Shown here piece after piece: positions 1-55,693 of a DNA stretch of 55,693 nucleotides (within the stretch, counting starts at the first letter, position 1; every line of letters starts with the position of its first letter). The translations under genes and the position numbers were made by a program. The notes under the pieces are model-generated. The model had not been told where the DNA came from, did no database searches, and was given only the letters and a program-made list of their open reading frames with translations. Origin of the DNA: a virus (lineage: Duplodnaviria; Caudoviricetes); the IMG/VR virus record IMGVR_UViG_3300045120_000102, positions 1 to 55,693 of that record; one strand, given 5' to 3'.

Positions 1-292
1 GGGCGATGATGAGATCGGCGTTTTTCGCCCGGTACAGGTTCGCCCGGTACAGGTTCGCCCCGGACAGGTTCGCCCCGGACAGGTCCGCCCGGGACAGGTC
101 CGCCCCGGACAGGTTCGCCCCGGACAGGTTCGCCCCGGACAGGTTCGCCCCGGACAGGTCCGCCCGGGACAGGTCCGCCCGGGACAGGTTCGCCCGGGCC
201 GCAACGGCTTCCGCGACAGCCGTGCGGACATCTGCCGCGGAATCAGCGGTGTAGAGAATCTTGCCGCCGGTCGATTTGATGTCGATGCTCAC
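1..292 (-). CDS. Pentapeptide-repeat protein, 3'-truncated by window edge
   Basis: GTG at 292 overlaps the upstream stop (GTGA). Translates [53 protein letters not shown] [16 protein letters not shown]. Not in the ORF track. Confidence 0.85.
26..198. repeat. 15-bp tandem repeat (about 11 copies) encoding A(N/D)L(S/Y)(R/G)
   Basis: Repeating cgccc(c/g)ggacaggt(t/c) unit visible directly. Confidence 0.95.
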
Positions 293-708
293 GCGGTCGC
301 CTCGATCTCACCGAACGGCTGCGACCACGAACCCGCACCGGCTTTCACCTTGCACGCCCGGTCTATCGGGTCGATCCACACCCTTACCACCGGAGGCACA
401 TACGGGCGGGATGCGATCTCCCGGAACAGGTTCAGCAGAAGTCGTAGATCGTCCCCGGTTACCGACACGACGGGCGCCTCAGCGGGCGCATCTGTGGTGT
501 TGGTGAGGTGGGTGACCCACGTCAGCGCGGCGGCCTCCCCATCAGCACGCAGCAACGGCAAACCGCCACCAGTGGACAGGTTTATGAACCATCCGCCGTC
601 ATCCTCGACCGCAAATGCGACGAGTACGCCGCTGCGTCGACCGCTGATGACGGGCCCCATCATGGTGTCCCGGGTTTCCACGGTCACGGTGCTAGTTGTG
701 GGATTCAT
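289..708 (-). CDS. Hypothetical early protein
   Basis: 139 aa ORF with 4-bp overlaps to both neighbours. Confidence 0.7.
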
Positions 709-1139
709 GCCAGCTCACCCATGACGCCGTTGACCAGATCGGCCAGCGCCTCCGTGGTCACGGAATGCCGCATCCCTAGCTTCTCCGCGAGATAAGCCGG
801 ATGCAGTGGGTTGCTGCGTTCGATGCCGAAGCCGAACATTCCGTAACCGGAGACCGCGACGAACAGCTTCCGCGGCCGGTTGTCCATCCTGTTCGACGGG
901 CCGACCTGCGGCGGCACCGCCAGCAGGATGTCCATGTGGGAGCTGGCGTTATCGGTCCAGCCCAGCGAAACACACCCGCTGGTCCGAAGCTTCTCAGTGG
1001 CGGCGCGGTAGGTGTCGGGCGAGTTGGCGACGACGCCGTACTCGTCCTGCGTGAACGCAGGTCCGACCTCGGTAGTATCTGGTGTTGGCACAACAGTCCT
1101 TTCTTGGTTGGGTTGTGTCGGGGTGGGGTCGTCGGGCAT
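705..1139 (-). CDS. Hypothetical early protein (alternative GTG start at 1091 after GAAAGGA)
   Basis: ORF in operon chain. Confidence 0.7.
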   Translation of the reverse strand: MPDDPTPTQPNQERTVVPTPDTTEVGPAFTQDEYGVVANSPDTYRAATEKLRTSGCVSLGWTDNASSHMDILLAVPPQVGPSNRMDNRPRKLFVAVSGYGMFGFGIERSNPLHPAYLAEKLGMRHSVTTEALADLVNGVMGELA

Positions 1140-1154
1140 GGCGGCCCCACCGAT

Positions 1155-1583
1155 TTATTCGGGGTGTTCGGCGGCAGCTATGAGCCGGTCCAGGATTGGG
1201 CCGTGGTGTTCGAACTGCCGGTACTCGTCGGCGAACACGCGCAGCTCCTCGACGAGGTCGTTTCCTGGCAGAAGCATTGAAATCACACCCCTTGCCTCGT
1301 CAAGGATTTCCGAATGGAGTCGGGTGGCCCGCGCCTCAACCGTGGGAGGTGCGGGAGGCGCGGGCCGGGTCTGCCGACCACCATGGTCGGGGGGGACCAC
1401 AGCGGTGGCAGACGTTTGGGTGGAACTCATCCACATGGGGTACCGCTCTGATCCATCGGTCCAGCGGAAACCCGGTGAAACTTCTTCGGCGGCTTCGTCT
1501 TCCGCCAACGCATCCGCAGCCGCATACGCTTGCCGGTGCGGGTCCGAAGCCCAAAAGCTGAACAACCAACTGAGGCACATCAC
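1155..1583 (-). CDS. Hypothetical early protein
   Basis: ORF with GAGGA RBS. Confidence 0.6.
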   Translation of the reverse strand: MMCLSWLFSFWASDPHRQAYAAADALAEDEAAEEVSPGFRWTDGSERYPMWMSSTQTSATAVVPPDHGGRQTRPAPPAPPTVEARATRLHSEILDEARGVISMLLPGNDLVEELRVFADEYRQFEHHGPILDRLIAAAEHPE

Positions 1584-1652
1584 CTAGACATCCTCTCGGT
1601 GAGACGCATGCCCAGCCAGAACATGACCGGCTGCGAATACCACAGCCCCCAT

Positions 1653-1844
1653 TCAAGATTCGTCATACAGCCCTCCTAGATGCTCATTCATTGCGGCGTC
1701 CAAGCGGTCCATGTCGATGTCCGCCAATGTGGTTGCGATGCAGCGGTTGATGACGCCGACCACACACCGGGCCTGTCTGGCTTTAAGCCACACACCTGCC
1801 GAGACAAGAGCAGCCAGGAAGGCGGGGCACATGGCGGCGTTCAT
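1653..1844 (-). CDS. Small hypothetical protein, hydrophobic N-terminus
   Basis: ATGA overlap with upstream gene. Confidence 0.55.
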   Translation of the reverse strand: MNAAMCPAFLAALVSAGVWLKARQARCVVGVINRCIATTLADIDMDRLDAAMNEHLGGLYDES

Positions 1845-2077
1845 GGCGCGCAACCCCCAGCCAAAGAACAGTCAGGGCAACGGAACCGCGACCCCAGCGA
1901 CCCATCCGTGTTGACGTAAGTCGCATCCCGCGGGACACATGACCAGCCCGGAGACAGCCCCGCTATTTCCGGGTGCCCGTCTCGCCTAACGCGCAGTTTG
2001 TTGGATGTTATGCCGCACTTCCAGCACACGGCTAGCAGTGAGCTGCCGGGGCCGCGGACCCAGTTCACGGGGGTCAC
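1841..2077 (-). CDS. Small Cys-rich (CxxC...CxxC) protein
   Basis: GTGA/ATGA overlaps; CWKC and CPDC motifs. Confidence 0.6.
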   Translation of the reverse strand: MTPVNWVRGPGSSLLAVCWKCGITSNKLRVRRDGHPEIAGLSPGWSCVPRDATYVNTDGSLGSRFRCPDCSLAGGCAP

Positions 2078-2292
2078 CACGTCGTCATCCCAAGATCGGT
2101 TGCCGGGCAGTCGCATTCGTCGAGCAGCGTTTCGACTGCTTTGGCGAGCGCCGCTATCAGCGCGAACGTGTCGAACGCAACCATGGAGACGGCCTGCGCG
2201 TTGAACGGCCGCGTTTCCATGGTTGCGGTTTGGCGGCCACTTTCGGCGATCACCCAGCGGACAAGGTCTTGGGCGTCTGATCGTTGGCTCAT
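2074..2292 (-). CDS. Small hypothetical protein
   Basis: ATGA overlap chain. Confidence 0.6.
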   Translation of the reverse strand: MSQRSDAQDLVRWVIAESGRQTATMETRPFNAQAVSMVAFDTFALIAALAKAVETLLDECDCPATDLGMTTW

Positions 2293-2444
2293 GCGATCAC
2301 CCCGTGGACGGGGCAGGTGCAGGTGCGGTCGGCTTGCGGAGCCCTCAGCGCCGCTGCGGTGATCTCCTGCCGCACAATTTCCCGGACACGCTTCTCGGTG
2401 ACACCTTTGGCGCTGAAGTCGGTGGCCTCTGATCGGGGGGTCAT
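2289..2444 (-). CDS. Small hypothetical protein (51 aa)
   Basis: MTPRSEATDF...; ATGA overlaps both ends; below the ORF-track cutoff. Confidence 0.55.
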   Translation of the reverse strand: MTPRSEATDFSAKGVTEKRVREIVRQEITAAALRAPQADRTCTCPVHGVIA

Positions 2445-2632
2445 GGCTCAACCTCGATGGTTACATCCATGCCGTCGATGAACTCGTCTAAGCTCATTGC
2501 CCCGTCGTCGAGCTGCTCGACATCGAATTTGGCTGCCTCTAAAGGAGTTTCGACGGCTTTCCCATCGACATACGCGCCCTCGTAGTGCTCAAGTTTTGGC
2601 TCGTAAGTCGCCCTGATCACTATCGTGGGCAT
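2441..2632 (-). CDS. Small acidic hypothetical protein
   Basis: MPTIVIRATYEP...; stop overlaps next start. Confidence 0.6.
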   Translation of the reverse strand: MPTIVIRATYEPKLEHYEGAYVDGKAVETPLEAAKFDVEQLDDGAMSLDEFIDGMDVTIEVEP

Positions 2633-2669
2633 AGTTTCATTCCCCCAGTCGAAGAGTTGTCGGGAAGAT

Positions 2670-2828
2670 TCATGCGAACACCCGCTCGGCGAGGACGGCG
2701 ACCGCTGACCCGGCCCACCACGCCCCGTACCCGATGATGCCAACCGGCGCAGCGAAGAGTGTGCCCATCAGCAGCGGGTATGTGAGGGCGACGAACCGGG
2801 GTGTCTGGTTAGGTTCACGGTGCGTCAT
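2670..2828 (-). CDS. Small membrane protein
   Basis: Hydrophobic 52 aa; ATGA overlap. Confidence 0.55.
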   Translation of the reverse strand: MTHREPNQTPRFVALTYPLLMGTLFAAPVGIIGYGAWWAGSAVAVLAERVFA

Positions 2829-3355
2829 GCGCCCCCTCCCAGTTCGGAGATGCGCGCCTTCGGTACCAGCTCGCCAACCGTGGGGATGCGCCCGAGGAAC
2901 TGTTGCGCAGCGTCTGAGTCCAGCGCGCCAATCGTCAACTCGCGCAGAAGGTTCAACTCCTGCTGGTCCAAGCGGGTGGAGGCGTCGGCGATCTGCTGCG
3001 GAACGGAGGCGATCAGTGCCTTGTGTAGTTGACTGCGGCTTGGGTCGGAGACAAGTAGGCCGTTGTATCCCACGCTCAAACTCAGGGTCGGCTCCAACTC
3101 TTGAAGTGCGCCCATGATCTGCTGGCACACCGTTTCGTAGTCCCGCTTCGCGGCGGATAGGTCACGGCGGGCCTGTTCGATGCGCTCGTCTTGCTGGCGG
3201 TATCGGCGCAGTAGCTCGGACTCGATTTCGCCGACGAGTTCGTCTTTGCGGCGCTTCACGTCATTGCGCAGGATCGCGAATTGCTTCTTGATCAGCGAAC
3301 GCAGTTCACGCCGGTCGCCGGGGGTTAGTTCACGGGCGATGTCTGCCGCGCTCAT
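2825..3355 (-). CDS. Coiled-coil hypothetical protein
   Basis: 176 aa, helical/charged; ATGA overlaps. Confidence 0.75.
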   Translation of the reverse strand: MSAADIARELTPGDRRELRSLIKKQFAILRNDVKRRKDELVGEIESELLRRYRQQDERIEQARRDLSAAKRDYETVCQQIMGALQELEPTLSLSVGYNGLLVSDPSRSQLHKALIASVPQQIADASTRLDQQELNLLRELTIGALDSDAAQQFLGRIPTVGELVPKARISELGGGA

Positions 3356-4164
3356 GCGGTCCCACCCGTCACCAGCGTCAGAGCGGACTCGGATACAACG
3401 TTGGCGTAATGCCGGGCCCACACCGAATCGAACAACGCTCGGTCGGCCTCGGTGTAGGCGTTTACCTCACGGATGGAGCCGTTGGGCAACTCCTGGTGAT
3501 GCCGCTGAGGTTCACGGTCGTGCTCGACGATGTAGCGGGCCTTCAGTCGCTTCCCGAACCCGGATGCCTTCGCCGATATCAGGGTCTGCGAGAGTCCCTT
3601 CGACTTGAGGTAGTCCCACACGTAGAGGGGGATGTCGTCGTGTGAGATTTCGGGGGCTTCGCCGAGTGCCCGGGCCAGGACGACGCGGCCCTTGGCTTCG
3701 AGGTGCCGGGGGTCGACGATGCCTTTGAGTGCTTGGAGTACGGCGGCTTGGGTTTGAGCTTGGCGGGCGAGGCGGTCGAGCTGGTCTTCGGTGGCGCGGT
3801 GGTTGATGGCGCCGCCGTCGTTGAAGTAGGCGTCGAGCGCGTCGGCGGCTTCGGCTTGGAACGCTTCGATGATGGGGCGTGCGGTGGCGGATACGCGGCT
3901 GCTGTCGATGGTGGCCAGCCACATCGTGAAGGTGCGGCGGTCGATCATCGCCATTTCGCGCGATTTGCCGTCCGTGCCAACCGTGTCCGTCATGTACACG
4001 GTTGCCCATGACCTGCTGTTCAGCTTCTGGATCTGGCGCGAGGGCTCTAGGCCGATGGCCTCGCATGAGTGCCGCAAGGACACCAACGGCTTGCCTTCAA
4101 CCAGGGTCGCTGTGATGTTCCGGTCAGTCCCGGGCACCGGGACGTGTACCAGCTCGGCGCTCAC
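3352..4164 (-). CDS. Phage antirepressor (P22 AR N-terminal-like domain)
   Basis: EGKPLVSLRHSCEAIGL...DGKSREMAMIDRRTFTMWLATI...FQAEAADALDAYF pattern; lies right after the cro-like gene. Confidence 0.8.
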   Translation of the reverse strand: MSAELVHVPVPGTDRNITATLVEGKPLVSLRHSCEAIGLEPSRQIQKLNSRSWATVYMTDTVGTDGKSREMAMIDRRTFTMWLATIDSSRVSATARPIIEAFQAEAADALDAYFNDGGAINHRATEDQLDRLARQAQTQAAVLQALKGIVDPRHLEAKGRVVLARALGEAPEISHDDIPLYVWDYLKSKGLSQTLISAKASGFGKRLKARYIVEHDREPQRHHQELPNGSIREVNAYTEADRALFDSVWARHYANVVSESALTLVTGGTA

Positions 4165-4358
4165 GAAGCTGCCTCGTCGGTCAGCAGCTCTTGAATGTCC
4201 GAGCGTGAGTAGCGCCGATGTCCGGTGGGGGTCCGTAGGGCGGTGATGCGGCCGGACTTCTCCCAGCGACGGAGCGTGTCCGTGGAGATTCCGAGAATGT
4301 AAGCGGCCTCACCAACGCTCAGTTTTCCGTCTTCAGGTACAGCATGCTTATTTCGCAT
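4161..4358 (-). CDS. MerR-like HTH protein (Cro/excisionase)
   Basis: [26 protein letters not shown]...TPTGHRRY; divergent from the repressor. Confidence 0.85.
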
Positions 4359-4394
4359 ACCGCAGACTTAAGCAGGCTTAGCCTCATGTGTCAA
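4342..4394 (-). promoter_or_regulatory. Early lytic promoter (TTGACA-18-TAAGTC, leaderless) overlapped by GCAnnCTTA repeats
   Basis: tgtcaa at 4389-4394, gactta at 4365-4370, ATG 6 nt downstream; repeats at 4342, 4362, 4372. Confidence 0.6.
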
Positions 4395-4434
4395 GCATGG
4401 GGGAGCGTGTGTCTGTCGCGACCGGATCTGATCA

Positions 4435-4463
4435 TTGCGCGGGTTACATGGGTCTGCCACACT
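4435..4463 (+). promoter_or_regulatory. Repressor promoter (TTGCGC-17-CACACT, leaderless)
   Basis: Spacing correct; ATG 4470 follows 6 nt after the -10 box. Confidence 0.45.
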
Positions 4464-4469
4464 TTGCAC

Positions 4470-4820
4470 ATGAGTGTTGACATTGCCTACGTGATCCCGG
4501 TATGGACACTTGGGGACCGTCTACGGAAGATCCGGGCCGATCTTGGCCTCGGCCAAAAGGAGTTCGCGTTCTCGATCCAGGTGACGGCGAGTGCACTGGC
4601 CCAGTGGGAAACCCACCGATCTAAGCCCAGGGATCAGGTTGAGATCGCCCGACGCATCGAGAAGGCCCACCGTGTGCCAGCGGCCTGGACGCTCGGCTTG
4701 GCTACGTCCAGTGATGCCGACGGGGGTTTGCTGCTCCCTTGGATAGATTCAAACGTGCAAACGCACGGTTGCCGTGGCAAATCCTTTTGGCCTGCACGTG
4801 AGCTAGTTAACGTGGCCTGA
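4470..4820 (+). CDS. Immunity repressor (XRE HTH), 116 aa
   Basis: [22 protein letters not shown]...LAQWE HTH; stop overlaps the integrase ORF (TGATG). Confidence 0.85.
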
Positions 4821-5713
4821 TGACCACGACAATTTGTAGTAGCAAACAGTTAGCTGGTATTTGTCAGAGCATGACACAACGAACGTACAGCCTGCCCCCG
4901 GGGTGGGAGGAAGCCATCGGGCAGTGGGTCGCGTGGATGACCATCTCCGCTGCTAGCCCGGAAACCATCCGGGTCCGCAGGGGCGCGGTGCGCTACATCG
5001 CCCGACACACCCAGAGCGAATCCCCCACAGACATCACGACCAGCCAGCTCGTCGCGGTGTGCGCAGCCCGGCGATGGTCGAACGATCACCGACGCAACAT
5101 GCGGTCCCACATGGTCACGTTCTACGACTTCTGCACCCAAACAGGGATATGTGAGGCAAACCCGGCGCGTAACCTGCCCGTGGTGCCGGAATCGAAACCC
5201 CGCCCCCGCCCCGCGACCGACCAAATCTGGTCCGACCTGCTCACCGCCGCACCCCCACGCGAACAACTGATGGCACGCCTCGCCGGGGAAGCCGGACTCC
5301 GACGGGCGGAAGTCGCCCAGGTGCATCGCGACGACCTGATCCACGACCTCGGAGGGTGGTCGCTGATCGTTCACGGCAAAGGCGGCAAGCAACGCACGGT
5401 ACCAATCACCGACGGTTTGGCGGCAACGCTCCGCACTCACCGCTACGGGTATTCGCCGCGCGGCTACCTGTTCCCCGGCCGCACTGACGGTCACGTCTCC
5501 CCCGGGCATGTCGGGGTGCTGATCTCGCATCTCATGCCGGACGGCTGGTCAATGCACAGGCTCAGACATCGGTACGCGTCTCGCGGGTACGCGGGGACCG
5601 GGAACCTACGCGCGGTGCAGGAAGCCTTAGGTCATGCGAGTGTCGCCACGACAGAGCGCTACACCTTGGTCACCAGTCGTGATGTGCGGGCAGTAACAGA
5701 AGCAGCAGCGTGA
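4820..5713 (+). CDS. int: Small tyrosine integrase lacking an arm-binding domain (start 4820 or 4871)
   Basis: Catalytic GLRRAE, GKGGK, HRLRH, LGHAS, TTERY; ends EAAA. Confidence 0.92.
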   Translation: MTTTICSSKQLAGICQSMTQRTYSLPPGWEEAIGQWVAWMTISAASPETIRVRRGAVRYIARHTQSESPTDITTSQLVAVCAARRWSNDHRRNMRSHMVTFYDFCTQTGICEANPARNLPVVPESKPRPRPATDQIWSDLLTAAPPREQLMARLAGEAGLRRAEVAQVHRDDLIHDLGGWSLIVHGKGGKQRTVPITDGLAATLRTHRYGYSPRGYLFPGRTDGHVSPGHVGVLISHLMPDGWSMHRLRHRYASRGYAGTGNLRAVQEALGHASVATTERYTLVTSRDVRAVTEAAA

Positions 5714-6186
5714 GGGTTACCATTCCAGCCATGACGGGGGCATCGAACGCGACGAAACGCTACTTCTTCTGCCCGCACTGCGGGGCGGGGCTCACAATTC
5801 CAGCGGACTCAACCGCGACCAGGTTCAAGTGCGGGGAGTGCGGCCAATCAGCACCCGTCCCGTCGGTCCCACCCACGGTCCGGTACCCGGTGCCCGACTC
5901 CGATACCAGCAGGGCAACGGCCGTAGCGGTCGGCGTCTGCCTGCTCATCGTCATCGGGTTCGTGATGTCAATGCAGCCAGTGAGCCTCATGAGTGGTTCA
6001 GCGGTGGTGTGGACTGGGGCGGCCGTCGTAGCGGCCGGGACCGCCGCCGCGTTCTTCTTACGCGCCGCCATGTGGGTCCGCGTCGTCGCCGCCGTGGTTT
6101 TAGCTCTCGCTCTCATCAACGCGATTTCCCTTGAGCACGAGATGTCGAAGAGGCGCGACGAGGTTACTCGGATACTCCACAGGTAG
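5710..6186 (+). CDS. Zn-ribbon + multi-TM membrane protein (lysogeny-expressed candidate)
   Basis: CPHC...CGEC followed by three hydrophobic segments; GTGA overlap with int. Confidence 0.7.
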   Translation: MRVTIPAMTGASNATKRYFFCPHCGAGLTIPADSTATRFKCGECGQSAPVPSVPPTVRYPVPDSDTSRATAVAVGVCLLIVIGFVMSMQPVSLMSGSAVVWTGAAVVAAGTAAAFFLRAAMWVRVVAAVVLALALINAISLEHEMSKRRDEVTRILHR

Positions 6187-6206
6187 ACCCCTGGACGCAG
6201 AAGAAT

Positions 6207-6241
6207 GCCCCCGCCCTAGACTTGAGTCCGAAGGCGGGGGC
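6207..6241. terminator. Intrinsic terminator between convergent operons
   Basis: gcccccgcc...ggcgggggc inverted repeat; T-rich tail on the minus strand. Confidence 0.65.
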
Positions 6242-6301
6242 GTATAACGCTCATTGGGGGTGTGCGGCGAACCTACAACATTTCGGGGCGCAGCTTATAG
6301 G

Positions 6302-6538
6302 TCAGTGGAACAGTCCGAGGATGTCGGCGCCGCCAGCCTCGACGACACGCAGCTCTCTGCTAAGCCGTGCAACATCGCGTTGGATTTGTGTCTCAGCGCG
6401 GATCGCCTGCAAGTCGGAGATGCTGTAGCCGCGACCCGGCGGCCTGCAGGTCAGGCAGTACAGGCGGTGGACCTCACCGACGATCTCCAGGCAGGCGTTG
6501 CCGGGGTCGATCTCGACGGCGCACCCAACGCACTCCAT
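6302..6538 (-). CDS. Small CxxC...CxxC protein
   Basis: MECVGC...CLTC; last gene of the late operon. Confidence 0.55.
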   Translation of the reverse strand: MECVGCAVEIDPGNACLEIVGEVHRLYCLTCRPPGRGYSISDLQAIRAETQIQRDVARLSRELRVVEAGGADILGLFH

Positions 6539-6560
6539 GCTTGAACAGCGTAGACCCCTG

Positions 6561-6668
6561 TCACCGGCAGAGTGCTCCTGCCTTGAAACACAAGTCGACG
6601 ATCTCAACGACCAGCACCATCACCAAGAGTGTGACCAACACCCAGAACGGGTGATCGGTGAACTTCAC
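6561..6668 (-). CDS. Single-TM micropeptide (35 aa)
   Basis: MKFTDHPFWVLVTLLVMVLVVEIVDLCFKAGALCR; GTGA overlap. Confidence 0.5.
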   Translation of the reverse strand: MKFTDHPFWVLVTLLVMVLVVEIVDLCFKAGALCR

Positions 6669-6763
6669 AGCCGGTCGGCAATCCAGCAGAGCAGCAGGGA
6701 GAGCAGGACCAACCCGGCCCACCCGGCGAGCATGTGCATGTGCAGCACGTACAGGGCCGTCAT
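6665..6763 (-). CDS. Single-TM micropeptide (32 aa)
   Basis: MTALYVLHMHMLAGWAGLVLLSLLLCWIADRL; overlaps both ends. Confidence 0.55.
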   Translation of the reverse strand: MTALYVLHMHMLAGWAGLVLLSLLLCWIADRL

Positions 6764-7164
6764 TTCCTCGCTGTCGTTAGTCGGTCGCGGATCTTCTCAA
6801 GCACGTGACGATCGGGCGGCAAACCGGTGGTGTTATCCAGGTGGTTGGTGAGTGCGTCACGGGATACAACGATCGTGTCAGATAGGACAGCTATCTCGTT
6901 GCGGGCGTTAGACAGCTCGTTGCGCAGCTTGCCCGCCTCTTTGCGGGCCCTGTCCGCGTCCTTACGCTCGTTGTCCGCTGCTGCTGCCAGCACCGCCATC
7001 TGCCCGAGCAGGACACCTGTGTAGGCGGCTTGTTTGCCGGCGACGTCCGCTTTCTGAACTGATCGGTTCGTCAGCCACGCGAACGTGGTGGCTAGGGGGA
7101 CGCCGATCAGGGCGCCGGCTGCTGTGACGAGGGTGGCGACCGCTCCCCAGTTAGCTACGTTCAT
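6760..7164 (-). CDS. TM + coiled-coil lysis accessory protein
   Basis: N-terminal TM helix then coiled coil, typical post-holin gene. Confidence 0.75.
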   Translation of the reverse strand: MNVANWGAVATLVTAAGALIGVPLATTFAWLTNRSVQKADVAGKQAAYTGVLLGQMAVLAAAADNERKDADRARKEAGKLRNELSNARNEIAVLSDTIVVSRDALTNHLDNTTGLPPDRHVLEKIRDRLTTARK

Positions 7165-7645
7165 CGCCCAGGTCAATCTTGACCTTGCGGGCGTTGATGT
7201 AGTCGTTGACGGCGAGCATGGCCGCTGATGCTGACAGCCCGGACATGAACAAAACCCACATCGTTTCGCCGGCCGCGTACGCGGTGAACATTGTGGTGGC
7301 TGTCATCAGGCAGATAGCGGCATCGCCGGCCAGTTGGTACCCCCAACCGGCTCGTTCGCCGAGTTTCGATCGGCATCCTGTGACGGCGAAGTGGCGGACA
7401 GTCTGCCCGAGCCACACCAGCGGGGGGGCCAGGACGTGCAGGAGCGCCCACACCCAGTACACCCTTCCGGGTAGGGCAGCTGTGACGTCTATGGGTGCGC
7501 CGACACCAGAGCAGGCGAGGATGCCCCACAGGAACACGCCGATCAGGATGAGGGCGTGGTAGGTGGTGAGGCTGCTGAACAGCACATGCCAGCCGAGTGG
7601 TTCGTCGGCGCGGCGGCGGTCATGGAACGGATAGTGAACGTTCAC
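7151..7645 (-). CDS. 4-TM membrane protein (holin-like)
   Basis: Four hydrophobic segments; lysis cassette. Confidence 0.75.
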   Translation of the reverse strand: MNVHYPFHDRRRADEPLGWHVLFSSLTTYHALILIGVFLWGILACSGVGAPIDVTAALPGRVYWVWALLHVLAPPLVWLGQTVRHFAVTGCRSKLGERAGWGYQLAGDAAICLMTATTMFTAYAAGETMWVLFMSGLSASAAMLAVNDYINARKVKIDLGDERS

Positions 7646-7989
7646 CGTGACTCATCGGATGGGTCGATGTCCAGCACGATGTCTTCGTCGACGGGGAACT
7701 CGCCCGGTTTGGCCTGGTAGGTCTGCTGTGCCGAGCCGCCGAGGAAGCCGACCAAACCGCCGAAGATCAGTGAGAGCACGCTGGCGAGCAGTGTGTTGTA
7801 GTTCCCTGCGAGGTCGTTGACTTCAGGGTTGGCGAGGTTGTTCCAGACCGATCCGACGGAGATGACCAGCAGTGAGAGGCCGGCGAATACGCCGAGGATG
7901 ATCGCTAACCAAACGCGCGCGGCGTGGGTTTCTACGACACGGACCCATAGCTTGTGCTTAGGCTTCGGTTTCTTGTCGCCATTTTCCAC
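7642..7989 (-). CDS. 2-TM membrane protein
   Basis: Two hydrophobic segments. Confidence 0.75.
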   Translation of the reverse strand: MENGDKKPKPKHKLWVRVVETHAARVWLAIILGVFAGLSLLVISVGSVWNNLANPEVNDLAGNYNTLLASVLSLIFGGLVGFLGGSAQQTYQAKPGEFPVDEDIVLDIDPSDESR

Positions 7990-7994
7990 AGTCC

Positions 7995-8240
7995 TCAGCC
8001 TGGCTGTGCGTGGCTGCCGGTGACCGCTTTAGGGTTCGGCCCATTAGCTGGCGCATGATAAACCGTGATCGCAGCCGCGCAGGAAGCGAAGAGCAGTGCT
8101 GCCCACCCCTTAGGTGTCTGCGGTAGCGGCTCATTGTTTTTCGCCCACCCAGTGACCATGATCGTCACCACCGACACAACGAACGTGGCCACCGCCTTCG
8201 AGGCGTATTTCACATACGCCAGCGCATCCGTTTTGGTCAT
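7995..8240 (-). CDS. Putative holin
   Basis: 2 TM, KAVA...GW...VYHAPANGP, resembling actinophage holins. Confidence 0.7.
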   Translation of the reverse strand: MTKTDALAYVKYASKAVATFVVSVVTIMVTGWAKNNEPLPQTPKGWAALLFASCAAAITVYHAPANGPNPKAVTGSHAQPG

Positions 8241-8470
8241 TCAACCTCTCCTCTGAGCTCTCGTTTCACTTCGATGATGGCGTGCTCAGCCCAGTCATCG
8301 ACGAACCCGAAACCCTCCGTGCAGTAACACAACACATGCTTCGTGTCGCCCGGGTCGGTGTCCACGTCGATGATCGGGATGTGATGCGCCACAGCGTGCG
8401 TCAGGTCTTCGATGCGAGGTTCAAGCCGCTGCCACAACTGCGAGCACAGGCCGTCGGTCAGACCGCTCAC
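8237..8470 (-). CDS. Hypothetical protein
   Basis: Overlap chain. Confidence 0.65.
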   Translation of the reverse strand: MSGLTDGLCSQLWQRLEPRIEDLTHAVAHHIPIIDVDTDPGDTKHVLCYCTEGFGFVDDWAEHAIIEVKRELRGEVE

Positions 8471-8754
8471 AACCTGATCCCGAACCCGCCGAGAAAGTCC
8501 CTGACGATTGGGCTGCCGAACACCTGGGACACAATCGGGTCGATCAGTTTATCGTCAGCCGTCCCCGGGATGGCATCCGTGATCTTGTCGACGGTGCCCG
8601 AGGCAAGCTTCTCGGCAGCAGCGAGCTGCGCGACCACGGTGGCTTCCATCAGTTTCGGCATCCACTCCTTGAACAAATCGACGAGCAGATCCCGCAGTTT
8701 CGGCCACAACAGCTCGAACAGCTTCCCGACAACCACAGCCACCAGAGCATTCAT
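8467..8754 (-). CDS. Lysis-region protein (DKITDAIPG..DD..ID motif)
   Basis: Motif recalled from mycobacteriophage lysis regions. Confidence 0.7.
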   Translation of the reverse strand: MNALVAVVVGKLFELLWPKLRDLLVDLFKEWMPKLMEATVVAQLAAAEKLASGTVDKITDAIPGTADDKLIDPIVSQVFGSPIVRDFLGGFGIRL

Positions 8755-8834
8755 GCGAAAACCGCCAATGTTAGAAGGTAGAAGAAGAACACGACGAATA
8801 TCGTGATCAGCACGCGGTTTACGCGGTCAGTCAA
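8751..8834 (-). CDS. Single-TM micropeptide (27 aa)
   Basis: MTDRVNRVLITIFVVFFFYLLTLAVFA; TTGA and ATGA overlaps. Confidence 0.55.
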   Translation of the reverse strand: MTDRVNRVLITIFVVFFFYLLTLAVFA

Positions 8835-8905
8835 CCGAGCAGCACTATCAGGACGGCGACCAATACCACGCACGTCAGGAACCACAACCAGTCGTTACGG
8901 GTCAT
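8831..8905 (-). CDS. Single-TM micropeptide (24 aa)
   Basis: MTRNDWLWFLTCVVLVAVLIVLLG; ATGA overlap with lysB stop. Confidence 0.55.
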   Translation of the reverse strand: MTRNDWLWFLTCVVLVAVLIVLLG

Positions 8906-9933
8906 GCCGCGCGCAGGTAGTCGATAGCGGGGCCGATGTTGTAGTTCACATGCGGTCCCGTCTGATGAACGAAGAACAGGCCCGCATCCCACAATGCTTT
9001 GAACATTGCGGTTATCTCGATCAGCCGGGCGATCTCACTCTTCGGGTTCAGGATTTCCAGCACCTGCGCGAGGATCGAATCAGGCCCGGACAGCACGTCC
9101 ATGTTCATGATGAATTTGTAGATCGCGGTCTTGTCTTCAGCACTCTGACCGGAACAGTCCGTGTACAGGTCCGCTCTGTGGGCGTAGTCGCGCCACCACG
9201 GCGGGGTGTTCGTCAGCAATTCGTCGGCGATGCCATGCGACGTTGCTTCCGCTGTTGGTGCGCCCGGATCGGCCCACGCTTTGCCCTGTTCCCGCATCGG
9301 GTTGCCGAACGTGACCGCTTTCAGCATGTGCTGTTTAGCCCAGTGCAGGCGCCCGCCCTCCGGTTCGATGGCGTACTTCCACAACTTGCTGGTGATGACG
9401 GCGCCCTGGCTGTACCCGATCATTGAGACGCCGTGCTGCTCGATGCGGCGCCGGTGCTCAAACCCGGGTTCCATCCGTTCGAACTCGACGCACGCAGCCT
9501 CATAGCCTTCGTCAACCGACTTGCCCATAGGGAACACCGCAGCCGGATAGCCGACCCACTGCCACCGATACTTGTTCTCGACAGCGCGGGCGGTGTCCGC
9601 GTCAGGGCCAACCCATCCCGGCACACCAGTACCGCACACCGTCAACAACAAAGGCCGAACGTCCGGGCCCGGTGGGCGTTTCAGGTAGCCCATCACATAC
9701 TTCGTCTCGGCGTTAATCACACCCGGCAGATACTTCTCCTTAGGGAGGCGTCCCTGCTCCTCATACCGTGACTGCATCTCAGCGACCGCCGCCGTCATCG
9801 CGTCGTCGTAGACGGTGGTGTCAGCCAACTCGTGGGCGTAGGAGAAACGTGGACGCATCCACGCCTTGATCTTCCGAACTTCCTCGCTGTTGTCTCCGCT
9901 ACCAATTCCTACGTAGTCGTCGCCGATTCTAAT
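8902..9933 (-). CDS. lysB: Lysin B (cutinase-like mycolylarabinogalactan esterase); probable ATT start at 9933 (first ATG 9858)
   Basis: GYSQG nucleophile, AVTFGNP, DLY, HVNY; N-terminal (I)RIGDDYVGIGSGDNSEEVRKIKAWMR. Confidence 0.92.
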   Translation of the reverse strand: MRIGDDYVGIGSGDNSEEVRKIKAWMRPRFSYAHELADTTVYDDAMTAAVAEMQSRYEEQGRLPKEKYLPGVINAETKYVMGYLKRPPGPDVRPLLLTVCGTGVPGWVGPDADTARAVENKYRWQWVGYPAAVFPMGKSVDEGYEAACVEFERMEPGFEHRRRIEQHGVSMIGYSQGAVITSKLWKYAIEPEGGRLHWAKQHMLKAVTFGNPMREQGKAWADPGAPTAEATSHGIADELLTNTPPWWRDYAHRADLYTDCSGQSAEDKTAIYKFIMNMDVLSGPDSILAQVLEILNPKSEIARLIEITAMFKALWDAGLFFVHQTGPHVNYNIGPAIDYLRAA

Positions 9934-10000
9934 GATGTCCTGCTTTCCACCAGTCCGCGACTATCGCCATCTGGCTGACTTTCTTTCATCATGGGGCGGT

Positions 10001-10501
10001 TCAGCCAGCCTTCGCTGGCCGTCTGCTGTTGCGCTTACAGGGGAGACACACTCGCTGCCGCGCAGTCTGACGAGTATTAACCGCGTTGAACTCATGGCCC
10101 CACTTGCAGTGAGTGCTCCGAGCCCGCGGGTTAGTGCCATGCCTGCGCATGTCTTGCATATTCGCAAGGTGTGTGTCGTATCGAAGATTCTCGACACGGT
10201 TATCGGTTGGCTTGCCGTTGTTATGGCACACCTCAAGCCCGGGCGGGCATGGACCGATGAACACCGCCGCGACAAGCTGATGGACATAGCGGCTATTACC
10301 CTTGCCAAGGTTCACGTATTGGTGCCCTTGGCGCCGTAGGTGGCCGGGCTTCAGGGCACGGCCCCGGGCGAACCTCCGGCGTCCATCTGGAAAGATCACT
10401 ATCCGGTCAAGCGACCGGACCATGCCACGGTCGGATACCTCGTAACTACCTTCATATCCGGGGATTGGGCGCCATACTTCGGGCTCGTGGGTAACATCCA
10501 C
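10001..10501 (-). CDS. NUMOD4-HNH homing endonuclease
   Basis: EVWRPIPGYEGSYEVSDRGMVRS (NUMOD4); VHQLVA..F; CHNNG..DNRVENL. Confidence 0.9.
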   Translation of the reverse strand: MDVTHEPEVWRPIPGYEGSYEVSDRGMVRSLDRIVIFPDGRRRFARGRALKPGHLRRQGHQYVNLGKGNSRYVHQLVAAVFIGPCPPGLEVCHNNGKPTDNRVENLRYDTHLANMQDMRRHGTNPRARSTHCKWGHEFNAVNTRQTARQRVCLPCKRNSRRPAKAG

Positions 10502-10584
10502 TTCTAGCCCCCTTTCTGCTGATACCAGATGGGCGGGTCAGGGGTCGGGATGCGTTAGCGCGCACCCGGCCCCGTCTATCAATT

Positions 10585-11925
10585 CTACTGTGTCTGTCCG
10601 ACTTTCCAGTCGTGGTAATCGGTTGTGCCGCAAACCTTGTCGCGGACTTCGCCGAGCGCGTTGACGAGCGTCTGACCACCCAATTGCGGCCAGCCTTTGC
10701 CGTCAATGCCGCGGAGTTGGTCCCAGTTCTCTTGCAGCAACTGCCGGTCGGTGAGTTGCTTCGGCGGCGGCTGGCTCGGGACGTCTGGCGGCGGGACCGT
10801 CCCCTCGACGTACTTGCGTACCGCGACAGTGAACACGTCCCACGGGAAGCCATTGCCTACGTCGGTGTGGTTTCCGATCCCCAACGCTTGGGTGACGAAT
10901 TTATGGTCAGAAATTCCCGGCCCCTTCGTCGCGTAGGGCGGAATGATGACGTTAGCCGATATCGTGGGGTACTTCTTGCAGTCCTGCACCGCCAGGTAAG
11001 CCATCACGTCGATAGCGCGCCCGAACTTCGACAACCATTGCTCGCGGGTCCATCCGGCGAATGAGCCGGCGAAGCAGCCGTTGATGCTGAACACGTTGGC
11101 GTCTAGGACGGACCATGAGTAGAGGTCGGTGTCGATCACGTCTACGACGGTGACGCCGTGATCGTTCGGGTCTTCGTGCACTGTGTAGTGGTAGCTGACA
11201 GCGTTGTTGCCGGTTGTGGAACGCATCCACGCAGCCAAATCAGTGGCGTTGCTGTTCGCTTCCTGGGTGTGGATGAACCAGTTGATCGGCGGACGGCTAC
11301 GGATGCTGCCGTGCGGGTCTTCGTGGTCCCAGCCGATCTGGTCTATCTCGTTGAAGTCCGGGCGGTTATCGGGCGCTGCTGGCACGGGTGGTTGTCCTTT
11401 CGCCACTCTGTCGTACAGTTCGTTCACCGGACCCCAGTGCTTCGCGTAAGCATCAGGGACACCTGACCGCTGAACCGTTTGCGCCCACTTGTTTGCTTCG
11501 AGCGCATTGTTAGCGGCGTACGGGGAACGTTTCAGCGAGCCCATGAACAGCACGGTGGAGTCGTGTAGGTCCATGCGTTTGCGGGTGCCTTCGGGGTCGC
11601 CGTATAGGCCGCCCCATCCCCACGGGTTCGGGTCGTTCGGCCCGGAGGTCTGCTGTTGATATAGCCCTACGCTGCGTGAGTCGTTGCCGAGGCTGTCGTG
11701 CGGGAACCGGTCGGGGTCGGCATCGAAGCACGGGTCTGCGTGATTACCGGGGCACCAGAACTGCCCGCCCGCCCCCACTTCCTGGGATACGGTCATCCCG
11801 GCGATGATGCAGGCGCCACGCTTGTCAGGCATGTTCAGCTCGTCGGCGACGGCAATCATCATGGCCATGACCTGCTCGCGGGTGTGCAGCGGCTTCGGGG
11901 CAAATGCGCCTTGAATGAAGCTCAC
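10585..11925 (-). CDS. lysA: Lysin A (lysozyme-like N-domain + amidase-2 + LGGxT cell-wall-binding C-terminus)
   Basis: SVGLYQQ...AQTVQRS; FIHTQE, SYHY, NHTDVG; WPQLGGQTLV. Confidence 0.92.
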   Translation of the reverse strand: MSFIQGAFAPKPLHTREQVMAMMIAVADELNMPDKRGACIIAGMTVSQEVGAGGQFWCPGNHADPCFDADPDRFPHDSLGNDSRSVGLYQQQTSGPNDPNPWGWGGLYGDPEGTRKRMDLHDSTVLFMGSLKRSPYAANNALEANKWAQTVQRSGVPDAYAKHWGPVNELYDRVAKGQPPVPAAPDNRPDFNEIDQIGWDHEDPHGSIRSRPPINWFIHTQEANSNATDLAAWMRSTTGNNAVSYHYTVHEDPNDHGVTVVDVIDTDLYSWSVLDANVFSINGCFAGSFAGWTREQWLSKFGRAIDVMAYLAVQDCKKYPTISANVIIPPYATKGPGISDHKFVTQALGIGNHTDVGNGFPWDVFTVAVRKYVEGTVPPPDVPSQPPPKQLTDRQLLQENWDQLRGIDGKGWPQLGGQTLVNALGEVRDKVCGTTDYHDWKVGQTQ

Positions 11926-11929
11926 AGCG

Positions 11930-12088
11930 TTACCACCAGTACCGCCGACCGCCTACGGGTCCGTTGATCTGACCGACCAGCAGCAGCACTACCCCGATGA
12001 CTAGGCAGATCCAGCCCAGCGTTACAACCACGGGCGGGACAGGAACGAGGTAGCCGAGGACGACGAGCACAATTCCTAAGATGATGAT
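11930..12088 (-). CDS. 2-TM membrane protein (DUF6131-like) with apparent ATC start
   Basis: Open frame IIILGIVLVVLGYLVPVPPVVVTLGWICLVIGVVLLLVGQINGPVGGRRYWW; GAAAGAAGGG RBS upstream. Confidence 0.7.
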   Translation of the reverse strand: MIILGIVLVVLGYLVPVPPVVVTLGWICLVIGVVLLLVGQINGPVGGRRYWW

Positions 12089-12103
12089 GGTTCGGCCCTT
12101 CTT

Positions 12104-12229
12104 TCACTGGTGGTAGTCGCGGTAGTGGTGCTCTTCGAGAAGGAATGCTGACGCGGCGCCGAGGATGAATGCGGCGGAGAACGCGGCGAAGAACAGGGCG
12201 ACGATGCCGATGCCGAGTTGGATGGTCAC
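12104..12229 (-). CDS. Single-TM small protein
   Basis: GTG start, hydrophobic 41 aa. Confidence 0.5.
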   Translation of the reverse strand: MTIQLGIGIVALFFAAFSAAFILGAASAFLLEEHHYRDYHQ

Positions 12230-12395
12230 ATCAGGATCATCAGAACGGCGGATCGTTGAACGTTTCGTCTTCGGCCACCTGGACCAGGTACACCGGATCA
12301 CCGACGATGTCGGTGGTGTCGAAGTCAAGGAAGTCGTCCACGATTCACCCTTCTCGTATAGGAAGTGCCGGGTTCCTATACCTGTCGCCGAACGG

Positions 12396-12566
12396 TTATA
12401 GGTTCGGTTCCTTCACCAGTAGTTGCCAGACCTGATCGGACTGCTCGGTGTCGAACCCGTACAGTTCGTCGAATGTTCCGCAGCGTTGGCAGCACGTCAG
12501 CAGCGTCATACGTTCGTTGTCCCGCAACGCCATAGCCATCACCCAGTCATGGGAACAGGCGGTCAT
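12396..12566 (-). CDS. Small Cys-containing protein
   Basis: MTACSHDW...CCQRCG; ATGA overlap. Confidence 0.55.
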   Translation of the reverse strand: MTACSHDWVMAMALRDNERMTLLTCCQRCGTFDELYGFDTEQSDQVWQLLVKEPNL

Positions 12567-14422
12567 CCGACCCCCGCTGACACTGTTTCCCGCCTGACGC
12601 CCGAGTTGACGGTTTCGGCCCGTACTCCTGCGTTGGCGTTCTGCGCCCGGATGACGGTGGTGTTGTGGTCGGTGGCGGTAGGGATTCCTTCGCTGACCAT
12701 GCCGGCGGCGATAAGCCCGACCACAGCGAGAAGGTAGGACTGCCCGGACCATGTCAGGCTGCCGCCCGCGGTCAGCTGGACAGTGACGGTTGTGTTGCCG
12801 CCAGCGCCGGCGGCGACTACACCCGCCGCGGACAGCGCGACTGTGGCCGACATGACGGCTGTGTTGGTGGCTGTCGTCGCCCCGGCAGCGGTCAGGCCGA
12901 CGGTGACGGTAGTCGAGGCGGTACGGGTGAAGCCCAACACGCCCGAGGCGGTGAGGCCGACCGTGACCGTAGTTACTGTCGTGCTGCGCGCGACTCCGAC
13001 CGCGCCCGCAGCGTCCCGGGTCACGCTGACCGTGATGGCGGCGGAGCCTGTGGCTGCGACGACGCCGTCCGCTGAACGTCCCACCGAAACGGACGTTGGG
13101 GCCGACCCGGCGGCAGCCATAGCTCCGGCTGCGGTCAAACCTGCTGCGACGAAGGTGGCGGCTTGGCCGGTCATCACTGCGCCAGCCGTACCCGCCGCCG
13201 TCAACCCGACCGTGACTACGGTTGGTGTTGTGGAGGTGCTAGCAGCTACCGAACCTGCAGCAGTCAGACCTGCCGCAACGGTGGTTGATGCTTGCCCGGA
13301 GCCGCCCCCAGACGCGGTCAAGACTGCCGCGACCGTGGTAGAAGCTGCCCCCATCATGCCGCCGGCGCCCGCAGCGGGACGCCCAACGGTGACAGTGGTG
13401 GCGGTAGACCCAGCCGAGAACCCTACTGCGCCAGCCGCTGAGCGCCCTACGGTGGCAGTGGTGGCTGTGGTAGGTGCTGCGATGGCTACAAAGCCTGCGG
13501 CGGTCAAGCCTGCCGCGGCGGGGGTTGAGGCGGCTCCGAGCACCCCGGCGACTGTGCTTCCGGTCGCCGTCAATCCGACGGAAACGGCGGTAGTTGCGGA
13601 CCCGCTCGATGCCGCTACGGCTCCAGCGGCGGTCAGGCCGACAATGCCGGTGGTGTTGGCGGCGCCGGTGGATGTACCGGCAGCGGTCAGGCCGACGGTG
13701 ACAGTAGTTGATGCCGCGCCGGAAACGGTGACGGCCCCAGCCGCCGACGGGACAACCGCGATTGCAGTCCCTGGCGACCCGGAGATTGCAGCGACTACGC
13801 CTATAGCGGTGCGGTCGACGGTGACCGGGGTTGATGCCGACCCGGTGACTCCTGCGGTTACGGTGCCAGCCGCGGTCAATGTGACCGTAATTGCGGCGTT
13901 CGAGGACGCCGCGGATGTAGCTACCGAACCGGCCGATGTGACTGCAACAGATATGGGCGCTGACGTCGATCCGGTTACCGCTACAGTGCCGGTCGCTGAA
14001 CGGCTGGCCGTGACCGTGGTAGAAGTTGATCCGCCTGATATGCCGACAGCACCGGATACGGTCAGACCAGCCGATACAGCGGTGGGTGTCGAGCCAGCAG
14101 CTGCGGTGACCGAGCCGGCCGCTGCGAGTCCGGCTGCTGCCGCGGTTGTGGCCGTGCCTGTGGATGTGCCGCCGGCAGTGACGCCGACAGTGACGGTGGT
14201 GGGCGCCGAGCTGGTCGTAGCGGCGACAACACCCGCCGCCGGACGGCCCACCGCGATGGCGGCGGTGGTGGTGCCGGTGGATGCGTCGACAACTCCCGCA
14301 GCGGTAAGACCGACTGCTACCGCAGTGGTGGCCGTTCCGCTGTACCCGGCTACCGCTGCAGTCGCATAAACGACGCGGGGTCGCAGCGCACCAACCGGAT
14401 AGCCCCTACCGGCACGAGCCAT
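12563..14422 (-). CDS. Ala/Thr/Val/Gly-rich repetitive fibre-like structural protein
   Basis: About 25 imperfect ~20-23 aa repeats (TTVTVGLTAAG). Confidence 0.85.
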   Translation of the reverse strand: MARAGRGYPVGALRPRVVYATAAVAGYSGTATTAVAVGLTAAGVVDASTGTTTAAIAVGRPAAGVVAATTSSAPTTVTVGVTAGGTSTGTATTAAAAGLAAAGSVTAAAGSTPTAVSAGLTVSGAVGISGGSTSTTVTASRSATGTVAVTGSTSAPISVAVTSAGSVATSAASSNAAITVTLTAAGTVTAGVTGSASTPVTVDRTAIGVVAAISGSPGTAIAVVPSAAGAVTVSGAASTTVTVGLTAAGTSTGAANTTGIVGLTAAGAVAASSGSATTAVSVGLTATGSTVAGVLGAASTPAAAGLTAAGFVAIAAPTTATTATVGRSAAGAVGFSAGSTATTVTVGRPAAGAGGMMGAASTTVAAVLTASGGGSGQASTTVAAGLTAAGSVAASTSTTPTVVTVGLTAAGTAGAVMTGQAATFVAAGLTAAGAMAAAGSAPTSVSVGRSADGVVAATGSAAITVSVTRDAAGAVGVARSTTVTTVTVGLTASGVLGFTRTASTTVTVGLTAAGATTATNTAVMSATVALSAAGVVAAGAGGNTTVTVQLTAGGSLTWSGQSYLLAVVGLIAAGMVSEGIPTATDHNTTVIRAQNANAGVRAETVNSGVRRETVSAGVG

Positions 14423-14426
14423 TGGG

Positions 14427-14825
14427 CTATGCCATCAGCGGCGTTATCGACACCCCGAGCGTCGTCAGCGTGAACGTGTTCGTGTTGTTCCACGGCTGCG
14501 TCGACGATAGTGCCGCCGTCCACAACGGATTACCCGCCGAGACGTTGTCCCAGTTGCTGACATGCGACAGGGTTTCCGTTGTGGACACGTTCGTCCACTG
14601 CGGAGCGTTCGACAAGGCGATAGCACCAGCGGACGGGGCGGCGAACGTCGCAACCTTACGGGTAGCGTCACCCACCGCCGGAGCTGTCGCAGCAGCTGCT
14701 CCGGGGTCACCGATGTGGAGCTTTACGTTGATGCTGGTTGGGGCGGTTGCGTTGGTGCCGCGTATCCAGTTCAGCCACACGTTGACGGTATTTACGGTAT
14801 GGAGTCCAACTGTAATGGTGACCAC
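14427..14825 (-). CDS. Putative fibre-associated structural protein
   Basis: VKLHIGDPG...TRKVATF...SHVSNWD..SAGN pattern. Confidence 0.75.
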   Translation of the reverse strand: MVTITVGLHTVNTVNVWLNWIRGTNATAPTSINVKLHIGDPGAAAATAPAVGDATRKVATFAAPSAGAIALSNAPQWTNVSTTETLSHVSNWDNVSAGNPLWTAALSSTQPWNNTNTFTLTTLGVSITPLMA

Positions 14826-14867
14826 CTTCTTTTACGATGAACCTAGTTCTCGTGTAGATTGCTAGGT

Positions 14868-15695
14868 GTGGGTAAATGTGCTGTCGACTTGACGGGTCGA
14901 CGTTTTGAGCGGCTGACGGTTGTTGCCGCTGCTCCTACTCGGACTTATCCGAGCGGGAAGACGGTGCGCTACTGGGCTTGCCACTGCGACTGCGGGAATG
15001 AAGTCGAAGTGAGTAGCGGCGGTTTGAACAATGGACACACCCGGTCTTGCGGATGCCTCAAACGGGGCATCTCCCCTAGGCGAATAGACTTAGCAGGGCG
15101 AGTCTTCGGCCGCCTCACCGCTGTACGCATGGCTAAGTCGCGTCAGCAGAGTGGAACCACAGTGGGCTACTGGGTATGCCTCTGTGAATGCGGGACGGAA
15201 ACGGTTGTTCCCACAAATAACCTGACCAGCGGCAACAGCACCTCATGCGGCTGCTATCTGGGTAGTCCAGAGCATCGGGCCGTTGTATCCGCGTCACTGA
15301 CCCGCCACGGGCACAACATGAGCAACAGCACAACGTACCGTTCCTGGCAGGGCATGCGCAGGCGGTGCGCCAGCCGTCCGGGCTATGCGGACCGCGATAT
15401 ATTCTGTGTCCCGCGATGGGATTCGTTCGAGAACTTCTTCGCTGATATGGGTGAGCGGCCTATAGGTTGCACGCTTGACCGGGTCGACAACGATGGCCCG
15501 TACTCGCCGGAGAACTGCCGTTGGGCTACGCGGACGGCCCAGTCGAACAACCGGCGGAACACCTGCTACCTCACCTATCGGGACCGGACGCAACCGTTGG
15601 CTGATTGGGCTAGAGAGGTTGGGGTTAGGCCGAATGTGCTCTATAACCGCGTCTACACCCTCGGTTGGCCGCTTGAATGGGCGTTGGCGCCTTAA
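14868..15695 (+). CDS. HNH homing endonuclease with two CxCxCG..SCGC repeats, antisense insertion
   Basis: FFADMGERP..TLDRVDNDGPYSPENCRWAT..QSNNRR; TAGATT -10 just before GTG. Confidence 0.9.
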   Translation: MGKCAVDLTGRRFERLTVVAAAPTRTYPSGKTVRYWACHCDCGNEVEVSSGGLNNGHTRSCGCLKRGISPRRIDLAGRVFGRLTAVRMAKSRQQSGTTVGYWVCLCECGTETVVPTNNLTSGNSTSCGCYLGSPEHRAVVSASLTRHGHNMSNSTTYRSWQGMRRRCASRPGYADRDIFCVPRWDSFENFFADMGERPIGCTLDRVDNDGPYSPENCRWATRTAQSNNRRNTCYLTYRDRTQPLADWAREVGVRPNVLYNRVYTLGWPLEWALAP

Positions 15696-15856
15696 TCGTC
15701 CGTCACTTGTAGGAGATTTTCGGTTCCGAGGGCTTTCAGCCTGGCCTGGGCGGCTTTCTCGCTGGAGTCGTCGATGATGTTGCCGTCAGCGTCTTTTACG
15801 ACACCGCCAGCGAAGAACTCCAGTTTGTACGCCGTACCTAGGGGTGCGTCAGTCAT
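15692..15856 (-). CDS. Small hypothetical protein (54 aa)
   Basis: MTDAPLGTAYKLEFFAGGVVKDADGNII...; ATGA overlap. Confidence 0.65.
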   Translation of the reverse strand: MTDAPLGTAYKLEFFAGGVVKDADGNIIDDSSEKAAQARLKALGTENLLQVTDD

Positions 15857-16167
15857 GATGTGCGTTCCTTCACTGTCAGCGTTTTGGTGTCCTCGAATTG
15901 TTCTCCGGTGGACACTGTTATCAGGTTGGTGACGTCGTAGGCGCCTGTCGACACGGGGTTAGATAATCGGACCCGTACCCGTTTGTTGTCGGCCTCGATG
16001 GCGTCTGAGACTTTTGTGATGCCGGCGGATACGGTGACTGTGGAGCTGGCTATGTCCACACTGTCGGGTAGGAACCGTTCGAGCGGATCGAGTGCGTCGC
16101 TGCCCCAGTCGAACCAGTAATCGCGGATGTCGTTGGGGTCCATCGGTGACCACTTTTTTGCAGCCAT
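15853..16167 (-). CDS. Fibre-tail adaptor-like protein
   Basis: DPNDIRDYWFDW...YDVTNLITVSTG pattern. Confidence 0.7.
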   Translation of the reverse strand: MAAKKWSPMDPNDIRDYWFDWGSDALDPLERFLPDSVDIASSTVTVSAGITKVSDAIEADNKRVRVRLSNPVSTGAYDVTNLITVSTGEQFEDTKTLTVKERTS

Positions 16168-16168
16168 G

Positions 16169-16678
16169 TCATTTCAATTCGATGATCACGTAGCACAGCA
16201 TGTTCACCGTGGTCGCTGTGGTGACCCGGATACGGAGATAGTCGCTGTCTAAAACGCCCGGTTCGCGATCAAGAGGCCATTGCTGCACATACCCTGCGGC
16301 CATCGGAATTCCAACATCCAGCAGGCGGGTAGCGGTGATTGATCCCTCAGTGGGTGCTGTCGTGGCGAACCCTGATGCGCCGGTACCTAAGGTCAATTCG
16401 GCCGCGGTCTCACCTCCATCATCCCATTTGACGATGTCACCGACGTTGTACGAGGTGAGCCCGGTAGCTGCGACGGTGCCGGTGGTCAGCAACTCAACTT
16501 TGACCGGGACAGTCGGGGTGGCGTCGAGGGAGTAACCCCATTCGACGACGGTGAAGTTTGGTTTCGCAGATTTAACTTGCAGCATCGTTTTAATGGCGGT
16601 GCCGGTGGCGACATAGGTGGGGGATGCGGTCAGGGCCGCGGTTGCGGCGTTCGCGATCAGAAAGTTACGGCCGGACAT
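16169..16678 (-). CDS. Minor structural protein
   Basis: 169 aa beta-rich ORF in the tail operon. Confidence 0.7.
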   Translation of the reverse strand: MSGRNFLIANAATAALTASPTYVATGTAIKTMLQVKSAKPNFTVVEWGYSLDATPTVPVKVELLTTGTVAATGLTSYNVGDIVKWDDGGETAAELTLGTGASGFATTAPTEGSITATRLLDVGIPMAAGYVQQWPLDREPGVLDSDYLRIRVTTATTVNMLCYVIIELK

Positions 16679-16688
16679 CTATCGCCTC

Positions 16689-16961
16689 TCAGAGGATGTC
16701 GAAAGTGAGGTTGAATTCGTCCCACGTTTTGCAGGACACAACCTGCGGGGCCGGGTTGGTGCGGTAAACGATCACATCACCCACAGCCACGTTCACGGTG
16801 ACAGCGTCCGGTGCGTCCACATTCAAGCGGGCCGAATCCGCTCCGGTTGTGAAGCTCCCCCGGTACCCGATCCCGTACAGCAGCGCTTCGCAGTCCCGAA
16901 CCTGCTGCACCGTCGTCAGGTGCAGGTATTCGAGGGGTTCCGTTTTAGCTTGGCAGGGCAT
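16689..16961 (-). CDS. Hypothetical tail-region protein
   Basis: GAAAGGA RBS. Confidence 0.7.
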   Translation of the reverse strand: MPCQAKTEPLEYLHLTTVQQVRDCEALLYGIGYRGSFTTGADSARLNVDAPDAVTVNVAVGDVIVYRTNPAPQVVSCKTWDEFNLTFDIL

Positions 16962-16973
16962 AAGTGGTTCCTT

Positions 16974-18254
16974 TCACCAGAGGCTTGCTCGTTGGAGTGC
17001 GGTCCACGTTTCTTGCACAAAGATCGGGGCCGTCACGCCCGCAGCTTTGGACAGGGCCAGGGTGATGGAGCAGTATTCGGCTGTAGCGGACGCTGTGGCT
17101 GTTCCCGCCGCCAGGTTCGTTCCCGCCACCATCGGAAGCCCGTAGGAGCAGACCACTTTGCCCATGTTGGTGTTGCTGGAGGCGAGTACCTGCCAACCGT
17201 TGGACAGGGTGTACGTTCCTGTCGCGCGTTTCACGACGATCCCGACCGCAAGTGAATCGGTGGACAGGTTCGACCCTGTCAGGCTGGGGATGACGTGGGC
17301 GGTTGTGTTGTTGACGTTGGAGCTGGTGTTGCTGGAGTCGATCAGGTTCGCCACATCGGCGCCCCGCACAACGATGCCTACCGTGTTCCCGGTCTGCGCG
17401 ACCGAGTACAGGTTCGTCGCCGTATAGGTTCTGACCACGCCGGAAGCGTCCGAAGACGACACCGGGTACGCCACAGCGCACAACTGATGCACGTCGCTGC
17501 GTACATCGGTGGTCCCGCCGAGAACGTTCGTCCACCCACCGGGGGCGGTGATCGTCGCAGTCAACGCAGTCGACGACGGCGCCAGGATCACCACATCATC
17601 AGCTGCGGGTATCCACGAGGTGGGGAACGTCACCGTGGGGCTACGGGACGCTGTCAAAGTGGAGGACGCTGTTGATACGACCGTGGGGGCGGTCCACGCC
17701 GGAATGGTGATGTCCGCGATGGTGTAACTGTTGGCGCCTTTGTTGGCGACCGCGTTGGTGAACGCGAACCCACCCAGCCGGTGCGTCGAGTTGACGTTCG
17801 CGTACAGAACGTTCCCGGGGTCCTGCCACGAAATGACCGGTGCGCTGTTCTTCATGGCGGTGTAAACGCCGTTGAATGCCTGCGTTTCCAGCACATCCGT
17901 AGCCACCCACGACGTGGTGCCCGGGGCGACGATCAGGCCGTCAGTATCAACGCCGTCCTTCGTGTACGAGAACGACAACGCGCCGCCCGCCGACCATTTG
18001 GCCTGCACCATGTCGTAGTTCGCGGCCGCATCACCGAGGCGGCAGAACTGATCCATCGCGTCGACACCATCGGTAACGGTCGTCGCGACCCGCAGATTGT
18101 CCGTGGCCGCAGCTTGGTCGCACACCGCGTAGCTGTAGGCGGTGGAGTCAGCTACGAGGGCGTTGGAGACGATGGTCATGCCGCCGATGAGGGTGTCCCA
18201 GTCGGCGCCGGGCGCCCCGTTCGCCCGGTTGAAATCGTCAGTGAACGAAGCCAT
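16974..18254 (-). CDS. Minor tail protein, lectin-like N-domain
   Basis: FTDDFNRANG start motif; beta-rich. Confidence 0.75.
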   Translation of the reverse strand: MASFTDDFNRANGAPGADWDTLIGGMTIVSNALVADSTAYSYAVCDQAAATDNLRVATTVTDGVDAMDQFCRLGDAAANYDMVQAKWSAGGALSFSYTKDGVDTDGLIVAPGTTSWVATDVLETQAFNGVYTAMKNSAPVISWQDPGNVLYANVNSTHRLGGFAFTNAVANKGANSYTIADITIPAWTAPTVVSTASSTLTASRSPTVTFPTSWIPAADDVVILAPSSTALTATITAPGGWTNVLGGTTDVRSDVHQLCAVAYPVSSSDASGVVRTYTATNLYSVAQTGNTVGIVVRGADVANLIDSSNTSSNVNNTTAHVIPSLTGSNLSTDSLAVGIVVKRATGTYTLSNGWQVLASSNTNMGKVVCSYGLPMVAGTNLAAGTATASATAEYCSITLALSKAAGVTAPIFVQETWTALQRASLW

Positions 18255-18258
18255 TACG

Positions 18259-20142
18259 TTAGAACGTGACCCAGTGGGAGCCGTCGTTGATTAAACGGCC
18301 ACCCGCGCCCGCGGCAATCGTGTAGGAGGTGACCTGCGCGGCAGCCCAGATCGAGTTCGTGGCACCCGCGATGGTCAGGTTGCCGCTGCCCTCGTTTTTG
18401 AAGATGAACTCCACGCCCTTGTACTGCGCCAATGTGAGATCGGAGGGCAGGGTGAACGTGTTCGTGGTGCCGGTCGCCGTGTTCAGTTTGATCGCCGGGA
18501 TCAGTGTCCGCGCCCCAGAAGCGCGCAAACTGTTGACTTTCGTTCCCGACGCGTTCTGCGGCTGATACGGGATCGTGCCGGTGACCGCGGTGACCAGATT
18601 CGCGGAAGACTGCACGAACTGATCGTTTATCCCGTTGAGCATCGGGCCGACGGTGTTGCCGTTGAAATAGGCGGGGTCGATACCCGTGGCGTTCAGGATG
18701 CGCAGCAATGCGATGTCGGATGCGCCCGACTGGAACACCGGCCCGATCTGGCAGCCGAAAATGTTCGGGGTCGTCGAATGCACCAACGGAACCTCACCCG
18801 TCGCGTTGCACGAATGCACAACGTCACGGATGGTGTGCCCGACCACATACCCGGTTGATGCGGTATAGCTCGGTAGCTTCGCTTCGAACCCTGTCCCGGC
18901 GGCGGCTTCGTCGGCGTACAGAACACAGAAGTCGTTGTTGTCTTTGCCTTCGTTGCCGAATTTCACGTCGCGGATGACGAACCCGTCGCCGCCGTTGTCG
19001 CCGGACACGAACGGATTTGTAGGCCACGGCGGCAACCAAACATCGGTGCGCGGGAAAGTTGTGTAAGCCGCATACCTGAGGAAGTTCCCGCCGCGGATGT
19101 GGGCATTCGACCCGACCAGCCCCAGCTTGACGCCGATCTGGTAGCAGTAGAAGTCGCAGTTGTCGATGTTGACGGTGTCGACCAAACCGCTCAATGCGAG
19201 ACAGATGGTGCCCGCGGACGCAGCGTCAGTGGCGAACGACGCGGCGAACGCGCAATCCCGCACCGACCAATACGGGCTGTCGGTGTTCCGGTGCCCGACC
19301 GCGCACTGGGTGAAATCCTCGAAGCGGCAGTTCTCGATGATCCTGAACCCGGACACGGTCGTGTTGGCGTAGGTGGACCGGATGGCCCCCGCGCCGCCGG
19401 CGAACCGGATACCGGACACTTCCATGCAGTCGAAAAAGTCCGTCTTGTCCCAGAACCGGTTCCCCGCGCTGATACTGATCTGCGTCTGCCCGGGCCCGTC
19501 GCCGTGAACGATCAGGTTGTCGGTGCTGATCGGGGCGCCGTCGAAGATGTAGTTACCCGCAGGGACGCGGATCGGTCCTGCCGCTGCTGCGGCGCGGAAA
19601 GCGTTACCCGAAGAGGTCGCGCCGGTCGGGTCGGCGTTGAACGGGGAATCAACGACGCTCGGCATCGAGCCGCTGCCGCCACCACCGCCGGTGTATAGCG
19701 GAATGTTCAGTGTGTTCCCGGACAGTGTTGCTGCGCCGCTGGTGCCGGTGGTTGTCAGCCGCAGCGGTGCAGCGTAGGACCAGTGCGCCGCCGTCGTCGG
19801 GGTCGCCTGCTTCGCGGTGAACTCGGCGGTCGTGCCCGGACCCATCACGAGGACCGAGTTCGCGCCCGAGCTTTGAACTGTCACGTTGCCGGTCGAGTTG
19901 TTGATAACTCGCCACGCCGCGCCCTGCGGAACCCCTGTCGTCGGCAACCGAACGGTCTGCGTGGTGGTGCCTGTGAACTCCTGAGTCCGCTGCGACGCTA
20001 CCGTGAGCGTTGTGATACCCGCCGCCGTGGCCGTCGTGGCGAACCCTAGGAACGTGTTCAGCGCCGACATGTTGCCGTTGCTGTCAACGTTCAATGCGCT
20101 GCTCTGCAGCGAATTACCGTTGATGATCAGCGCATTACCCAT
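18259..20142 (-). CDS. Tailspike-like protein with pectate-lyase-like beta-helix
   Basis: FNADPTGATSSGNAFRAA..IRVPAGNY; IENCRF/VRDCAF/IDNCDF rungs. Confidence 0.75.
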   Translation of the reverse strand: MGNALIINGNSLQSSALNVDSNGNMSALNTFLGFATTATAAGITTLTVASQRTQEFTGTTTQTVRLPTTGVPQGAAWRVINNSTGNVTVQSSGANSVLVMGPGTTAEFTAKQATPTTAAHWSYAAPLRLTTTGTSGAATLSGNTLNIPLYTGGGGGSGSMPSVVDSPFNADPTGATSSGNAFRAAAAAGPIRVPAGNYIFDGAPISTDNLIVHGDGPGQTQISISAGNRFWDKTDFFDCMEVSGIRFAGGAGAIRSTYANTTVSGFRIIENCRFEDFTQCAVGHRNTDSPYWSVRDCAFAASFATDAASAGTICLALSGLVDTVNIDNCDFYCYQIGVKLGLVGSNAHIRGGNFLRYAAYTTFPRTDVWLPPWPTNPFVSGDNGGDGFVIRDVKFGNEGKDNNDFCVLYADEAAAGTGFEAKLPSYTASTGYVVGHTIRDVVHSCNATGEVPLVHSTTPNIFGCQIGPVFQSGASDIALLRILNATGIDPAYFNGNTVGPMLNGINDQFVQSSANLVTAVTGTIPYQPQNASGTKVNSLRASGARTLIPAIKLNTATGTTNTFTLPSDLTLAQYKGVEFIFKNEGSGNLTIAGATNSIWAAAQVTSYTIAAGAGGRLINDGSHWVTF

Positions 20143-20152
20143 GCAACACCTC

Positions 20153-20665
20153 CTAGGCCAGCGTCACCGGAGTTTGCGGCTCGAACAGGACAGATGTAGC
20201 CGACAACGCAACCCCGATTGGTTGCACGATGTTCCCAGTCGTTGACGGTGCCGTCCCGGTAGCGCCGCCCGCCGTGGTAGACAGGAACACATCAGCGCCG
20301 ACCGTCTGACCGGTAACAGCGGTGTTGATGCTATTGGTGTACACGGTCGCCGAGGCGCCGGAACCGAACGCCGCCAGCACGTAGCCGTGCGCCCGCTTGG
20401 CCGCGGTCGTCGCGTTCGCCTTCTGCGCCTTCAGCCCAGAGCTGTTGAACAGGTTGACGAAGTCGCCGGCGGCCAGCGCTTCGCTCGTCGTGACCGTGGT
20501 GGTGAGGGCCGAACCGCCACCACCCGAGATCATCGTTGCGTCGATAACACCCGACGCATTCAGCGATACGATCTTGTTGGCGTCGGCCGCACCGGCCGAG
20601 GAATTAGCTGACGCAACTTCGGTTGCCGTGCCCGAAGCAAGGGCTAGGTACTTGTTACCGGCCAT
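20153..20665 (-). CDS. Minor virion protein (cement/decoration-like), paralog of 20686-21189
   Basis: Shared TTVTTSEALxAGxxVNLxNSSGLKAxxANATT domain. Confidence 0.75.
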   Translation of the reverse strand: MAGNKYLALASGTATEVASANSSAGAADANKIVSLNASGVIDATMISGGGGSALTTTVTTSEALAAGDFVNLFNSSGLKAQKANATTAAKRAHGYVLAAFGSGASATVYTNSINTAVTGQTVGADVFLSTTAGGATGTAPSTTGNIVQPIGVALSATSVLFEPQTPVTLA

Positions 20666-20685
20666 TCAACATTCTCCTAAAGGGG

Positions 20686-21189
20686 TCAGGCGACCGTGAT
20701 CGGGGTCAGCGGATGGAATATGTAGCTTGTCGCTGACAGCGCTTTGCCGACCCGCTGCGACAGATTTCCCGCCGTCGACGGGGCTGTAGCCGTGGCGCCG
20801 CCAGCTGAGGCGGCCAGATAAACTGGCGCGCCGACCGTCAAGCCTGTAGCTGCGGTGTTGACGCCGTTCAGATACACGGTCGCGGTCGCGCCCGAACCAA
20901 CGTTGGCGAGGACATACCCATCCGCGGTAAGCCCTGTTGTTGTCGCGTTCGCCCGACGCGCTTTCAGTCCGCTCGAATTCCACAGGTTCACCAGGTTGCC
21001 GGCGCTCAACGCCTCTGATGTGGTCACCGTCGTGAACAGCGCGCCGCTAGACGACATCCCAGCAATATCGGCGGTGTTCTGATTGATCTGCGTTGTGATT
21101 GCATTCAGCCCGCGCGGCGTAGTAGCCGGAAGTTCCGACAGGGCCCCCGTCGGGGTAAACGCATCCGTGTAATCAACCGGCAACGGCAT
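20686..21189 (-). CDS. Minor virion protein (cement/decoration-like), paralog of 20153-20665
   Basis: Shared TTVTTSEALxAGxxVNLxNSSGLKAxxANATT domain. Confidence 0.75.
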   Translation of the reverse strand: MPLPVDYTDAFTPTGALSELPATTPRGLNAITTQINQNTADIAGMSSSGALFTTVTTSEALSAGNLVNLWNSSGLKARRANATTTGLTADGYVLANVGSGATATVYLNGVNTAATGLTVGAPVYLAASAGGATATAPSTAGNLSQRVGKALSATSYIFHPLTPITVA

Positions 21190-21213
21190 CCGCTAAACCT
21201 CCTTCCGCATGCT

Positions 21214-21399
21214 CTACGGCTCCGGCGGCGGCTCAACGACCGCCATGTCAAGCCACGCCGACGCAGCCATATCGGCGTCGGTGATGTAGTGCGGCTTCTT
21301 GTTCGGTGGGAACACCCTCCACGCCTGCGGATCACCCAAACCGGTTTCCTGCGCCAACCAGCTCGTGGCCGGGTCCATCTTCACCGCCGGATGCGTCAC
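21214..21399 (-). CDS. Small tail-region protein
   Basis: 61 aa ORF with RBS. Confidence 0.65.
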   Translation of the reverse strand: MTHPAVKMDPATSWLAQETGLGDPQAWRVFPPNKKPHYITDADMAASAWLDMAVVEPPPEP

Positions 21400-21408
21400 T
21401 CAACCCCC

Positions 21409-23364
21409 TTATAGGTAGCTGCGGTTTACGCCGGTCACAGTGACCCACGTCTCCGTGCCCGTCGACTCAGCCTGGATGTAGTTGCCGGCGATGCCGTTGT
21501 GGTAGGTGGCGATCTCAATCACGTCACCAGCAAGGAAATAATCGGACCATGTCGCGGACAGCGCGTCACCTATCGCGATGCTGCCGCTGCCCATCGGGGT
21601 CGCCTTCAACAGTGACCCGTTGACCCACAGCCCGAGCTTCATCACAGCAGTCAGGTTGCTGCCGATCCGTATGCACGTGTTGATCGAATAGTTACCCTCG
21701 TCGAGGAACGTGAACGTACCGGTGACCGGGTCCGCGTCGATGTTCACGCTGGCCCTGGCGACGACCTGCCAAAAATTAGCAGGCAACGGCGACCAACCGT
21801 TCGGGTAAGACACCGCCGTCGTGCTTGTGCGGTACATTTCCGCGGTCGGCCCCAACAATGTCGGAGGCAGGTTGTCGGTGACCGACGTACCTTTGATGGT
21901 GCCCGGCCCGATCGCACCGAAAAGGTCCGTCTTCATCTCCGTGCGGGAGCCCCAGTACCGGAACCCGGCACCCATCTGCGACAGGTTCGCGGCCGTAACC
22001 TCCGCTGGCACAGCCAGATTCGGGAACCGCTTGACTAGGGTGTCACCGGAATATATCTCGAACTGCTTAGGGTTCGCGCCGACCCCGGCGACCACCTTGA
22101 TGTCCAACGACCACGTCAATGGAATGTTGCTTGCCCACACCGTGTCCACCCCACCAATACGGCAGCCGATGTCACCGCGGTACGTCAAAAAGCTAGGTGA
22201 GTACGCGCGCGCCCACACCCCGTTCGCCGGTGTGGTCGTGGAGTCTGCGCGCACCCACGACCAAATGCGTGGTGTCCCACCAGAGCCTGTCTGGGTTGGC
22301 GGGGACGCCATCGAGCCGCGCACAATCTGGTAGTCGGTGTCGGTGGGCACCGTGTGCATCACGTCGGCGCCGCGGTTGCCGTTGTTAACCAGATTCCATG
22401 CGGCCTTGCCGTCTTCGATTACGACAGTCGAAGTAGCACCAACGGCGCCGAAGTAGGTGACGACGAACTCCACGGGCATCGGCCCGTCCGGGTAGTCACC
22501 GAAGTCGACGTCGATTGTTTTGCCCGCATACCGCGAGCCCGTTGCTGTCGACTGCAAGCTCTGCAACTGCCTTGCATGCGAAAGGATCTCGTTGTAGATG
22601 GTCGTCATGAACTGCTGCGCATCCGAAACATCTGTGCCGGTCAGGGATGTGAGCCCGGACCACGCCTGCGAAGCGGCGTCCTGGATGGCCTGCAGGCCAG
22701 GCACGCTCGCATCCGGTATCGGCGGCATGCCGAGGAGGTTGACCAGTTTGGCTGCATCCAGATCGGATGCGGCGGTCAGCAAATCGGCCAGCCATGTGTT
22801 CTGCTGCGCCGGGGTCGATCCGGTGAGGCCGGTGAGGAAATCCATCACCTGCTGGTATGCGTCGGTGACCGCATCGGTGATCGCATCATTGAGATCCGCC
22901 CACCCGGCAGCGATCTCAGCGGGTGTCGGATACCCGGCACCCGTCCCCGAGAACAACTGCACCAGTTTCCTGATGGGCGCAAAAATGTTCTGCACCGCAA
23001 GCAAAGTCGGATCAGTGCCCGTGAAATTCCCGTTGATCGCGTCAAGCAGGCCGAGCAGCTCCCCGACAAGCGGAAGGTTTTCGATGAACTCAACGAACAG
23101 CGGCGGCAGATCGTCGGGGCCGGTGATGTCAGCCGGATCAGATTGCGCGATCAGCGAATTCACGCCAGCCCAGATGGTTGTCATCACCCCGAACAGGCCG
23201 CCTCCCGAGGGGTTACCGCCCGTCGAGGTGTTGAACGTGGCAGGGAACCGGGCGTCGGCGCGTGACTTCATCGCCGCCTCGGACATGTCTTGCAGCGAAC
23301 TGGCCAACGTGGCAGGCGTCAAAGCGCCCTGCGGCAGGTTCGGGACACCGCCGGGTGTCGTCAC
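21409..23364 (-). CDS. Minor tail protein
   Basis: MTTPGGVPNLPQGAL start typical of mycobacteriophage minor tails; position. Confidence 0.85.
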   Translation of the reverse strand: MTTPGGVPNLPQGALTPATLASSLQDMSEAAMKSRADARFPATFNTSTGGNPSGGGLFGVMTTIWAGVNSLIAQSDPADITGPDDLPPLFVEFIENLPLVGELLGLLDAINGNFTGTDPTLLAVQNIFAPIRKLVQLFSGTGAGYPTPAEIAAGWADLNDAITDAVTDAYQQVMDFLTGLTGSTPAQQNTWLADLLTAASDLDAAKLVNLLGMPPIPDASVPGLQAIQDAASQAWSGLTSLTGTDVSDAQQFMTTIYNEILSHARQLQSLQSTATGSRYAGKTIDVDFGDYPDGPMPVEFVVTYFGAVGATSTVVIEDGKAAWNLVNNGNRGADVMHTVPTDTDYQIVRGSMASPPTQTGSGGTPRIWSWVRADSTTTPANGVWARAYSPSFLTYRGDIGCRIGGVDTVWASNIPLTWSLDIKVVAGVGANPKQFEIYSGDTLVKRFPNLAVPAEVTAANLSQMGAGFRYWGSRTEMKTDLFGAIGPGTIKGTSVTDNLPPTLLGPTAEMYRTSTTAVSYPNGWSPLPANFWQVVARASVNIDADPVTGTFTFLDEGNYSINTCIRIGSNLTAVMKLGLWVNGSLLKATPMGSGSIAIGDALSATWSDYFLAGDVIEIATYHNGIAGNYIQAESTGTETWVTVTGVNRSYL

Positions 23365-23798
23365 CTACGGACCGCCCTAGCTGTGGCGCCGATCGCCTTC
23401 GGGCATTTCGGGGCTTCCGCTGTGCCGGCCACGAACGGCTCCGCGGTGGTGTGCTGCGGCGGATCAGGCACACTGACCGACTCCTGCCGCACACCGTCAA
23501 CAATCCACGCAGGCGCACGCACGACAGCCGGGTCGATGTGCCCGGTCTGCCGGACGCCGAGAGCCACCAACTGCTCAGACAGCTTCCCCACCCACGGCTG
23601 CAACGCGGTCAAAGGCATATCAGTCGCTATCAGCAGCGCCGACGCCAGGGCCCCACCGACCGCCGCTATCTGCGCCGGAATGTCTTCGCTATTCGGGATT
23701 TTCTTCGGGATGAACGCATTGTGCACAACCCGCTCCGCGATCGCCTGCGCCGCCTCCGCAGTCAACTCTGGTGCGCCCGGACCCTCAGGTGTGTTCAT
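23361..23798 (-). CDS. Minor tail protein
   Basis: LSEQLVALGVR motif; position after the hub protein. Confidence 0.75.
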   Translation of the reverse strand: MNTPEGPGAPELTAEAAQAIAERVVHNAFIPKKIPNSEDIPAQIAAVGGALASALLIATDMPLTALQPWVGKLSEQLVALGVRQTGHIDPAVVRAPAWIVDGVRQESVSVPDPPQHTTAEPFVAGTAEAPKCPKAIGATARAVRR

Positions 23799-23801
23799 TG
23801 G

Positions 23802-25616
23802 CTACCACAACCCGATCTCTCCGAGCCCGCCGATCGCCCGCGACGTCAACTCCGCTAACCGTTCGATAGCGTCCTTCTTGTTGCGGGTGTCACCGAACTT
23901 CGCGACAACCAACCCTTTACCCGCACCCCAGTCGAGGTCGAGTTCTCGGCAGCGGCGTACGAACACCCTTGGCATCAGATACTTTTGCGTTCCGCCGACA
24001 CGGTCGCCGAGCCACCAATGCCCGAATCCGTTCGCCCCGATCAGCCACGGCGACGCATTCGCAACCGTCAGCGTGAACGCCGTGTCGGGGTCCGTTTCGC
24101 GGCGTCGGCGACGTAAATCCATGACACTGGCCGCGGTGTAGGCCTGCGTAACCTGGCTGGAGTTCGTTTCGAGGTAGTGACCCCAGCCCTGCCTGGCGAC
24201 CCTGTCCAGCAGGGGGACGCTCATATGGGCGAGGATCGAATCCCGGTAGATCGGCTCCAGGAAAGCGTTCAAAGCGCCGCCGAGGGAACCCACGGAAATG
24301 TTGTAGCCGATACCTACCGAGATGACCGCACCAATGTTGTCGCCGGCTACATCGCCGCCGTACTGGATTGCCGCGGCGATCAGCTCGTCGACGCCGGGCA
24401 TCGACTCGCCCCCAACTGTGATCCGGCCAGGGCCGCCCGGCGACCGGGAGAACTCCGACGTTTGAATGCCGGTGATGTCGCCGTCCCGGTAGATCACATA
24501 TGGGTGCGCGGGCAGCGTACCCAGGATGCCGGGCAGTCGGTACCCGGTTTCGTCGATCGCCTCACCTGTGAACAGGTTGTAGGAGTCCTCAACATAGTTG
24601 GATGTCACATCGGCGATGCTGCGGGTCAACCCGGTCAGAAGGTTCCCGCCCAGCGAGGTCCCTTGACGGAACCCTGATTTGTCGACAATTCCGACCATCA
24701 GAGTGCCGTCACGGAAATTGGTGCCGGCCCCCGGCCACGGCTCAGGATCACCTTTGAACCAGCGCCGCAAATCCCACTGCAACTCGGCGTCCTCAAGGAT
24801 CGGCGCCGCGACATCGAAAATGCTGGTGCGGATACTGCCGACCACCAAAGCGGGCGGCGCCACCGAATCGCCGAAGTTGCTTGGCTTCACAACAATCTGG
24901 GATTGCTCCCACACATGCGTCACATGGTCGATAATCCCGGGGACAGTCCAATTCGCTGGGACCAGCAGCGCCTGAAGGTCGTCCACGGAGATGTTGAAAA
25001 GCTGCAGACGCAGCTGGTTCGCCATCAGCGTCAAAAGGATGCCTTGATCCGCCGGGGCGAGCAGCATCCACGCTTTCGGCTGCTGAATCAGGCTGATCGG
25101 CAGGAACGGGTTGCCTGCGGTGTGAACGTATTTCAGTTCTTCGATGTCGTCGAAGAAGTCTATGACAACTTCGTCGCCCGCCTGATCGCGGACGACGGTC
25201 ACACCGTTCTTTGGTTTCATCCTGCCGCCGAGGCGGGCGCCCATCGTTTCGACGATGATGTGGATATTTGAGGTGCCGCGGCCCTCTTCGTCTAAAGCCC
25301 AGAACGCGGCCCATGTGCGGCGCGGCTCGTCCAGGTCGATGGGTAGCCGGAGTTGGATGGTGCCGGTTTCGTTGACTTGAACGTTGACGCTGCCCGCGTT
25401 TTCGCCATGGACGGTTCCGCGGTACTGCCAGTCGCCGTCATACAGTTTTATGACGGGTCGGTCGTTGGCGCGTTCGATACGATAGTCGCGCAGTTCACGC
25501 GCCCATGCGGCGAAGTCGTCGTGGTCGGTGCCGGTGAACGGCTCCCCGAACGTGAACGGCCCTGATGGGGCGGCACCGCCTAGTGTGAACGGTAAAGTCG
25601 CCGGCAGGGTAGCCAT
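23802..25616 (-). CDS. Minor tail/baseplate hub protein
   Basis: IKLYDGDW, NPFLP...QQPKAW, GHWWLGDRVG motifs. Confidence 0.88.
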   Translation of the reverse strand: MATLPATLPFTLGGAAPSGPFTFGEPFTGTDHDDFAAWARELRDYRIERANDRPVIKLYDGDWQYRGTVHGENAGSVNVQVNETGTIQLRLPIDLDEPRRTWAAFWALDEEGRGTSNIHIIVETMGARLGGRMKPKNGVTVVRDQAGDEVVIDFFDDIEELKYVHTAGNPFLPISLIQQPKAWMLLAPADQGILLTLMANQLRLQLFNISVDDLQALLVPANWTVPGIIDHVTHVWEQSQIVVKPSNFGDSVAPPALVVGSIRTSIFDVAAPILEDAELQWDLRRWFKGDPEPWPGAGTNFRDGTLMVGIVDKSGFRQGTSLGGNLLTGLTRSIADVTSNYVEDSYNLFTGEAIDETGYRLPGILGTLPAHPYVIYRDGDITGIQTSEFSRSPGGPGRITVGGESMPGVDELIAAAIQYGGDVAGDNIGAVISVGIGYNISVGSLGGALNAFLEPIYRDSILAHMSVPLLDRVARQGWGHYLETNSSQVTQAYTAASVMDLRRRRRETDPDTAFTLTVANASPWLIGANGFGHWWLGDRVGGTQKYLMPRVFVRRCRELDLDWGAGKGLVVAKFGDTRNKKDAIERLAELTSRAIGGLGEIGLW

Positions 25617-27022
25617 CAGTCTAGACCCGCTTCCGCGCTCCAGAACCGTCTCTGTCGGAGTGTGGCTTTCGCTCCGGACGGCCCGTTACACACCACCGGC
25701 ATGAGGATCGGCGCGACCTCGGTGCCCGTGCCCGGCGGAACCATGTAGATCGGTTCAACCCCATTGAACAGGCCCGCAATGTTCGACAAATCCGCCGACA
25801 CGTAAGTGTCCATGAACGGATCGGACATCACCGACAGCATGGACACCAGTTGTGGTGTCACAATCATGCGGGCCGCGTCCTCACCGACAGCACGCCCCCA
25901 ACGGCGTTCATTCCCGAAACTGTGATCCGGGAACTGCCACTGCACTGCCGGGTCGAGTTCCCATTCCAGCCATAACGGCTGATCGGTAGGGTTCCACACG
26001 TCGAACCATCCCTGATTAGGGTTCGCCGCTACCCTGATAACGGGCGCTATGCCGGTCGTCTTCCCCATGAACAGTGCCGCCAGGAACCCCGACAGCGGGC
26101 CGCTGGAGAAATTCAGCGTGAACCCGAAGAACGTTGCACTGACGGACACGCCGCCAGTGCCGACCGTGGACAGTTGCTCCAACGCCGTTTGCAGCGTCGA
26201 AGCGGACGAAAAGAACGATAGAGGGGTTGTCGTTTGGCCGCCCACAGCGAGCGAGTAGGTCAGGCCGCCGATGGTGATGGTGAAGTCGAGCGGCGCCAAC
26301 CCGGACCCGTCAACGGTCAGCATCCCCGGCTTGGATGTCGGGGTGATGACTGTCCACTTCCCCGGCGAACCGGACACTGTGACATTCCCGACGCCGCCGA
26401 TAGACGGCAACGCTGCCAGCGCGGTCCGCACCGTCGCGGTGGACGCGTTCCATGCGAGGGGCGGTGTCAACGCCGACCCGCCGTATGCAAGTTTGAACGT
26501 GCCGCCCGACGAGTTCGTGTAGATGGTGAAGTTCCCCGAATTCACCCATTCGGATACGTCTTCGACGCCCTCGAACATCGGGTTTACCGCGATCGCACTG
26601 ACGACGGCGTGATACACGTCGTCGATGTCGGCGTCGAACCCGTCTTCGGTGGTGTAGTCGATCTGCTTCGCCAACTTCAGCGTTAGTGACCGTCTGCCGC
26701 TGGGGCCGTCGTAATGCCATCGGACACGCTCCAAGGTGTCCGAATACATTGATGGTGTGCCCCAAAGCTTCTGGAACCGTGGACGACTGGCGGGGGTCAG
26801 CCAGAACGGGAGAGTCATTTCCCGGATCGGTATCGACTGCCCGGTGATGCGGCCACCGACCTCGAACGCCCCGGATTGGGTTCGCGCAGTGAACCCCGCG
26901 TCGTACGCACCTTTGGGGTCGGTGTCTAAAATGATGTCGTCGACAAGGAAGGCGTCGTCGGGGGCCGACACAACCACCGAGTCACCGTTGGATGATTCCA
27001 GGGTGATCGTTGCTACCGGCAT
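25616..27022 (-). CDS. Distal tail-like minor tail protein with two inserted repeated domains
   Basis: Follows the tape measure; NPTDQPLWLEW; two TxPL...AxxLxxALxxL repeats. Confidence 0.85.
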   Translation of the reverse strand: MPVATITLESSNGDSVVVSAPDDAFLVDDIILDTDPKGAYDAGFTARTQSGAFEVGGRITGQSIPIREMTLPFWLTPASRPRFQKLWGTPSMYSDTLERVRWHYDGPSGRRSLTLKLAKQIDYTTEDGFDADIDDVYHAVVSAIAVNPMFEGVEDVSEWVNSGNFTIYTNSSGGTFKLAYGGSALTPPLAWNASTATVRTALAALPSIGGVGNVTVSGSPGKWTVITPTSKPGMLTVDGSGLAPLDFTITIGGLTYSLAVGGQTTTPLSFFSSASTLQTALEQLSTVGTGGVSVSATFFGFTLNFSSGPLSGFLAALFMGKTTGIAPVIRVAANPNQGWFDVWNPTDQPLWLEWELDPAVQWQFPDHSFGNERRWGRAVGEDAARMIVTPQLVSMLSVMSDPFMDTYVSADLSNIAGLFNGVEPIYMVPPGTGTEVAPILMPVVCNGPSGAKATLRQRRFWSAEAGLD

Positions 27023-27025
27023 GAT

Positions 27026-30000
27026 TTACAGGTGATCCAGCTTCGCAGAAGACACGCGGTCCTGCCACCGCTGCCACTCAGCCATTGCGCCCTCAGCGTC
27101 ACGAACCTGAATATTCGTGTTGAACACAGGGCCAGGCCGGCCACCGGTGCCGCCGTGCATGGCGCCGGACGGCATCGGAGGCGCACCACCCATCGCGCCC
27201 GCCGCCGAGAGCGGGGCTGCCCCACCGAACGACGAACCACCACCACCGATCGAGATGCCACCTATGAACTGCCCGATGCCTTGCAGCCAGCCCGGCGAAT
27301 CACCAACGCCGAACACGTCCAGCGCTGACCCGATCTGGCCGCCCGCGAACTCGCCGAGCGCCGACCCGATACCAGAGAAGTTAGTCAACGACGGAAACCC
27401 GAACCCAGAGCCAGAACCTTTTTCGGATTTAGTCGCCCGAGTGAACCGGCCCTTAGCCGCTTCCGCGGCAGCCTCAACAGCATCTGATGCGCCCTCGCGG
27501 GCGTCAGCAGCGGAGCGCTCCGCCTGCGCAACGTCCCGAGCCGCCTGTGCTCGGGTTTTAGCGGTCCCGTAGATATCTTCTTCTGCTTCAGCCTGTTTGG
27601 CTTTCGCAGCAGCGATCCGCTCGTCGGCGTCGGCGATGGCCTGCTGGGCGTCTTCGGCGCGGCGCTGCGCGTTCCGCACCTCCTTGGGGTCAACCCGGTA
27701 GTAGCCTGGTTCGCCGTATTCGTCGTAACCGGGGGTTCCGATTCCCGGCTTGAAGTCCGCGCCGAACGCGTTCACCAGGCCGCCTGTCGTGTTGGCGCCC
27801 AAGCTCAGTGACTGCGACGGATACGTCGGCATGTCCGCCAAGCCGGGGAGCTGGCTGCCCGCCTTCCATGCGAACGTTTTTCCACCGGCCCATGCATTCG
27901 GTCCCTGCTTGGCGAGAATCTTCTCAGCGACCGCGATCTGCTGCTCTTTGCTGGCCTGCCAGGGGGACGGCGCGTACCGCTGGCCGCCGAAGTCGTTCCA
28001 CGTTCCCTGACGGATTTGCAGCCCGCCTGTGCTGTCACGATCACCTGAGGGTAGGTTCCAGCGGCCTGTGCCGGCCTGGCCGGGTGTCCCCGACTCGTTG
28101 GCGGCGATAGCGTCCCAATCAGGTACCTTGCCGCCCGCGGTAGCGGTGTCGGCCAGCGCGGATAGACTACCCGATGGGCTCGTCCTGCCGACCTCGGACA
28201 GCGCCGCCAGGTGGATATGGTCCCCGTGCTGCTTCATCGTGGATTCGCCGTAGATTCTTCGCGCGGCGGCGCCTTCGGCCCGCTCACCGTGCATGTTGTA
28301 CCAAACGTAATTCGGGTCGTCGTAGATGATCATCGACAACTTGTCGCGGTTGGCCCACGCCCACGCAAGGTTTTCCCTCGACGGGTCCACGTCGATGGCT
28401 TTGCCTTTGGGGTGCTCGCCGCTGTCCTGGCTGTGGTCGGTCATTCCGCTGATGAGCTTCGCGCCGGGGTTGGTGCCGCGCAGCGATGTCAGGATCGACG
28501 TGTTGATTGAGGCACCACCGAGGCGTGACGCCTCTTCAGCGGTGACCGTGCCGAGCGCGCCGAGCGCGCCGCCCGGTTGAGCAGCAGCGGGCGAACCGAA
28601 CCATCCGGCGCTACCGGCTGGCATGTCCGCGATCTTGTCGCGCAACGCATCAAGCTTCCCGCCGGTCGTATCGGCTTTGGTCCCAAGCCGCGCCACATCA
28701 TCACCCAACCCGGCTGTGCCCTTACCGGCGTCCTTCGTCCCATGACCGATCGCCTTCAGTTTGTCGATGAACCCGCCGCCCTTTTCGGACAGCTTCCGCA
28801 GCTCCTCCCCAGAGGCGTATAGGTCTTCACCCCAGCCGAACGCCGCGTCCGCGTCCTTATCGAGCTGATCAGCGATTTCGCCGTGCCCGAGCAGTCGTTG
28901 CGCCGCCGCGTGCGCCCGGGTGATGGTCCCGTACACATTGCCGACGCCGCCGATCAGGCGTGAAAACGCCTGCAAAGTCAGGCCGACATCATCCAAGACA
29001 CTGAGGGACGCCGAGGTGACAGAGGTCGCGACCGCCCCGAACGCCGCGGTGATCTGGTCCTTATGCGCGACCACACTGTCGGCCAGCTGCTTGAGGCCCG
29101 GCCCGAACGCCGCCGCCAGATCGTCCTGAATCTCGTCGACCGCCACACCAATGGTGCGTTTCGCGGACTCGAACGAGCCGACCACACTGGTGCCCATCGT
29201 GTCTGACGCGGCCTGCGCAGCACCCTCGACCGACCCGAAATCCGCTACCGCCTTCGACGGATCCCACTGCGCGAACGTACCGATGAAATCCCCGGCGGTG
29301 TCACCCAACAGGGCCATAGCCGCCTGATTGCGGCGCACCGGGTCTTCGATGCCGCGGATCGTGTCGAATACTTGATCGAACGCCTGAAACGCTGCGGGGC
29401 CGCCCTGCTTGAACTTGTCGAATGTCGCCTCGCCGTTGAGGCCGATGTTGTCGAGGACCGCGACTATTTTCGGGCCTTCTTCGCTGACCCGCCGGCCGAA
29501 CTCACGCAGCGCGTCCGCGCCGCGATCAGTGTTGTCGACACCCATCTGAATTGACTGGTTGATCAACGCCAACGCCTGCTCAGCCGACAGGCCGGCGTTC
29601 TTCCAGCCCGACGAGTATTCGCCGAGCGAGTCCATCAGGTCGCCGCCGAGGTCGCCGCCGAGCTTCGTGTAGCCGGCGGCGATGATGTCGAAAGCCTCCG
29701 TGGCGGACGCCGCGAGGCCGCTGCGCAGCAGCACCGACGCCGCTTTCGTGGTGTTCGTCAGATCACCGTCGATCAGCTGGTTTAGCGACAGCAGTTGCTC
29801 GACGACCGGCCGCAATTCCGCTTCAGTCGCTGAGGGGTCGATCAGCCCTCCCTGCGCCGCCCTGCGGGCCGCGTCGAACGCCTCGTCACGGCTGGCCCCG
29901 AAGTTGTTCGCGAACGCAGCCGATGCGGCTGTTCCGAGCCGCGCCATAGCCGCTTCGTCTATACCGAGCTGCGCCTGGATTTTGTCGCGCAACGGTTCGC

Positions 30001-30634
30001 GTTCCAGCCCGGCCATGATTCCCTTGACCAGCAGGCCGCCGCCGACCGCACCCGCCGCCGTCAACGCCAACCCGATCGGACCACCAGCCGCACCGAGACG
30101 CGTCAGCGCCGTAGCACCACCGAACCCGGCAACGAAACTGCCCGCCGCATCAGAACCCGCCGACCGCACCTCCGAACCCAGCCCACGTAAACTGGACGTA
30201 ACCCCAGAACTGACCTTCCCACCCGACTCCGCCGCCGACTTAGCGGCCCGCTCATACTCCTTGAACGCATCCGACGCCGTTTTCGCAGCCCGCGTCTCCT
30301 CACGCAACGCTTTGTCCCGCGCCTCAATCGCCTGCTCGAACCGCTTCCCCGACGTCACACCCTTGTCGATGACATCCTGCAAACCGGCCTGAGCGACCTT
30401 CAGCTTCCCTGTCGAGTCGGCTGCTTTGTCGGCCAGCTTCGCGTGCGCGTCGAACGCCCTTTTAACGTCCGCCTCAGACGCCTTTATGCCTTCGGCGATC
30501 CCCTTGCCGAGTTTCGCGCCAGCGCGTTTCCCGGGACCGCTGAGCGCCCCGTCGAGCTGCTTATCAACCGCCTCCGACACCCCTCGGAGGCTAGGAATCA
30601 GCTGCAAGGTGGCGTACCCGATGGGCGTCGTCAT
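27026..30634 (-). CDS. Tape measure protein with Rpf-like and peptidase-like motifs
   Basis: 1202 aa, Ala/Gly-rich helical; WDAIAANES...GGLQ...TW; H..G.AID...HGDHIH. Confidence 0.95.
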   Translation of the reverse strand: MTTPIGYATLQLIPSLRGVSEAVDKQLDGALSGPGKRAGAKLGKGIAEGIKASEADVKRAFDAHAKLADKAADSTGKLKVAQAGLQDVIDKGVTSGKRFEQAIEARDKALREETRAAKTASDAFKEYERAAKSAAESGGKVSSGVTSSLRGLGSEVRSAGSDAAGSFVAGFGGATALTRLGAAGGPIGLALTAAGAVGGGLLVKGIMAGLEREPLRDKIQAQLGIDEAAMARLGTAASAAFANNFGASRDEAFDAARRAAQGGLIDPSATEAELRPVVEQLLSLNQLIDGDLTNTTKAASVLLRSGLAASATEAFDIIAAGYTKLGGDLGGDLMDSLGEYSSGWKNAGLSAEQALALINQSIQMGVDNTDRGADALREFGRRVSEEGPKIVAVLDNIGLNGEATFDKFKQGGPAAFQAFDQVFDTIRGIEDPVRRNQAAMALLGDTAGDFIGTFAQWDPSKAVADFGSVEGAAQAASDTMGTSVVGSFESAKRTIGVAVDEIQDDLAAAFGPGLKQLADSVVAHKDQITAAFGAVATSVTSASLSVLDDVGLTLQAFSRLIGGVGNVYGTITRAHAAAQRLLGHGEIADQLDKDADAAFGWGEDLYASGEELRKLSEKGGGFIDKLKAIGHGTKDAGKGTAGLGDDVARLGTKADTTGGKLDALRDKIADMPAGSAGWFGSPAAAQPGGALGALGTVTAEEASRLGGASINTSILTSLRGTNPGAKLISGMTDHSQDSGEHPKGKAIDVDPSRENLAWAWANRDKLSMIIYDDPNYVWYNMHGERAEGAAARRIYGESTMKQHGDHIHLAALSEVGRTSPSGSLSALADTATAGGKVPDWDAIAANESGTPGQAGTGRWNLPSGDRDSTGGLQIRQGTWNDFGGQRYAPSPWQASKEQQIAVAEKILAKQGPNAWAGGKTFAWKAGSQLPGLADMPTYPSQSLSLGANTTGGLVNAFGADFKPGIGTPGYDEYGEPGYYRVDPKEVRNAQRRAEDAQQAIADADERIAAAKAKQAEAEEDIYGTAKTRAQAARDVAQAERSAADAREGASDAVEAAAEAAKGRFTRATKSEKGSGSGFGFPSLTNFSGIGSALGEFAGGQIGSALDVFGVGDSPGWLQGIGQFIGGISIGGGGSSFGGAAPLSAAGAMGGAPPMPSGAMHGGTGGRPGPVFNTNIQVRDAEGAMAEWQRWQDRVSSAKLDHL

Positions 30635-31316
30635 TCCGTCACCCCCATCCCGTATCGGCGTTTACGTTTCTCATACACAGCCCGCAACTCAACGACTTTC
30701 GCCAACTGGGCTTCTGCGCGTGCCTTCGCGACCATCTCAGCCCGCTGCGGGTGATCCTTCTTAGCCCACAACGCCCACAGATCGGCTATCAGGTGATCGG
30801 TCCGCGTCCACGGCCGCTGCCCGCCGTTGAGTGCCCGCGGCAGCGCCCCCTCCGAAGGCAGTTGCCGCACAAGAACACCCAGACGCCGCGCCGACAGGGA
30901 GCCGCGATAGTAATCCAGCAAATCAACCTGATAGAACCGGAGCAGATCAGCCTCTATCTCATCGCCGTACTCTTCGAGCAGACGGCAGAGGCCTCCTAGT
31001 TTCCCAGTGCCTCACGAAGTTTGGTGCCCAACTCGTCAAGCTGGCCCATCGTCATTCCGGCGTCACTGAGCTGCTGCCACTGCTCCACGCCGATCATCTG
31101 TTTGGTGCCCTCGTAGTTGTCGCCCGCCCGGAACGCGTCCGTGGCGGCTACAGGTATTCTCCCGCGCACCGGGATGCGCAGTTCCACGCCGCACTGCTCG
31201 ACGGTCACATATCCGTCGCCGTCGGCTTCCGCTTCGCGCGCCTGCACGGACGTCTTCCCCTTCTTGGCTTTACGTGGCGGCGGCGCGGGAAGGTGCGACA
31301 CGTTCGCGGCGGTCAC
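30631..31316 (-). CDS. Tail assembly chaperone, long form via -1 frameshift
   Basis: GGGAAAC slippery site at 31005-30999 before TAG; the -1 frame reads KLGGLCRLLEEYGDEIEADL into ORF 30631-30921. Confidence 0.85.
30996..31316 (-). CDS. Tail assembly chaperone, short form
   Basis: Between major tail and tape measure; ends ...LGN. Confidence 0.88.
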   Translation of the reverse strand: MTAANVSHLPAPPPRKAKKGKTSVQAREAEADGDGYVTVEQCGVELRIPVRGRIPVAATDAFRAGDNYEGTKQMIGVEQWQQLSDAGMTMGQLDELGTKLREALGN

Positions 31317-32119
31317 GCGACGGTCACCGTGCCGCCCGTACCGGTCGCGATGACCGTCGTCACGGGCCCGGTGAACGTCGCCACCAGCGGGCCACCAGTC
31401 GGACCCACCACCGTGACACCAGGCGCGGGCAGCGCAATAACGGGTGCGATCAACCTCAGAGCGGACTCCAAAGCCAGCGCCGTCTTCGTCGCGATCGACG
31501 CAGTCGGGACACCGTTGACGGTCGACGTGTACGTGGTGACAGCAGGCGCGATCGTGTACGTCTTCACCACATCATCGAGGGTGGCGTCGATGACGTGGAA
31601 CGCGTCACCGGCCGCGGAACCTGTGTGCAACACCTTCACCGTCCGCGACCACGGCTCACCTTCCTTGATGCCCGTCGATGCTGTGATCTGCGCCGCGCCG
31701 GGACGCTCCGACACCCACACGGTGGTGCGGTCCTCGTCAACGAACCGGTACAGCACATAAATTTGCACATCCCTGGGGATGCCGATCTTGTTGTTCGCTG
31801 AACCGGGCAGCGCGATGGCGCGGGTTGCCGCATTGTTCTCCAGCATCGTGAACCCCGTGTCGAGTTTGCCTTTCCGTAGCTTCACCCGATACCTGGGATG
31901 CCCGAACGCATCGTATTCGCGGACCTCGATCGACGGGTCCAACGGAATGCCGGCGTCAGCGTCGACCAGCCCGACGAACTTCCAGCCCAGAGCCTGCGGG
32001 TCAGCGGTTGGGGTCGCCGGATACCACGCAGATATGTCGACGACGTCCGCCTTTAGCGCGTACCACGCCTCAGCCTGATCGGGGATAACAGTGAGATCGG
32101 CATTAACGGTTGCAACCAT
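31313..32119 (-). CDS. Major tail protein with C-terminal accessory domain
   Basis: GWKFVGLVD...GFTMLENN; position. Confidence 0.85.
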   Translation of the reverse strand: MVATVNADLTVIPDQAEAWYALKADVVDISAWYPATPTADPQALGWKFVGLVDADAGIPLDPSIEVREYDAFGHPRYRVKLRKGKLDTGFTMLENNAATRAIALPGSANNKIGIPRDVQIYVLYRFVDEDRTTVWVSERPGAAQITASTGIKEGEPWSRTVKVLHTGSAAGDAFHVIDATLDDVVKTYTIAPAVTTYTSTVNGVPTASIATKTALALESALRLIAPVIALPAPGVTVVGPTGGPLVATFTGPVTTVIATGTGGTVTVA

Positions 32120-32193
32120 GCGAGGTTCCCTCCTTAAAGGGCATTTCCGAGATTAAAGGGACGACCTTCGCCCTGAATTGGGTGAGGCCAGAT

Positions 32194-32589
32194 TTATTGC
32201 GGTACAGCGGTGCGGACACGGGTCAAAACAGTGAACGACGCAAGGTCGCCGCCCGTCGCCTCATCGCGGCCCTCAAGAATCCCAGTACCCGGCAGTACCG
32301 CGGCGACACCAGGAATTCGGGCCTCATGCACCCGCCCGAACAACGCCTGAATGTAGGTGCGGTTACGGCCGGACGTGTACGTGGTGAAACGGATCGTCGG
32401 TGATGTTGCTGCCGGCCACACCGCCAGCGGATCGCCGTCGTCCTCGACGAGGAGCACAGGACCGGACCCGGTAGTCCAGTCGGACGGCAACCAGAGACGC
32501 ACAGACAACTCCGGGAACCGGGCGGCTAGATCGGTTTTCGCCCAGTCTTTCACCAGCCGCGCCACGTCGACCGGTTCACGGCTGGTCAC
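32194..32589 (-). CDS. Tail terminator
   Basis: VLLVEDDG motif; synteny. Confidence 0.75.
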   Translation of the reverse strand: MTSREPVDVARLVKDWAKTDLAARFPELSVRLWLPSDWTTGSGPVLLVEDDGDPLAVWPAATSPTIRFTTYTSGRNRTYIQALFGRVHEARIPGVAAVLPGTGILEGRDEATGGDLASFTVLTRVRTAVPQ

Positions 32590-32831
32590 CGTTTCGGCCG
32601 CACTTCCAAACCTGCCGCGGACGCTGCCCGGGTCAGCACCCCATGTTTGGCCTGCAACCCGGCTGGGACGGACACCGACGCCGCGGCACGATCCGTCGTG
32701 TATGTGCGCAAGACCGCAGCCTCACCGGCTTGCTCGGCTACTTTCCTGCCGAGGTCGTCGATTACGTCTCGGGCAAGCACCTTGAGGACTTCCTCAGCGC
32801 CCGCATGATTCACCTTGAAATTGCCTGTCAT
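32586..32831 (-). CDS. Neck/tail completion protein
   Basis: TTDRAAASV...QAKHGVLTRAA. Confidence 0.75.
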   Translation of the reverse strand: MTGNFKVNHAGAEEVLKVLARDVIDDLGRKVAEQAGEAAVLRTYTTDRAAASVSVPAGLQAKHGVLTRAASAAGLEVRPKR

Positions 32832-33139
32832 CCTTGGCTCCTCATGCACACCACTTCCAGGACGCCGAAGTCGCCTCGATGCCAGTCGTTGACGACGATC
32901 CGGTACCGGTGCCCGCGCACGGTCAGCTCATCTGAGTTGATGATGTCGGCGCTGAGCGGGAAATAAACCGTACAGGCGATGTTCTCGCTGTCACGGCCGC
33001 GCGCCAATTGTTCTGTTCCGGCGCCCGGTGCGATCAGGATCGCCAACACAGTGGTGTCGGTGGCGGTGATCAGCGCACCGTCCTCATCGCGGCCGCCGCC
33101 CCGATGTCGGGTCACCGGCTCAACAGGCTCGAAGATCAC
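32828..33139 (-). CDS. Head-to-tail stopper
   Basis: TVYFP..ADI..DELTVRGHRY; GTGA overlap. Confidence 0.78.
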   Translation of the reverse strand: MIFEPVEPVTRHRGGGRDEDGALITATDTTVLAILIAPGAGTEQLARGRDSENIACTVYFPLSADIINSDELTVRGHRYRIVVNDWHRGDFGVLEVVCMRSQG

Positions 33140-33603
33140 GTCTGCTGCTCGTAGAGCGGATACCCGGCCAGGACGGCTCCGCACGAACAGTACGATCCAC
33201 CGAAGTACAGGGCGCAGATCGGTGAGTGATCGACGCGGCACGACACGGTGTCAACGGAGTACGCCTTACCCTCTGAACCGTTCTTGCAGATGTCCTGCAG
33301 TTGAGTGATTTCGCTAGGCCACAGGTTGAACCCGCCACGTTGACGGGTGTCAAGAGTGACCCCGAGCGGGCCCAGGGTTTGCGACTGCAAAGCTCCCGCC
33401 CCGGCCTGCGCCCAGCGGGTCACAGAGCCGATCAGGATCAGCCGCGCCTCAGCTAACTGATCTTCGGTGGGAGCCGGATCGGTCGACGCCAGGCAGGGCG
33501 CAACCCGCGACGCGCGAGCATTCGCGCCGTCAACCCACGTGTCCGACATCGCATTCGACGCGACATCGGCAGGCAGGTCGGAGGAGCTGATGATCTCAGC
33601 CAC
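33136..33603 (-). CDS. Head-to-tail adaptor
   Basis: VAPCL...QTLGP...LWPSEI..LQDIC; Cys-rich tail. Confidence 0.8.
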   Translation of the reverse strand: MAEIISSSDLPADVASNAMSDTWVDGANARASRVAPCLASTDPAPTEDQLAEARLILIGSVTRWAQAGAGALQSQTLGPLGVTLDTRQRGGFNLWPSEITQLQDICKNGSEGKAYSVDTVSCRVDHSPICALYFGGSYCSCGAVLAGYPLYEQQT

Positions 33604-33618
33604 GGGTCACACCACCAT

Positions 33619-33795
33619 CTAGTCGTTGACCGGTTGGGCTGCCCGACCCTTGGCCGGAGTGGGCTTGTCCTCGGGCGTTTCCGCCGGGAGTCGGTAGCCG
33701 GCTGCGAGACGCTCCACCTTCTTCGATTCCGCTACCGACACCCTCTGACCGTTGGGTGCGACCAGGGTGACAGTCTCAACCTTCTTCTCGACCAT
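33619..33795 (-). CDS. Small post-capsid protein (58 aa)
   Basis: MVEKKVETVTLVAPNGQRVSV...LAAGYR; strong RBS. Confidence 0.7.
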   Translation of the reverse strand: MVEKKVETVTLVAPNGQRVSVAESKKVERLAAGYRLPAETPEDKPTPAKGRAAQPVND

Positions 33796-33829
33796 GTTCT
33801 TTCCCCTTTCCCGGGTTTAGACGTTGGCT

Positions 33830-34765
33830 TTACGGCGTCGCGTCGATGACCTTGGCGAACGCATCCAGCGCCATGATTCCGATGCCGTACACAACCTCGG
33901 AGCGGATCGCGATCTGGTTCTGCCGCTTCAAATCGCCAAGCCCGTCGGGGTCGCCGTACTCGATCAGCTCCAACGGAATGTTCACTTGCACGCCCCACCG
34001 GAACGCGCTGAAGTCGCCGACGACGGCCTTCACGTTCGGGTTCGTCGACACGTAAGCCCCAGTCGCTGGTGTTACCGCCTCAGGTCCGCCGCGGACAGTG
34101 TCTGACACCGCCGCATTCAGGCCGGCGAACGTGGACGTGTTCGTTCCGAAACCGAGTTCCGGGTACAGCTTCTGATCGGTGGTCACACCGCGCTGCGTGG
34201 CCAACTTGAAGCTGAAGGAGTTATCGAGCGCGATCCCGTCCGGCGCGATGCTGTCGTCGAGCACCAACTGGACGGCAGCCTCAATAGCCTGGTCGGGCTT
34301 GAGGATCGTGGTGGGCGTCAGCTCGACCACGTTCGTTGTGTCAAGGATCTTCGCCGGCGAACCCGCAATCAGGGTGCCGGTCCGCGGATTGATGCCGTGG
34401 ATCGCGATCAGGTCGAGCGCACGCCCGAGAGCGACACCAGACAAGTCCCGCATCGTCTGCAGGACGCCGAGCTGACGCGACTCATCAGCCCACATAACTT
34501 CCTGGTTGAACCGTTGCGTGACATGCACCTTCCGGGGGATCGCGGTCACCGGGGCGAACACCGCAGTGCTTTCTGCTTTCTGCGCGCCTTCACCCACAAC
34601 CTCACCGCGAGGTGGAGACGTCAACGTCATGTACTGCTGGTCCCCGAACTCCTGCGGCTCAGCCGAAGACAATTTGGCAAGTACAGACTGGCCTTGCGCC
34701 CTCTGCCACACACCGGAAACCATGTGCTTGGGCAGCGAAAAGGTTCCGGTTGCAAGTGCGACCAT
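33830..34765 (-). CDS. Major capsid protein (HK97 fold)
   Basis: VGEGAQK, VVGDFS, DLKRQNQIAIRSE. Confidence 0.93.
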   Translation of the reverse strand: MVALATGTFSLPKHMVSGVWQRAQGQSVLAKLSSAEPQEFGDQQYMTLTSPPRGEVVGEGAQKAESTAVFAPVTAIPRKVHVTQRFNQEVMWADESRQLGVLQTMRDLSGVALGRALDLIAIHGINPRTGTLIAGSPAKILDTTNVVELTPTTILKPDQAIEAAVQLVLDDSIAPDGIALDNSFSFKLATQRGVTTDQKLYPELGFGTNTSTFAGLNAAVSDTVRGGPEAVTPATGAYVSTNPNVKAVVGDFSAFRWGVQVNIPLELIEYGDPDGLGDLKRQNQIAIRSEVVYGIGIMALDAFAKVIDATP

Positions 34766-34784
34766 TTCTTGTTCCTTTCGTGTT

Positions 34785-35336
34785 TTAGGAGCCGCCGCCG
34801 AAGAATCCCCTAGCGAAAGCTAGGTCGTCCTCGTTGGTGGTGGTTCCGGTCTGTGTCGACGTGCCCTCTTTGGGCACGTTCGGGTGTTTCTTCTTGCGCT
34901 CGGTCTCGGCGTTCGCCATTTCGGCCGTGCGGTCTGCGAGTCGCTTCGCCTGGGCGGTTAGCGTCTCTTCGTCGGTTCCAGTGAGGAACAGGTCAGCGTC
35001 TTCCAATGAGATGCCGTGCGTGACAGCGATGCGTAGACGCAGGGATTCCGCTTTCGCGGTGTCCCGGTCCTTCTCGGCGGTGGTGATACGACCGTTAGCC
35101 TTCTCAAGTTCGGAGAGGTTGGCCTGCTCGATCTGGTCGAGCTTGGCGGCCTTAGACTTGAGGTCGTTGTAGTCCTTGAACTTTGCGCGTTCCCGGTCTA
35201 AACGATCTTTCAGCGCCGCGTTCAGCTCTTGCTGCGAGTTGATTGGTTTGAACTCGTCAGCGGCGGGCGTCTCTCCGCTGGCGTTTCCGCCCTGGCCTTC
35301 TGCCGTGTTGGTCGTTTCGGGTGCTGCATCTGACAT
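34785..35336 (-). CDS. Scaffolding protein
   Basis: SQQEL..RL.RE.AKF.DY.DLK...SELEK; AGGAGG RBS. Confidence 0.88.
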   Translation of the reverse strand: MSDAAPETTNTAEGQGGNASGETPAADEFKPINSQQELNAALKDRLDRERAKFKDYNDLKSKAAKLDQIEQANLSELEKANGRITTAEKDRDTAKAESLRLRIAVTHGISLEDADLFLTGTDEETLTAQAKRLADRTAEMANAETERKKKHPNVPKEGTSTQTGTTTNEDDLAFARGFFGGGS

Positions 35337-35439
35337 TGGTTGTTCCTCCTGGTGGACCGCCCGTTAACCGCCGGACGTAGGCGTACACCCGTCAAATTTG
35401 AGTGACGGGAAGAATTGGTGGGGGTTAAATCAGCCGAAT

Positions 35440-35640
35440 CTAGTTTGGCTTTTGCGCCCGCGCGTTCATATAAGCCTGCCGGTGCGGCGACGTGTACCAC
35501 CGCTGCAACAGCATCGACTCGTAGCCTTCCATCCACATCTGCGCCAACGCCAACGACCTACCCGCATAAGGATTCGAGGCACCAACCTCCGCCGCGCGGC
35601 CCTCAGCCAGCGCACGTACCGCGTCATCCTTCATGGTCAC
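35440..35640 (-). CDS. Small Rmf-like protein
   Basis: EGRAA...NPY...W.EGY; GTGA overlap with MuF stop. Confidence 0.65.
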   Translation of the reverse strand: MTMKDDAVRALAEGRAAEVGASNPYAGRSLALAQMWMEGYESMLLQRWYTSPHRQAYMNARAQKPN

Positions 35641-37145
35641 TGCAAATAGTCCTGATTCTGGGCGGCGAACTTGTTGATACTGTACTCGCCGCGCAGCACC
35701 ATTTCCCGCAGAATCGGCCTCGTCAAACGTCCGTTCTTGTCGAACCATTCAGCCATCTCAGGGGTCATCCATTTACGGGCCGTCGCATCGTTCACAGACC
35801 ACAGTTCTTTCGGGTTCACCTTCAACTCGAACGGCTTCCGAACCATGTACCCGTTGGTGGCGTTCTCCGCCTCCAGGGCCATCTCACCGACCCTGCGATG
35901 GAACACCGACGCCAGCAGTTGGTCGAACCCTTCGCCTCTATGGCCTTCCGCGCGTGACTGCGCGATAAAATCCCTGCGCCGGATCGAGCTCACCGATTTG
36001 CCGGTGACCTCGGATTCGGCTTCTGCCGGGTCGGCGCCTTCCTCGATTAGCGCGATTATGCGGTCGGCGTCAGCTTCAGCTTTTGCCGCTTTCCGAGTCT
36101 CGGCGCGGCCTGCGCGTTCAGCTGCGCGGCGTTCGGCGTCCTCGAGCGCTTCGAGCGCCGCGACGGCCGCCTCAACCCGGTCGTCGTCACCGGCGTCGAT
36201 GGCTTCCCTGAGTTCGCGGGCCGCGCGGTTCATCGGTGTCTCGCCGACCGCCTGCGCCGGTTCGGCGGCTACCGCCGTGGGAACACTGTGCAGGTCTTCG
36301 GCATCTACACGCTGCCAGTACTCAAGGGCATGCAGGTAGTCATCCTCAGCGTCCAGCCAAACCGCTGTATCTCTGCGCTCTACGGCCCGCTCTCCTGCTA
36401 CCACGGCCCGCTCACCGCTGGCTCTCTCCATCGCCAACGCAATCTCCTTGGCGCTGCTCGCCCCCGCCCGCGTGGCGGCCTTGTAGTCGGCTTCCCACTG
36501 CTTCACGTACGGGGCCGGCTCAAACGTGCCGCCTTTACGGACGGGTACCGCGGTGCAATGGCAATGATCGTGGTAGCGGTCGCCGAGTTTCTGCGTGCCC
36601 TGGGTGCGGCCACCACGACCGATAACTTTCGTGCGGTACGCGCCGAGCTCCTTGTCGAAAACGACGCCACTAGCTTTGTACAGATACTGCTCGTCACGTG
36701 TGGCTAGCATGCGGCAGAATCCGCACGCCGACGCTGAAGCGTGACGCGCCCAACGGGCACCTTCACGGCCGGCGTTGATGAGCACCGTGTCCCGCGACGC
36801 CCCGAACACCGCACGACTAGCGGTGCCCTTCAGCGCTGATGCCGGGTCGGCTTGAAGCATCGCCCACCGACCCGACGCCGCTAACTGCTCAACCGGCGCC
36901 AACTCTGCGGGCTCAACGACGAACCCGGCGTTCTTCGACGGCTGCTCCCCGTACCACACCGCTGTCGCGCTCGCCGCCGACGCCAGATACGGGGTAGCCA
37001 ACGCCGGGTAGGCGTCACTAATGAACCCCAGCAACTCCGGTTGACTCAACCGACCCAACCTCGGGCCGATCTTGTCTATCCGCGTGCCGAGTTCGTTGCT
37101 GATCCCGGTCAGGAGCCGCTGAAACTCAGCTACCGCCAGCGCCAC
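35637..37145 (-). CDS. MuF-like head morphogenesis protein with long C-terminal extension (start uncertain)
   Basis: WARHASASACGFCRMLATR...YHDHCHCTAVP, then about 270 extra aa. Confidence 0.85.
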   Translation of the reverse strand: MALAVAEFQRLLTGISNELGTRIDKIGPRLGRLSQPELLGFISDAYPALATPYLASAASATAVWYGEQPSKNAGFVVEPAELAPVEQLAASGRWAMLQADPASALKGTASRAVFGASRDTVLINAGREGARWARHASASACGFCRMLATRDEQYLYKASGVVFDKELGAYRTKVIGRGGRTQGTQKLGDRYHDHCHCTAVPVRKGGTFEPAPYVKQWEADYKAATRAGASSAKEIALAMERASGERAVVAGERAVERRDTAVWLDAEDDYLHALEYWQRVDAEDLHSVPTAVAAEPAQAVGETPMNRAARELREAIDAGDDDRVEAAVAALEALEDAERRAAERAGRAETRKAAKAEADADRIIALIEEGADPAEAESEVTGKSVSSIRRRDFIAQSRAEGHRGEGFDQLLASVFHRRVGEMALEAENATNGYMVRKPFELKVNPKELWSVNDATARKWMTPEMAEWFDKNGRLTRPILREMVLRGEYSINKFAAQNQDYLQ

Positions 37146-38619
37146 TGACGGCCTGCTGTGTTGCATTCGGCGGTGGCGGTGGCACAGCGGGCAACTCCGC
37201 GGTCGGCGCCGTCAGTTTGTCGACCAACGACGTAGCCGTGGCGAGCCGCGCACCAGCCATCGCCTGCTTGATCTCCTGAGGAGTCAACCCAAGCAGTTTG
37301 TAACCCACTTCGGTGCCCGCCAACTCCGGCGCCGCAGCCAACTGCTTCATGCCCGCATCCGCTTGCGCCGCGCGGGACTGGTACCGCGGGTCACGCCACA
37401 GCGCGTCAATCGACTTCCATTCAGGCGGCACATCATCCGCGCCGATTTTGTTCAGCATCAGTAGAGCCCGCATGAACGAATTCCGCAGCGCGGGCGTGAA
37501 GTCATCAACCGCGCCCTCCGCTTCGGCGATCAGCTCATACTGCGAAGCGTCATAAGACTCCGCCGAAGTCGGATTCGCCATGTCGGCGATCGCGACAGCC
37601 GTATCCGGCAACTGCGCCTCCCTGGCGAACAGCTTCGCGAGACCGTTGATGTCCGTCCAGTGCGGCTCCGGGGACTGAGCCGGGAACTGCCTCACATCAG
37701 GGCGGGCCAAACTAACATCCACGTCCTGATCATCCGGGATCGCCTTGATCCGACCCAGGCGTATCTCCCACATCGTTTGCTGGGTGCCGTCAGCGTTCCT
37801 GAACACCGAAGCGTCCGCGCCGAGCAACCAAAACTCCGGATAAGAGAACACATCCATGTGCCCCTCGCGGCGAACAAGATTACGCACCGCCGCATCCTGC
37901 AACCCCATGATCGGCCGCGTGATCCGAGACTGCCCGAACGGACGCTTCGGTGCAGGCTTGTACGGCAGCACCTCCGCGGGCACCCCGTACACATGGGGGT
38001 ACCGTTCGACCTCCCATTTTAGGGTCGCTTTGTCGCGGTGAGCTGTGATCGTCTCATCGTCGAGGTATAGGGCGAACTCCAGCAGGTTGCCGTCTTTGTC
38101 CTTGTCGATCACCGACAGCAGATTGTCCAGATGACGGCGGCGACGATTCCACTGCCCTGACGCCTCCGTCGCATCCAGCACGTGGATCAGCGCGCCAGGC
38201 TCGTCGTCCTCGCCGACCGTGTTCACGAGGAACGCCGGGCCGTGCTGCAACGCCGCGACGATCGCCCCGTCAACCTCAGAGTCGAGATGATTGTCATCCC
38301 ACACCTCGGCGCCACCCAAGCTGTCAAGGTCACCGTCAGGCCACACAAACCCATCCAAATTACACCTGCGGGCGAGCGCATCGACCGCCTTACCAGTCCA
38401 ACCAAGAACAAGCCCCAGGTTGTAATACTGCGGCGGGATCATCGTCCCCACGAAACGAACCGACCGCTTATTCTCGTAATACGAGGTGCGCAGCAAATTC
38501 GTCTGACGGCGCCGCTCAATCTCCCCGTGCAGCCCGCAGATGAGGGCGTTCTCATCGTCCGACAAACCAGGAATACGGACGGCCGTCATCTCAGGCAGAT
38601 CAGTGACGGCATACTCCAC
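37126..38619 (-). CDS. Portal protein (SPP1 gp6-like)
   Basis: YYENK, GWTGKAVD, PFGQSRI, NPTSAE. Confidence 0.92.
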   Translation of the reverse strand: MEYAVTDLPEMTAVRIPGLSDDENALICGLHGEIERRRQTNLLRTSYYENKRSVRFVGTMIPPQYYNLGLVLGWTGKAVDALARRCNLDGFVWPDGDLDSLGGAEVWDDNHLDSEVDGAIVAALQHGPAFLVNTVGEDDEPGALIHVLDATEASGQWNRRRRHLDNLLSVIDKDKDGNLLEFALYLDDETITAHRDKATLKWEVERYPHVYGVPAEVLPYKPAPKRPFGQSRITRPIMGLQDAAVRNLVRREGHMDVFSYPEFWLLGADASVFRNADGTQQTMWEIRLGRIKAIPDDQDVDVSLARPDVRQFPAQSPEPHWTDINGLAKLFAREAQLPDTAVAIADMANPTSAESYDASQYELIAEAEGAVDDFTPALRNSFMRALLMLNKIGADDVPPEWKSIDALWRDPRYQSRAAQADAGMKQLAAAPELAGTEVGYKLLGLTPQEIKQAMAGARLATATSLVDKLTAPTAELPAVPPPPPNATQQAVSGAGGS

Positions 38620-40152
38620 CTAGATCACCGACGCGCTTCTACGCCCAGACGACACCCGGCGCCCCAACGACGACGCCCGACCATTCCCGGTCGGCGCACG
38701 CACCGTCATCGCCGCATACAACGCCTCCGTCATCGCGACAGCCGGCCCAATATCGAACGACTCCGACCGCGGCACCAACACCCACCCACCTTGGGCCCGA
38801 TCCTGCCTGCGCGACCCGCGGACAGCGGCCTCTAAATCCGGGTGACCGTCATGCGACAACCTACGTTCCTCCACCATCCCCAACCACAGGGCGTTACCGG
38901 CCCCGACCTCGTTCTGCGTATACGCAGACACCCGGTAACCGGACTGCCGAAGTTTCTCACCCAGCGCCTTCGCAGCACCGGTCGAATCGTGCTTCATCGG
39001 AGTACGACGGGTAGCGTGACGGACCACAAAACTCATCGCCTCCCTCTCTGACTGTGTACCCAATGCGATCTCGACGTGCGCGGAACCACCCTCAGACCAG
39101 CAAGCAGCGACCCAAAACCATCCCCCGCGTGTCGCGTTGATCCCGAACGAAGAAACCTCGGGCAGATTGTCCGGCCGCGCAGCCAAACTGTTCCAGTCGT
39201 CCTTCGGTATAACTGCGATCGTTTCGTTGGTCTTATCCCAAATGCCGAACACTTCGCGCAGCACATTCTCCGGCGACATGTTCTCCACGAGGCGCTCGAT
39301 CGCGGACTTACCGACCCTGAAACCGTAAGAAGGGTTCGCCTCGGCGAGTGACTCCCAGAACCCTGGGGAATCAATGTCGTCAGCCACAACGTCGTGAGGG
39401 GACTCCGGGGAGAACTCCACGAAGACACCCTTGAACGGCCGCCGCCTCTTCAAGTCCAGCGCCCGATCCCTGCGCCGCTTAAACGCTTCGTTCACGCCGA
39501 GCGCCACCTCCGCCGGCCGCGGAGGGGTACCCATGAAGAACGCCAAACCGACATCGGACACGTTCATCGCCGCGAGCATGTCAGTCAACGCCGCCTCGCG
39601 AAGGTTCTGACACTCGTCATACACCTGAATATCGACTTCAGAGAAGCCGCGACCGAACCCCGACGAACGGGCACCGAACAATATTCGCGACCCGTTCTCG
39701 AAATGAACACCACGGTTGTCATCCGCGAAAACGACCGGATACGAGGCACGCATCTTCGGCCGAATGGCAGGCTTCTCCACAATGCCCGCGATTTTCGTCA
39801 ACGTCTCCGACGATGTGCGGTCGTGGTGCGATGACCAAATCACCAACGTTCCCGGACGTGACAGGCAGATCGCGATCAATCCGACCATGACAGCCCAAGT
39901 TTTCCCGGCCTGCCTGGAGATACTCAAAGTCACGCCCATGACATCGCAGGCAAGCGAACCGTCCGCGCGCAACCCAAGGGCCGCGTACCAGATATCTTCC
40001 TGCCACCGGTCCAGCACTACGCCCATCCCGGGCAGCTCCGGTGCGATCAATTCGCCGTACCGGGTGAACACCATGTCATCCGGGACGATGCAATGCCGGG
40101 CGGCCTCGACGAGCGGGGCCGGATTAGCCAGACTTACGGAAGCGGGCGGCAT
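38620..40152 (-). CDS. terL: Terminase large subunit
   Basis: Walker A SRQAGKT, Walker B QVYDE, GTPP, EANPS. Confidence 0.93.
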   Translation of the reverse strand: MPPASVSLANPAPLVEAARHCIVPDDMVFTRYGELIAPELPGMGVVLDRWQEDIWYAALGLRADGSLACDVMGVTLSISRQAGKTWAVMVGLIAICLSRPGTLVIWSSHHDRTSSETLTKIAGIVEKPAIRPKMRASYPVVFADDNRGVHFENGSRILFGARSSGFGRGFSEVDIQVYDECQNLREAALTDMLAAMNVSDVGLAFFMGTPPRPAEVALGVNEAFKRRRDRALDLKRRRPFKGVFVEFSPESPHDVVADDIDSPGFWESLAEANPSYGFRVGKSAIERLVENMSPENVLREVFGIWDKTNETIAVIPKDDWNSLAARPDNLPEVSSFGINATRGGWFWVAACWSEGGSAHVEIALGTQSEREAMSFVVRHATRRTPMKHDSTGAAKALGEKLRQSGYRVSAYTQNEVGAGNALWLGMVEERRLSHDGHPDLEAAVRGSRRQDRAQGGWVLVPRSESFDIGPAVAMTEALYAAMTVRAPTGNGRASSLGRRVSSGRRSASVI

Positions 40153-40375
40153 CGAACGCAACCACCTTGCCAGACTCCCCAGCATCTGAAGCGCCAGATA
40201 CCTGCGCACGCAACCGCAGAATCTCGGCCTTAGTCCGCTCAATCTGACCATTCAACTGCGACCGCATCGTCGGCAGATTTTCAAAAGCCTGAGATAACAA
40301 AAGGTACCGCAGCTCCGCCTCGCCAAGCTCATCACCGGCGACCATCGCTTCATTCAACGTCGCATAGTTAGCCAT
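40124..40375 (-). CDS. terS: Terminase small subunit
   Basis: Small helical ORF overlapping terL; GGAAGG RBS. Confidence 0.7.
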   Translation of the reverse strand: MANYATLNEAMVAGDELGEAELRYLLLSQAFENLPTMRSQLNGQIERTKAEILRLRAQVSGASDAGESGKVVAFDAARFRKSG

Positions 40376-40503
40376 CAGAGCCACCTTCCAAACCCGTCGG
40401 TTTCCGCCCGACGTAGGCGTGACTGCGCCGCAGTGGCACAGAGGTTTTCGGACCGGATTAACGTCAACGCTCTCCGGTGGCGTGCGCTGCTAAACTTGGC
40501 AGC

Positions 40504-41049
40504 ATGTGCAAAGTGGATTCTTGCGATCGCTCTCCTCATGTGCGCGGCTATTGCCGCGGGCACTACGAGCGCGTAGTCATGCACGGAGACCCACGCACTG
40601 GCGATCCCCTTCGCTCACCAGGCGTGCGTCACAAGTGTGGCGTTGAGGGCTGCGTTCACCCCAGTAAGGCAAGGAACATGTGCAACACGCACTACTACCG
40701 CTGGTTCACAACCGGAAGTACTGATGCGCCTGACGCTCCTCCGACTAGGAAGAGTGGGGATCGGTTACTACTAAATGACGATGGTTACCGAACTGTTTAT
40801 CTTCCTGGTCATCCGATGTCGAATGCCGCAGGCATCGTCTTTGAGCATCGACTGGTGATGGCGCAGAGCCTTCAGCGCAACTTGCTCCGCAGTGAGACCG
40901 TCCACCACCGAAATGGGATTCGTGCCGACAACCGTATTGAAAACCTGGAGCTTTGGAGCAAGGCGCACCCAACAGGCCAACGCGTAGAGGACAAGGCCCT
41001 CTGGGCAGAAGAGTTCCTACGCTTATACGCGCCCGAGAAGCTTAAATGA
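40504..41049 (+). CDS. HNH homing endonuclease with two Cys/His Zn-finger repeats, antisense insertion
   Basis: EHRLVM...VHHRNGIRADNRIENL; TAAACT -10 before ATG. Confidence 0.9.
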   Translation: MCKVDSCDRSPHVRGYCRGHYERVVMHGDPRTGDPLRSPGVRHKCGVEGCVHPSKARNMCNTHYYRWFTTGSTDAPDAPPTRKSGDRLLLNDDGYRTVYLPGHPMSNAAGIVFEHRLVMAQSLQRNLLRSETVHHRNGIRADNRIENLELWSKAHPTGQRVEDKALWAEEFLRLYAPEKLK

Positions 41050-41368
41050 AGCGCGGGTTCACATACGACGCACGAACCAACACCACACCACCAGCAGACT
41101 TCTCCCGATTGCACTGCCGACACACCGCCTGGCAATTATCCAACGCATCAGCCTCAACTACCGACCAACCCAAACGCATAGCCTCATCAGAACTGACAAT
41201 ATGGTCAACCTCAAACGAACGAGGGTGCGGCGGGCGGGCCTCATAGTCGATCAGCCCGCCAAACGCCTGGCAATCAGCCGTAATCTGCAACGCACACGGA
41301 TCATCCCCATCACGCCGACGAACCTCAGCCCGACGACGAGTCCGGATCGTGGTCGACGAGAACGGCAC
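41042..41368 (-). CDS. Packaging-associated HNH endonuclease
   Basis: FEVDHI...NCQAVCRQCNREKS; lies between candidate cos and terminase. Confidence 0.85.
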   Translation of the reverse strand: MPFSSTTIRTRRRAEVRRRDGDDPCALQITADCQAFGGLIDYEARPPHPRSFEVDHIVSSDEAMRLGWSVVEADALDNCQAVCRQCNREKSAGGVVLVRASYVNPRFI

Positions 41369-41420
41369 GCCAACCTCCTACCCGAAATCCCCCATCCCTG
41401 GGTGACACACACACTGGCCT

Positions 41421-41431
41421 ATGCCGGGAGA
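41421..41431 (-). other. Candidate cos 3' overhang TCTCCCGGCAT
   Basis: Intergenic site upstream of the packaging HNH; ends GGCAT like the overhangs I recall for mycobacteriophage clusters F/G/K; preceded by a G/C-run block. Confidence 0.55.
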
Positions 41432-41516
41432 GGCGGTGGTGGTGGCTTGTGGGGGTGGTCCCCCTGGGGCCTATCGTGTCGCCGCGTTGAGTAGGCGTGT
41501 TCCTGGCCAAGGGCAC

Positions 41517-41804
41517 TTATGGGCGGACGCTTGGGTCTAGCCATGCGTGGTAGGCGTCCCGGTATTGGGGACAGACGTTCAGTTCTGCTTCGGTCTGATC
41601 CCGCCATGCCTTGGCTGACTCGTTGGTCGATCCGTCGCCGCCTATTGCGGCCATCATCGCGAGGCTGTTGAACGCTGCCGGGCCTTCTTTGTCGAGCAGT
41701 GTGCAGGTTGTGTTTGTGGCTGGTGCCTGTGATCCGCAAGCGGCGACCAATGCGAGGACGGTCACGGCGGCGGTCAGCCACATGGTGCGGGGTGCGGGTG
41801 GCAT
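41517..41804 (-). CDS. Putative lipoprotein
   Basis: Signal peptide with lipobox VAAC. Confidence 0.65.
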   Translation of the reverse strand: MPPAPRTMWLTAAVTVLALVAACGSQAPATNTTCTLLDKEGPAAFNSLAMMAAIGGDGSTNESAKAWRDQTEAELNVCPQYRDAYHAWLDPSVRP

Positions 41805-41812
41805 GGCGTTGA

Positions 41813-42136
41813 TTATCCCGGAGGAGGGGAGAACGGGCAATCAGCCGAGGCACCTATAGTGCTGCCCGAGTAGTACACCCACAGAGTATCAACCCACGGT
41901 CCGTTACCCGTTCCGAACGGGCTCCCTGTCCAATACGACCAGACGTACAGTCTGCCGCCGCAGCACGCCTCATACTTACGTCGGAACGGTGACCAAGAGA
42001 AGCGGGTGCGCCACGGACGGAACTCGTACCTGTACCGGGTAACTTGGCGGGTCTTCCGGCACGGATAAGGGAAGATCCATCGCCAACAGATGGACCAATA
42101 CGTGACTGTGACTGTTTCCCGGTCGCCGCATGCCAT
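41813..42136 (-). CDS. Trp/Arg/Tyr/Cys-rich protein
   Basis: TGATG coupling to the upstream gene. Confidence 0.6.
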   Translation of the reverse strand: MACGDRETVTVTYWSICWRWIFPYPCRKTRQVTRYRYEFRPWRTRFSWSPFRRKYEACCGGRLYVWSYWTGSPFGTGNGPWVDTLWVYYSGSTIGASADCPFSPPPG

Positions 42137-42474
42137 CAGGAGGTCGGTTCGACCGCTTCGTCGGCGGCCTTCAATGCGTCGAGGTCGGACTGGAATGCGG
42201 CTGCATCTTCGGCTTCCTTGGCGGCGAGCTGACTCGCATCGGTCACCGCGTCGTCGGCTACGAAAGCCTGCAAAGCGTCGGCATTCTCCTGCGCCTTCAC
42301 AGCGTTCGCCTCAGCGAGAGCGAGAGCGGCGTCCCTTTGCGCTTTCAGCTCCTCGGCGTAGCTCCGGTAGTCGGCGCGTACCTGCTCGATAGTGGCGGCC
42401 ATAGCGGTCAGTACTCCTTCGATGCGGTTCAGTTGGTTGATGATCGGTTGTAACAGCCATTCAGTGAAGGTCAT
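42136..42474 (-). CDS. Ala-rich coiled-coil protein
   Basis: AGGAAGG RBS. Confidence 0.75.
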   Translation of the reverse strand: MTFTEWLLQPIINQLNRIEGVLTAMAATIEQVRADYRSYAEELKAQRDAALALAEANAVKAQENADALQAFVADDAVTDASQLAAKEAEDAAAFQSDLDALKAADEAVEPTS

Positions 42475-42560
42475 GTCGCCTTCCTGGTTTGCTGTGGTTG
42501 TGGACCTGAAACGGTCCGACCTGCAGTTATTGCTAGGATTTTCGGGCTGAGCCGTCCGGG

Positions 42561-42767
42561 TCACTCTGACGGGTTCTTTGCTGCCTGCTGCCGGGGCGCA
42601 CTTCCCCAGAACATGTCCACAGAGACATGGGAGGCACCGGCGAGTTTGGCGTCGAGCAGTAGATCCATCTCACGGCGCTCCCACCGAACCTGCCGCATAT
42701 CCCCACGCTCAGCAGCGTTCCGTATCCGCCTGCACCGGCGTTTGAACTCTTCGGTGGTGGGTTGCAT
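42561..42767 (-). CDS. Small basic protein
   Basis: GGGGAGG RBS. Confidence 0.6.
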   Translation of the reverse strand: MQPTTEEFKRRCRRIRNAAERGDMRQVRWERREMDLLLDAKLAGASHVSVDMFWGSAPRQQAAKNPSE

Positions 42768-42983
42768 CAGGGGAACCTCCCCGACAAACGTGGTCAGCGT
42801 GCAGACATGCGAAAGCCTCATAGAAGGCGGATCATCAGGGGGAACCTCGGCTTGGAGGCATCGCTTCGGTATGAACCATGTTTTAGACATGGTGAACCGA
42901 TGCCGCCACCATAACAGACAAACCGCAGACCAGGCAGACAACTAGTGCGGCGTGTCGATTGGCGGGTCGTTGTCGGCCAACGG

Positions 42984-43190
42984 TCATTGTTCGGGGTTGT
43001 CTCGGATCATGTCGGCCGCGATGCTCAATTTGGCGAACTCCAGTAGTCCGAGCGTGTCGAGCATGGTCAGTCCTTCGCTGGTGTCCACGTTCACGTCGTC
43101 GCGGTCGTCGGGGTTGTCGCGTGTGGGGTAGTAACGCCTGGTGATCGTGACCGTTGAGACGACCACGTCCTGGTGGTCATCGTCATCCAT
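42984..43190 (-). CDS. Small acidic protein
   Basis: TLGLLEFAK motif; overlap. Confidence 0.6.
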   Translation of the reverse strand: MDDDDHQDVVVSTVTITRRYYPTRDNPDDRDDVNVDTSEGLTMLDTLGLLEFAKLSIAADMIRDNPEQ

Positions 43191-43476
43191 TGGGGTCGTC
43201 CCTTACTCCGATGCATGGGCTTTGGCATGGCGTGCCTTCCGGTTCGGCGTTGTAGCCGTATCGCATTCTGCTTTCGTCTGGGTTGCAGCGACCCTTGCCG
43301 ATGTGGCCGCTGTCGAGTGCGTGGACCCAGCCTGTCTTTGGGTTTCCTGCCGCGATGGTTCTTCCGCAGTGTTTGCATGACTGTCCGGGGCCGAAGTCTG
43401 GTTCGTCGTCCGAAGGTGCTTCGTCAAGGCTGCTCGCTAGGGTCCACCTCGGCGCGCCGGTCCTTTCATTCCTCAC
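43183..43476 (-). CDS. Hypothetical Cys-containing protein
   Basis: CKHCG..WVH; GTGA overlap. Confidence 0.55.
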   Translation of the reverse strand: MRNERTGAPRWTLASSLDEAPSDDEPDFGPGQSCKHCGRTIAAGNPKTGWVHALDSGHIGKGRCNPDESRMRYGYNAEPEGTPCQSPCIGVRDDPNG

Positions 43477-44150
43477 TGTAAAACGCCGGCCGGGAGCGGG
43501 TATCCGAGCGTCGCAGCCAGCAGCGAAAAATGCTGGGGAGACCACGTGTATCGGCAGTGCTGGCATGTGCAACCCTCAGCACTGATCTGCAACGCAGGCC
43601 GGCGGACCTGTTCGCCGGCGTATTCGCGGTAAACGACACCGACACCGCAGGCGGGGCACGGGTTCGGGAGAGTGCATTTAGGGGCGTCTGTGAGCAGATC
43701 GCGGATCTTGTCGCACCACCCGAGGATGCTGTTCGTGTAGCTGTCAATCAAACCGCAATCCTGCGGCCGCCACTTTCTCCGTTCGAGCAGTTGTAGGCGT
43801 TGCACTGTCGGCCAGGTGTCCTCATACGCCCACTCCCACACGGTTGGCAGCGGGATCGGCCAGTGCGGCTCCCAGCCTGTCACTGTCTGGTCGATCAAGT
43901 GCCGCAAATCCGATGCATCTAGCCACATCGGCGGTGTTGATGCCGATACCCCTGCCCGGTGCCTTCGTTCACCCGGTACAGCCTCCACCAGCTGTGTGTA
44001 CAAAGAATCCAGCCATTCGATTTTGATGTGCCCGTCTTCGAGGTGCCGCGTTTCCGGCTTCGGATCGATCAACTTAGAGATCGCATCGGATAGGCGTTGT
44101 TTCGCTCCGATCACATCACCATCAGGCGCTACGTTCACAGCGTTAGGCAC
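43473..44150 (-). CDS. Conserved genome-end protein with C-terminal Zn finger (possible late regulator)
   Basis: SLYTQL..PPMWLDA..WRPQD..CPACG..CQHC; GAGGAGG RBS. Confidence 0.75.
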   Translation of the reverse strand: MPNAVNVAPDGDVIGAKQRLSDAISKLIDPKPETRHLEDGHIKIEWLDSLYTQLVEAVPGERRHRAGVSASTPPMWLDASDLRHLIDQTVTGWEPHWPIPLPTVWEWAYEDTWPTVQRLQLLERRKWRPQDCGLIDSYTNSILGWCDKIRDLLTDAPKCTLPNPCPACGVGVVYREYAGEQVRRPALQISAEGCTCQHCRYTWSPQHFSLLAATLGYPLPAGVLQ

Positions 44151-44422
44151 TAGTCCTCCTCGTGGTGCGCCCAGTTGGTCAAATGCTTCTCCGTCCACCG
44201 TTCCTCAGCCGCCTCGCTCAACTTCCGGGTCGGCTTCACACCCAAATTGACGGCGAAGTTCCGGCCGTCCGGCGTGCCGATGTTCATCCACCACGAACCC
44301 GTGTCCATGACTTCAAAATGCAGGCTTACGTTGGTGGCGACTATCTCGTCTATCACATCCCCGTAGTACCTGAACTCGATGTGCTCGTTCGGTTTGTCGA
44401 TCCGGTGTTCACCGTCGCTCAT
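44150..44422 (-). CDS. Hypothetical protein
   Basis: DEIVA...HFEVMD..WW motif. Confidence 0.7.
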   Translation of the reverse strand: MSDGEHRIDKPNEHIEFRYYGDVIDEIVATNVSLHFEVMDTGSWWMNIGTPDGRNFAVNLGVKPTRKLSEAAEERWTEKHLTNWAHHEED

Positions 44423-44694
44423 TCGGTCGCCCACTTTGTGACGTATCGAGTGACGACGTATCCGCCGTCGAGGTTGGTGGCGTCTTCTTCGGCATCGGAC
44501 CTTTGATCCCCGGAATGGGTGTACGGAACAGGTGCGCCGGGGTCATCTACAGCGGAGGCCCACTGCTGGCTCAGTCCTAACTGTTCGACAATCACCTCAG
44601 CGACGTACGCCGCCCACCCAGGCGTTAAGGCATCTTTCCAGTAGTCATTCTCCCGGACGATGGCCGCTATGCGGTCGGTGATGGAATCACTCAT
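44419..44694 (-). CDS. Hypothetical protein
   Basis: ATGA overlap. Confidence 0.7.
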   Translation of the reverse strand: MSDSITDRIAAIVRENDYWKDALTPGWAAYVAEVIVEQLGLSQQWASAVDDPGAPVPYTHSGDQRSDAEEDATNLDGGYVVTRYVTKWATE

Positions 44695-44845
44695 CGTTCA
44701 TCCTCGTAGGTTTCGGGGTCGGCCTCACTGAACCCGTCGCACGTGCAAACCAACAACAAGTGGTCACTGACGTGGCATCGGTTGTTATCTTCGGGGGCGT
44801 GCATATACCGGGTATGGCTGCACACGCAACGCACTCCGGGAGCGG

Positions 44846-45076
44846 TCACATTGCCTCCCTTGCGTCTAGGTATTCACGTATCCGCGCCAACGACGGACCC
44901 AGATCCACCTTCGGCTTCTCGGGTTTCTCGGCCCGCCTAGCGGCCTCCCGTTCCCGGCGCCTATCCGAGTCCTGTTTCTGCGCCTTCTTACACGGAACAC
45001 ACAACGGGGTTCCAGCACGATGATGGCGCTGCACACCCGCCATATCACCGTGCCGTGCATTCTTCAGACGCTTCAC
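44846..45076 (-). CDS. Small Zn-finger-like protein
   Basis: HG..G..RH..G.P.C.PC motif. Confidence 0.65.
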   Translation of the reverse strand: MKRLKNARHGDMAGVQRHHRAGTPLCVPCKKAQKQDSDRRREREAARRAEKPEKPKVDLGPSLARIREYLDAREAM

Positions 45077-45282
45077 CGCGCACCGCCGTGGATCGCCTCA
45101 GCGGCCCGCTTTTGTTCCTCGGTAATCGGGACGTACTCGTAGCAGGAATCGGGATCGAAAACGTTGATAGGTCGGTCCCGGATCAGACGCGCATCGTGGG
45201 TGTGCTCCCAGAACGGCAGCCCGCAACGATCACAGCACGCGAACGACTGACCGATCCACATAAACCCCCTACAGGCGCTCAT
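45073..45282 (-). CDS. Small Cys-rich protein
   Basis: CRGF.WIGQ..CDRCG.P.WEH. Confidence 0.65.
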   Translation of the reverse strand: MSACRGFMWIGQSFACCDRCGLPFWEHTHDARLIRDRPINVFDPDSCYEYVPITEEQKRAAEAIHGGAR

Positions 45283-45497
45283 CGTGCGTCTGCCAATCCC
45301 ACGTAATAGCGGTCCTCATCGCTGTGCCTTTTACATCCGCAGTCCCCGACACAGAAGTAGCGGACACGCAGCGGATGAAACGGGTGCACGTCGCGGTTCA
45401 GCTCCCTCCCGTGCTTACCTTTGAGGTGGCCACAATGCAGACACGGTTTCGCGAGGACGTGAACCTTTTCAGGACGTGTCCAGGATGTTGCGCTCAT
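45279..45497 (-). CDS. Small Cys/His-rich protein
   Basis: ATGA overlaps. Confidence 0.6.
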   Translation of the reverse strand: MSATSWTRPEKVHVLAKPCLHCGHLKGKHGRELNRDVHPFHPLRVRYFCVGDCGCKRHSDEDRYYVGLADAR

Positions 45498-45754
45498 CTC
45501 GCGTCTACCAATCCTTGAAATCCCCACAACACCCTGTGCAACACCAACCGACAACCCCGAATCTGGGTTACCGACCCCTCAGACCGGCGGTACCAGCCCG
45601 GAGCCACCCACAACCCATCCCCGCCGACCCGTACCGTGCTCCAAACGCGCAACCCCGAGAATTTCAAGTAGTGGACGCCGACTGGGGTGCCCGTTCCTGC
45701 CGTCTGGTTAGCCCGTGGAGCGACGTAGACGGGTTGGTTGGTGTCAGGCATCAT
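45494..45754 (-). CDS. Hypothetical protein
   Basis: Overlap chain. Confidence 0.5.
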   Translation of the reverse strand: MMPDTNQPVYVAPRANQTAGTGTPVGVHYLKFSGLRVWSTVRVGGDGLWVAPGWYRRSEGSVTQIRGCRLVLHRVLWGFQGLVDAR

Positions 45755-45892
45755 GCGGCCTCAGTTCTTCGCTCCACATCCTCCAGTGTGGCCAACTCAG
45801 CCCCGGCGTATGCACTGGACATGTCGTGCTCCACGCTTCTCGGGCGCAGATGCACCTCGGATCATCCAAGCCATCGTCTCGGGCGGCGGCGT

Positions 45893-46081
45893 TCATGCGG
45901 TAGCACCCTTCTCGGCGTTCCTGCGCTTCGACTCGTTGATCCGCGACGTATGAGCCGGGAACGCCACCAACGGCTTCCCATCCGCCTTAGCCACACACAG
46001 CTCACCCTCAACCGCGCCGCAGTACAGGCAGGGAACAGTCAGGGCATTGGATTGGATGCGCGAACCAGTCCAGTCACGCAT
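45893..46081 (-). CDS. Small Zn-finger protein
   Basis: VPCLYCGA..GELC...H.SR. Confidence 0.7.
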   Translation of the reverse strand: MRDWTGSRIQSNALTVPCLYCGAVEGELCVAKADGKPLVAFPAHTSRINESKRRNAEKGATA

Positions 46082-46871
46082 GAGCCATCGCCCGGTGGTC
46101 GCAGCGACGAACCGAGTCGTCGAACGTGATGTCCCCGAACTCGTCGCAGAGTTGGCAGGCGTCTATCGCGGCCTGACGTTCGGCAGCGTCGGCAGCTCGT
46201 CGCTGCGCGTCCCATGCGGCTTTGCGTGCATCGAAGGTTCGCCGGGATTGCCCGCAGGCGAAGCAGTTCAGGTCCGTGCCGTTTGGATGCTCGGAGCAAA
46301 ACGGGGAGGGTTCCCCAACTGAACCAACAACGGAACAGATACCTAATACCGTTACTGTTCCTGTACTGGGGGGTTCCGAAACCCTTCCCGAATCACGAAG
46401 AGTTCCCGAACCCTTCGTCGGGTCTGGACGATGGGTTCCGCTGGGGTCCAACAGATCCGCCAGCTTGTCGGCTTCCGCGCGGTGCAACCGCCGCAACTCC
46501 GCCGCAACTTCAACCCGCAGTTTCGCCGACGCCACCATTTTCGCGGACTTCAGAGCGCTCTTGAAGATGTTAGGGGACTTCACCACCTCCGCTGTACGCA
46601 TGTAGGCGCGGATGAACAGTTCGTCGGTGTCCTGGTCGACGAACACGAACCGCTTAGCCTCGAGCTGCATGAGGTCGGATTCGATGTCATCCACACTCAG
46701 CTCGTCACACCCCTTCGTGAGTAATCCGGTGTTCAGGGTGAGCAGGCCGGCGCAGTCTAGATCCTTCTGCGAGCACAGTTGGAGGTAGGTACATTGGGCG
46801 ACGCGGGGAAGTTTCCGAAAGTCCCTGTCGCGCCATATGGATTCACGGATTAGTCCTGCTGTGTTAGCCAT
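46074..46871 (-). CDS. RepA-like replication initiator
   Basis: IWRDRDFRKL..AQ..YL.L.SQ; C-terminal C.EHP.GT..C..C and C.LCDE.G motifs. Confidence 0.75.
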   Translation of the reverse strand: MANTAGLIRESIWRDRDFRKLPRVAQCTYLQLCSQKDLDCAGLLTLNTGLLTKGCDELSVDDIESDLMQLEAKRFVFVDQDTDELFIRAYMRTAEVVKSPNIFKSALKSAKMVASAKLRVEVAAELRRLHRAEADKLADLLDPSGTHRPDPTKGSGTLRDSGRVSEPPSTGTVTVLGICSVVGSVGEPSPFCSEHPNGTDLNCFACGQSRRTFDARKAAWDAQRRAADAAERQAAIDACQLCDEFGDITFDDSVRRCDHRAMAHA

Positions 46872-47793
46872 CGATGAGCGCCTCCGCTTCATCTATTACC
46901 GCTTTGTCGCGACGCGTCTCGTCCGACCTAGTTGTTGCGTACCAGGTAAGTTCGGATGCATAGGCGACTGCGCACACCGAATCTCCGCAATGGCCCCGCT
47001 CGGAATCACGGCGGTGCGGGCAGCGGAGTGGAGTGTCTTCGGCCGATATCCCCAGCGTCTTAACGTTGGAGACGATCGTTCTGATGTAACTGTCGACCTG
47101 CGGTTGCGTCCAAATTGTCGATAACGTCGGCGCGGCCGTCCTCGCCTCACTTTGGGCTGGTTCCGCTTCCAGTAGCTGCCGGGCGGAGTCCTGACGGTCG
47201 CGGATCATTGCCCAGCAGATGCCGCAGAAGTACTTCCAGTTGTGCTGGTCGCTGATAGCCCGGTTCGATGCTGCCTTGCGTAGCGCCCACTCAAGGTCGT
47301 CGAGGTTCAGCCCACAATCTCTAAACTGGATCACCGATCTCTTGAAACCGGCGGTGCCACCAACGGCGGGTGAGGATATCTCGGGGATGCTGTAGTTGAG
47401 TTCATCCGGGTCTGCGTTGGCGATGGCCACGATTCGTTCGGCGAAGTCGGCGACGAACTTTAGGTCGCTATTCCGCTTTCCGCGTTGCATTTTGGCGGCG
47501 CGCTCCATGGCACGCCCCCATCGGACGGCGTCGGCGGCTACATCGTCAACTAGTGCAGCATCCGCTGAAGCCGACGACTTGCCAGCGTTGCAGTCTTTAC
47601 ATGCGGTGACCAGGTTTGATGGTTCGTTGCTTCCACCCAGCGTGACGGGCACCACGTGGTCGACTGTCAGCGGCGCGTCGGGTGCTGATGCCCCGCAGTA
47701 GCGGCACTGGTGGTTGTCTCGGCGCAGAATCTCGAACCTGAGCCGCTTCGATACGGCCGCACGGCGAGGGGGTGGCGCGCTAATATCTGTCAT
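46864..47793 (-). CDS. HNH endonuclease-domain protein with extended C-terminus
   Basis: AVSKRLRFEILRRDNHQCRYCG..VDHVVP..GG..NLVTACKDCNAGK. Confidence 0.88.
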   Translation of the reverse strand: MTDISAPPPRRAAVSKRLRFEILRRDNHQCRYCGASAPDAPLTVDHVVPVTLGGSNEPSNLVTACKDCNAGKSSASADAALVDDVAADAVRWGRAMERAAKMQRGKRNSDLKFVADFAERIVAIANADPDELNYSIPEISSPAVGGTAGFKRSVIQFRDCGLNLDDLEWALRKAASNRAISDQHNWKYFCGICWAMIRDRQDSARQLLEAEPAQSEARTAAPTLSTIWTQPQVDSYIRTIVSNVKTLGISAEDTPLRCPHRRDSERGHCGDSVCAVAYASELTWYATTRSDETRRDKAVIDEAEALIDG

Positions 47794-47905
47794 TGCGGGG
47801 CTTCCTTAACTCGGTCCCTGCCATACCCGGGCCTGTTACTAGCAGGCGCCGGGCCTTTACTTACGTCCATCCGATTATATCCGAAATGTGCTGGTAGAGA
47901 TACGT

Positions 47906-48310
47906 TCACGCGGTCACCTCAACCTGCTCAGGTAACACCAACAAGCGTGTACCGGCCTCAGGGCGCGGGAACAATCCGTCCATGCCGGACGGGTCACGCT
48001 TAGGTCGTGGCGGTCCAGCGCCGTCGTCCGGGCCGCGGAACTCGACGCAGTGATAGCGGTCCGGGCCTGATTCCTGCTCGAACCATTCTGCTGGGGTGTG
48101 ACCGACATACGCTGCCATCAGCAGCGGGCAGCCGCCCTCGAAGCCTTTGAGTTGCGTTTTACGTTTACCGTTCGAATAGGCTTGCCACGCCACCTCCACG
48201 GGGTGGTGGCATCGGTCGCACCAACGCGACATCCAGTCGTAGCCTTCGGTGCCGTTGGAGAATGGTGACCGTTCCGGCGAAGTGTCCATGACTTCCGACA
48301 GATTCCTCAT
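47906..48310 (-). CDS. Hypothetical protein
   Basis: PFSNGTEG..W..WCDRC..GCP motif. Confidence 0.7.
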   Translation of the reverse strand: MRNLSEVMDTSPERSPFSNGTEGYDWMSRWCDRCHHPVEVAWQAYSNGKRKTQLKGFEGGCPLLMAAYVGHTPAEWFEQESGPDRYHCVEFRGPDDGAGPPRPKRDPSGMDGLFPRPEAGTRLLVLPEQVEVTA

Positions 48311-48427
48311 GGCTTCTCCTGTGGGCAGTCGGGGTGATGAGACTGCTCCCGTGGAGACCAACCACACGCAGTGCAACGCTTCATGGCTAGTAGCTCTTTG
48401 GGGTTGAACAGCAACCGGATACGCGAG

Positions 48428-49408
48428 TCAGGCATCGAGGGCCACCTCGTCGAACAACACGTCGTCGGCAACTTCAGCTTCCGTATCGACCTCCGCCAGG
48501 TTGCGTAACGTCTGCTGGAAGTAGGACGGCTTGAGTTCCGCGCCGATTCCGTAGCGGCCCATGCGGACAGCGGCGTACACCTCGGAACCGACACCCATGA
48601 ACGGAGTGAGCACCTTTTCGCCCGGAAGGGTGCGCAGATCAAGGAAGCGCTCGATGACATCCAACTGCAACGGGTGGACGTGCTTCTCGTCGTCCTCGTC
48701 ACGAGCATCACGAAACGGGAGCACATGGTCGATTCGGATGTCATCCCACACCGATGAGGCATATCGGCGCCAAATCCAGTGCGAGTACCGGTTAAGTTTC
48801 TGGTCGCCATTCCAGCCCCGGAACTTCAGTAGGTCGTGCGGGATTGTTTCGCCGCCCGCGTATCCGTTCGTTAATCCGCATGGGTGGCTGATTGGTGTAT
48901 CCCCGCCTGGTTTACGGAAGATCAGCAACTCGTCTGGTGCGGCCACCCCACCGTATGAGGCGTCTTCGCAGATTTGCCGATGGGCGAGGTTCTTCGCCAT
49001 CGTCCGGTTACGGACAGCTAGTGGCTCCTTCCAGATGACATGTCGGGCGATGAACAGCCAGCCGGCCCGTTGGTGTGCGCGTATCACATCGCCAGGAAAG
49101 TCGGTGTATGAGTCTTTTCCGCTGTTCCCTGACGGGACTAAGGCGGTGTGTACGCCGGACAATCTTCCGGGCATCGTCACCCGGTATTTTTCGGCGATGA
49201 TGTAGCCGTAGTGGGTGAAGAAGTCGGCGTAGTCACGCGCGTTGGACAGGTCGCGGTCATCGGAACTGTACTGGTACAGCCCGGAGAACGGCGGGGAATA
49301 GCAACTCGCGTGGATGGAATCGCTTGGTATCTCGGCCAGCAGGTCCATGCAGTCAGCGTTATATATAGCCCACCGGTCGGTTATTTGTTGGTCTTTCACG
49401 CCAGCCAT
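48428..49408 (-). CDS. DNA N4/N6 methyltransferase (beta class)
   Basis: SPPF catalytic motif precedes TPFMGVGS SAM-binding motif. Confidence 0.9.
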   Translation of the reverse strand: MAGVKDQQITDRWAIYNADCMDLLAEIPSDSIHASCYSPPFSGLYQYSSDDRDLSNARDYADFFTHYGYIIAEKYRVTMPGRLSGVHTALVPSGNSGKDSYTDFPGDVIRAHQRAGWLFIARHVIWKEPLAVRNRTMAKNLAHRQICEDASYGGVAAPDELLIFRKPGGDTPISHPCGLTNGYAGGETIPHDLLKFRGWNGDQKLNRYSHWIWRRYASSVWDDIRIDHVLPFRDARDEDDEKHVHPLQLDVIERFLDLRTLPGEKVLTPFMGVGSEVYAAVRMGRYGIGAELKPSYFQQTLRNLAEVDTEAEVADDVLFDEVALDA

Positions 49409-50763
49409 GCAGGAACCTCCAGAGTGTGGGCGTATTTGTGCGCGTCGATAGCTCTTGCTTCGTTCATGTGCGCGACGAGACTGGTGAACATCCGGTCGGC
49501 CTGGTCGGCTTTGCGTTGTAGGTTCGCGAGCACCTTAGAGCCGCCTTCGGTGGTGATCACATCCACCGTGACAGGGTGTTGCTGCCCGAATCGCCAGCAG
49601 CGGCGCACCGCCTGATACCACTGCTCGTAACTATGCGAAGGGAAGTAGGTCATGCGGTGGCAGTGCTGCCAATTGAGTCCGTACCCGGCGATGCTGGGCT
49701 TGCTGACCAGGACACGTATCTCACCCCGGGTGAACGCCGCCAGTTTGTCCTCTTTGGATTCCGACGACTCTGCGCCGACCACTTCGACAGCACCGTCGAT
49801 CAGCTCGGTAAGCAGTGCGGACTCGTCGTTTAGGTGGCACCACGCGATCCCCGGCTGGGCGTCCGAAAGTTTCTCAGCCGCTGTCTCGCATCGCTCCACC
49901 AGCGTTCGCCTGGTTTCCTCGCGTTCCTCCGCCAAGCCGTGCGCCGGTACGTCGAACAGCGTGCCCTCAGCGGGCCGGTTAGCGTCCACCCTTGTCTCGA
50001 CCACCCTCAAGGCAGGAAGGTGGTGGCCGTCGTCGGAATACCCGTAGTCGGACGGTTTACGGATCGCTCGCGCCCAGGATGACACCCACCGCCAGAACGG
50101 CTCACCGGCATGGCCCTTCAGCCGCCACTCCAAGGCTTTGCCGTTCATCCCTCTGCCACGCGACGAAACCGACCGGTTGTCGTTGACGAAGAACCGGCCG
50201 AGCATGTCGACGTATCCGAGATCCCCCAGTGCCTCCGACGATGTGCCCAGCTCTATGTAGTCGTTGGGTGCGGCTGTGGCGGTGTCCAGTAGCCGGTATT
50301 GGATGCGGCGCATGAATTCGGTGACCTCAGCCCGCCGGACACCGTCGAACGATTTGATCGCAGATGATTCGTCGCACACCACACCGCCGAACTGCGATGA
50401 GTCGAACTTGTCGAGTTGCTCGTAGTTGGTGATCGTGGTCTTTGCTGTGATCTTCCCGTCGCGTGAAATGGCCGCATCGTGCCCGAACTTGACTGCCTCA
50501 GCAGCGATTTGGAACCCAACCGCCAATGGTGTCAGGAATAGCACGGGCTTCCCTGTGTGTCGATGCACCTGCTCAGCCCACGCCAACGCCATCGGAGTTT
50601 TACCTAGCCCGCAGTCCGCGAAGATTCCGCCGCGGCCCTTCCTGACAGACCACTCCACCAGCGCGCGTTGATAATCGAACAGGTGCTCGGGTAGGTCGAT
50701 CGGCTCGAATCCGCCCGAGTCGGCTAGTTGTGCTCGGTTGGCGAGAAATTCCGCGTAGTTCAT
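49396..50763 (-). CDS. SNF2-like SF2 helicase
   Basis: DCGLGKT, CDES, TATAAPND, QAVRRCWRFGQ. Confidence 0.9.
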   Translation of the reverse strand: MNYAEFLANRAQLADSGGFEPIDLPEHLFDYQRALVEWSVRKGRGGIFADCGLGKTPMALAWAEQVHRHTGKPVLFLTPLAVGFQIAAEAVKFGHDAAISRDGKITAKTTITNYEQLDKFDSSQFGGVVCDESSAIKSFDGVRRAEVTEFMRRIQYRLLDTATAAPNDYIELGTSSEALGDLGYVDMLGRFFVNDNRSVSSRGRGMNGKALEWRLKGHAGEPFWRWVSSWARAIRKPSDYGYSDDGHHLPALRVVETRVDANRPAEGTLFDVPAHGLAEEREETRRTLVERCETAAEKLSDAQPGIAWCHLNDESALLTELIDGAVEVVGAESSESKEDKLAAFTRGEIRVLVSKPSIAGYGLNWQHCHRMTYFPSHSYEQWYQAVRRCWRFGQQHPVTVDVITTEGGSKVLANLQRKADQADRMFTSLVAHMNEARAIDAHKYAHTLEVPAWLA

Positions 50764-51218
50764 CAGAGCACCACCTCCGGGTACTCGCCTTGCGGCCACA
50801 CGTCATCGTCCAAACCTTCACCCAGGCCGGGGGTTTCGCCCCACGCACCCGTAGGTGGCAGCGGTGTCACAGAACCGTCATCGGCGAGCAGCACCAACTG
50901 GCCCCGGCGCCGTACAGGCACCAACGCCGGGGTAGCCGCCTGTTCGACGCGCCACCCATATGCCTTGGCCAGCTCGGGATGCGCTTCGATCCAAGCGTGA
51001 TCGGCGTAGCAGACCGCTAATCCGTTTGCGGCCTGATTAGTGTCCGGTCGGCGCGTCGACCCCATCCCCCGGGCGCGGCGGTGATGCAGCTGCACCGCTT
51101 CCGCGCCTTGGCAGATTTCCATGACCTCGCAGATCGGGGCGGTTGGATTCCCGAACTGCCCGGAGATGGCCGCGCGGTCGTAGATGGCCAGGACCGTTCG
51201 CCGCGAGAAGCCGTTCAC
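50763..51218 (-). CDS. HNH-like nuclease
   Basis: CE...HHRRARGMG...NGLAVC..DH.WIE. Confidence 0.7.
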   Translation of the reverse strand: MNGFSRRTVLAIYDRAAISGQFGNPTAPICEVMEICQGAEAVQLHHRRARGMGSTRRPDTNQAANGLAVCYADHAWIEAHPELAKAYGWRVEQAATPALVPVRRRGQLVLLADDGSVTPLPPTGAWGETPGLGEGLDDDVWPQGEYPEVVL

Positions 51219-51551
51219 AATAAAAGCCCTTCGTGAGGGGTATCCAAAACTTCGGTGATAGCGCAGTCATGCCCCAGCAGCCAGCGATGCCGCCGCACTA
51301 CCTGACGGGCTGAATACCTAGACGGGCACACCGCCAACGGCTTAGCCCCTAAACAGGGTTCGCAATGCACGAGGAACCTCACAGCGTCGCCCCGTTGACG
51401 GTTGGTGTGTAAACCTCACAGCAGCAAGGCGTCACCTCACGCCCCTCATGCAGATGCGCTGTGTTGCCGGGGTTGTCGACAGCTGGGCCGGACACCCGGA
51501 CCACGCTGCACGTCCGGTCGGGGTGGTGGTGGCCGCAATGCTGGCACCCGG

Positions 51552-51902
51552 TCAATGGACACCGCCCAGCGTGATCTCCGCGCGGAGGGCTGCTGCGGCA
51601 CTACGACCCACGTCGATGCGCGTTTGGAGCACCTGCAGCTGACGCTTCCGTCCAGTCACCATGCACTTCGCTAGATCGGCGGCCAGCTGCGGTTCGGCGC
51701 TGCCCTGCTTGGCTAGAACTTCCCGCAGGTATTGCGGCCCTTCAGCTTTCAGGAACGCCTGGAGATAGGCGTTGGTGGCGTCGTGTGCAGCGTTCACGGC
51801 GTCGACCTCGAGCGTGTCCAGACCGCGGGACAGCTCATTGAGTTCTCGCGATAGCTCCATGAGGTTGAGCACTACCTCGTTCGCGGTCATCTGGCCGGTC
51901 AT
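51552..51902 (-). CDS. Helical protein associated with the recombination module
   Basis: ATGA overlap with the AAA gene; LQTRIDVGRS. Confidence 0.7.
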   Translation of the reverse strand: MTGQMTANEVVLNLMELSRELNELSRGLDTLEVDAVNAAHDATNAYLQAFLKAEGPQYLREVLAKQGSAEPQLAADLAKCMVTGRKRQLQVLQTRIDVGRSAAAALRAEITLGGVH

Positions 51903-52888
51903 GCTGCCGCCTCAACTTTCAGGTTCTCCAGCAAGGTTCGGATGGCCTGCGGGTCGCGGGTGTCCTCCAAAGACTCGCCCTGCTCCGAATGGAACCGTTC
52001 CGCTATCGCCTTGTACGGCAACTTGTTTTCGCGGATGAACGCCCCCAGCTCGGCGCGAACCGAATCAGCTAGCCCCTGCTCATCGGCGACCAACTCGACG
52101 ACGTCCCTGGTCTGCGCCTGCCCTAAGCCCATCACGTCGAAGATCAGGTCTTCCAGCGTGAAGTCCGGGTAGCGTTTCGGCTTGTCCACCCCTGGCCGCA
52201 ATCCCTTTGTCGCGGACCTGAAACTGATCACCTGGGGTGGTTCGTCGCGGGATAGCCGCACCCACACGTTCGCCGCGTAGGGCAGCGACTTGTGCCCTTC
52301 CACCGAGTAATCCTTGACGCCAGGGATAGGGCGGCCCTCGCTGTCTATGGCGACCGTTTCCTTGCCCTTGGCGGTCATCACAACGATCCCCGGGAAGCTG
52401 GTGAGCAGCCGGATCAGTTGGTGGTGCCGGTCCCCGGCGTCGTTCCACAGGTTCATTCCGGCTTTGATCTCCGCGTCCGGGTCGGACGCCAGAATCCTTT
52501 TGCTGTTCTTCGACGACCTGGCCCGGACGTTCGTCCACGACTTGAGTTGGTCCCACACGCTGCTCATCGAGTCCATGACCAGCACGGGCGGCAACACGGG
52601 GACACCTCCGCGCTGCGTTGCGAGGGCTTCGTCCCGTACCGCGGTTATTTGGGCGATGATGTCCGACCATGTGCCGTCATGCTCGACGATCAGGTAGTCG
52701 GCGCCAGGAACCGCCCCGTACTCGTCACCGATGCCTTCCCCAAAGTCCAGCCAATACGCTTGCCCGACTTTGTCGCAGCCGGTGAATTGCGCTGCCTGGT
52801 AAGACTTCCCAACCTGGGCGGGGCCTTCGATGAGAATCATGGGCCAGTTCGGGACGCCACTCGGCTTCCTCACTCGCGGCGGCGTCAC
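51899..52888 (-). CDS. AAA ATPase (Sak4-like recombinase)
   Basis: Walker A GPAQVGKS, VLVMDS. Confidence 0.85.
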   Translation of the reverse strand: MTPPRVRKPSGVPNWPMILIEGPAQVGKSYQAAQFTGCDKVGQAYWLDFGEGIGDEYGAVPGADYLIVEHDGTWSDIIAQITAVRDEALATQRGGVPVLPPVLVMDSMSSVWDQLKSWTNVRARSSKNSKRILASDPDAEIKAGMNLWNDAGDRHHQLIRLLTSFPGIVVMTAKGKETVAIDSEGRPIPGVKDYSVEGHKSLPYAANVWVRLSRDEPPQVISFRSATKGLRPGVDKPKRYPDFTLEDLIFDVMGLGQAQTRDVVELVADEQGLADSVRAELGAFIRENKLPYKAIAERFHSEQGESLEDTRDPQAIRTLLENLKVEAAA

Positions 52889-53340
52889 GAATCCAGCTCC
52901 CTTATGCCGTCGATACCGACCAGCCCTGACTTGAGCAGTTCCCCGACAAGCTCCCCGGTTTCGTCATTGCCCTTCACAACCAGATACGGGTCGCCTTGCT
53001 TCACGCCCATCCCCGGCACGGGTTCCCCGTTGCTGTCGATCACGACGCCGCCGACAGCTTTGAACGTGGACAGGTAGGCGGGGTTTACGGATTCCACCAA
53101 TTCAGTCGGATGGTTGCGTTTCACCCACTCCAGCAGTGCGGCAGCGTCTTCGGTGACAACTGTCTGGCGTCCCTTCGTCCACGATGCTTTCGCGACGATC
53201 CGGCCATCCGTACGGCCGGCGACGGTGTCACCGAACGGCAGCTCCCGCAGCTCCGTCTTCGCTTGCGCGAGGAGTTCCCCGGCCCGTTTCTGTATGTACG
53301 AGTAGATACCCGCCCGGAGTGCGGCGTTGTGGAGACTCAT
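52885..53340 (-). CDS. Recombination-module protein
   Basis: ALLEWVK..P...GEPVPG; overlaps both neighbours. Confidence 0.7.
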   Translation of the reverse strand: MSLHNAALRAGIYSYIQKRAGELLAQAKTELRELPFGDTVAGRTDGRIVAKASWTKGRQTVVTEDAAALLEWVKRNHPTELVESVNPAYLSTFKAVGGVVIDSNGEPVPGMGVKQGDPYLVVKGNDETGELVGELLKSGLVGIDGIRELDS

Positions 53341-53558
53341 GCGGAAGCCTCCGTGTGTGCGAGTAGTTTCCTGAGCATCGCCTCTGCCGAATCCATGTGG
53401 TGCAGGGCGGCATTCAGATGACTGCTAGCTGTATACGCGTCGGCGTCACGCTGTCGGAATGACTCCACATAGTCCGCTAGCGCGGTGCGTGAATCGTCCA
53501 CGCACGCTTTCCCCGCCAGCGGATCATCCAACGCGTGTTGTATACGGGGGTCAGCCAT
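53337..53558 (-). CDS. Hypothetical protein
   Basis: ATGA overlap. Confidence 0.6.
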   Translation of the reverse strand: MADPRIQHALDDPLAGKACVDDSRTALADYVESFRQRDADAYTASSHLNAALHHMDSAEAMLRKLLAHTEASA

Positions 53559-53884
53559 TGAACTGCCGTTCCCTCTGATGCCCACACGTCGGGCATGCCT
53601 CGAAAAATTCGTGAACGTGATAACAGCCAGGTGATGGGCATACCTGGGCGCAGTCAAAGCAAACACACCCACCCGGGCCTGCTGGCTTCTGGTCACACAG
53701 AACACATTTCGTCGTCATGACGCCACCTCCTGGAATTCGGGTTCGCTGAGGACGGTGATCGTCCACGGGTTCCCCGACCCGGGGCATGTGTCGCGTCGGA
53801 TGCTGTCGCGGTGCCCGTAAATGTTGCCGCCGCGTGTTGGGGCGACGTTGCGTAGGCATACGGGGCACAGGTTCAGGGCGCGGC

Positions 53885-54058
53885 TCACAGGCTTGCCTTC
53901 CAGTTCTTGTGTTCGCGTTCCCAGCGGTCGAAGTCCGCTATCCGCATGGCGTCGTTGACGTGCTTATCCCACGCGAACGCGGTGCGCAGTGTGCGAACGG
54001 AGTCCCACATGGCGGCGAGAGCACCAGCCGATGCAACGATGGCAATGATGAGGGTCAT
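53885..54058 (-). CDS. Small membrane-anchored protein
   Basis: Hydrophobic N-terminus; ATGA overlap. Confidence 0.6.
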   Translation of the reverse strand: MTLIIAIVASAGALAAMWDSVRTLRTAFAWDKHVNDAMRIADFDRWEREHKNWKASL

Positions 54059-54387
54059 GACACGGTCACCCACTCCGAGCACGTCGACAGCAGCTCGTCG
54101 TAATCGCATGCCAGAGCCTGATCCCGGAACTCCGAGACGGTGTTGCGGTCAACCCCGGAGTCTTTCAATGCCGTCACGACAGCGCCGATGATGTTGTAGG
54201 CGTTCAATTCGTAACCTGTGAGATCAGCTATATTTGTGTGCGGCTCACCGGTTATGAGCCGCACCGTTATATGTGGATACCTGGGCGTTTTCGGTGCCCG
54301 GTATTCGGGATGCCCCCTAGGTACCGGGATGTGCATACCGCCGATCATCGGAAGGCCCGACCAATCCTGTTCGATGGCCTCACTCAT
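54055..54387 (-). CDS. Hypothetical protein
   Basis: NAYNIIGAV..AL...DYDELL..C..WV motif. Confidence 0.75.
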   Translation of the reverse strand: MSEAIEQDWSGLPMIGGMHIPVPRGHPEYRAPKTPRYPHITVRLITGEPHTNIADLTGYELNAYNIIGAVVTALKDSGVDRNTVSEFRDQALACDYDELLSTCSEWVTVS

Positions 54388-54638
54388 GGCTGCGGTACCC
54401 CCGGGTACACCCGGTAGCAGTTCCGCCCACCGATCCCGAACACGTAGGTGCTCTCACAATGCGTGTAGCTGCCGTCGCTGGCGTAGTCGAAGTCGCAGTA
54501 CCCGCCGCCGAAGCCGAACGCGCCCCCGGACGCGCAGCCGGTCGCATTTGCGACATCGGTAGCACCCGTCGCGGCGAACCCTGCAGCAAGTCCGGCCGCG
54601 ATGAACGGTGCCGCAACAAGTTTCAATCCTAATCTCAT
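54384..54638 (-). CDS. Small secreted 4-Cys protein (CDGP-like)
   Basis: Signal peptide ending ANA; C..G.CD..DGS..C..C. Confidence 0.7.
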   Translation of the reverse strand: MRLGLKLVAAPFIAAGLAAGFAATGATDVANATGCASGGAFGFGGGYCDFDYASDGSYTHCESTYVFGIGGRNCYRVYPGVPQP

Positions 54639-54738
54639 ACTCTTCCCCTTCAAGTTCACAGCGACACCAGGGCCAGGTACTCCAACGCCTTTGCCGCGCA
54701 ATACAATCCGACCAAACCAGCTACCGTCCGCAGGCATG

Positions 54739-55062
54739 TCATACCGCCATCTCGTGACGGCCACGGCGACCGATCTGCTCCAAAAGCGGCCACCACTCAG
54801 GGCACAACTCATGGACGGACGCGTTGACGATGTCTGCTGTCGATTCGTCATCCCATCCGTCGACATGGACAGCGCCAGCGACTCTGAGAACCCCAGCTTC
54901 GGTCGGGTAGGTGGCGATTAGGCCGCATATCGTGTAGCCCCACTTCTCCGCGTAGGCCAGTTCAGCGGCGGATAGGTAGCCGTCCGCGCGGGCCAGGCCG
55001 GGGAACAGGATGCCGCAGAAGATGAGCAGTGGGCATGTCCACCAAAACCGCCACGGCTTCAT
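54739..55062 (-). CDS. Secreted DUF732-like protein
   Basis: Signal peptide ARA-D; G..IC...CP. Confidence 0.7.
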   Translation of the reverse strand: MKPWRFWWTCPLLIFCGILFPGLARADGYLSAAELAYAEKWGYTICGLIATYPTEAGVLRVAGAVHVDGWDDESTADIVNASVHELCPEWWPLLEQIGRRGRHEMAV

Positions 55063-55693
55063 GCTGACACCGCCTCAACCACATCGCCGAACCGATCCAC
55101 CTCAACACACCCGATAACGACCCGCCGCGCCTTCACCTTGTCTCCCAACGTGACAATCTCATCCAGGCGCACACCACATTTGACGAACCTCGCCTCATCA
55201 GCTGGGCAACCAAGGAATCCGAGCGACCTGAGTGGGTGGTCACAAAAATGCAGACCACGTCCGCAATCTCGCCAAGACGCATCCCAATCAGGTGCCTCAG
55301 GGGTCGAACCTGGCGAGTAATCAACTCCGCGGTCGGTCGTCCACTCCCGGGTAACCGCCTTGTACACGTAGGCGATGCCGTCTTCGACGGTCACCCCGTG
55401 GTATGCGCACCATTCGGCCGGATCGTTGAAATCAATGGCAGTGCAGTCGATGATGTGGCCGTCCCCGTTGATGGTTACTCGCTGCGACCAAAGGTGTACG
55501 GCAACATATTTGGACGCCTCGACACGGCTGGAGTCCCACGCCTCGACACGGCTGGAGTCCCGCGCCACGACACTGCTGGAGCCCCGCGCCACGACACGGC
55601 TGGAGCCCCACGCCACGACACGGCTGGAGTCCCACGCCACGACACTGCTGGAGTCCCACGCCACGACACGGCTGGAGCCCCACGCCTCGACAC
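55059..55693 (-). CDS. Octapeptide-repeat protein with conserved C-terminal domain, 5'-truncated
   Basis: AWDSSRVV/E repeats, then YKAV...Y.PG..PDW...CGRGLHF. Confidence 0.85.
   Translation of the reverse strand, partial: VEAWGSSRVVAWDSSSVVAWDSSRVVAWGSSRVVARGSSSVVARDSSRVEAWDSSRVEASKYVAVHLWSQRVTINGDGHIIDCTAIDFNDPAEWCAYHGVTVEDGIAYVYKAVTREWTTDRGVDYSPGSTPEAPDWDASWRDCGRGLHFCDHPLRSLGFLGCPADEARFVKCGVRLDEIVTLGDKVKARRVVIGCVEVDRFGDVVEAVSA
55515..55693. repeat. 24-bp tandem repeat (7+ copies) running to the window end
   Basis: cgcc(a/t)cgacac(g/t)gctggag(t/c)ccc(a/g) unit. Confidence 0.95.

Follow-up and report, generated by a model that had tools for sequence, protein, structure and literature searches.

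A Candidate AUU Start Codon on the Lysin B Gene of an Uncultivated Soil Mycobacteriophage

In Escherichia coli, infC and pcnB start on AUU, and near-cognate codons are reported to initiate at 1 to 2% of the AUG rate (bioRxiv 10.1101/063800); in Streptomyces, infC starts on ATC and sigR on GTC, both described as under IF3 control (PMC5472188). As these sources describe them, infC, pcnB, and sigR keep the unusual codon across species, with regulation shown experimentally (bioRxiv 10.1101/063800; PMC5472188). In Mycobacterium tuberculosis, ATT is reported as not enriched at the initiation sites detected by Ribo-RET, and in mycobacterial reporters, start codon mutation lowered but did not abolish expression (PMC9094748). 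Full-text searches for the phrase "ATT start codon" gave no described case together with "mycobacteriophage" and, by title, none about a phage gene together with "phage"; for phage lysis genes that begin with AUU or another noncanonical codon, no title among the matches listed described such a case. Here, we report a mycobacteriophage lysin B gene (lysB) with ATT at the position of its initiator. As in the E. coli and Streptomyces genes, the place that homology assigns to the initiator Met is taken by a near-cognate codon with a Shine-Dalgarno (SD) sequence upstream and, as in the infC/pcnB type, no canonical in-frame start lies upstream as an alternative; by this analogy, weak, IF3-sensitive initiation would be expected. 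It differs from infC and pcnB in that the ATT occurs in one metagenomic genome and is known from sequence alone.

Lysin B (LysB) is reportedly required for efficient lysis. In phage Ms6, the N-terminal region of LysB is described as binding peptidoglycan, and phage without this domain as viable, with abrupt lysis (PMC8309991). The window, which means the whole 55,693-bp stretch analyzed here, is a complete-looking IMG/VR virus record from soil metagenomes (IMGVR_UViG_3300045120_000102) and represents an uncultivated soil mycobacteriophage; all 2,085 of the 2,085 GenBank phage records matching its LysB are mycobacteriophages, the best being Nebkiss (61.8% identity). Its lysis cassette lies on the minus strand and runs from lysA through an HNH endonuclease gene, a 67-nt spacer, and lysB to small hydrophobic or membrane ORFs (Table 1), the first of which (24 codons) gave no match in a PHROG search. 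The gene thus sits in a lysis cassette alongside lysA, as expected of lysB, but is parted from it by the HNH gene and the spacer, whereas in relatives lysB mostly overlaps the lysA stop (GTGA, ATGA, or TGATG).

Table 1. Positions of lysis cassette features and start-site elements in the window
Feature	Position	Strand	Basis or remark
lysA (endolysin, Amidase_2)	10585..11925	-	Pfam; PHROG 700 E 5e-130
Free-standing HNH endonuclease gene, NUMOD4 + HNH_3	10001..10501	-	Pfam E 4e-13 and 5e-12; PHROG 1492 E 4e-69
Spacer, 67 nt, HNH stop to ATT, contains SD	9934..10000	-	
Small upstream ORF, MAIVADWWKAGHH then stop, ATG 9970	9929..9970	-	TAG stop 9931-9929 overlaps last base of ATT
In-frame TAG closing the lysB frame upstream	9961..9963	-	Sequence
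Shine-Dalgarno-like GAAAGCAGG	9939..9947	-	Ends 5 nt before ATT
ATT, putative AUU start of full-length LysB	9931..9933	-	Sequence; family Met1 register
Codons 2-25, conserved N-terminal extension 5' of first ATG	9859..9930	-	Homologue consensus, HMM
First canonical in-frame start ATG, Met26	9856..9858	-	Conserved internal Met across LysB family
Full-length lysB, 343 codons + TGA stop	8902..9933	-	PHROG 102 E 9.6e-102
Hydrophobic ORF, 24 codons (MTRNDWLWFLTCVVLVAVLIVLLG)	8831..8905	-	ATG overlaps lysB stop (ATGA)

Judged by sequence, lysB appears to be a complete lysin B gene encoding a mycolylarabinogalactan esterase, in which a peptidoglycan-binding-like domain precedes a cutinase-like (alpha/beta hydrolase) esterase domain. 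D29 LysB (3HC7) matches residues 93 to 341 (phmmer E 9.3e-32; Foldseek E 2.2e-17, TM 0.79 normalized to target), and because 3HC7 covers only this part, residues 1 to 90 are read as an extra N-terminal domain. A GYSQG motif (G-x-S-x-G) lies at residues 173 to 177, and S175, D255, and H328, which we take from D29 to be the catalytic triad, are invariant in a 63-sequence alignment. The AlphaFold (AF2) model, made with a 63-sequence alignment, has a mean pLDDT of 89.3 (91, 97, and 98 in the first three 10-residue blocks) and begins with short strands at residues 2 to 15 and a helix at 17 to 26. A weak PG_binding_1 (PF01471) match at residues 17 to 57 (E 0.082; 13.5 bits, below the 23-bit cutoff) was seen only with the extension from ATT and was gone in the form starting at Met26. 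In the model, a LysB started at Met26 would lose the first helix of the binding-like domain but probably not the esterase core. With mycobacteriophage LysB of the Ms6 type, among which Nebkiss gp35 and MooMoo gp29 (59 to 62% identity) are its nearest named relatives, the protein shares the length, the two-domain build, the GYSQG serine motif, the invariant Ser/Asp/His, and a place after lysA in the cassette; the gene differs from Ms6-type lysB genes in starting at ATT, not at ATG or GTG.

Gene callers start lysB at Met26, and the public call (P0002) has 318 aa, with 25 residues clipped. The sequence-only reading had proposed that the frame 5' of this ATG encodes a LysB N terminus whose Met position is taken by ATT, and comparison with homologues bears this out. 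Read directly on the minus strand, the frame contains no ATG, GTG, or TTG between the TAG at 9963-9961 and position 9858, as had been claimed. It runs SRTGGKQD, then I (ATC at 9936-9934) and I (the ATT immediately after it), then RIGDDYVGIG, SGDNSEEV, and RKIKAW, up to the Met of ATG 9858. Stretches of at least 34 startless codons occur in about 16% of 73 long ORFs scored, so such a stretch alone is unremarkable, and the observation stands on homology and not on the open frame. Among 119 representatives of homologue clusters, 113 have their N terminus in the exact ATT register, mostly as MR or MK, six residues before a [YWF][VIL]G.G motif, which confirms that the N terminus described in the earlier reading is genuine. 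Of the six exceptions, three were called with a longer N terminus, one lacks five residues, and two contain small internal insertions. None of the 119 starts at the Met26 position, and the Nebkiss and MooMoo proteins align residue for residue, their first codons (GTG and ATG, respectively) falling opposite the ATT. With a family HMM built from 62 homologues, the protein started at ATT scored 553.4 bits and that started at Met26 511.2 bits (+42), whereas with residues 1 to 25 shuffled 200 times the mean was 513.6 and the maximum 522.0 bits, the best adding about 11; the match is thus well outside what chance gives. Identity to the consensus was 17/24 for residues 2 to 25, 47/65 for 26 to 90, and 160/241 for 91 to 343, and residues 2 to 25 retained eight of nine columns of ≥90% conservation; they are as conserved as the rest of LysB. 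Had the start been lost recently, or the base been miscalled, the upstream codons would also be intact.

The start codon itself was compared across 52 related loci (49 from IMG/VR, plus Nebkiss, MooMoo, and I3). The aligned codon was ATG in 47 and GTG in 3, and the remaining 2, from Bixzunavirus, carry a small insertion and have their ATG three codons 5' of it. No noncanonical start was found among these 52 loci or among six HNH-adjacent lysB genes of cluster F phages. Conservation of the unusual codon, a feature of infC/pcnB-type genes, is thus absent at these loci (0/52 and 0/6), and the earlier suggestion of "translational damping" gained no support as a selected device, with ATT in one genome only. 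The same counts speak against an AUU start: ATT is unique to this genome among the loci compared, and nothing indicates its conservation. One of the related loci, L008, reads ATGAGAATCGG, a stretch in which the window differs by one base only, and by sequence the ATT most likely arose from an ATG through a single G-to-T change. The nearest relative is only 65% identical, so the change could be recent or old. Searches for nearer relatives gave no megablast match against GenBank phages, no IMG/VR match to a degenerate codon pattern or to an exact 22-mer of the spacer, 46 matches of the pattern in JGI metagenome contigs (none encoding LysB by tblastn), none with short protein fragments, and a best IMG/VR match for the HNH protein of 51% identity.

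The purine-rich stretch quoted in the sequence-only reading (GGAAAGCAGGA) is present at 9948-9938 and holds an SD suitably spaced before the ATT. Its core, GAAAGCAGG, lies at working distance and has a duplex energy of -9.3 kcal/mol with a 12-nt anti-SD motif, a value equaled or bettered at 4.1% of all minus-strand positions and at 22% of 73 longest-ORF starts. Of 12 ORFs in which 30 or more codons are startless, lysB is alone in having a near-cognate codon preceded by an SD of ≤-8 kcal/mol. RNA folding around the start was no better than in shuffled sequences (z = 0.9), the spacer region had no Rfam match, a promoter scan gave 0 hits, and none of five terminator-like sites falls within the spacer. 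The phage has no tRNA genes and hence no unusual initiator tRNA.

We tentatively favor, at somewhat less than an even chance, the explanation that lysB is full length, with an initiator turned into ATT by one G-to-T change and still weakly translated from AUU. The strong SD would hold 30S subunits, and fMet-tRNA would initiate on the AUU, under IF3 proofreading, at a rate that is a small fraction of that on AUG; full-length LysB would be produced, but less of it. With a strong SD at 5 nt, some initiation on the AUU is to be expected, and low-level synthesis of LysB from this weak start is probable, although we infer both the use of the AUU and its level. Since the phage benefits from LysB but can do without it, the ATT may be a mutation that is tolerated or hitchhiking; on the evidence of one genome, the weakness may be selected ("damping") or merely tolerated. 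If the AUU start is real, lysB would by analogy join known AUU-started genes such as infC and pcnB as a natural near-cognate start on a lysis enzyme of a mycobacteriophage. Standard gene callers would then be shown to clip such proteins, as in the public 318-aa form without part of the binding domain, and clipped N termini matter wherever LysB enzymes are mined for antimycobacterial use. A start loss allele or an error, in contrast, would be nothing unusual, and the gene would mainly be a reminder to check N termini against homologues.

The HNH gene between lysA and lysB and a nearby mosaic junction were absent from the earlier reading. The gene carries both NUMOD4 and HNH_3 domains and separates two genes that most relatives have side by side; none of the 52 related loci has an HNH gene directly 5' of lysB, which is found in Ramsey and Mozy, added to the screen. 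As in the window, a NUMOD4/HNH_3 gene lies between lysA and lysB in the cluster F phages Ramsey, Mozy, Soul22, Girr, and Hamulus. Annotated lysB starts in cluster F are canonical (ATG in Ramsey and Flathead, GTG in Soul22 and Girr, and TTG in Mozy); Hamulus lysB is annotated at a downstream TTG and has the same GTG upstream in frame. The cluster F lysB start overlaps the HNH stop or lies within about 20 nt of it, in contrast to the 67-nt spacer here, and cluster F DNA matches the HNH region of the window at 70 to 75% identity over at most 26% of a 761-nt query (among the matches listed).

Contigs from four soil runs were compared over 9700-10800. Run X2 is about 98% identical to the window in the HNH region and at the end of lysA, but its contig diverges below 9940, and a 30-nt flank from an X2 contig has no copy elsewhere in the window. 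Record 15 of run X3 (an unrelated soil study) matches 9811-9934 with 3 mismatches, followed by 20 nt unlike the window. Because X2 similarity ends at 9940 and X3 similarity at 9934, the breaks within 9934-9940 mark a mosaic junction 1 to 7 nt upstream of the ATT, and the SD belongs to the HNH-side module. A more far-reaching proposal is that the ATT is no accident and is tied to the neighboring selfish HNH gene, the carrier's site being altered (ATT AGA for ATG AGG). The target of the endonuclease would be the conserved site where lysA meets lysB in phages that lack the HNH gene (ATGAGGATCGG-like); the altered site would protect the carrier, or the changes would have been coconverted along with the HNH gene, and lysB would then be forced onto an IF3-sensitive AUU. 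If true, a homing endonuclease immunity polymorphism would set lysis enzyme dosage. In a less elaborate version, selection keeps the AUU start so that LysB stays low until late infection. Taken together, we regard the two versions as improbable.

Start loss is the likeliest of the alternatives to weak AUU initiation but is itself unlikely. Here the ATG would have changed to ATT recently, and LysB would be made only from Met26 (ATG 9858), its binding-like domain then lacking the initial strands and the first helix, or hardly at all; the upstream codons would be intact only since the change is young, and the allele may have been tolerated or have traveled with the adjacent HNH gene. The restriction of ATT to this genome (0/52 and 0/6 comparison loci), a moderate SD at ATG 9858 (-6.0 kcal/mol), and a mosaic junction so close by, indicating a recently rearranged region, are consistent with it, as is the report that ATT is unenriched as an M. 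tuberculosis start (PMC9094748). In Ms6, LysB and its binding domain are described as dispensable, the mutant being viable with abrupt lysis, and because phage without the peptidoglycan-binding domain is viable, a truncated product from Met26 could suffice (PMC8309991). Against start loss, the SD is strong and well placed for the ATT, where some initiation is expected given the 1 to 2% of AUG reported for near-cognates in E. coli; no decay is seen in the 25 upstream codons; and none of the 119 homologue representatives begins at the Met26 position.

We consider it rather improbable that the phage truly has ATG and that the ATT stems from faulty base calling or assembly, or from a minority variant that became the consensus. 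The record is metagenome assembled with no isolate, and one G-to-T change is enough, the L008 stretch matching the window save for that base. Contigs of the probable source run, X1, contain 99% of sampled 31-mers of 9000-11000, an independent set that argues against error, but those examined stop at 9907 and resume at 10685 (about 83% of the run covered; the gap at 9908-10684 is uninformative) and so lack coverage of the site. Two strains coexist in X1, the second with 5 differences between 9828 and 9877. Consensus substitution errors are nevertheless rare at about 11 to 15× word depth. X3 record 15 aligns across the codon to 9934 and is indecisive, with two mismatches placed (9841 and 9877) and a third that could be 9931, since a mismatch there followed by three matches would still align; the difference at 9877, the one placed inside codons 2 to 25, is synonymous. 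The runs listed as containing window sequence included no RNA runs.

The small ORF upstream of the ATT (MAIVADWWKAGHH, from ATG 9970) invites another explanation, in which LysB synthesis depends on it. Ribosomes would either terminate at the TAG overlapping the ATT and reinitiate there, or undergo a +1 shift at CAT-TAG-A that joins a 13-residue leader to LysB. In prfB (RF2), whose mRNA directs a programmed +1 frameshift, the codon that precedes an in-frame stop has an SD-like element 3 nt ahead of it, and the window has the like, with AGGA 3 nt before the shift codon; both the stop/ATT overlap (ATTAG) and the AGGA-CAT-CAT-TAG spacing were read directly in the sequence. Stop/start overlaps also occur elsewhere, between the lysB stop and the next ATG in this cassette and as ATGA and GTGA in relatives. 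In prfB, the shift is from CUU to UUU, whereas here tRNA-His on CAU would, on inspection, re-pair with AUU at only one of three positions, the wobble position, which is unlike prfB. The ORF has a weak SD (-5.1 kcal/mol) and no detectable conservation, is merely the HNH frame continued past three stops, shows no Rfam match or stable structure, and would supply a leader that no homologue has. Reinitiation in E. coli is reported to need initiator tRNA and IF2 and to be lowered by IF3 (PMC2268962). Dependence on this ORF is, in our judgment, very improbable.

Two other routes to a LysB start were tried and rejected. Fusion of the HNH protein to LysB by readthrough is ruled out by the three stops between them. 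Hidden canonical starts in other frames (GTG 9950 and ATG 9970/9992) give peptides resembling no LysB N terminus, and their frames end at the ATT or within a few codons.

Initiation could also fall on the neighboring ATC (9936-9934), which is in frame immediately before the ATT and would yield a protein one residue longer; Streptomyces infC is reported to use ATC (PMC5472188). We find this scarcely credible, since the SD leaves a gap of only 2 nt to the ATC compared with 5 nt to the ATT, and it is with the ATT that the family Met1 aligns.

The free-standing NUMOD4/HNH_3 endonuclease gene that separates lysA from lysB (table below) has its likeness in cluster F mycobacteriophages, which also carry such a gene between lysA and lysB. 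A contig from soil metagenome run X2 matched the HNH gene and spacer region of the window at ~98% identity and diverged below position 9940; therefore, a module boundary was placed just upstream of lysB. In run X1, the probable source run, the 5′ region of lysB occurred as two alleles (word depths, 10.8 and 4.6) with 5 differing positions within 50 nt (window 9828 to 9877), and LysB variants were far more numerous in soil run X3 than in X1. Together, the X1 alleles and X3 variants point to strong lysB microdiversity in soil.

Features in the window around lysB and upstream of lysA
Feature	Position	Strand	Remarks
95-aa protein	8467-8754	minus	Downstream of lysB; PHROG 2653 (E 9e-18)
Hydrophobic ORF, 24 codons	8831-8905	minus	MTRNDWLWFLTCVVLVAVLIVLLG; ATG overlaps lysB TGA (ATGA)
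Spacer	9934-10000	minus	HNH gene to lysB
NUMOD4/HNH_3 endonuclease gene	10001-10501	minus	Free-standing; between lysA and lysB
Repetitive ORF, 619 aa	12563-14422	minus	Ala/Gly/Thr/Val-rich; recurring "GLTAAG"-like units
Antisense open frame, 528 aa	12783-14369	plus	Runs across 619-aa ORF

In the cluster F phage Hamulus (lysB locus L107, positions 2236 to 2281), LysB is annotated from a TTG within the conserved N-terminus (LGEGD...). Because the in-frame GTG used by the cluster F phages Soul22 and Girr (VRIANAYVG...) is present upstream, this GenBank call is probably short by about 15 residues.

The 24-codon ORF, which had no PHROG match, may encode a small peptide that is membrane-bound or accessory to lysis. 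The 95-aa protein, whose PHROG is a family without assigned function, is a conserved lysis-cassette companion. The repetitive ORF probably encodes a tail fiber or minor tail protein, and the frame antisense to it is most likely a composition artifact.

Follow-up and report, generated by a model that had tools for sequence, protein, structure and literature searches.

An ATC codon in the start position of a DUF6131 membrane-protein gene directly upstream of lysin A in a mycobacteriophage-like soil phage

The DNA analysed here (the window), a soil-metagenome assembly, is a complete IMG/VR virus record with a length of 55,693 bp. Its lysis cassette is encoded on the minus strand and comprises two small ORFs, a gene of the DUF6131 family, lysin A, a homing-endonuclease gene and lysin B (Table 1). 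Matches to the two lysins are confined to phages of mycolic-acid bacteria, mycobacteriophages above all; of the 1037 records matching lysin A, 947 are named Mycobacterium (best match 43% amino-acid identity, near-full length), as are 2077 of the 2085 records matching lysin B (best match 62%, near-full length). From these matches we infer that the host is a Mycobacterium or Mycolicibacterium. The tyrosine integrase and the antirepressor indicate that the phage is temperate; within the record the integrase gene is flanked on either side by phage genes, which would correspond to the non-integrated configuration. Megablast and tblastn searches with the region and with the 52-aa DUF6131 protein against 50,697 phage records gave no match, and exact-pattern scans of IMG/VR for the start regions of both genes discussed below, with the third base of the start codon set to N, returned 0 matches. 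The closest relative found by lysin A-based scans of viral and metagenome contigs has only 57% amino-acid identity.

Table 1. Features of the lysis cassette and lifestyle genes in the window
Feature	Coordinates	Strand	Remarks
DUF6131 / PHROG 3158 ORF, 52 codons + TAA	11930..12088	-	Sequence, profile matches, hydropathy
ATC in the start-codon position of the family	12086..12088	-	Two more ATC codons after it, 12085-12080
Shine-Dalgarno-like GAAAGAAGGG	12096..12105	-	7 nt before the ATC; overlaps the upstream stop codon
7-nt spacer, GAAAGAAGGG to ATC	12095-12089	-	
Internal GTG, codon 7, first canonical start in frame	12068..12070	-	
Stop TAA of the DUF6131 ORF	11932-11930	-	
Upstream single-helix ORF, 41 codons, GTG start	12104..12229	-	TGA stop 12106-12104
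First small ORF of the cassette, 33 aa, acidic, GTG start	12240..12341	-	After the inverted repeat 12356-12381
Lysin A, Amidase_2 domain, GTG start	10585..11925	-	Start 4 nt after the DUF6131 stop
Lysin B (lysB), read from ATT 9933-9931	8902..9933	-	ATT aligned with ATG/GTG of homologues; ATC 9936-9934 directly before it
HNH/NUMOD4 homing-endonuclease gene	10001..10501	-	Between lysA and lysB
Tyrosine integrase	4820-5713	+	
Antirepressor	3352-4164	-	

The minus strand at 12563-14422 encodes a repetitive protein of 619 aa that is rich in Thr/Ala/Gly and is probably a tail fibre; the 528-codon open frame antisense to it is an artefact of the composition of these repeats. A perfect 9-bp inverted repeat, GTATAGGAA / TTCCTATAC, with an 8-nt loop, sits in the 54 nt that separate the last tail-region gene (12566-12396) from the first lysis-cassette ORF; it could serve as an operator, or as a hairpin for processing or termination. 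A scan of positions 9700-12700 for promoters and terminators gave no promoter-like site and two terminator-like sites, where 2.2 were expected.

The minus strand around the start of the DUF6131 gene reads CAG TGA AAG AAG GGC CGA ACC ATC ATC ATC TTA GGA ATT GTG, and the gene ends with TAC TGG TGG TAA. The TGA in this reading terminates the upstream 41-codon ORF, for which profile searches found no family match; it lies in the DUF6131 frame, 15 nt (five sense codons) ahead of the ATC. There is no ATG, GTG or TTG between this TGA and codon 7, and the ORF listing gives only the 46-aa form that begins at the internal GTG. The full frame encodes 52 residues ending in VGGRRYWW. Its hydropathy profile shows a 39-residue hydrophobic run, in which PVPP splits two helices at residues 1–15 and 20–39, and a basic tail, GGRRYWW. 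The earlier note, made from the sequence alone, had described an intact 52-codon frame with two transmembrane helices and this C-terminus, beginning ATC-ATC-ATC-TTA-GGA 7 nt after GAAAGAAGGG and with an in-frame stop just upstream; every detail of this description was confirmed.

Residues 2–52 of the protein match positions 2–58 of the 59-position Pfam profile DUF6131 (PF19626) with an E-value of 8e-6 and 26.5 bits (cut-off 25), and positions 2–51 of the 51-position PHROG 3158 profile with an E-value of 7e-10. In both cases the match starts with the second codon, aligned with profile position 2, which puts the first ATC in position 1 of the family, that of the initiator. Members of the family begin with M/V-I-[IV]-L-G, in accordance with the MIILG start that the earlier note gave for DUF6131-like proteins. 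The IIILGI of the window fits the consensus MI[IV]LGI, and G5 is invariant in an alignment of 37 sequences (A2). The window protein shares with the Pfam and PHROG families the length (about 50–59 aa), the two-helix hairpin, the N-terminal I[IV]LG and the C-terminal GGRRYW; the feature that it lacks is the canonical start codon in position 1. A phage homologue (L002) with 60% identity and the same length of 52 codons has ATG ATT GTA CTA GGT in this place. DUF6131 genes are mostly chromosomal, in Mycobacterium and other actinomycetes, whereas the window copy is part of a phage lysis cassette and has no canonical start. A literature search found no paper mentioning DUF6131, and the sole match in a word-indexed protein search was the window's own 46-aa form (P0001).

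A HMMER (phmmer) search of 1.84 billion representative proteins yielded 177 proteins at E ≤ 1e-3. Many annotated homologues carry long N-terminal extensions and have V or L in the homologous position; these are evidently GTG and TTG starts that gene callers have over-extended across unrelated sequence. The codon aligned with the ATC was read at 101 homologous loci, where it is ATG in 64 cases, GTG in 34, TTG in two and aberrant in one; ATC, ATT or ATA was found at 0 of the 101. The 80 genome loci, located with patterns that did not include the start, account for 50 ATG, 27 GTG, two TTG and the aberrant codon; the 21 viral loci have ATG (14) or GTG (7) and are biased towards these codons, one of the three search patterns having demanded M or V at position 1. 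At eight loci the start position was extrapolated gap-free from a partial match, and loci were found with alignment A3, alignment A2 being too diverse. The surveyed relatives are at most 65% identical to the window protein, and it is against such homologues that the ATC is unique and that the change appears recent. In one Actinomycetota genome copy (L029:2480-2520), the first three codons, including the start, seem to have been lost in comparison with the near-identical copies L025 and L026.

The initiation region of the gene is well preserved. The predicted duplex with the anti-Shine-Dalgarno sequence has an energy of -9.2 kcal/mol for the ATC, compared with a genome median of -8.05 kcal/mol (n = 68), and 41% of the 68 window genes have a Shine-Dalgarno (SD) sequence at least as strong. 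Folding of the 101 nt that surround the ATC is less stable than that of shuffled sequences (z = +1.53; 191 of 200 shuffles at least as stable), and such an open fold fits the expectation for a start site. The SD sequence and GTG of lysA fall within a predicted stem, the 5′ arm of which is formed by the last DUF6131 codons. As a coupling hairpin this structure was rejected, since it is no better than shuffles (z = -0.62; 45 of 200 at least as stable), and the same applies to the start region of lysB.

The presumed host can use ATC as a start codon. In all five mycobacterial genomes inspected (L164–L168), the infC gene has a conserved GGAGG-CCCC-ATC-AGC-ACT before the N-domain of IF3, and in two of them an in-frame stop lies 9 or 14 codons upstream with no ATG, GTG or TTG in between. 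These two loci leave no canonical option, which means that the start is ATC (ATA in one case). In E. coli, IF3 is autoregulated through the start codon of infC. The infC genes (AUU in E. coli, ATC in mycobacteria) resemble the phage gene in having an ATH codon right behind an SD sequence, from which low, IF3-sensitive expression would be expected; they differ from it in that the ATH is conserved across species and has, in E. coli, an autoregulatory role, whereas the phage ATC has a counterpart at 0 of 101 loci. According to a study of E. coli, AUC, AUU, AUA and CUG initiate at 1–2% of the level of AUG, with an N-terminal Met, and the AUU of pcnB is one of two confirmed non-canonical starts in this bacterium (10.1101/063800). 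In pcnB the weak start limits a potentially harmful protein; this is a cellular enzyme with an experimentally confirmed start, and for the phage protein any harm at high dosage would be hypothetical. The absence of an upstream canonical start and the SD spacing, which are typical of infC and pcnB, were found in the phage as well; recurrence of ATH codons among relatives was not (0/101 and 0/28 for the two phage genes). A study using M. smegmatis reporters describes residual expression from start-codon mutants (PMC9094748).

The second gene of the cassette with such a start is lysB. A local tblastn survey gave 41 loci, of which 13, aligned only at later residues, were dropped; all of the 28 aligned from residue 1, several of them near-duplicates of one phage, have ATG (22) or GTG (6) where the window has ATT 9933-9931. 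The homologous starts read GTG AGG ATC GGG in Nebkiss and ATG AGG ATC GGT in MooMoo, compared with ATC ATT AGA ATC GGC in the window. The duplex energy of the ATT is -9.3 kcal/mol; the first canonical codon in frame is ATG 9858 (SD -7.6 kcal/mol), the counterpart of residue 26 in the homologues. Identity to Nebkiss is about 75% across the first 24 aligned residues of lysB and 64% overall, so relaxed constraint is not apparent. The claim that two genes of one lysis cassette have lost a canonical start while staying intact was thus borne out for the DUF6131 ATC and the lysB ATT.

The lysA and lysB genes overlap in Nebkiss and MooMoo, while in the window the HNH gene separates them. The HNH element is also present in another soil run (X2), about 98–99% identical over 9940-10133, 10121-10362 and 10580-10730. 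The X2 contig departs from the window exactly at 9940, into different DNA. This junction precedes the ATC of lysB by 4 nt and the ATT by 7 nt, and the ATC/ATT lies 4–9 nt from it; in the X2 DNA beyond 9940, read by eye, an ATG follows 4 nt after the same SD sequence. Judging from these alignments, 9940-10560 is a mobile homing-endonuclease cassette, the 3′ end of which supplies the SD sequence now serving lysB. The ATG-to-ATT change in lysB may have arisen as a by-product of the insertion, or it may represent a polymorphism that confers immunity to cleavage. The position of the lysB start next to a mobile-element junction weakens the case for a common selective cause of the two ATH changes.

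Several small ORFs were noted around lysB. A 27-codon ORF on the minus strand (9910-9992), whose ATG (9992) comes 8 nt downstream of the HNH stop, spans the lysB ATC/ATT in a different frame and terminates 20 nt beyond it; this ORF might be coupled to lysB initiation or interfere with it. A frameshift from this ORF into lysB was considered and rejected, as inspection by eye showed no slippery heptamer. Two tiny hydrophobic ORFs follow lysB on the same strand, at 8831-8905 (24 codons), overlapping the lysB stop (ATGA), and at 8751-8813 (20 codons), reaching into the start of the following gene (PHROG 2653); each could encode a mini membrane peptide or be a chance ORF. In a viral contig (L103:2465-3479), about 350 nt separate a DUF6131 gene from a downstream HNH endonuclease with 46% identity to that of the window.

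Only two genes without a canonical start in the expected place, the DUF6131 gene and lysB, were found among the roughly 90 inspected by gene packing (84 ORFs listed in the minus-strand packing pass plus the small genes resolved). This pass flagged 21 5′ gaps, including those of the two genes. Seven further gaps were inspected, each of which turned out to hold one or more small canonical-start genes in another frame; the remaining gaps were put down by judgement to genes on the plus strand, the frameshift region of the tail chaperones, the pair of mini-ORFs that follow lysB and, for the HNH gene, a good SD sequence. The large structural ORFs are all intact, and no further signs of decay were seen beyond the two start lesions. 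The start-codon survey proposed in the earlier note thus found the ATC unique to this record (0/101, with 0/28 for lysB), while the other signs of decay, which that note had paired with uniqueness as evidence against a regulatory role, were not found in the genome. Pure drift is unlikely to have produced a second ATH start 2.1 kb away in the same cassette by coincidence, which hints at selection or at a cause common to both.

Evidence that the DUF6131 gene takes part in lysis is weak. The protein has traits of holins and antiholins, being small and two-helical with an RR-containing tail, and its stop lies 4 nt before the start of lysin A. The gene is absent from all 58 loci found through lysin A. 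Neighbours were scanned at 7 of the 21 viral loci: portal/MuF genes precede the DUF6131 gene in three contigs (four loci), and the neighbours at the other three had no family. Bacterial copies are flanked by unrelated chromosomal genes, among them those for LigD, a TetR regulator, a response regulator, cutinase, RPE65 and an Na/H exchanger. The X2 contig matches the window from the 5′ end of lysA to position 11976 and then diverges, extending a further 255 nt; 30 nt of the diverged part, read by eye in the frame of the window, code for a stretch resembling helix 2. In another run (X3), several contigs are 80–95% identical to the window over 11998-12062. A relative with a diverged DUF6131 gene before lysA therefore probably exists. 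Lysis is timed at translation initiation of a small membrane protein in phage lambda, with its dual-start holin S105/S107, and in MS2, through coupling of the L gene. These systems use canonical AUG codons or termination–reinitiation and have been shown experimentally, whereas a holin or antiholin role of the DUF6131 protein is putative. A literature search found nothing on bacteriophage lysis with an AUU start codon. The lysis-timing function proposed earlier was left unsupported by this survey of neighbours, DUF6131 genes being absent from other lysis cassettes (0 of 58 lysin A loci) and found after portal/MuF genes; nor is the mechanism an undescribed one, as non-canonical ATH starts are already known.

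The reading that explains these observations best, to which we give about an even chance, is that a lineage-specific substitution left an accessory membrane-protein gene with a weakly working AUC start. The two-helix DUF6131 gene would be an accessory gene of a temperate mycobacteriophage-like soil phage, placed directly upstream of lysin A; its absence from the 58 lysin A loci fits this status. An ancestral ATG or GTG would have been replaced by ATC in one lineage, with the rest of the initiation region retained: the SD sequence at 7 nt, the lack of structure and the upstream stop 15 nt away. Since the SD sequence, its spacing and the unstructured region are all kept, initiation at the AUC most likely persists. 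Ribosomes would most likely start there with fMet, at a small fraction of the rate of ATG (about 1–2%, by analogy with the E. coli reporters), and the outcome would be a low-dose (hypomorphic) full-length protein. The change is probably a substitution in a dispensable gene rather than a conserved regulatory design.

The foremost alternative, which we regard as unlikely, is that the ATG-to-ATC change effectively silenced a dispensable gene, that full-length lysB was lost likewise, and that only the youth of the lesions has kept the ORFs intact. Mycobacteriophages D29 and Giles can form plaques without LysB, and a 52-codon ORF may stay open for a long time by chance; the uniqueness of the changes among 101 and 28 loci and the absence of DUF6131 from the 58 lysin A-related loci point in the same direction. 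Silencing is opposed by both ribosome-binding sites, which are intact and of average strength, by the well-conserved N-terminus of lysB and by the lack of damage in other genes. It is opposed also by the use of ATC in mycobacterial infC and by the measurable initiation from ATH codons behind a good SD sequence in E. coli (10.1101/063800).

Somewhat less probable again is that the weak starts are selected, the AUC of the membrane gene and the AUU of lysB being maintained so that the proteins are scarce, or rise when host IF3 becomes limiting late in infection, thus tuning lysis and perhaps also throttling lysin A. The concentration of the only two genes without a canonical start in one cassette, both behind good SD sequences, speaks for such selection, as do the infC of the host genus, which starts at ATC, the classic IF3-autoregulated type of start, and the predicted fold that places the SD sequence and GTG of lysA in a stem with the end of the DUF6131 ORF. 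That hairpin is, however, no more stable than shuffles, neither codon was found in relatives, DUF6131 genes elsewhere stand after portal/MuF genes or amid unrelated chromosomal genes, and the HNH element junction offers a separate explanation for the lysB change. The specific form of this proposal, a translational lysis timer that reads host IF3, with the AUC- and AUU-started proteins minimal early and rising when IF3 is limiting late, and with coupling that could affect lysin A 4 nt behind, seems improbable.

Translation from the internal GTG 12070-12068, which would give a 46-aa protein, has a marginally smaller chance. It is the first canonical start in frame and the choice of the gene caller, and the only database copy (P0001) has this form; an AGGA lies 3 nt upstream. 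This SD sequence is weak, and its spacing is too short (-4.2 kcal/mol; an equal or stronger one is present in 87% of the 68 window genes), and initiation here would remove the conserved MI[IV]LG and shrink helix 1 from 15 to 9 residues.

It is very unlikely that the ATC is a sequencing or assembly error, or a minority allele in the consensus, and that the true phage has ATG. The record is metagenome-assembled from one source sample, which gives this concern some substance. A Logan contig of the probable source run (X1; 2657 nt, depth 12.3), built by an independent assembler, has 0 differences from the window over 11866-12400; as it comes from the same sample as the record it is not independent evidence for the allele, and it excludes an assembler artefact while leaving room for a sample-specific allele. 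An ancestral ATG would form CATG in both genes and, in the DUF6131 gene, GATC as well. Neither motif is depleted genome-wide (CATG 218 observed against 235 expected, GATC 319 against 355), on which ground restriction-site avoidance and methylation-linked base-calling error were rejected; two separate errors, both hitting start codons, would be improbable.

Least credible of all is read-through of the TGA 12106-12104 into a three-helix fusion of about 99 aa that would need no start codon of its own: the two ORFs do share a frame and are separated by just this TGA and five sense codons, but we know of no read-through signal at this site, no homologue with such a fusion was found (extended entries are gene-caller extensions over unrelated sequence), and the SD sequence is placed exactly for a separate start.

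On the reading preferred here, that of a weakly working AUC start, the DUF6131 membrane protein is probably made in small amounts. Gene callers truncate both genes, reducing the membrane protein to its 46-aa form; they would start lysB at residue 26, with the loss of 25 residues of its N-terminal domain. The pair of near-cognate starts lies in one lysis cassette of a phage whose presumed host genus has an ATC-started infC, and this pairing permits a cheap and direct test of whether phages exploit IF3-sensitive initiation. If the two changes are merely young substitutions, they show how start-codon lesions first arise in dispensable phage genes and how the insertion of a homing endonuclease can damage the start of its neighbour.

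Follow-up and report, generated by a model that had tools for sequence, protein, structure and literature searches.

Results

Genes and elements in the window

The window (the whole 55.7-kb stretch of phage DNA that was analysed) contained two copies of a small element of 26-27 nt on its minus strand, one in the leader of a head scaffolding protein gene (copy A) and one in the leader of the small terminase subunit gene, terS (copy B; Table 1). The window corresponded to a complete IMG/VR virus record. Its head genes were ~77% identical to those of subcluster-F2-like mycobacteriophages (e.g., Che9d, Jabbawokkie and Soul22), and the scaffold gene also matched DUF4355 weakly, under the Pfam cut-off. 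An earlier note on this DNA had written copy A as ACGCC-TA-CGTCC-GGCG-GTTAAC-GGGCG (35384..35358, minus strand) and copy B as ACGCC-TA-CGTCG-GGCG-GAAAC-CGACG (40420..40395, minus strand), and had placed both 5-7 nt before the Shine-Dalgarno sequence (SD). Sequences and spacing were reproduced, with 7 nt between copy A and AGGAGG and 5 nt between copy B and GGAAGG. Copy A lay 21 nt ahead of the scaffold ATG (35336).

Table 1. Position of the two leader elements and of the genes that follow them in the window.
Feature	Coordinates	Strand	Details
Copy A hairpin P0	35388..35409	-	CCCGUCA 35409-35403, loop CUCAAAUU, UGACGGG 35394-35388; folded
Copy A core	35357..35384	-	A4; knot strand C5-G6-C7 35383-35381; linker C8-U-A
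Copy A stem 2	5' arm 35377-35372; 3' arm 35363-35358	-	G31 at 35357
Copy A loop GCGGUUAA	35371-35364	-	its GCG (35371-35369) able to pair with CGC
Copy A SD AGGAGG and scaffold ATG	35334..35350	-	SD 35350-35345; ATG 35336-35334
Head scaffolding protein gene, 183 aa	34785..35336	-	phrog_3760, E 3.9e-52
Copy B hairpin P0	40423..40441	-	CUGUGCC 40441-40435, loop ACUGC, GGCGCAG 40429-40423; folded
Copy B core	40394..40420	-	A4; CGC 40419-40417; linker C-U-A; G at 40394
Copy B stem 2	5' arm 40413-40408; 3' arm 40400-40395	-	7-nt loop GCGGAAA 40407-40401
Copy B SD GGAAGG and terS ATG	40373..40389	-	SD 40389-40384; ATG 40375-40373; in-frame GTG at 40384
Small terminase subunit gene (terS), 83 aa	40124..40375	-	phrog_4479, E 3e-37

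A covariance model built from relatives (R1) matched copy A with 46.2 bits (E = 1.2e-8) and copy B with 32.4 bits (E = 1.5e-5), and found just these two sites in the window (next best E = 0.079). An exact 11-mer was present at the two sites only, and when one mismatch was allowed it gave 6 matches in the window vs. 1.46 expected, a number reached by 0 of 100 shuffles. A looser repeat test (17-mer with up to 3 mismatches) was not significant (2 matches vs. 1.04 expected; equalled by 27 of 100 shuffles). The nested minimum free energy (MFE) structure of copy A was a 6-bp hairpin that made up 95% of the ensemble, and the MFE hairpin of copy B made up 97%. Fold energies were not better than those of shuffled sequences (z from -0.7 to -1.6) and were not significant by themselves. 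No promoter-like site was found near either copy, and no sigma-70-like site between 34700 and 41500.

Covariation of stem 2

The element is a conserved sense-strand RNA structure. The compensatory change reported earlier between the stems 2 of the two copies was real and general, as both arms varied across relatives and pairing was kept. Covariation in homologs, which had been suggested as a check, was found across 67 distinct sequences and was that of a sense-strand RNA: stem 2 formed a 6-bp helix in which five of six pairs changed on both sides and 99.5% of the cells were paired, with a covariation score reached by 0 of 500 shuffles. A smaller, context-derived set of 30 unique sequences agreed (4 of the 5 pairs of the stem 2 first proposed changed on both sides). 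The element was also present at both places in Che9d, Soul22 and Jabbawokkie, where the stems were different yet complementary (CGCCG/CGGCG, CGUCG/CGGCG with one G·U, and CGUCC/GGACG). At least 16 distinct sequences carried G·U pairs in stem 2; these were tolerated in the gene orientation only (a G·U pair being an A-C mismatch on the other strand), which argues for an RNA and not a DNA site.

Homologous loci were gathered without reference to the motif (74 scaffold and 43 terS loci), and R1 matched directly upstream of the gene in 37 of the scaffold loci and 39 of the terS loci. As a control for selection bias, a sequence-only pattern returned 22 unique matches, of which 20 had a perfect stem, one had a single mismatch and one was a chance match within a gene. 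A wider pattern, with four stem pairs left free, gave at least 130 matches in viral contigs; among the matches listed, 127 had a perfect 6-bp stem and 3 were imperfect. The same free-pair pattern gave 51 matches in a one-per-species genome collection (21 with a perfect stem, 30 with 1-4 mismatches). With flanks judged by eye, all 21 perfect matches were followed by a purine-rich, SD-like stretch and a start codon, and an upstream hairpin was visible in most of them; none of the 30 imperfect matches lay in such a context, again by eye, and these therefore served as an internal control. A first viral pattern scan, with 14 specified bases, returned mainly chance matches (perfect 5-bp stem in 9 of 119) and was discarded.

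Stem 1 and probable pseudoknot topology

The 4-bp stem 1 (CGCC:GGCG) of the earlier note was wrong in register and in length. Its fourth pair, C8:G16, was contradicted because column 16 was A or U in 27 of the 67 distinct sequences and paired with column 25 (G:C in 38, A:U in 26, U:A in 1 and G·U in 1). A second sequence class (class II) read ...N5-A-GCGG-UCAA-U-N5.... The covariation of columns 16 and 25 made stem 2 a helix of 6 bp with an 8-nt loop, GCGGUYAA. What remained of stem 1, C5-G6-C7 with G17-C18-G19, was complementary and never varied in classes I and II, so that covariation neither confirmed nor refuted stem 1 in the class to which the window belongs.

A sister form (class III) consisted of P0 (the upstream hairpin described below), AGCGC-NA, a 5-bp stem, the loop GCGCNCAA, the return strand and a G. 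It preceded scaffold genes of more distant relationship and also occurred in the scaffold leader of Gordonia phages. When it was aligned with the window's class on the helix junction, A4 was replaced by G and G20 by C, which added a fourth pair to stem 1; C8 and the sixth pair of stem 2 were lost, so that loop 1 went from 3 to 2 nt and stem 2 from 6 to 5 bp together. A class III scan with both columns free returned 87 matches; the stem was perfect in 52, and 41 stood in the context of a leader. Among 13 distinct sequences, the added stem 1 pair was G:C in 11, A:U in 1 (L660) and G·U in 1 (L614).

From the sister class and only two variant sequences, an H-type pseudoknot appears likely at odds somewhat better than even. 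The topology of the earlier proposal stayed plausible, the linker CGC being able to pair with the loop GCG; its register did not stand. The knot would have a stem 1 of 3 bp, a loop 1 of 3 nt, a stem 2 of 6 bp and a loop 3 of 4-5 nt. By general rules these loops should be long enough to span the grooves (loop 1 crossing 6 bp and loop 3 crossing 3 bp).

The knot of class III leaders (L464-L579 and L580-L666, e.g., L581:120-145:-; L461:1430-1500) was separated from the ribosome-binding site by ~20 nt and a further hairpin, and sat about 25-30 nt away from that site. This third small hairpin lay just before the ribosome-binding site and had a fixed GACG loop on a covarying 3-bp stem (CCU/AGG or GCC/GGC). 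Distant scaffold homologues without an R1 match were also searched; they had no class I or class II hairpin, and some carried class III.

Upstream hairpin and leader layout

A second hairpin with a variable sequence, P0, which had been overlooked in the earlier note, lay upstream of the core and ended 0-6 nt before the A of ACGCC. A P0 stem of at least 6 bp within 6 nt of the motif was present in 78% of 98 unique leaders; the corresponding fraction was 8% for control segments and 11% for shuffled sequences. P0 stems had 71 distinct sequences, with 54% C in the 5' arm and a G-rich 3' arm. The stop codon of the upstream ORF was located 2-6 nt ahead of P0 in 40 of 75 cases, and the distance from the end of the core to the start codon was 14-17 nt in 63 of 101 instances. 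The order of the leader was upstream stop codon, a few nt, P0, 1-3 pyrimidines, A-CGC-C-N-A, stem 2 with the near-invariant loop GCGGUYAA, G, 1-7 nt, SD and start codon. Neither copy in the window had a P0 of intrinsic terminator type; a U-tract was absent, and just 1-3 pyrimidines preceded ACGCC.

Sequestration of the SD by an outer helix, formed by the ribosome-binding site with the sequence 5' of P0, was considered and rejected. The native duplex (-6.27 kcal/mol) was no better than cross-paired (-6.68 kcal/mol) or shuffled (-6.29 kcal/mol) controls, and therefore no conserved SD-sequestering helix was detectable.

The gaps upstream of the two genes differed in length between the window and its relatives. 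In the window, ~300 nt (35337-35636, minus strand) lay between the scaffold gene and a 509-aa protease-like gene, which matched VG15 and a head-maturation protease; short ORFs were present in this gap at 35466-35627 and 35440-35748. The corresponding gap was ~76 nt in both Che9d and Soul22. Between the HNH endonuclease gene (41042-41368) and the P0 of the terS leader, ~600 nt (40442-41041, minus strand) contained short ORFs only, and in relatives the HNH stop codon was a few nt ahead of this P0.

Occurrence and downstream genes

The motif was present in 1-2 copies per genome: two in Jabbawokkie and in genomes G011 and G012, one at terS in an F1 phage (G001, with a 100% leader match to Job42) and in three Gordonia-type records, and one at the scaffold gene in G002-G004. 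Downstream ORFs (n = 133) belonged to one scaffold family (113), the terS family (14) or an unknown family of ~225 aa (5), and one was a 49-aa ORF. Specificity for head genes, as claimed before, was thus borne out by a scaffold or terS gene downstream in 127 of the 133 scored cases. The proteins of 225-228 aa that followed the motif at five loci (e.g., L260:2-685:- and L264:2-676:-) had no PHROG match and a charged, coiled-coil-like composition, by which they may represent an unrecognised scaffold family.

The terS leader was common to 88 Mycobacterium phage records, Che9d, Boomer, Job42 and Jabbawokkie among them, and a scaffold leader matched F2 phages and the Gordonia phages ODay and Ecliptus. 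Contigs of uncultured phages that carried the motif numbered well over a hundred, and it was also present in Mycobacterium, Tsukamurella, Micromonospora, Curtobacterium and Tessaracoccus prophages. Among the 21 perfect-stem genome matches, 16 were in records labelled Actinomycetota (Mycobacterium or Mycolicibacterium, Tsukamurella, Micromonospora, Curtobacterium, Tessaracoccus, Galbitalea, Aeromicrobium, Ornithinimicrobium and Propionibacteriales), and the host labels spanned several actinobacterial orders. The other five lay on four contigs (11-43 kb) that came from differently labelled metagenome bins; these are suspected to be mis-binned phage contigs. The element was annotated in none of the records whose features were examined.

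When five motif-bearing genomes were compared, only head-module proteins were common to all, and a scaffold of phrog_3760 type was found in every motif-bearing genome examined. In the proviruses G008 and G010 (L232, L234 and L237 upstream of terS; L458 and L459) the linker and the knot were absent and P0 lay directly before the ribosome-binding site. These proviruses resembled the window in HNH (~80%), terS (65%) and terL (76%), and had a portal and a protease of another type. The knot is therefore not indispensable. A weak scaffold homologue was also found in motif-less G008, which makes the phylogenetic profile of the scaffold family uninformative. In cluster F1, the scaffold homologue was distant (32% identity; L444:4325-4410) and its leader had no motif, and the terS leader kept the motif with C8 changed to U.

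Discussion

The element is a widespread and genuine RNA motif that appears to be undescribed. To our knowledge, there are almost no known signals that set head-gene output in actinophages after transcription, and the motif offers a concrete, mutable handle on that output. It is present in well-studied teaching and model phages, is a clean test case for a minimal pseudoknot, and could be used as a portable expression part in Actinobacteria.

Proposed function

The element is tentatively interpreted as a cis-acting module for mRNA punctuation, stability and translation start (probability about 0.4), and this interpretation is favoured over a protein-bound operator. Acting in cis on a long late transcript, the element would serve as punctuation that uncouples the downstream head gene from the preceding gene. 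An endonuclease, for example host RNase E, would cut between P0 and the knot, where a short stretch is unpaired. Of the two products, the upstream one would terminate in P0 and be protected from 3' exonucleases, and the downstream one would start directly at the knot and offer no single-stranded 5' tail to RNase E or RNase J. The knot at the 5' end would also keep the adjacent ribosome-binding site open, by which the scaffold-capsid and terminase messages would be stable and would initiate translation independently. The invariant unpaired nucleotides would serve a tertiary fold or recognition by a host factor, and the module would on that account be portable between unrelated phages. Portability is supported by the 1-2 copies per genome, by the sharing of head-module proteins only, and by hosts of several actinobacterial orders.

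In class III, the knot is separated from the ribosome-binding site by ~20 nt and an extra hairpin, so that exact abutment is not required, which speaks against strict steric control. According to PMC10641625, mycobacterial RNase E cuts preferentially just 5' of cytidines, at sites enriched in intergenic regions. Such a preference is compatible with a cut at A4/C5 and proves nothing. Several results count against the punctuation module: ~17 near-invariant nucleotides exceed the needs of a simple stabiliser hairpin and would suit a specific binding partner just as well, the unpaired stretch of class III linkers frequently contains no cytidine, fold energies do not surpass those of shuffles, and G008 and G010 manage without the knot.

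Those ~17 near-invariant, mostly unpaired nucleotides on a covarying stem have the usual look of a protein-recognised hairpin. They could belong to a translational operator: a protein bound to the invariant linker and loop would block or promote 30S binding at the adjacent ribosome-binding site, so that production of terS and scaffold would be tied to head assembly. Candidates for this protein are phage products of the head module, such as free scaffold, and proteins of the host. Such an operator is the main rival reading, albeit less likely. The core ends 14-17 nt from the start codon in the window's class, within reach of the 30S footprint, a phrog_3760-type scaffold accompanies the motif in every genome examined, and the scaffolding gene of P22 is reportedly autoregulated, which would be a precedent. 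However, the shared proteins all belong to the head module, the motif of Cluster F1 and Gordonia phages is confined to terS even though they have a scaffold gene, the weak scaffold homologue in motif-less G008 renders the profile uninformative, and the class III knot lies ~25-30 nt from the ribosome-binding site.

The element might also aid translation without any factor, as an insulator: two stable folds would absorb the flanks, stop ribosomes of the upstream cistron and present a free ribosome-binding site, and the knot may be stacked on the SD-antiSD helix. The ribosome-binding site directly after the knot, the lack of a conserved SD-sequestering helix and the upstream stop codon adjoining P0 are in line with this. 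Any hairpin would do for such a purpose, however, which leaves the invariant linker and loop across scaffolds down to ~45% identity unexplained, and the spacing in class III differs; an insulator is thus improbable. A long shot is a protein-free RNA machine, either a new class of small self-cleaving ribozyme or a knot that resists exonucleases and halts RNase J, which would be the first of its kind from a phage or bacterium. If true, a protein-free knot would cut or shield late polycistronic mRNA of Actinomycetota phages right before the terminase and scaffold-capsid messages.

A ligand-sensing riboswitch as small as preQ1-I or SAM-II is very improbable. It would account for a compact pseudoknot with many conserved unpaired bases beside a ribosome-binding site, but Rfam had no match up to an E of 10, there is no visible expression platform, the fold does not include the ribosome-binding site, and phage head genes would be unusual targets of metabolite control. 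Two hairpins with a conserved linker, in 1-2 copies per genome with one at the head of the structural operon, recall HK022 put and lambda nut; as a processive antiterminator RNA of that kind, the element would act in cis and modify RNA polymerase for the long late operon. There is hardly any prospect of this either, given that no promoter-like site is nearby, P0 has no U-tract, and many genomes have the scaffold copy only, ~4-5 kb into the operon. A DNA-level site (terminase or repressor binding, or a promoter) or a chance repeat, as the 17 nt common to both copies in the window might suggest, has a negligible likelihood, since the stems differ between the copies of one genome with pairing kept, G·U pairs (A-C mismatches on the other strand) occur in at least 16 distinct sequences, the element is always in gene orientation, no promoter-like sites were found, and a chance repeat is excluded by the R1 search of the window and the free-pair scans.

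Comparison with known systems

Known 5' stem-loop stabilisers and intercistronic processing sites, such as the ompA leader of Escherichia coli and the sites in the pap and puf operons, give segments of polycistronic mRNA different stabilities. The present element resembles them in its hairpins flanking a short unpaired stretch between cistrons; they differ from it in having no invariant loop or linker and no pseudoknot. Compact H-type knots (luteovirus frameshift signals, the preQ1-I aptamer and exonuclease-resistant viral RNAs) are likewise ~28 nt and have a topology similar to the probable one of the present element, with a loop 1 of 2-3 nt and an A-containing loop 3 of 4-6 nt. Unlike them, the present element lies outside a coding frame, and it has no sequence similarity to them by Rfam.

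The analogy with the T4 gene 32 operator drawn in the earlier note was not supported, as the genes concerned do not encode single-strand-binding proteins and no A/U-rich tract follows the knot; the 1-7 nt between core and ribosome-binding site were GC-rich. In T4, the single-strand-binding protein that gene 32 itself encodes binds cooperatively along an unstructured tract, and the knot nucleates this binding. Like the autoregulatory pseudoknot of T4 gene 32, the probable H-type knot described here is small, lies in a 5' leader of phage genes and would act post-transcriptionally. The T4 pseudoknot is unlike the present element in that the latter precedes two different genes, terS and scaffold, and includes a second hairpin, P0. 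The gene 32 pseudoknot likewise has no Rfam model, according to PMC10690425.

Searches against Rfam 15 gave 0 matches at the gathering score in the whole window and 0 at E up to 10 in 35200-40650. Literature searches agreed with the statement of the earlier note that no description was known, with the proviso that PMC10690425 could list the motif unnamed. In that paper, the unnamed candidates for structured RNAs from IMG/VR number more than 10,000, and some of them lie upstream of DUF4355 scaffold genes; like the present element, these are structured intergenic elements just upstream of phage scaffold genes, where they are apparently common. Its large candidates DNAVirus_416 and DNAVirus_516 are unlike the present element in belonging to Firmicutes phages and in being flagged as terminators.

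The nearest described start-linked signal of mycobacteriophages is the SAS/ESAS of Cluster K (PMC3203893), which is similarly a conserved, oriented sequence just upstream of start codons. The SAS is a 13-bp consensus, GGGATAGGAGCCC, that includes the ribosome-binding site; 93 sites are given across Cluster K phages, many per genome and restricted to non-structural genes of the right arm. Its function is called unknown in that paper, with a role in translation initiation proposed, and little support for RNA pairing is given for the ESAS repeats (PMC3203893). By contrast, the present element has a different sequence, lies 5' of the ribosome-binding site, occurs in 1-2 copies before head genes only, and covaries strongly.

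Possible pairing partners

Pairing of the conserved segments with 16S rRNA was considered, and the only match was one of 7 nt, TTACGCC to GGCGTAA. It was rejected because about one such match is expected by chance (rough estimate from ~15 possible 7-mers in 1.5 kb). A trans-acting RNA partner was likewise rejected, and the window contained no tRNA or tmRNA. The complement of the loop occurred 8 times in the window vs. 4.24 expected, which was equalled by 6 of 100 shuffles. The loop-complement 8-mer TTGACCGC was found four times at 13131-13879 (minus strand), with spacings of 183, 186 and 372 nt, inside a 619-aa ORF (12563-14422). TRF reported no DNA tandem repeat at 13131-13879, and the four occurrences in this ORF probably reflect a repeated protein domain.
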